NCBI RefSeq assembly: GCF_004010195.1
Contig: NC_057756.1
Coordinates: forward strand, 10,005,330-10,033,559
Origin: Chiloscyllium plagiosum
Lineage: Eukaryota
Direction: 5' to 3'
DNA: 28,230 nucleotides
The position numbers were made by a program, and so were the translations under genes. The notes beneath the pieces are model-generated. The model saw only the letters and a list, made by a program, of their open reading frames with translations. It had not been told where the DNA came from and did not search any database. Shown one piece after another: positions 1 to 28,230 of this stretch; positions within the stretch are counted from its first letter, which is position 1, and each line of letters opens with the position of its first letter.

Positions 1-88
1 GATCCTCTCATCAGAGTTGGACAATAAACAGGATTGCCAGTTGCAGCAACATACAAAGAATTATTAAAATAAAAGCAGCAGACAGTAC

Positions 89-290
89 CGTGGGTGTGAG
101 AGATTTCCGATTCCGCTCAATTGGAGCAAGGTTCGTTATTCTTCCTTTTGGATCCAGAGCTGAGAGAAATGTGTTAATGGTGGCTGATATACCAGCTCCC
201 TCCATTCCAAACAGCAAGATGTTTATATACTTCCCACATTCTCTGGGAGGCTGGTAGTCCAACAGATAGTCCCTCAGAGATTCCAGCTTT
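89..290 (-). CDS. IFI44/IFI44L-like protein, P-loop exon (KLESLRDYLLDYQPP...INILLFGMEGAGISATINTFLSAL...SLTPT); gene continues off the left edge
   Basis: Acceptor tttttggcAG (292-291), donor ACG|GTACTG (88-87). The LRxxLxxYxP...ILLxGxxGAG(K)SxxxNxxxS pattern is that of the IFI44-family P-loop domain as recalled. Paralog identity cannot be assigned. Confidence 0.8.
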
Positions 291-386
291 CTGCCAAAAA
301 AATATAAGAAGGGTGTAAAAAGTTAAAATTGAAGTGCTTTTTGTTTACATAATTTATGAATTGATTTGGCTGGTCCAGAAACTCAC

Positions 387-432
387 CGTCGGTTGAAAAC
401 TGGACTGTGAACAGCATTATCATTCGAATAAG
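387..432 (-). CDS. IFI44/IFI44L-like protein, 46-nt internal exon (YSNDNAVHSPVFNR)
   Basis: Acceptor ctctttttatttcAG (AG 434-433), donor CG|GTGAGT (GT 386-385); open frame, phases compatible with both neighbours; flanking introns 82 and 96 nt. Confidence 0.8.
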
Positions 433-514
433 CTGAAATAAAAAGAGAATGTATTAAATTATTTAGTTTAAAATACGAGTATAGAATCAGAGAACCACAA
501 AATTATTGACTTAC

Positions 515-524
515 AGCTTCCCAT
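515..524 (-). CDS. IFI44/IFI44L-like protein, first coding exon (ATG GGA AGC T)
   Basis: Minus-strand ATG at 524-522 in strong Kozak context (gacATGG); donor T|GTAAGT at 514-509; phase 1 joins in frame to exon 432-387, giving MGSSYS. Confidence 0.7.
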
Positions 525-555
525 GTCTGGACTCAGCCCAGGTACAAACTCTAAT

Positions 556-815
556 CTGTGAAACAGAAACGACCTAAGGCGGGTTTGGAAATTCCGGACT
601 CTGCCTCTTGCTTCTGCTCAGCGATGGATTTGGTGACAGAAAGAGAACTTGCTCAGCAGGAAGATGGTTTAATTCTTATATATTTATTCTTTCATTGCCG
701 TTCCTCAGCACCTTTAAGCTGTAAGTCTCCAACATTAATGAATGAAAATGCTATTCTCTTTTGCATGATATTTGCTTTGCCCTCATGTCGGAAACAAAGG
801 GCTGGAATTTTCCAT
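556..815 (-). promoter_or_regulatory. Putative interferon/NF-kB-responsive promoter of the IFI44-like gene
   Basis: ISRE GAAACAGAAAC 560-570; GC-box-like aggcggg 577-583; kB-type GGAAATTCC 587-595 and GGAATTTTCC 804-813; all within 300 bp of the ATG of a member of an interferon-stimulated family. Confidence 0.55.
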
Positions 816-1099
816 TCGAGTTGTGAACCAAATTGTCTGAGGTAAGACATGATTAACCCTCCCAAGACTTTAACATTATTCCTAAATACCCAGAATTGTC
901 AGCACTGTCCAGCTGACCCCTAACCAATGAATTGAAGCTCTATGGTAATGTGCAAATGTCCCTTTGTAGAAAATGGATAGACTGTGTCAAATACAAAGAA
1001 ATTTCTTCAAGGTGGGTATACATCTGCTGCTCTCTCGGACAGGATTTCTGATTTAATCTTTCTTTTTGTTCACCATCATTACTTTCATTTTCTCTGCTG

Positions 1100-1420
1100 G
1101 GTTTTGACACAGCCTAACCATTTTCTCATATTCTTAGCCCTCATTATTATTTATTCAGCTTCTTTTCAGTCCTGGCTTACTCTCAATAATCCTCTTGTCT
1201 GCCTGCTCTGGAATCTGTCTCCATCTATCCCCTCACCTCTCCCCCACATCCACCCACAACAATCTCATCTTCGCTGTAAATATTATATTTTCGTAACTGC
1301 TGTCTGTTCTGATGAAGAGACACCAGACTCAATACAGCTGTTCTTTCTCTCCACTGATGCTGCTAGATCTGCTGAGTTTCTCCAGCAAATTTTCTTTTTG
1401 TTTTAGAATCTCCAGCATTT
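1100..1420 (+). mobile_element. Penelope-like element 3' terminal region, degenerate
   Basis: Pyrimidine-rich UTR, then ctgatgaagag (1309) ...gatgctgctagatctgctgagtttctccagc, similar to PLE termini at 11800, 21700 and 26630. Confidence 0.6.
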
Positions 1421-1832
1421 GGGAATGGAGGATTTGAGTTACAAGGAGAGGCTGGATAGGCTGGAACATTATTCACTGGAACATAGGAGCTGAAGGGTAT
1501 AGATAAGATGATTGGCACAAGTCTTTTCCCTAAGGTGGGGCTTTCAAAACGAGGGAGCATATTTTTAAGGTGAGAGGAGAAAGATTTTAAAAAGACACGA
1601 GGGGAGTTTTATTTTTCTCTCAGAGAGTGGTTCATATGTGGAATGAACTTCCAGAGTAGATGCTGTTACAGTTACAACGTTTAAAAGACATTCCAACAAG
1701 TACATGATTAAGAAATATTTTGGGGGAAATGGGCCAAGGACAGGCAGGTGGGACTAGTTTAGTTTGGGATGATGGTTGGCACAGACTGCTTGAACTAAAA
1801 AGGTTGTTTCAGTACTGTATGACTCAATGACT
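1421..1832 (+). mobile_element. CR1 LINE 3' fragment with internal deletion
   Basis: Degenerate LSYKERLDRL...WNELP...FKRH motifs and tail gtactgtatgactcaatgact. Confidence 0.85.
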
Positions 1833-1837
1833 TTACC

Positions 1838-1966
1838 CTTCCTGAAGAAGGGCCTGTGCCCGAAACGTCGAATCTCCTGTTCCCTGGATGCTGCCTGACC
1901 TGCTGTGCTGTTCCAGCAATAAAGTTTCAACTTTGATCTCCAGCATCTGCAGACCTCACTTTCTCC
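1838..1966 (+). mobile_element. Penelope-like terminal repeat (young family)
   Basis: Near-identical to 19565-19670; begins with a hammerhead core. Confidence 0.75.
1839..1872 (+). ncRNA. Minimal type I hammerhead ribozyme motif (PLE-associated)
   Basis: ttc-CTGAAGA(1842-1848)-A-GGGC ctgt GCCC-GAAAC-GTC(1867-1869)-gaa: intact core, 4-bp stem II, palindromic ACGT stem III, 3-bp stem I. Confidence 0.7.
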
Positions 1967-1984
1967 TTCCCCCACCTCCAACAC

Positions 1985-2440
1985 TCTCCATCCACCTGCA
2001 CCTTCCCTCTGACCTTTTACCTGCAATTGACTTGTTTATTGAGAATTGTCAATGTCATATCGGTCATCTGAATTTCTCTGCCCCCACCCCTCACCCATTG
2101 AAACCTAACTCCCTCTGAACTGAAGGGGCTCCATGCTCTCAGCTCCAAACATGGCTTTATCATCAAGCCTGCCCACAAGATTGATGCTGGTGTTGTCTGG
2201 CGGACTAATCTCTACATTGTTGAGGTCAGCACCAGCTCTCAGATACCATCTCCTATCTCCTCCTGGATATGACCCCACCATTCAGCATCAGGCAATTGTG
2301 TCCATCACCATCAGCAATCTCATCTCATCTCCCTTAGACAGCCTTGTAGCTCATAGTCCCCTCACCCTGTACAGTCTGCTTCTACTTTCTCCCCAGCTTC
2401 CATAATCAGGACTGTCCAGACAGACCCATTGTTTCTGCCT
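1985..2440 (+). mobile_element. Penelope-like element ORF fragment (N-terminal part of RT), decayed
   Basis: Frameshifted DLFIENC...IKPA(D)K..A.VVWRTxLY...DPTxQHQAIV...HNQDCPxRPIVSA, matching PLE IKPADKG and PKIHK..PGRPIVS motifs. Confidence 0.8.
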
Positions 2441-2733
2441 GAGGTGGGCACGACAGGGAGTGGAGTGTATTATTTCTCCCTCCAATTCTATTTTGATTTA
2501 ATCCCCCTTCACTGTTTGATCTCGCAGCATTACACTCTAAAAAGGGCACTGCTTGTCGTTGGCCACTTGGGTGTTTCTTTTCCTCCTGGTGATGGAAATT
2601 GAATAAAGATTTGTACACCTTGTGTCTTTCACTGTGTCCCATACCTGCACACACATGACAAGGATGCTGGGGAAAATACAAGCACTACCACAGTTCGGCG
2701 GTAGTGTGGGACAAAAAGAAAGAAAGAAAAAGA
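2441..2733 (+). mobile_element. Tx1/L1-clade LINE 3' end, copy A
   Basis: RWA.QGVECIISPSNSILI* (stop 2499-2501), AATAAA, terminal hairpin and A-rich tail; homologous to copies B-D. Confidence 0.7.
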
Positions 2734-2898
2734 ACAGGAGTGTCAGACATTCTGAAATAAAAACGAAAAAAAAACACATGACAAGGATGCTGGGGAAAAT
2801 ACAAGCACTACCACAGTTCGGCGGTAGTGTGGGACAAAAAAAAGAAAAAGAAAAAAGAACAGGAGTGTCAGACATTCTGAAATAAAAACGAAAAAAAA
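2651..2898 (+). repeat. Near-perfect ~123-bp tandem duplication of a Tx1 tail plus target motif
   Basis: acacatgacaaggatgctgg...cattctgaaataaaaacg starts at 2651 and 2774; differences lie in the A-tracts. Confidence 0.9.
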
Positions 2899-3272
2899 GT
2901 CAACGATTGTGTTTCACTCTGAGAGCTGACTCTGAGAGTGTTGGATCAGTGTGGAGAGAAGGACTCTGCTCTTTTTCCTGTGTTAAAAGAGGAGAGGAGA
3001 TTGATTCTGTTTTTGTCTTCCCATTGAGGAGGAAGAGTTTATTTCGAAGTTTTTTGTTTCTTCTTTATTGTTGTTGTGATTGTTTGTTTTCTGGCTTTTC
3101 TTTTTTGCTCACTTGAAGCTGTGCTCAACTGCACAGGCAGCTACTACCATCACTGCTGCTGCTACAAGCTTGGGCCTGCTCCGAATACTGGAGCCTGGAC
3201 CTTGCCTGCACCACTGTTGCTGCCCGGGCCTACCTACAAAATAAAATAAAATAAATAAATAAACAGGAGTGG

Positions 3273-3745
3273 TTCCTGTACAGAGAATGGTGGTCGGGGG
3301 TGTAGGTTAGAGGACCTTCTTCTGGGTGTGCTCCTGGGCCTGGCCATAAACAGGTCCAGGCAGCAGGCCATGGAGGGGCTCATCAGGGCTTGTTGCCTGC
3401 CCCTTTTCCGCAGCTACGTCCGAGCCCGGAGTTCACTGGAGGAGGAGCACGCGGTGTCTACCAACACCCTCGAGCTGTTCAGGGAGAGGTGGGCACTGCA
3501 GGGAGTGGAGTGTCTTATTTTCCCGTCTGACTCTATTTTGATTTAATCCCTGCCTTCCCCTTCACCTTTTTAATCACTCAATATTGCCCTTTGATGAGAA
3601 GGGTATTGCCTGTCACTGGCCACCCTGGTGTTTTCTTTCTTCCTGGTGGTGGGAATTGAATAAAGATTTGTCCATCTGTTGTCTCTCACTGTGTCTCACA
3701 CCTGCACACACAACATGGGTGCTGGGGAAAATACAAGCACAAACA
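3273..3745 (+). mobile_element. Tx1/L1-clade LINE 3' end, copy B
   Basis: ORF 3328-3546 LLGLAINRSRQQAMEG...CLPLFRSYVRAR.SLEEEHAVSTNTLELFRERWA resembles the Tx1 ORF2 C-terminus; followed by the 3' UTR. Confidence 0.75.
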
Positions 3746-3879
3746 AATATAACCAAGTGATTTAGAATCTCCTCAGTTAAGGGGACTGACCCTGTAAAAG
3801 AAAAAAATATTAACAGGTGATTTAGGATCTCCTTGGTTTAGCAGACTGACTCTGTAAAGAAAGAAATACCAGGAGTGTC

Positions 3880-4512
3880 CCTGGTGCGGAGGGGGAGGGT
3901 AGGTCAGAGGACCTCCTCGTGAGTCTGCTCCTGGGCCTGGCCAAACTGGCCATAAACAGGTTCAGGCAGCGGGCTGTGGAGGGGGTCATTAGGGCCAATT
4001 GCCTGCCCCTCTTCCGCGTTTATGTCAGAGCCCAGGTGTCCCTGGAGAAGGAACACGCAGTGTCCACCAACATCCTCGAGCTGTTCAGGGAGAGGTGAGC
4101 ACCACAAGGTGTGGAGTGTCTTATTTCCCCCTCCAACTATATTTTGATTTAATCCCTGCCCTCCTCTTCACTGTTTGATCACGCAGCATTGCCCTCTGAG
4201 AAGGGCACTGCTTGTCACTAGCCACTCAGGTGTTTCCTTTCTTCCTGGTGGTAAAATATAAATAAAGATTTCCAAACTTTTGATTTAATCCCTGCCCTCC
4301 TCTTCACTGTTTGATCACGCAGCATTGCCCTCTGAGAAGGGCACTGCTTGTCACTAGCCACTCAGGTGTTTCCTTTCTCCCTGTGGTAAAATATAAATAA
4401 AGATTTCCAAACTTGTTGTTCTTCACTGTGTCTGACACCTGCACACACATGACATGGGTGCTGGGGGAAAGTAAGTACTGCTGCTGTCAGGTGGTAGTGT
4501 GGGGGAGTGGGG
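3880..4512 (+). mobile_element. Tx1/L1-clade LINE 3' end, copy C, with probable TSD
   Basis: Same ORF2 C-terminus; flanked by aaataccaggagtgtc (3864-3879) and aaataaacaggagtgtc (4513-4529). Confidence 0.75.
4142..4413 (+). repeat. ~136-bp tandem duplication inside the Tx1 copy C 3' UTR
   Basis: ttttgatttaatccctgccctcc...aataaagatttccaaac at 4142 and 4278, almost identical. Confidence 0.9.
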
Positions 4513-4662
4513 AAATAAACAGGAGTGTCAGAGGTTCTGTTCATTCAGAGCTGGATCAATGAGTGAAGGACTCTCCACTTTTCTGTGTTAACGAGGAGAG
4601 GAAACTGGCTGACTGACTTCTGAACAGCCTGGATGAAAGAGAAAAATATAAACAGGAGTGTC

Positions 4663-5160
4663 CCCAGTGCAGAGGGGAGAAGGGTAGGTCAGAGGACCAC
4701 CTCGTGGGTCTTCTCCTGGGCCTGGCCATAAACAGGTCCAGGGCAGCGGGCCGTGGAGGGGGTCATTATAGCCTGCCCCTCGTCTGCGGCTACATCTGAG
4801 CCCGGGTGTCCCTGGAGAAGGTAGCACATGGTGTCCACAAACACCTTTAAGATTTTCAGGGAGAGATGGGCATCACGGGGAGTGAAGTGTCTTATTTCAC
4901 CCTCCAACTCTATTTTGATTAATCTCTGCCCTCTCCTTCACTTTTTGATCACGCAGCATTGCCCTTTGATGAGAAGGGCACTGCTTCTCACTGGCTACTC
5001 GGGTGTTTCCTTTTTTCCTGGTAGTGGAATATAAATAAAGATTTATGTTCTTGTTTTTCACTGTGTCCTATACCTGTACACATATGACATTGATGTTGGG
5101 GAAAAATAAGCAGAAAATAGCGTGGGGAGGGAAAGAAAAAAAAACGAGTCAGAGAAAAAG
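4663..5160 (+). mobile_element. Tx1/L1-clade LINE 3' end, copy D, with probable TSD
   Basis: VSTNTFKIFRERWASRGVKCLISPSNSILI; flanked by ataaacaggagtgtc (4648-4662) and ataaactggagtgtc (5163-5177). Confidence 0.75.
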
Positions 5161-5657
5161 AAATAAACTGGAGTGTCAGAGGTTCTGATCACTCTGAGAG
5201 CTGGCTGTGAGGGAGCTGGATCAGTGTCAAGGACTCTTAATTTGTGTCAGGGAGGACCACATCCTGTGTGTACTGCTCCTGTTGGTTTCTGTTTGTTTTT
5301 GGAGGAAACCTGATTCCTGAACTGGCCTGAATTATATCGTCAGTTTGTTAACTGTATTTCTTTTTATTGAGGACTGATTTTTAAACTGCCTGATCTACAC
5401 AGTCAATGTGTTTCAGATATAATTCAGTTCTCATTAGGGAACTGTTATTTCACTGGCTGGTTATAGGCTGTATGTTACTCTTTTACTTTGAGAAAAGGAC
5501 CATGCTGATTTTGTGGCAGGGCTTAGCCCTTGCATTCTGGTTTTCTTTTTTTTGAATGTGTTTTCACTCTTTTGGTGTTTGGACTGAACTGCTGTGAGAA
5601 AATATATCTTTCCAGATGAGCCGGCCCTCTATGGGTAGGCTTGGCCCTTCGTGAGTT

Positions 5658-5970
5658 ACCAGGCCTCTGTAAAGACTGAACACCTGTGTGTGTGCTGAGA
5701 GGTGAGCAATTGCATCCTGGAGTGGACCAACAACAGTGAGTTAACTGCACCTTTGCAATGTACTGTGTTCCTGTGAGTAAGCCTGGTCCTTTGTGGATGG
5801 ACCAGGCCTCTGTGGAGACTGAACACCTGCATGTGTGGTGTGGACCAAACCCCTGAGAGTTAACTGCACCTTCACAATGTACTGTGTTCCTGTGAGTAGG
5901 CCTGGATCTCTAAAGATAAACCAGGCCCTATGGAGACTGAATACCTGTGTGTGTGCTGCAGGGTGTGCAT
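5658..5970 (+). repeat. Tandem repeat, ~2.3 units of 119-143 bp
   Basis: accaggcc....gactgaa.acctg recurs at 5658, 5801 and 5920; gagttaactgcacctt..caatgtactgtgttcctgtgagta occurs twice. Confidence 0.85.
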
Positions 5971-6059
5971 TTTTGCCTTCGGGAGTATCCTTTGAGGATT
6001 TTGTGAATTCTGTTAATGTATGTGGGTTTTGTAATTGTGTTTGAGTGCGGGCAAGAGTG

Positions 6060-6540
6060 GGTTATTCAGTATGTGGGGCAGCTGGGAGCTGGAGAGTCGA
6101 TGACCAGCCTGGGGGAAATTGAGTTGGGTGTGGATCTGTTAGTATGCAGGGTGGCTGGGGGCTAGGCAGCCAATATGCAGGCTGGGGGCCAGAGGTTCGA
6201 TGACCGGCCTGGAGGAAAGTGGGTAGGAGGAGCCTGTCAGTACAGGGGGTAGGCGGAGGCAGGCAAGTGATAGTGTCCTGGCAGGAAAGCCAGTATAGGG
6301 CAGGCTGGTCAGTACGTGGGGAGACTGAGCCAGGCGGCTGTCGGCAGCCTGTAGGAAGGTCGACCGGGGGAGGACGGGTCAGTACCCAGGGAGGCTGGGA
6401 GCCAGACAGCCAATGGCCAGTCCGTAGGAACGCTGGCCAGGAGAAAGGGTCAGTCAGTATGTGGGCGGTCGAGTGCTGGAAGGCCGTGATTGTCCTGCAG
6501 GAAGGCTAGCCTAGGATGGTCTGATCAGTATGTGGTACGG
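6060..6540 (+). repeat. G-rich degenerate tandem repeat
   Basis: Recurrent (g)tcagtay, ggctggg and tcgatgacc.gcctgg motifs at roughly 70-80 bp spacing. Confidence 0.6.
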
Positions 6541-6840
6541 ATGGGTGTCAGGTACATTTTTTATAGTTATATTGGGTCTGTGTTCGATGCACCTTTTTAT
6601 TTGATTGCATGGTCTTGTCTGTGTTTGTTACTGTTCTCTTTGTGATAAATGGGATTGGGATTTGAGCTTTGTCCTCAACTGGTTGAACAGTTGTCGCGGT
6701 GGTGGTGGGGAGGGGGTGGGGGGGGGGGTGGGATGTGTTTGGCTTTGCTGCCCTTCCCCCTGTATATTGTGGTTTTTCTGTGAACTGCTGTTTTAAATTG
6801 TTTATTGTCAACTGTATTTTGTACTGTTTAATAAAATCAA

Positions 6841-6969
6841 CAGCAGTTTCAGAAGGTTTCCCCAGTCTAGAGACCTGCTCTGAGCTGGCTGGTCACAGCG
6901 CATGTACAGTGCACATGTAAACAAAAGGCTCTTTGGTAATGGGATACCATCCTCTGTACAGTTATTTCA
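6841..6969 (+). mobile_element. LTR 3' fragment (probably Gypsy-type), degenerate
   Basis: tgtaaacaaaagg...ttggtaatgggataccatcctctgtacagttatttCA; related to 7180-7294 and to the target-flanking pieces at 2911, 4520 and 5168. Confidence 0.5.
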
Positions 6970-7179
6970 GTCTACTTAAGTTTAATTAGCAATAGTAATA
7001 CCATTGAATGTTCAGAGATGGCTAGACTTTCTCTGGTTGGAGATGGCACAAATGTTGTTTGCAATTTAAGGAATTATTCCTATTTGACATAGGGCTTCCT
7101 TTTCAAAATTGTGGAGGGTGAAGGTGGTTAGAAAAAAACTGGCAAAAGGTTCCAAATGAAAATTATGTGAAGAAGAACA

Positions 7180-7294
7180 ACAGGACGTTCAGGAGTCTCC
7201 TAGTTCTAGGCACTGGCTCAGAGACCGTGTCTTGTGTAGGTGTGAATAAAGGGTGACTTGGTGAATGAACACTGGCCTCTGTGCAGCTATTTAA
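7180..7294 (+). mobile_element. LTR 3' fragment, same family as 6841-6969
   Basis: gtgtgAATAAAgggtgacttggtga...ctggcctctgtgcagctattt. Confidence 0.5.
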
Positions 7295-7354
7295 ATTGCT
7301 TTAGCTAAACCTAGCATGAACATTTACGTCACTTGACTGAACTGTTTGAGTGGG

Positions 7355-7470
7355 CGAAAGTGAGTACTGCAGATGCTGGAGATCAGAGTCAAGAGTGTGA
7401 TGCTGGAAAAGCACAGCAGGTCAGGCAGCATCCGAGGAGCAGGAAAATCAATGTTTCGGGCAAAAGCCCA
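7355..7470 (-). mobile_element. Penelope-like terminal repeat, truncated within the hammerhead
   Basis: Reverse complement of the 1850-1966 family; keeps gggcttttgcccgaaac but lacks CTGANGA. Confidence 0.75.
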
Positions 7471-7547
7471 GAACTGTTCAAGAAATGACTTGAAAGCAAA
7501 CTTAACTATAAATATGGCTAGAAGTGAATTTGCCAAAGCAAAGATGA

Positions 7548-7745
7548 TTTTTTTTAATCCTTTGTGGGATGTGGGTATTGCTAGCTGATCAGCATTTATT
7601 ATCCATCCCTAATTGCCCCTTGAGAGGGTGATGGTGAACTGCCTTCTTGAACTGCTACAGTTCACCTGCTGTGGGTTGACCCACAATAACCTGAGGGAGG
7701 AAATTCCAGGGTTTTGACCCAGTGACAGTGAAGGAATTGTGATAT
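7548..7745 (-). mobile_element. CR1/L2-superclade LINE (second family) 3' end
   Basis: Minus strand reads WNxLP...FKKAVHHHPLKGN* then aataaatgct and an A tail; homologous to 14454-14765 and 25925-26320. Confidence 0.7.
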
Positions 7746-8526
7746 TGTTGGAGAAATTTGCCCAAGAAGTTAGAGATCACAAAGCACAGCTCAAAGTGAA
7801 ATTGACAAACAGTTAATTGCAAGTGATATCACTGGAAGAGAAAATGACTAGACTGACAGTCTGTACAGGTAGATCAGAATTTCTTTTCCCAGCTTTTATA
7901 ATAATGCTGCACAATCAGGCTGATTAAGAAATGTGGAAAATTCAAAGTATCTGGAAATGGAGTAATCTACTTACAAGAATGCTAATTGGAAAATAGTTAT
8001 CGGATGAATGTCCTGTTCCTTCATACAATGCAACATCCTAACAGTATTGAAGGTTCCATTCCTCTTCACAGGTAGATGTTAATGTCTCCTCTGAAGTGGT
8101 ATGGTGCTTCCATTGTCCTGTTCCTGGAGCATTTCCTTGCTGCTGCCTTTCTGTCTAATCTGCACTTTGTGTGGCTTTGGTATTGCTGGGTTGTGAAATT
8201 GCCCTTGGGGCTTTGAGATACCTGTGGTGCTCTGTCATTGTTAGTGGGAGCTTGAAGTGTATTCTCTTGTCTGCATGGGATATCTGATTTGGCTTGTGAA
8301 CTTGCTTGGGAATTCTGGGTGTTTTTTGACCAATTTTGCTTTTGTGGGCCTATCATGGGTTGGCAGGGGGGCAGATTTTTTCCCACAGATATATTTCCAC
8401 CTGACACCCATTCCTCGACTTACCTGGCACTCTGTAACACCCATTCAAGCAGGCATTAGGCACTCACAGACCCATAACCTCACATTTACCTTTGAGACAC
8501 ACACTGGAGAGCCGGTCTCAAAATAA

Positions 8527-9588
8527 TGTCCATGATTCTATACCTCTATGTTTCAGAATACGGCAGCTGACTGCTGTGAAAAGGGATGCAGTTAGCCTTT
8601 AGATATGCACCATGAGACAGCTATCAGAATGGAAGTGTGGCACTGCATTTCTGAAGGAATCCTGATTTGAACCTCCTCTCAGATAACGAGAGTTATTTTG
8701 TACATCAAGGACAGAATGGCAGTTGTGTGGAAGATATAGTTTTTTTAACAGTCAATAGTTTTAAATCCAGAGATTTGCAAGGATTGCTGAATGTTTTAAA
8801 AATCAAGTAACCTGACTTTCATTGTTAATATTGTCTGTCTGTCTGTCCAGCTGCTTGTCATTGAAGTTTAGCTTGCAGACAAACTGAAGCCAAATAGTTG
8901 AGATGGATTTTGGGTTGGCAACAGGAAGTGGATTGGTTTGTGGAATAGTGAGTAATTATCAGTGACAGTGGTCTCCAGCCTGCTCACCATGATGTGGTTG
9001 TCAGGTAGTTGAGCAGCTTGGACAAGACACAGAGAGAATGCAAACAGCAGGCCAGGTGCTGTCACTCATTGTTCTCTGCAATGTCACTCTAAGCCCGAAG
9101 AAATCAGTTTATCTTTCCTTCAGCAGTTACTGTAAGCTATAATTTTTAATTGACAAGTCAGAGACTTTTTATAGGTGAACCAACCACCCTGTGTCTCTTG
9201 CAAATCAATGACAGCATTCAGAAACAGAAGGTCAAGAAGCAACTCAAAAGATCTTGTGAGCAAAGACTCTGAACTTTTCCAGTGTCCCCTTTGTCCATGT
9301 GTGTTTTTTCTTTATTTATCTCTGTGTCTATCTGTGTAAGAGCCATTTAGTAATGGGTTTCAAGTTTAAATTTATTAGTTTACCTGTAGCTAGAATCTAA
9401 TGACCTATGATAAATATTAATTCTTGTTAAGTACAGAAACATGGTCAATGTTTTCTCACAACCTGGGTCTGAAAAATCAGGTAGTTTCAGGGTTTCACTT
9501 GTTTCTTTTAAAACCTTTTAACTTTTGTGATGACTCTGGGAATAATGTCGCTTGATTTCCACTGTCGCTATCCCAGCGAGTTGTGACA
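8527..9588 (+). mobile_element. Probable ~1.06-kb solo LTR
   Basis: TGTC...GACA termini, imperfect 4-bp TSD (ataa/atga), no coding capacity. Confidence 0.45.
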
Positions 9589-10171
9589 ATGATCAATCGT
9601 TTGCTTTTGGAATTGCTTCTTTTTATGAAATGCATGTTTATGTTTGTGGCTAAGCTGGCCTTTCTGATATTTGCTCATTGCCTCCCTTCTCTAGTGAGAG
9701 AAAAATGTCAAAATGTGAACCTCCATGTGAGACATTTGGTGAACCTGTGCTCAGATAACCTGCAAGTTGTGAAAATTTCTTTACAAGTGGTGTCTTTCAT
9801 TCTGCTGAAAGCAGCCACAGTCCTTTATTGGTTTACTACATTTGAGTTTGGTGTAATCTGAACTTTGAAATTATGTCCTTTGATCTAATGCTCAAATAAG
9901 TTAAATACAAAAAAGGAGCAGTCATCCTGATACTGGCCAGTTACTTTCTCTTCCTCTACAAATTCATCCAGTACTTTGTTCTAACTATTTATTGATTTAT
10001 ATTACATTTTATGACTCCCACTCAGATCTATGTGCAGATATCCCTGTTTAAACAGAGTTCTAAGATCAAATTTTCATTTTCATATTGCTTGTAAAGTAAA
10101 ATCACACCTGAAGAGCGTTATTGGCCTCGAACTCAATCTGCCCAGCCAACTGAGTTAACCAACCCCCACTT

Positions 10172-10458
10172 CCAATGCCAATACACCTTTCCTTAGAAAA
10201 GAGGATAAACATAGTATTCTAGGTGTGGTCTAACTTGTGCCTTGTACAGTTTCAGCAAGACTGCCCTATTTTTTATCCTCCCTTTCTTTATTCCATTTGC
10301 CTTCCCTATTAGCTGCTGAATTTGCATGCTTTTTGTGATTTATGTGCAAGGACTCTGAAATCTCTTGTGCTTCAGCTTTCTGCACTCTCACTCAACTTAA
10401 ATAATATTCAGCACCTCTTGCTGCTAACATGCATAAGTTTTTACCTACTCATTTAACT
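10172..10458 (-). mobile_element. Old CR1 fragment (resumes at 11336-11446)
   Basis: Minus strand LKLYKAQVRPHLEY motif; interrupted by the SINE/CR1 block. Confidence 0.7.
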
Positions 10459-10461
10459 TGT

Positions 10462-10533
10462 GGGGCGACACAGTAGCTCAGTGGTTAGCATTGCTGCCTC
10501 ACAATGCCAGTAACCTGGGTTCAATTCCAGCCT
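10462..10533 (+). mobile_element. HE1-type tRNA-derived SINE, 5' head
   Basis: A box TAGCTCAGTGG 10474-10484, B box GGTTCAATTCC 10518-10528; the body resumes at ~11089. Confidence 0.85.
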
Positions 10534-11088
10534 TTACAACGTGATCTTGATCAGATGGGCCAATGGGCTGAGAAGTGGCAGATGGGATTTAGATAAATGC
10601 AAGGTGCTACATTTTGGGAAAACAAATCCTAACAGGACTTCAACCTTAATGATAAGGCCCTAGGGAGTGTTGCTAAACAAAGAGACCTTGGAGTGCAGGT
10701 TCATAGCTCCGTGAAAATGGAGTCGCAGGTAGATAGGATAGTGAAGAAGGCGTTTGGTATACTTTCCCATATTGGTCAGTGTATTGAGTACAGGAGTCCA
10801 GAACTAGAGGGCATAGGTTTAGGGTGAGAGGGGAAAGATATAAAAGAGACATAAGGGGCAACTTTTTCACGCAAATGGGTGGTACATGTATGGAATGAGC
10901 TGCCAGAGGAAGTGGTGGAGGCTGGGACAATTGCAACATTTAAAAGGCATTTGGATGGGTATATGAATAGGAAGGGTTTGGAGGGATGTGGACCGGGTGC
11001 TTGCAGGTGGGACCGGATTGGGTTGGGATATCTGGTCGGCATGGACACGTTGGACCGAAGGGTCTGTTTCTGTTCTGTACATCTCAAT
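10534..11088 (+). mobile_element. CR1 3' fragment inserted in the SINE, internally deleted
   Basis: LQRDLDQMGQWAEKWQM...QRDLGVQVH...WNELPEEVVEAGTIATFKRHLDGYMNRKGLEG. Confidence 0.9.
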
Positions 11089-11335
11089 GACTGTGTGTGG
11101 AGTTTGTATGTTCTCCCCGTATCTGTGTGGGTTTCCTCCCACAGTCCAAGAATGTGCATGTTAGGTGGATTGGCCATGCTAAATTGCCCAAAGTGACCAG
11201 AAAGGTGTAGGTTAGGTGAATTATCCATGAGAAATGCAGGGATAAGGTGGGCGATGTCAGGGTGGGATGCTCTTGGGAGAGTCGATGAGAACTTGCTGGG
11301 CCGAATGGCCTGTATCCACACTGTAAGGATTCTGT
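11089..11335 (+). mobile_element. HE1-type SINE body and 3' tail
   Basis: gtgtggagtttg...cccacagtccaa...ttaggtggattggccatgctaaattgccc...ggccgaatggcctgtatccacactgt. Confidence 0.85.
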
Positions 11336-11446
11336 CTCTGCCCTTCTGTGTACTAATGTGGCATCCTCACCACTTGAACTCCCAAATGGTTTTTGTGTCA
11401 TCTACAGACTTGATAGTTCATTCACTTCCCTTAACCAAATCATGAG

Positions 11447-11790
11447 ATTGCATTAGAAAGGGTGGAGATGTTGCCTGGTTTAGAAGGTTTTAGTTATGTG
11501 GAGAGATTGGACAGACCGGGATCATTTACCTTGGAGCAGATGAGACTGAGGGAAAGGACATGATTAAGATGTATAAAATAATGGTTGGCGTATTATTCCT
11601 GTAGGAAGGAATATTTCCCCTTGGTGAAGGGTTTGATGATTAGGGGACATAGATTAAAGGTAAGGGGTAGAAGGTTTAGAATATGAGGATACTTTTTCTT
11701 TCATCCAGAGGGTGGTGGAAATCTAGAACTCTCTGTCTGTGAGAGTCATAGAAGCATAGACCCTCAATGTTTAAGAAGTATTTTGATGTT
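11447..11790 (+). mobile_element. Old CR1 3' fragment
   Basis: Degenerate MLPGLEGFSYVERLDR...RGH..K...QRVV motifs. Confidence 0.75.
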
Positions 11791-11799
11791 CTCTCAGTT

Positions 11800-11900
11800 C
11801 CTTACTTCTGAGGAAGGGTCATTGGACCTGAAACGTTAACTCTGATTTCTCTTCAGATGCTGCCAGACCTGCTGTGCTTTTCCCCCAATATCTGTGTAAT
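11800..11900 (+). mobile_element. Penelope-like terminal repeat with hammerhead motif
   Basis: CTGAGGA(11808-11814)-A-GGGTC attg GACCT-GAAAC-GTT, then gatgctgccagacctgctg. Confidence 0.7.
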
Positions 11901-12509
11901 GCTCCCAGCTGATGATATTACCTGGAAAGTCAGATCCCAACCTGAAACCTGGTTTGATAAATCATATTTTGTCTTGTTTTACATGAAACCATCACATTAC
12001 GGTACTCAAACGTCAGAGAGAATTCACTCTATTACAACTATAGGCCTGATATAACTGTTTCTTTCAATACCCGATCTTGGAAGTTTGATTGCCTTTCTCT
12101 TGATTTATAATGCAACTAAGCTGAGACTTTCACAGCTTTGATTACCCTTCTGGGTTCTACTCAAACACGAAATTACTGATACCATGTGGCAGAGGACCTG
12201 CACACAACATCTGAGGTAGGTGATAGGTGCATCTCGATGAACAGTTGATAGGTTTATTAAATATTATTTAATTGGTGTTTATATTACATTTGAGACACAT
12301 GATTGTTTCACTTGAGAGTTTCAGGCTATACATAAAAGTGAATTCACATGTTGCTACTCTGCAAACAGTTAACTATTTATCACATGATTAGCTATTTTGC
12401 AACTACTCATCAATTCCATCCAGGAACAGTAATTTATTGCCTCTTGTACAGAGCTTATTTTGAGATGTCAGTTAACACTTTCAGGTAGATTCTGACAACA
12501 CCATAAGTG

Positions 12510-13385
12510 GGTCATTTCCTGGTTGGAAGACACAAGTGGTGTGCCACAGGGATCAGAGCTGGGTCTTCAACTCTTTACAACGCAGATGAATTCACTGAAT
12601 GAAGGGAATGCAGGTTTAGTTGCAAAGTTTGATGACACATAGATAGATATGAAGTCATTTTTTAGGAGGGAGCAACGAAGCTACAAGATAATACTGATAG
12701 GTTATGAGAATGACCAAAGATCTGGTCTTGTGGGAAGATATAAATGTGACCATTTCGGCAGAAGAATAAAAATCATCTTGCCTCAATGATGAGAAATTGA
12801 AATGACCTGAGATGCAGAGGAATCTAGATGTCCAAGTAGTTGTATCACAAAAGGTTAGTGAATAAACACAGCTAGTTGTTGGGAAACCAGAAAATGTTGT
12901 TTTTATTGCATTTTATGAGGGGAATTGAATACAGAAGTAGAAAATTGATGCTTCAGTTACACAGAACATTGAGGCATACCTGGTGTACTGTGCACTGTAT
13001 TGCTTTTCCTATTTATGGATAGATGTAAATGCATTGGCGGAGTTCAGAGAAGAGTTATAAGATGAGTACGGCTGGGTGGGTTGCCTTCCGAGGAAGGGCT
13101 GAACAGGTTAGACTTGTATATGTTGGAGTGTAAAAGACTACAGGTGGCGTGATTGAAACATACAGGAACCTGAGGGGTCTTGACAAAGCAGATGTGGAGA
13201 GGATGTTTCATCTTATGGGAGACTGTAGAATTAGGGCTCACTATTTAAAAATCATGGGTCACTCATTTATGACAGAGATAGAGAAGTGATCAGAATTGTG
13301 AGTCTTTGGAACACTAAAAGGTGCTGGAAGCAAGATCATAGCAAATGATATAAAGGTGGACTGTAAAAATGTCTCTACGTATGTG
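12510..13385 (+). mobile_element. Old CR1 RT/C-terminal fragment
   Basis: SGVPQGS.LG, VAKF.DD and LQLYR.L..LxYC remnants with many stops and indels. Confidence 0.8.
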
Positions 13386-13479
13386 TAAGGGAAAATATTA
13401 ACAAGATGAAATATGAGTCGATTGCAGGCAGAAATAGAAAAGTTTTTCATGAAGAATTCCGAAATGGAGCAACTAAACC

Positions 13480-14453
13480 GTTATATTGTCTATTTTCATG
13501 GACAAAGGTACAGAAAATCTCCCAGAAATAATAAGAAACCAAGGGACTTCTAAAAATTAGATAACGAAATTACTATCAATGTTGAAGAACATGGAAATAA
13601 AGATAATGGATGCAATGGTGGTGATCTTTCAAAATTCTATAGATCCTGGAAAAGTTCCTGCAGACTTGAAAACAGGAAAGATAACCCAATTACGTTCGAA
13701 AGGAGAGGAAGACTAGAGATTAAGATTTATTAGTTTGATATCAACAGGGAAGAATTTATTTTAAGAATGGGATAATTAGGCACTTACAAAACAATGATAT
13801 GATTCAACAATGGATTTATGAAATGGAATTCATGTTTGATCCAAAGATGTGCATGGTTAGGTGAATTGGCTATGCTAAATTATCCATAGTGTTTAGGGAT
13901 GGGTTGGTTAGGTGCATGAGGCGGGTAAATGTAGAATAATAGGGTAGGGGAATGGATCTGGGTGGGTTAATCTTCAGAGTGCCATTATGGGTTTATTGGG
14001 CTGAATGGCCTGTTTCCACAGTGTAGGGATTCTATGGTAAATATGCTTGAGTTTTTGAATATGTTGCTTACAGCACAGATAAAGGAGAACGAATGGATGT
14101 GATGTATTTAGTTTTTCAAAGTTTTATGGATAGGAAGTTAGTAAATAAAATTAAAGTGCACAGGACTTCAGGTAATATATTGGCATGGATTGATAATTGG
14201 TGAACAGACAGAAAATAGAGAACAGATCATTCTTAGAATGACAAGCTGTTAAGAATGGGAGACAATAAAGATCAGTGCTTGGACCCTATTCACAATTTAT
14301 AAAAATAATTTGATGGTGAGTACTAAATATAATGCTGCAAAATTTGCTGATAACACAAAGTTTGGTGGAGATATGAGAAACAAGGGAGATACAAAGAGTC
14401 TTCAAGCGGATTTGGAAAGGCTACATGAAAGTGCAAGAGCATGGCCAATGGAG
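13480..14453 (+). mobile_element. Old host CR1, part 1 (continues at 15556-15758 and 19671-20118)
   Basis: IFQNS.D.GKVPAD.K...QxGF....SCL/LEF...DVMYL.F...KFADNTK...WPME remnants. Confidence 0.8.
13840..14036 (+). mobile_element. HE1-type SINE, 5'-truncated, inside the host CR1
   Basis: tccaaagatgtgca.gttaggtgaattggc...gggctgaatggcctgtttccacagtgtagggattctatg; the host reads SCL|insert|xNMLEF. Confidence 0.85.
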
Positions 14454-15540
14454 TTTTTTTTTTAAATTCATTCATGGGATGTTGGCATTGCTGATTGGCC
14501 AGCATTTATTGCCAGTCCCTGGCTGCCTTTGGGAAGGTGGTGGTGGTTGTTTCCTGCCTTCTTAAACTGCTGCAGTCTATGTGTTGTAGGTAAACCTATA
14601 ATGCTGTTGGGGGCGGGGGGGCGCATGGATTCCAGGATTTTGACCCAGCAACAGTAAAGGAAAAGCAATGTATTTCCAAGTCAGGATGACGAGTGGTGAG
14701 GAACTTGCAAGTGATAGAGTTCCCATGTTTCTGCTGCCAGTGTCCTTCTAAGTGGAAGTTGTGGCATGGCATACGGTGTGTTAGGTTTTATTTGTAGAGG
14801 GTTTGAGTTCCGGAGCTATAATGTCATGCTGCAACTATAGAAAATGCAAGTGCGGCCTCACTTGGAGTATTGTGTGTCAATCTGGTCGCCCCATTACAGG
14901 AAGGATGTGGACGCATTGGAAAAGGTGCAGAGGAGATTTACCAGGATGTTGCCTAGTCTGGAGCGAAGGTCGTATGAGGAAAAGTTGAGGGACTTGAGTC
15001 TGTTCTCATTGGAGAGACAAATGCTAAAATGGGATTTACTAGAAACATACAAGATGATCTGAGGATTAGAAAGGATGGAAGTGAAAGTTTTTTTCCTAGG
15101 ATGATGACATCTGCTTGTATGAGAGGGGATAGCTGCAAATTGAGGGGTGATACATTTAAGACAGATGTCAGAGGCAGGTTCTTTACTCAGAGAGTTTTAA
15201 GGGCGTGGAATGGCCTGCCTGCCAATGTAGTTAATTCAGCCACATAAGGAGCATTTAAACAGTCCTTGGATAAGCACATGGATGATGATGGGAATGTGTA
15301 GGGGGATGGGCTTAGATTAGTTCACAGGTCGGTGCAGCATCAATGGCCAAAAGGCCTTTTCTGCACTGTATTGGTTCTATGTTTTATGTTTGGGAAGGTG
15401 CTGTCTGAGGATCTTTGCTGAAATTCAGCAGTGTAGATGGTACACACTGCTGCTACTGAAAGTCAGTGGTGAAGTGAGTGGATGTTTGTGAAAGTGGTGC
15501 CAATCAAGGGGCTGATTTATCCTGGATGGTGTCACTACCC
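14454..15540 (-). mobile_element. Second-family LINE 3' part, split by a CR1 at 14768-15388
   Basis: T-tract at 14454; minus strand PNSIIGLPTTHRLQQFKKA...HHHL.KG; resumes at ~15389. Confidence 0.75.
14768..15388 (+). mobile_element. CR1 3' fragment
   Basis: VRPHLEYCVSIWSPHYRKDVDALEKVQRRFTRMLP...FFTQRVLRAWNGLP and a ttctatg tail. Confidence 0.92.
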
Positions 15541-15555
15541 TGAGGAATTCCTGTT

Positions 15556-15758
15556 GATATAATGTGAATAGTTTCAAAATTATTCACCTTGGTAGTTCGA
15601 AAATAAATGTATTTTTTTTAATTGGGGAAAGGCTGGAAATCATGGGTGTCTGGAAGGATTTGGATCTACTTGTCCTTTAATCATGAAAAATTGGCATAAA
15701 GACGCAGCAAGCAAATATCAAGGCAAAGCACATGTTGGCCTCCATCATAATGGGACTT
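15556..15758 (+). mobile_element. Old host CR1, part 2
   Basis: YNV...IIHLG...KDL..LV...KAKHMLASIIMGL, cut at the 20-bp duplicated site. Confidence 0.75.
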
Positions 15759-15860
15759 CACAACTGGGAGACACACCGATGAACCAGAGGCCATGTTAGA
15801 TCTTCTTACCACACATCCCACTTTGATGAGATCTGTCTGGCACGTCTCAGTTTTGGATAA

Positions 15861-16408
15861 AGTCATCGAGATGTACAGCACGGAAACAGACCCTTTGGTC
15901 CAACTTATCCAAGCTGACCAGATAGCCTAACAAAATCTAGTCCGACTTGCCAGCATCCGGCCCATATCCCTCCAAACCCTTCCTATTCATATACCCAATC
16001 ACATGCCTCTTAAATGTTGCAATTGTACTAGCCTCCACCACTTCCTCTGGCAGCTCATTCCATACACGTACCACCCTCTGTGTGAAAAAGTTGTCCCTTA
16101 GGTCTCTTTCATATCTTTCCCCTCTCACCCTAAACCGACGCCGTCTAGTTCTGGATTCCCCGATCCCAGGGAAAAGACCTTGTCTATTTACCCAATCCAT
16201 GCCCATCATGATTTTATAAACCTCTATAAGGTCACCCCTCAGCCTGCGACGCTCCAGGGAAAACAGCCCCAGCCTATTCAGCCTCTCCCTGTAGCTCAAA
16301 CCCTCCAACCCTTGCAAACATCCTTGTAAATCTTTTCTGAACCCTTTCAAGTTTCACAACATTTTTCCGATAGGAAGGAGACCAGAATTGCATGCAGTAT
16401 TCCAACAG
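15861..16408 (-). mobile_element. Young CR1 3' fragment
   Basis: ORF 16350-15937 GLEGLSYRERLNRLGLFSLERRRLRGDLIEVYKIM...FFTQRVVRVWNELP. Confidence 0.93.
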
Positions 16409-17549
16409 TAGCAGCTACAATATTTGCATTTGTTTGACTACCTGAAGAAACGAATATATGTTCTCATTTTCATATATATGTAATATATACATGTATGTAC
16501 ATATATGCAGCCCTCAAGAGAGAGAGAGAGAAAAGATGTTTAGTATTTTCTATAATAATGGCATTTATTATTTATCTTTCCAGAACGTTAATTTGAAAGG
16601 ACCTAAGCAATCTCCTTCAGTAGACATTATACACCTGTATCTCACCTGACCTCTTCAATGTCAATGCAGAAGCAATGGTCAAAGAAGTGTTTGAAGACAC
16701 AATATCTGCCATTAATATTGGGAGCAGGAGTGGCAAAGAAAACTATCACTTAGATTTTCACATGAGAAAGCGTTGTCCACAAGCACAGAAGGGGATTTAC
16801 AAGAACTGACAGATAGACCAGTAACACCAGGCATGAAATGTGGAATGAAAATTAACATTGGCAAACTAAAGTGATGAAAATCTCAAAATTACAAATAAAT
16901 ATTCATATTAACAGAAGGAAGAGTACTTAGTCTTTAGGAAGCATATCTCTGGGTGGAAGGTGCATCAAAGAATGAGAACAGCGTGGCAGTGGCGATGGCC
17001 ATATCATGGAAGACGAATCTGAATACAGAACTCAAACAGTGAGGTGGTCCATTTATTGGTAATTTTGAGATTTTCATCACTTTAGTTTGGCCAATGTTTA
17101 TTTTCATTCCATAGATCATGGAACGAGTCCATGTTCAAACACTTCTTTGACCATTGCTTCTGCATTGACATTGAAGAGGCCAGGTGATATACAGGTGTAT
17201 AATGTCTACTGAAGGAGATTGCTGAGATCCTTTCAAATTAGCGTTCTAGAAAGATAAATAATAAATGCCATTATTATAGAAAATACTAAACACCTCTCTG
17301 TCTCTCCACATATATATATGTAGATAGAGAGAGAGAGGTGTTTAGTATTTTCTATAATAATGACATTCATTATTTATCTTTCCAGAACGTTATATGCAGC
17401 TCTCTCTCTCTATATATATATATACATATAATATATATATATAGAGAGAGAGGGCTACATATATGCATGTATATATTATATGTACATGAAATTGGGAACA
17501 TTTATTCATTTGTTTAGGGGTGACACAAATGCAAATATTGTAGCTGCTA
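16409..17549. repeat. ~1.14-kb foldback inverted repeat (arms ~16409-16900 and ~17051-17549)
   Basis: Perfect 25-bp terminal match (16409-16433 vs 17525-17549) with extensive internal complementarity. Confidence 0.9.
16560..17050 (+). mobile_element. RTE-clade LINE RT fragment, decayed
   Basis: SPDLFNVNAEAMVKE...INIG...LRF...DLQEL.DR....GMKCGMKINIG..KVMKISK resembles RTE RT motifs. Confidence 0.6.
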
Positions 17550-17573
17550 TCCATTGTTCCTTCACTGAGTGGA

Positions 17574-17673
17574 AAAATCACACAACACCAGGTTATAGTC
17601 CAACAGGTTTAATTGGAAGCACACGAGCTTCCAATTAAACCTGTTGGACTATAACCTGGTGTTGTGTGATTTT
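17574..17673. repeat. Perfect 47-bp-stem hairpin, probably PLE-derived miniature element
   Basis: 17574-17620 is the exact reverse complement of 17627-17673; loop acacga. Confidence 0.85.
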
Positions 17674-18156
17674 AAACAGATTTATAACGGTTACTTCAAA
17701 TAAAACAAAAACTGTCGTGTACTCAAACAGCATAAAATAAAGACCAATACATTGTGGTCAGTGTTCCCAAAATGTCCTTTCCAGCAATATTTCCAATTAG
17801 CTCTTCTGATCACTCAACACCAATTCCAAAATAACGTGATCTCGAGCTCAGTGCTCGACATAATGTTAATGCAAACCATCTCACACGTGCTCATGAAATC
17901 CATTTTTCCCAGCATGAGCATTCAATTGGGTTAACACAGTTTAGATTTAATTTAAACAGTACATTATTACTGCAGTGCCCACAAATGTGTACATCTCATT
18001 TCCTGTTTTTTAACCTGCCCAGCATTTGTATTGCAGCTTTCACTTTGATATATAAATCCCATCAATGTTTGCTCCTCCTTGTTGTTTTTGCGCTCCACCT
18101 TACTAGATTCTGTAGAATCTGAGCGATGTGGGCTCTAGGAAGATTAATGGTAGAGA

Positions 18157-18217
18157 TCATCTCACAACATCATTTATGGTCTTCTCAAACTTGAATTTCT
18201 CCAGATCTCCCGTTATG
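18157..18217 (-). other. Candidate orphan terminal coding exon (xITGDLEKFKFEKTINDVVR*)
   Basis: Acceptor tacttctctactccatcAG (18219-18218), 19 codons, TGA, then ~480 bp of apparently unique UTR-like sequence; protein not recognised. Confidence 0.3.
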
Positions 18218-18314
18218 CTGATGGAGTAGAGAAGTACAATAATCTTCCAACAATGCTCTGTATTCCCCCAGAGAGCTGAGACTGCTCTAACCTGGGTGGG
18301 AACCTTACAACAGG

Positions 18315-18555
18315 CTGGTAAAGTGTTGTTGCTGCTGTACAGGATCTTAGTGAAATCACATCTGGAGTAGTGTGTACAGATTTAATCTCTTCAATGAAGA
18401 AAGGATGTTGTTGTATTGGAAGCAGCTCAGTGATGGTTCACTCAGCTGATTCCTGCAATGAAGGTGCGAGCTTATAACGAAAGGATGATCAGGTTGACCC
18501 AATAGCCATTGGAGTTTACAAAAATTAAAGAGTGTCCTATTTCAACATAGATGAC
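18315..18555 (+). mobile_element. Old CR1 fragment
   Basis: LLLYRILVKSHLE*CVQ...KDVVVLEAAQ..FTQLIP. Confidence 0.8.
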
Positions 18556-18589
18556 AGAAGGAATCAACAAGTGAAGCAAATTACGCAGA

Positions 18590-19310
18590 TAGTGGAGGAA
18601 TCCATTCCGTTCTCCAGCCTGTTACAGAGGAACAACAGAAGGATATTCAGGCCGTCGAGCCTGTTACACCAAAACAGGACGAGTCTATTCAGCCCTTGGT
18701 GCCTGATATACATTTACAGAAGGAGGCCAATCAGTCCCCGAGCCGATAACACTGGATCCAGAATAGGCCATGCTGCACCAGTATCCTGTTACACAGCAAC
18801 AGGATCAGTTCAGACAGCCACCTCAAGTCTGTAACATAGGAACTGGATGCGGTAACACATTGACTGGAGATTGTTACACTGGGATAACAGGAGGCCATTC
18901 AGACCCACCGAGCCTATTTCAAGGGAGTTGGATAAGGATAAAAACTATCTGACACTTCTTTCATATCTGTTATATGGGAACAAGAGAAGACCAATCACTC
19001 CCTCGGTCCCATCTCTGGGATTCATGTGGAGACCGTTCAGTATCTCCACCTGTTATGTGGAAGTATGAGAAGACCCATCAGCACCTCAAAATGTTACACA
19101 GCAACAGGAGGATTGCATAATCCCCCAACCCTCTAAGGCATCAACGGGAGAAGGTCATTCTGGCTTTGGAGACATCAGCATAGGAACACCAGAAAGACGT
19201 CAGCCCATCGAGATTGTACACCAGCAGGATGATGAGTCCAGTCAGTCACACATGCCTCAAACAGCAATTGGAGCAGATCTCTTAAAACCTTCTGCCCATT
19301 AAACAGGAAT
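18590..19310 (+). repeat. Degenerate ~42-bp satellite, roughly 17 units
   Basis: ctgttaca-like anchor at 18619, 18661, 18703, 18744, 18786, 18829, 18871; approximate unit acaggaggaggccattcagcccctcgagcctgttacac. Confidence 0.85.
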
Positions 19311-19492
19311 TAAAAAAAAAGTAAAGGTTTTCAAAAGGGAAGAAATTATAATAACCGTATACATTTGGGAGTAAAACGTAATGAAAAACTATTGTAATTT
19401 AAGACAATTCTTCGAATCCATAGTTGAGGACATTTGCAAAGTTAAACCACAATCCATGGGAGTCAACATGGTTTTACAAAGGAAAAATCAAG

Positions 19493-19670
19493 AGCGCAGC
19501 AGGTCAGGCAGCATCGAGGGAACGGGAGAATCGACGTTTCGGGCATTAGCCCTTCTTCAGGAATCCCGAAACGTCGATTCTCCTGTTCCCTAGATGCTGC
19601 CTGACCTGCTGCGCTTTTCCAGCAACACATTTCCATCTCTGATCTCCAGCATCTGCAGACCTCACTTTCT
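19493..19670. mobile_element. Inverted pair of PLE terminal repeats
   Basis: 19493-19543 pairs with 19565-19615; the plus copy runs to ctcactttct at 19670. Confidence 0.85.
19531..19564 (-). ncRNA. Minimal hammerhead ribozyme motif
   Basis: Minus strand attc-CTGAAGA-A-GGGC taat GCCC-GAAAC-GTC-ga. Confidence 0.7.
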
Positions 19671-20118
19671 CCTCCATCATAATGGGACTTGAGTAAAGGA
19701 GTAAGGGTGAATTGCTGTAATTGAATAGGGCCTATGTTAGATTGTGTACAGCTTTGGTTTCCTAACCTAAGGAAGGATGTTATTCTTATGAGGGAATGCA
19801 ATGGAGGTTCACCTGATTAATCCCTGGCTGGTGGGATTGTTTTGTGAGGGATTGAGGAAACTGGGTCTGTTGACTTTAGGATATTGATGAACAAGAAGTG
19901 GTCTCATTGAAACTTATAAAATTCTTGCAGACCGATGACTTCTAACCACTGAGTCTAAGTTAACAATAGATATCAATCTCATTTCTCAATGGCGTTGAAG
20001 GTTACATGAATTGTACGGAAAAGTGACTAATAATCAACCATGAACTTTTTGAATTTTGGAACAAATGTCAATGGGTGAAATGACCTACTCCCTGATCCTG
20101 ATTCCAACGTATCTATGT
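19671..20118 (+). mobile_element. Old host CR1, part 3 (3' end)
   Basis: E*RSK.ELL.L.RA.VR...VQLW.P.LRKDV...FTxLIP...LIETYKIL and a CR1-type tail. Confidence 0.8.
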
Positions 20119-20184
20119 ACTTTAAGTGTACATGCAGCTGTGTGCAAAAGCACTGATGTATAGTGATGTCTGATCACATGGACA

Positions 20185-20290
20185 GTAAGGATTGCAGATG
20201 CTGGAAGTCAGAGTCGATAGATGTGAAGGTGGAAGAGCACAGTGGGTCAGATAGCATCCAAGGAGCAGGACAGTCAGTGTTTCAGGCCAA
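20185..20290 (-). mobile_element. Degenerate PLE terminal repeat
   Basis: tgcagatgctgga...agcacag...gtcag..agcatcc.aggagcagga, homologous to 7355-7470. Confidence 0.65.
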
Positions 20291-20654
20291 ATTTCAGCCA
20301 CAATAAAATACCCTCACAATATAATTTTACTTTGTGGAAGTCATGGACCAGGACAATCAATATTGGAGAATGGACACCGGGCACATGGGCTGCATTAACT
20401 GTTTTGTCAGACACCCTTATATTGGCTGAGGAAGATTACTTTACAATCTTTATCCTTCCAAAAGTACAGGCTAGGACTAATCAACCTCACTGTGAAAGGC
20501 TAGCTTCGGAGAACATTATGACACAAAATAAACAAATTATTAAAATACTGTATGTTGTCTGTAACTGCTATATTGCCTACTTAACAGGGGAAGCTGCACA
20601 TTTCTCAATATGTGCTTAAGACACACATGGTCTCCTTTACAAACACAGACTGTG

Positions 20655-21840
20655 TGATCTGCCTGTAGAAATGACCCTGATCCCCACTTTGCTTGCCATT
20701 TCAATAAACTACTTGGTCTTATGCTAGCATTTCTATCCTGGGCCTGCTGCTATGTTCCAATAAACACAACACAAGCTCAAGGAACCACACCTCTCTTTCT
20801 GCTTAGGCACTTTATAGCCTTGAGGTCTCAGTATTGAATGCAATAGCTTCAGAAACAGATTGCAAGATGCCTGTTCTTCATTGTGTTTTACATCCTCCCC
20901 CATCCACGTCCCTCCTACATTTGTGTCTTGTTTACTTTACACTTAGTGAAAATGACCACTTCTTTCCCTTTCACACCTTAATTTACATCCTTTTTCATCT
21001 TTCTTTCTTTTCTCCACTGTGAGAAACGAAGCTCACTGTTCAATAATTTCAGTCCGAGTCAAATTCTGAAGCAGTCTTTATTCATACGGTCTTGCAAGTC
21101 CGGGTGGCCACAATGTAGTCACACCCGATCAGGGGGTTACATTACAATTTATACAGTTCAGTTGAGTCTCTCAGTACTCCCCTTTTACCTCATACATGGT
21201 AGTTGTATTACTCTGCAATTGCTAATCTAATCAATTTACCACATCAGTCTATGGCCTGTTGTTGGTGTGTAACCACCCCCCTTGATAGCTGAGTCTTATT
21301 ACTTTTGCTGATGCAACACTGGGTCTTATTTGGTTATCTTGTCCATACTAACTCCCTATGTGCATGACAATTGCAACTGTCATGTCAATACATCTGTTTC
21401 TACCAGTCGACCATCTCCCTTTACAGTTTGTTATTTCTTGCGATTTTTGCAGAAGCAAGATACAGCTACTTGTAACTCTTTGTGCAAGCATATCTAGCTT
21501 AATATATACCACCTCCCTCCCCCCCCCCCATGACTTAGCCTTGTGTTTTTTTCAGAAACAACAAACTTCACAAGCGCTTCTCACATCCACTAACAACAAC
21601 TCCTTTGTCCATTGCATTGGCCTCTATGCCATCTTCCATCTTGCTCCCTCTCTGCCTCTATCAAAAGTATAAAAAAGTACTTATTTTCCAACACCTCACA
21701 GTTCTGAAGAAGAGGCATAACAGACTAAAAACATTTACTCTGTTTATTTATCCACATACTGCCAGACCAGCTGAGTTTCTCCAGCAATTTGTTTTTTGTA
21801 TTTTTCCAATACAGCAGCCACAGTTCTTTGTTTTATTGAT
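20655..21840 (+). mobile_element. Penelope-like element 3' part (GIY-YIG C-terminus and UTR), split by a solo LTR
   Basis: SILGLL.CS.....KLKEPHL.F.LGTL.P.GL.IE remnant at ~20730-20850; terminus with ctgaaga at 21704. Confidence 0.75.
21018..21585 (-). mobile_element. 568-bp solo LTR with 5-bp TSD
   Basis: TGTGAGAA...TTCTCACA inverted termini; TSD tccac at 21013-21017 and 21586-21590; minus-strand TATAAA 21153-21148 and AATAAA 21082-21077. Confidence 0.85.
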
Positions 21841-21949
21841 CATCTTTTAATCAGCCCTCTATCATGTCTACCATTTTTCTATTTGCACTTAATTCACTTG
21901 TTTTGTAGTCTGCATTATTTTTGTAACTTTTAATTTTATCCACTGTTGA

Positions 21950-22975
21950 ATTTTTTAGGCTTGTGCATTCGTTGTCCTTGCCTGGTGTGCTGTGACCATC
22001 ATTGCTCAATGGTCATGTTGCTTTCTTGCTCTGTTTTGTCAATTCAATTTATCACATCTCTTCCATCTCAAGTCCTAACATCCACTATTTAGCTTATTAC
22101 CCTCCTGTCTCTCTACTTTGTTATCATCATGCACTATCTACTCAGCATGGCAGGTTGAAAATGGTTACAAATGTTTCAGCTGTGTCTTTTGCACTAATGT
22201 GGAATTATTTTTGGAGTTTCCTCCAAGTGTTAGTTGTTTAATTTACCCAATACCATTCACAGCTGGTGTAGCAGAACCACAGAGCTTTGGTTTGTTTACT
22301 GGTGGATCACATAGTCCTACCTATTTTATGCTGCTTCTGCTATTTGTGCAATGTGGTAGCTTCACCAGTCTGGTACCTCACTTGTAAGTATGCTTGGTGG
22401 TGCTCTTGTATACTCTCCTGCATGTCTAATGCACCAGGGTTGAGGAGTTCTGGCTTGATGTTAATGTTAGAGTGGTTGATAAGCTGGAAAATAAGGTTAC
22501 AGACTCCGATTGAGCTATCAGCTGCAGCCTCATGAATGCCTAGTTTTGATCTGTTTGAAATCTATCCCATTTAGTCTGTTTTGAGAGTGTCACGCAACAC
22601 AATGAAGGGTAGCCTCAAACTACAGATTAAAATCCACAAAGACAATGTGATGGTCATGCTTACCCACTTCCTGTCATGGTTAGATGCAGTTGTGACAAGC
22701 AGACTGGTGAGGACAATGCCAAGTAGGTTTATTTCTTTCTGGTTCCCTCAGTACCTGCTACAGGTTCAGTCTAGCAGCTTTGTTCTTCTGAAGTATTGCT
22801 TTTGAGTTACTCTTAATTGTCAATATCTAAGTCCTCAACCCAGATTAATTTTCTGTCTTTGTGCTTCTTCCTGTTGATGTTAAAAATTGAGCTCTGCTGA
22901 TTCATCAGCTGAGAGATGGTGAGGGGTAGGAAGTGGTAATCACCAGGCAGTTTCCTTGAAACTGTTCCACCTGAT
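21950..22975 (-). mobile_element. Highly decayed LINE endonuclease/linker region (probably the second family)
   Basis: Minus strand around 22780-22660 resembles ARL.L.QV.REP......L..VLT.L......HD. Confidence 0.5.
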
Positions 22976-25395
22976 GGTATGGCAATTATCATGGAGGATT
23001 TTAATCTACATGTTGATTGGTCAAACCAGCTCAGTCAGGATAGCCTTAAGGAGGAGTTTGTTGAGAGTATTCGTGATAGTTTTCTTGAACAGTATGTAAT
23101 GGAATTGACAAGGGTTCAAGTTATCCTAGATCTGGTCCTGTGTAATGAGACAGGAAAAGCTAATGACCTCATAGTTCGGGATCCTCTTGGAAGGAGTGAT
23201 CACAGTATGGTTGAATTTAGAATACAGATGGAGAATGTAAAGATAAAATCCAACACCAGGGTCCTGTGCTTAAATAGGGGAGGCCACAATAGGATGAGGG
23301 AGGACTTGGCTAAAGTTGACTGGAAACCAAGAATTTATGGTGGGACAGTTGACAAACAATGGAGGGCTTTCAAAGCGCTCAACAAAAGTATATTTCAGTG
23401 AAAAGAAAGCACTGTAGGAAAAGGGGTAATCTGCCTTGGTATCTCAGGAAATAAGGGAGGTTATCAAATTGAAAAAGAAGGCATTCAAAGTGGCCAAGAT
23501 TAGCAGGAAACTAGGAGATTGGGAAAGCTTTAAAGGTCAACAGAAAGCCACAAAAAGAGTGATAAAGAAAACACAGAACAGAGAAAGAACTAGCACAATA
23601 TAAAGACATACAGCATAGATTTTTATAAATATATAGAACAAAAAAAAGTGGCTAAAGTAAACATTGGCCCTTTTGAGGATGAGAGAGGAGCATTTAGTTA
23701 TGGGATATGGTGAAATGGCCAAGGTATTGAATAGGTATTTTGTGTCAATCTTCACAGTGGAGTACATGAATAAAATGACATAATTGACAAAGAGACAAAG
23801 GTTGGTGAGGACCTGGAAACGATCATTATGATAGAAGAGGTAGTGTTGGGCAAGCTAATAGAGCTAAGGATAGACAGGTTTCCTGGCCCTGATGGATTGC
23901 ATCCCAGGGCACTAAGAGATGGTGGGAGAAATAGTAAGTGCATTTGTGGTAATTTTCTAAAATTCACTGGTCTCTGAGGCAGATCCAGCAAATGTGATGC
24001 CATTGTTTAAAAAGGGAGGTAGACAAAAGACGGAGAATTATAGACTGGTTAGCTTAACTTCTATAGTAGGGAAGATGCTTGAGTCTATTATCAAGGAAGA
24101 GATAGCAAGGCATCTAGCTAGACATAGTTGGGCAGACGCAGCATGGGTTCATGAAGGGCAGGTCATGATTAACTAATCTTTTGAAATTCTATGAAGACAT
24201 TACGAGCATGGTGGACAACGGGGACCCAATAGATTTGGTGTACCTAGATTTTCAAAAAGCCTTTGACAAGGTGCCATACAAGAGGCTGCTGTGTAAGACA
24301 AAGATACATGATGTTACAGGTAAAGTATTAGCATGGATCGAGGATTAGTTAACCAACAGGAAGCAAAGTGTGGGGATAAATGAGTGCTATTCTGGTTGGC
24401 AATCAGTAGCTAGTGGTGTGCCTCAGGAATCAGTATTGGACAATTATTCACACTTTACATAGATGATTTGGAGTTGAGGACCACGTGTAGTGTGTCAAAG
24501 TTTGCAGATGACACTAAGATGAGTGGCAGAGCAAAGTGTGCAGGGGATTGTGAAACTTTGCAGAGGAACATAGATATTTTTGAGTGGGTAAAGGTCTGAC
24601 AGATGGAATACAATGTTAATGTATATGAAGTTATCCACTTTGGTAGGAGTAATAGTAAAAACAGTATTATTTGAATGGTAAATAAGTTGCAGTATGCTGT
24701 AATGCAGAAGGATCCAGGTGTCCTTGCACATGAATCATGAAATGTTGGTCTGCAGGTACAACAGGTAATTAGGAAGGCAAATTGAATTTTGTCCTTCATT
24801 ACTAAAGGGATTGAGTTTAAAAGCAGGGAGGTTATATTGCAGTTGTACAGGGTGCTGGTGAGGCTACACCTGGAGTACTGTGTGCAGTTTTGGTCTCCTT
24901 ACTTGAGAGAGGATGTACCTGGCACTGGAGGGGGTGCAAAGGAGGTTCACTAGGTTGATTCTGGAGTTCAGGGGGTTGGCTTATGAGGAGAGACTGTGGA
25001 CTGGGATTATATTCATTGGAATTTAGAAGAGTGAAACATATACAGAAACATATAAAATTATAAAAGGAATGGAGAAGCTAGACAGAGAGAGGATGTTCCC
25101 ACTGATGGGTGACAGCAGGACAAGAGGGCAGAGCCTCCATATTAGGGGGAACAGTTTTAGGACTGAATTGAGAAGGAACGTCTTCACCCAGAGGGTTGTG
25201 AACCTGTGGAATTCCCTGCCCAGCTAAATGGTTTTTAAAGCTAAGAAAGATTTTTTTGAACAATTAAGGGATACGCTGAGAGGGCGGGTGAGTGGAACTG
25301 AGGCCACGAAAAGAACAGCCATGATCTTATTGAAGTGCAGAGCAGGCTCAGATGGCCTACTCCTGCTCTTATGATGTTCTAATGTTCTTATGATG
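22976..25395 (+). mobile_element. CR1 LINE, 2.4-kb 5'-truncated dead copy (EN C-terminus, RT, tail)
   Basis: DFNLHVDW...ILDLVLCN...LGRSDH; PGPDGLHP; NYRLVSLTS; YLDFQKAFDKVP (24241); [22 protein letters not shown]; stops and frameshifts. Confidence 0.95.
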
Positions 25396-25924
25396 CCATA
25401 TGATGGGTTTGATTTTGAGAACTCTTAGGATTCAATATCAAGGGGCTATAGATTAAAGATTTAATGTAAAGGCCTTTACAGACAATTTGTTATGACCAAG
25501 CACAGTTTTTTTTTCTCTTGTCATTTGGTTATAGTTGGCTGAATTCCTTTTCTTTCAGGCAATGAGGTAGATTCCAATCGGGAAAGGTAAAGATGACTTC
25601 TGTTGGGTTTTCAGCTCTCACACTTTGCTGAGATGAGGCACAAAAAACAGCAAGGAACAATGGTCTCCTGCTTCTCAGGTAGTCTCAAACACTCTAACAC
25701 TGCATTCAAAAATACAATTATCTTTTTCCATTCACAAACTACCCATGTGATTTCTTTCTGAAGGTTCTTCAGACTGTCGGACTCCCTCCTAGCTCTGGTT
25801 TCTCGCCGGTGAAAATTGTTGCTGATATGCCCAGTGTCTTTTCCTTAGCCCAGCGTCCATGTTTAAAAAACACAACCCAGGCCCACTCAGCTTCTACCTT
25901 CATTATAGGACAAAAAAACCTAGA

Positions 25925-26320
25925 AGGACAGGGATAACAGTTAGTTGGGAACACCAACGTGCACAAACTCTCCTCCAAACTTCTCATCATCCTGACTTAC
26001 AAACAACATTCCTTTAAAGCTGTTTGGGCATTGGGAAGTCCCATGCATGTTGAATAGTATGCTGTCCACTTCTGGAAGTCACTGCTATGCTTGCAACTTG
26101 GAGGTCCATGCAAGACCAAGTAAAATTAGGGTGAACTATGCTTGGAACTATGTCATCATTCTTTTACTGTCATTGGGTCAAAATCTTAGAACTCCCTCAC
26201 TAGTAGCATTGTATGTGCACCTATGCCACATGTACTATAACACAACTAACTTCAGAAGGCAATTAACAATACATGAAAAATGCTGCCTTAGCCAGTGACA
26301 CCCAACTGTTATGAATGAAC
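25925..26320 (+). mobile_element. Second-family LINE 3' fragment, decayed
   Basis: gggtcaaaatcttagaactccctc...ttcagaaggca...tgctgccttagccagtgacaccc...atgaatgaa matches the 7548 and 14454 copies in reverse. Confidence 0.6.
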
Positions 26321-26529
26321 AGAAGCATTTATAAGTCCATGGGATCTTTTTCAAAAATTAGTACTTAGATCACAGCTCTTCATACTGAAATTTAATGCAG
26401 GATATACACCTGATAATTTGTACACAGCAAGCTCCCATAAACAGCAGTGAACTATACCAAACAATAACCTTTATTTAGTCAGATTATTGGGATTAGGTAT
26501 AATAGAGGGCATTGTGAAAAATCTCAAAT

Positions 26530-26710
26530 AGAGACAAAATACTGTAAATGCTGGAAATCTGCAACAAACATAGCAAAGCAGGTCTGTCTGAGAAACAGTT
26601 TGATTCTGGTATGACTGTTCTTCAGAACTCTTCTGAAGAAGAGTCAAACTGTCCTTGAGTATTTAATGTTTCTCCCTCTGTGGATGCTGCCAGACCCGCT
26701 GAGTTTCTCT
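26530..26710. mobile_element. Old inverted pair of PLE termini
   Basis: ttcttcagaa ctc ttctgaagaa centre (26618-26640) flanked by degenerate PLE terminal sequence on both strands. Confidence 0.65.
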
Positions 26711-27339
26711 CATAACGAAATGCAGTCAGTTCTTCCAAATAGTTACCAAGAGATCTTTTATTTGCAACTGAAAAGAATGGAGACTTGGTCATCAGCGCAT
26801 CTGAAAGATAGATTCTTTTTCTTAAGATCTTAATAATTAAAACATAAGTTGTATGTTGCAGGACTGAGCAATATTGGTTGGAAAAGGACAGAAATAATGC
26901 AATTCACTATTGTACAATTAAGAATGTGGCATTAGTACCTTTTCCTTTTATTCTTTTTTGATGAGAATATTTCTTTGTCAAAACAGATCAATATTAAAAC
27001 AAACTGTAGAATGATACAGTACGGGAGGGCACTTGGCCCAAAGTGTCTCTCCTGGATCTTTGAAGTCCATGATATTTGATAACCACAAACGTATGCATTA
27101 TATAAACAGAATGTAACATATCTTTAGTGAGATAATTCTGATGGTGAACAGCCTGGATTTGTAATGCTCCTGATTCTCGGTGTGTATCTCACTTGTAATT
27201 ATCTTGACAACTATACACACATTTAATGGGAATTGAAAGTTAGCTTGCCTTTACAGAGTCAGTCTTTCTTCAGACTGTTTAGGTTCTCCTAATTAATAAC
27301 AACTATTATATGATAGAACAGAATTTATGAACAGAAACA

Positions 27340-27422
27340 CTATTTTAAGCCATTGAAGTGCAGCAGATTCGCAGTGGTTATGTAGTCCATGTTATAATTG
27401 GCCTGTTCCTGCCAAGCGGCCC
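27340..27422 (-). other. Candidate terminal coding exon of an unidentified neighbouring gene
   Basis: Acceptor ctcttctgtgttttacattatAG (27424-27423); frames give xAAWQEQANYNMDYITTANLLHFNGLK* or GPLGRNRPIITWTT*; AT-rich sequence and a minus-strand AATAAA at 26952-26947 follow. Confidence 0.3.
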
Positions 27423-27589
27423 CTATAATGTAAAACACAGAAGAGCTCATTAGGTTGTGCAACATTCATCACTTGGAAGAATGGCCAACTGCAAGAACAT
27501 TGCAGCTTTGAGCAAAAGCAGATAAATTTCCCACTAATTAACATTTTGCCACCCATCTTGCTTTCTGCCACTGGTTCTCCCATTTCTCA

Positions 27590-27897
27590 ACTAGCTGGTT
27601 TGGCTCCCAATCCACCAACACCATCAATTTAAAATTTTCATCAGTGTTCAAACTCATGGTCTTACCCTTCTCCCTGCAAGAACCACCCCGAGTTGTATAA
27701 TCCTTCACAATCTCCGAGCCCCTCAAATTCTCTAGCCTGTTTTACATTCTCCGTTTTTGCCACTGGTGGATGTCCTCTCAGATACGGAGGTGCCAAGATT
27801 TGGGATTCCTTCTGTAAAGCTCTCTGCCACTTCATAAAACTTTCCTTTGAGATGCTCCTTGAAAGCTACCTCACTAAGCCTTGGATCACCTGTCCTC
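27590..27897 (+). mobile_element. L2-type LINE 3' fragment, decayed
   Basis: WLPI....NLKF...G.KIWDS...F..LL.SYL resembles L2 HWLP..RI.FK...APKLWNSLP...FK..LKTYLF. Confidence 0.6.
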
Positions 27898-28215
27898 TTG
27901 GGAGTCATCTACAGGCCCCCAAACAGTATTCTGGATGTCGGATGTAAGTTGAATCAGGAGCTGAAATTGGCCTGTCGTAAAGATGTTACTACAGTCGTTA
28001 TGGGGGATTTTAACATGCAGGTAGACTGGGAGAATCAAGATGGTATTGGACCTCAAGAAAGAGACTTTGTGGAATGCCTCAGAGATGGATTCTTAGAGCA
28101 GCTGGTGCTGGAGCCGACCAGGGAGAAGGCAATTCTGGATCTGGTATTGTGTAACGAACCAGAATTGGTCAGAGACCTCGAAGTGAAGGAGCCATTGGGA
28201 AGTAGTGACCATACA
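27898..28215 (+). mobile_element. CR1 apurinic endonuclease fragment
   Basis: LGVIYRPPN...VVMGDFN...EPTREKAILDLVLCN...LGSSDH, open frame. Confidence 0.92.
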
Positions 28216-28230
28216 TTAATAATACATTAA

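Follow-up and report, generated by a model that had tools for sequence, protein, structure and literature searches.

One insertion of 3.9 kb in a dead LINE of Chiloscyllium plagiosum bounded by a likely Penelope-type end

In a 28,230-nucleotide stretch of the Chiloscyllium plagiosum genome (NCBI RefSeq assembly GCF_004010195.1, contig NC_057756.1, positions 10,005,330 to 10,033,559; hereafter the window), a decayed LINE is interrupted by several kilobases of unrelated DNA, and the same short sequence stands at both ends of the interruption. The locus raises the question of whether this DNA arrived in one event and, if so, what copied it there. A first-pass annotation made from the sequence had attributed it to capture of genomic cargo by a Penelope-like element (PLE). 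We examined the boundaries, the contents and the right-hand end of the interval, and weighed the routes by which it could have formed.

The duplicated target site

The first-pass annotation had placed exact copies of a 20-mer at 15739-15758 and 19671-19690, and the match is confirmed at both positions, with identity stopping at both edges (Table 1). Under a second-order Markov model, the number of chance exact matches expected in the window is 8e-8 for the 20 bases and 4e-6 for the 17 of them that lie beyond the element end. When 22,114 positions from 6101 on were scanned for 17-mers that have a perfect duplicate 100 or more bases upstream, 48 positions were recovered, grouped as eight runs, seven of which fall within fold-back, satellite or element copies while the eighth is the 15739/19671 duplication. 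We count the duplication as 17 bases plus a 3-base overlap (CCT) with the element end, since the identity of that end with 1859-1967 continues through the final CCT.

The interrupted host LINE, which we take to be of CR1 type, has a reference copy in the window with Pfam matches to RVT_1 and Exo_endo_phos_2. Once the interval is taken out, the two flanks form one alignment across the junction with this copy (24608-25065; 61% over 463 columns, E 5.8e-23), the 20-mer corresponding to 24793-24812 and the base following it to 24813. The rejoined LINE has neither gap nor overlap and scores highest at offset 0 (130 vs 76-129 at nine other offsets), in agreement with the earlier proposal that excision restores a decayed CR1; the empty site is thus a reconstruction by homology to the LINE copy. 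Divergence from the reference copy is similar for the two flanks (Fisher p 0.14 on the identities in Table 1). A single target site has been duplicated, and a retroelement terminus lies exactly at the right boundary. Given the exact 20-mer, the seamless rejoining of the LINE, the abutting terminus and a retroelement stub without a duplication of its own, we read the intervening 3,912 bases as a single insertion that split a dead LINE; 3,731 of them are unrelated, largely older DNA.

Table 1. Features of the insertion and its flanks, in window coordinates
Feature	Coordinates	Strand	Evidence
Host LINE relic, left part	15557-15758	+	aligns to 24608-24810, 129/195 identical
Left copy of 20-base duplication	15739-15758	+	maps to 24793-24812 of reference LINE copy
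Left end of insert, 96 bases, no element terminus	15759-15854		no match to reference LINE or window flanks
Young LINE 3' fragment, 554 bases	15855-16408	-	87.7% over 300 bases to 10793-11092; 138-codon open frame
Fold-back left arm, decayed LINE-like relic	16409-17050	+	no Pfam match
Fold-back right arm, inverted, internally rearranged	17051-17573	-	mismatches vs left arm 7/162, 5/69, 7/53
Second hairpin	17574-17673		arms 47/47 identical, 6-base loop
AT-rich sequence with annotated exon candidate	17674-18289		no homologue found
Old LINE relic, copy distinct from host	18290-18565	+	63% to 24837-25036, E 4e-16; 68% over 71 bases to right flank
Degenerate satellite, period ~42	18566-19300		best lags 42, 83, 125
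AT-rich segment, possibly further LINE relic (weak)	19301-19489	+	no significant tblastx match
Inverted short arm, complete minimal hammerhead core	19490-19563	-	arm alignment, pattern scan
Direct long arm, recurrent terminus	19565-19673	+	91% to 1859-1967; last 3 bases common with duplication
Right copy of 20-base duplication	19671-19690	+	exact match to 15739-15758
Host LINE relic, right part	19691-19921	+	aligns to 24788-25065, 176/242 identical

The retroelement stub and the cargo

The stub at the right end consists of two arms that match at 51 of 54 positions, the inverted one carrying a complete hammerhead core on its minus strand (CUGAAGA-stem II-GAAA-C-GUC), which bears out the description of an inverted, hammerhead-bearing partial copy preceding the terminus. 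A pattern scan of the window, using a descriptor taken from PMC4209133, located minimal type I hammerhead cores at 19560 (minus), 1842 and 11808; Rfam did not match a hammerhead at E up to 1, and the stability of the fold was no better than that of shuffles (z -0.3). All four long copies of the stub family terminate 57-60 bases past a common anchor motif, that is, within 4 bases, and the terminus of the 1842-1967 copy is 115-118 bases away from where hammerhead stem II begins, matching the 111-118 bases given for the point at which the anole element starts reverse transcription (PMC11167929). The short arm of the stub ends 5 bases past the anchor, close to the stops of two related-family modules (+6 at 26709; for 11883, +7 by eye and +12 to +14 by alignment), and the other two modules of that family extend to +27 to +45. 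Because the short arm and two related-family modules stop at about the same offset, the short end has the appearance of a natural second end and not of a chance break. This argument is drawn from three modules in two families, and the 55-base end difference, larger than the published tail of 30-40 bases, counts against it. A natural short end would be expected had the stub first arrived at the donor as an ordinary two-ended insertion, and a tail at only one end is typical of Penelope-like units (PMC8557442).

The first-pass annotation had named a separate duplication around the element as evidence against its reading; the longest word common to the local flanks of the stub is 6 bases and out of register, and among ten element ends scanned only the one at 19673 has an exact long copy of its 3' flank beginning at the end itself. 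The stub has no ORF, and thus neither the telomerase-like reverse transcriptase nor the GIY-YIG endonuclease that would define its family by protein, and the frames beside the sister copy (1861-2112 and 2102-2269) gave no Pfam or homology match to a Penelope ORF. Such an absence is expected of a terminal stub, and the assignment to a hammerhead-bearing end of Penelope type, which we consider likely, is architectural. Accordingly, of the complete young PLE terminus overlapping the duplication by CCT, the boundary and the overlap stand and the PLE label is one of architecture, while "tiny non-autonomous ribozyme-bearing element" overstates a terminal stub whose full hammerhead core is found in the inverted arm only. 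In vitro, the anole element could insert without ribozyme cleavage (PMC11167929).

The claim of ~3.7 kb of unrelated, mostly older cargo agrees with the 3,731 bases delimited here, in which a fold-back, a satellite and a LINE relic are present. The LINE-like relic forming the fold-back is presumably RTE, judging from its motifs, and its arms differ at 19 of 284 aligned positions in total. The match of the old LINE relic spans 18329-18529 (63%, E 4e-16), the satellite falls below the Tandem Repeats Finder threshold, and 19301-19489 may, from a motif, be a further LINE relic, as we assume; the 96 bases at the left end match no element copy in the window. LINE relic, decayed satellite and diverged fold-back together make up ~2.4 kb. 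Parts of the cargo thus seem to predate the duplication (fold-back 19/284 mismatches, LINE relic 63%), the age gap being not significant when the duplication (0/20) is compared with the two main fold-back arms (12/231 mismatches, Fisher p 0.61).

Two further components, the perfect 47-base hairpin at 17574-17673 and the young LINE fragment at 15855-16408, were missed or left unlisted in the first-pass annotation. The hairpin, for which no flanking duplication was found, looks like a stub with two ends from what is presumably another Penelope-type family. We rejected the young LINE fragment as a clean insertion into the fold-back arm, the join of its flanks being no better than random (5000/5000 null scores equal or higher), and neither this fragment nor the RTE-like relic was retained as the driver of the insertion, as neither 3' end sits at a boundary.

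An exon candidate with its acceptor had also been annotated in the cargo. Minus-strand candidates, both short, lie at 18217-18157 and from 18134 onward. The six frames of 17670-18330 gave just two sub-threshold Pfam matches (E 0.03-0.04), and neither candidates nor frames matched a protein database at E up to 10, in libraries that are poor in shark proteins; the best PDB matches of the candidates were no better than E 0.07 (two queries) and the Atlas gave no match. A STING-like reading of one frame, seen by eye, was dropped as it had no Pfam match. No homologue was thus found for any frame or candidate tested, and the suggested dispersal of an exon via the 15739-19690 copy is likewise left without homologue support.

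Routes to the insertion

We lean towards a reading in which Penelope-type enzymes, supplied in trans, copied in a read-through RNA that ended in a donor-resident stub, and we give it somewhat less than an even chance. The GIY-YIG endonuclease would nick both strands with a stagger of 17-20 bases, and reverse transcription would start at the long terminus of the element, probably aided by the common CCT, as the biochemistry of the anole element suggests for both steps (PMC11167929). The template would be an unspliced plus-strand transcript in the order cargo, inverted arm, direct arm, and with this order the enzyme would run through the stub (184 bases) and on into another 3.73 kb of cargo before the copy was joined at the left nick, where element sequence is absent. 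Such an event would be a 5' transduction with the terminal stub as sole cis-acting handle, and the donor locus would have carried the two-armed stub already as a resident. In Adineta vaga, terminal repeats alone were enough to move a 4-kb gene (PMC3846280; PMC6431247). What was duplicated is non-coding DNA made of old repeats, and no function is implied. Plus-strand G.T mismatches are not in excess over A.C mismatches in the hairpins (6 vs 8, p 0.79), which thus give no sign that a double-stranded RNA template was edited. The window offered no donor for any of the four cargo pieces that were searched as unique sequence, and the element end had no matches in viral, metagenome and prokaryote contig collections.

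Read-through copying is favoured over template switching during a single insertion, the first option of the first-pass annotation. In such an event the enzyme would have primed at the long terminus, folded back to produce the inverted arm and then jumped to an unrelated RNA or nearby single-stranded DNA from which 3.7 kb was copied. The boundary evidence for the two is identical, and a short T-rich word common to both sides of the arm-cargo junction, the second hairpin without flanking duplication and the template jumps proposed for A. vaga elements (PMC3846280) all speak for a switch; in a variant, the cargo may be two pieces joined at 17574-17673. We nevertheless regard switching as less likely, as the switch point must coincide by chance with the end of two other modules and no source was found in the 15.7 kb upstream or the 8.5 kb downstream; the arms also differ at 3/54 positions and the duplication at 0/20, a difference that is not significant. 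Unspliced, repeat-rich cargo with long hairpins would be more easily copied from DNA, and the lack of an editing trace and the 3-base microhomology at the right junction would likewise suit a staggered break, perhaps cut by the Penelope endonuclease, that was repaired by a 3.9-kb copy from a donor chromosome. The element end would then have done no more than offer microhomology where the repair landed, or a dimeric enzyme bridging two loci would have bound it as its second substrate, but ordinary repair predicts no breakpoint exactly at a recurrent terminus (4/4 long copies within 4 bases), making this route improbable in our judgement.

Serial accretion, in which a small insertion gave the duplication and later arrivals widened the gap to 3.9 kb, appears more improbable still: the young LINE fragment and the perfect hairpin could have come later, and the duplication is too short for dating (p 0.61), but the LINE relic, the satellite and the fold-back would have been incapable of moving themselves in after a duplication that is still perfect, and a flanking duplication was found for none of the three. 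Least credible is that two separate LINE copies meet here by coincidence or that the assembly is in error. Old copies are only 60-73% alike, so that 20/20 identity together with truncation of both at one site is very unlikely, and the earlier reading of the 20-mer as a true duplication rather than two LINE copies is upheld. Sequencing runs of the same organism contain at least half of the sampled words of 14500-21000 in two studies and 0.21-0.41 in a third, a measure of the stretch as a whole and not of its junctions; the shares of 0.16-0.18 in runs of two other organisms are no evidence, young repeats alone making up ~13% of the stretch.

The copy at 15739-19690, made of old repeats with no demonstrated exon, probably has no biological effect of its own, and its value is that of a mechanistic fossil. 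If confirmed, Penelope-driven copying of host DNA would extend from rotifers to a vertebrate, the sufficiency of one end-stub would enlarge the pool of mobilisable sequence, and a stub end with a distant duplication of its 3' flank would serve as a simple genome-wide signature. More doubtful is the broader idea that any Penelope end-stub, on one side only, can act as a handle for copying kilobases of upstream unspliced DNA, and that stubs of two families can stitch separate pieces into one insert. If true, a stub-rich vertebrate genome would contain a general, unannotated source of dispersed duplications mimicking DNA-level segmental duplications.

Comparison with known systems

In geometry the insert matches, as we understand it, SVA-type 5' transduction, but it has no poly(A) tail and finishes in a hammerhead-bearing module instead of an L1 or SVA end. 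As in L1 3' transduction (PMC6431247), flanking genomic DNA is enclosed within one target duplication. Tandem head-to-tail hammerhead monomers were not found at the stub, a single head-to-head unit, in contrast to the tandem arrays of non-LTR retrozymes, which are likewise non-coding, hammerhead-bearing and related to Penelope terminal repeats (bioRxiv 10.64898/2026.07.22.740005). With canonical endonuclease-bearing Penelope-like units (Penelope/Poseidon, Neptune; PMC8557442, PMC11167929, PMC4209133) the stub shares a truncated copy that is inverted and meets a direct end head to head, a one-ended extension, a minimal type I hammerhead core and a terminus 115-118 bases from stem II; the stub differs in having no ORF, in an end difference of ~55 rather than 30-40 bases and in a duplication that lies 3.7 kb away instead of flanking the unit.

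Capture of host DNA by PLEs with a target duplication has already been published for rotifers, and it is the one-sided element that sets the present case apart. In Adineta vaga, Penelope-mediated mobilisation has been described for an NRPS gene, and captures of non-coding DNA are also known (Arkhipova et al. 2013, PMC3846280; reviewed in PMC6431247). In both systems ~4 kb of host DNA moved unspliced, terminal repeats were the only sequence present in cis, and one target duplication surrounds the whole. The cargo lies between the terminal repeats in A. vaga and outside them here, where both arms are at the right end and element sequence is absent from the left; the duplication measures 8 bases in the rotifer and 17-20 here; and the empty allele was observed in the rotifer, whereas here the site is reconstructed by homology and the host is a vertebrate.

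A single-site insertion into a decayed LINE

As the first-pass annotation had proposed, an exact 20-mer bounds the insert on both sides, and excision of the interval restores one decayed LINE, which we take to be CR1. The flanks joined without the insert align to the window's reference LINE copy at 61% over 463 columns (E 5.8e-23), with the highest of 10 offset scores at zero, indicating one insertion site and an insert of 3,912 bases, of which the 3,731 left of the stub, a two-armed retroelement end, form the cargo. The 17-base core of the 20-mer has a chance expectation of 4e-6 matches, and the 20-mer is the only one of 8 runs of exact direct repeats (at least 17 bases, from 6101 onward) to fall outside the fold-back, satellite and element copies, excluding chance. 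The suspected overlap of the element's last CCT with the duplication also holds: these bases double as host sequence, so that the duplication comprises 17 bases plus a 3-base overlap. The insertion is clean and real.

Features of the window, with the cargo pieces in left-to-right order
Feature	Position	Detail
20-mer	15739-15758; 19671-19690	identical copies
Reference LINE copy	24608-25065	Pfam matches to endonuclease and reverse transcriptase; 20-mer maps to 24793-24812, following base to 24813
Host LINE relic, apparent leftward extension (by eye)	13340-15758	broken by at least two more nested repeats, ~13840-14030 and 14458-15535
Cargo: no assigned identity		leftmost, 96 bases
Cargo: young LINE 3' fragment		87.7% to 10793-11092
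Cargo: fold-back of decayed LINE-like relic, presumably RTE		arms mismatched at 19/284 positions
Small hairpins nested in fold-back	17239-17463	centred on AT/AG microsatellites; suggestive of repeated local template switching
Cargo: second hairpin	17574-17673	inverted repeat, perfect arms (47/47), 6-base loop
Cargo: no assigned identity		616 bases, between second hairpin and old LINE relic
Cargo: old LINE relic		63% identity
Cargo: decayed satellite		period about 42
Cargo: possible further LINE relic		rightmost, 189 bases
Stub, inverted arm	19490-19563	51/54 identical to direct arm
Stub, direct arm	19565-19673	91% identity to 1859-1967, final CCT included
Sister copy of stub	1842-1967	stem II start to terminus, 115-118 bases
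Decayed coding-like stretch	1967-2390	immediately past sister terminus; no database matches; resembles, we assume, a Penelope reverse transcriptase start (motif)
Another element-end copy	7353-7469	8-base word present in both flanks with a slight shift of register; may be the remains of a duplication
Related-family module	26531-26709	older head-to-head unit, hammerhead-type, one long and one short end
Tandem array	2400-5200	four to five diverged units of ~600-1050 bases, AATAAA motif, internal exact duplications of 123 and 136 bases; read as LTR-like or split-repeat element array
Diverged repeats	5630-5960	three, spacing 118-143 bases

The element end and the cargo

All four long copies of the stub family in the window terminate 57-60 bases past a common anchor motif, so that the stub's right end is a true terminus. 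The inverted arm contains a complete minimal hammerhead core, in agreement with the ribozyme-bearing partial copy annotated there, and the direct arm starts within stem II. An Rfam search gave no hammerhead match and the fold is no better than shuffles, neither of which is surprising for a hammerhead of the minimal form described in PMC4209133. The sister copy's span from terminus to stem II agrees with the distance, 111-118 bases, at which the anole Poseidon element begins reverse transcription (PMC11167929). Together, the recurrent terminus, the hammerhead-bearing inverted arm and this span make a Penelope-type primer end likely; Pfam and homology searches found no link between the stub family and a Penelope ORF. 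Among 10 element ends scanned, only that at 19673 has its immediate 3' flank exactly copied at length elsewhere, and the end near 21800 has a 17-base flank match, with one mismatch allowed, in T-rich sequence. A separate duplication belonging to the stub itself was sought and none was found.

The cargo is non-coding, and an exon candidate claimed within it gained no support from homology searches, the libraries searched being weak for short shark exons. No element sequence was found at the insert's left boundary, and no donor for the cargo within the window. The second hairpin, which we take to resemble a stub with two ends from a further family of Penelope type, has no flanking duplication and may mark the junction of two donor pieces.

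Origin of the insert

The terminus coincides exactly with one boundary of the duplication, which points to target-primed copying started at the stub's terminus. The short (inverted) arm ends 5 bases past the anchor motif, about where two related-family modules end, including the head-to-head unit, suggesting from three modules of two families that the stub would have begun elsewhere in the genome as a normal insertion with two ends. Later re-use of this resident stub, in which a read-through RNA carrying it at its end would be copied from the long end over 3.9 kb, is our leading, though tentative, reading; the hairpin mismatches (6 G.T versus 8 A.C) carry no editing trace, and the relative ages of cargo and duplication are not orderable (p 0.61). 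Template switching within one event ranks close behind as a rather doubtful possibility. DNA-level repair is unlikely, and serial accretion more improbable still. An artefact is the least credible explanation. Same-organism sequencing runs contain much of the stretch, at shares of 0.21-0.62 over three studies; these figures speak for the presence of the stretch and not for its junctions, and they leave aside 6 of 14 indexed rows that bear this organism's 'holds it' or 'same sample/study' labels.

Comparison with known Penelope captures

The host of the insert is presumably shark-like, and a literature search, with subscription journals mostly outside its coverage and most hits judged by their listing, turned up no vertebrate case of Penelope-mediated transduction. 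In its working the insert would resemble captures in A. vaga; there, Penelope terminal repeats enclose a captured intron-containing NRPS gene (4 kb, PMC6431247) and some non-coding sequences, target duplications are present, and an empty allele was observed (PMC3846280). Unlike in those captures, the cargo here lies outside the pair of arms, a departure from one of their defining features. The insert would represent a one-sided form, in a vertebrate, of a process already known.
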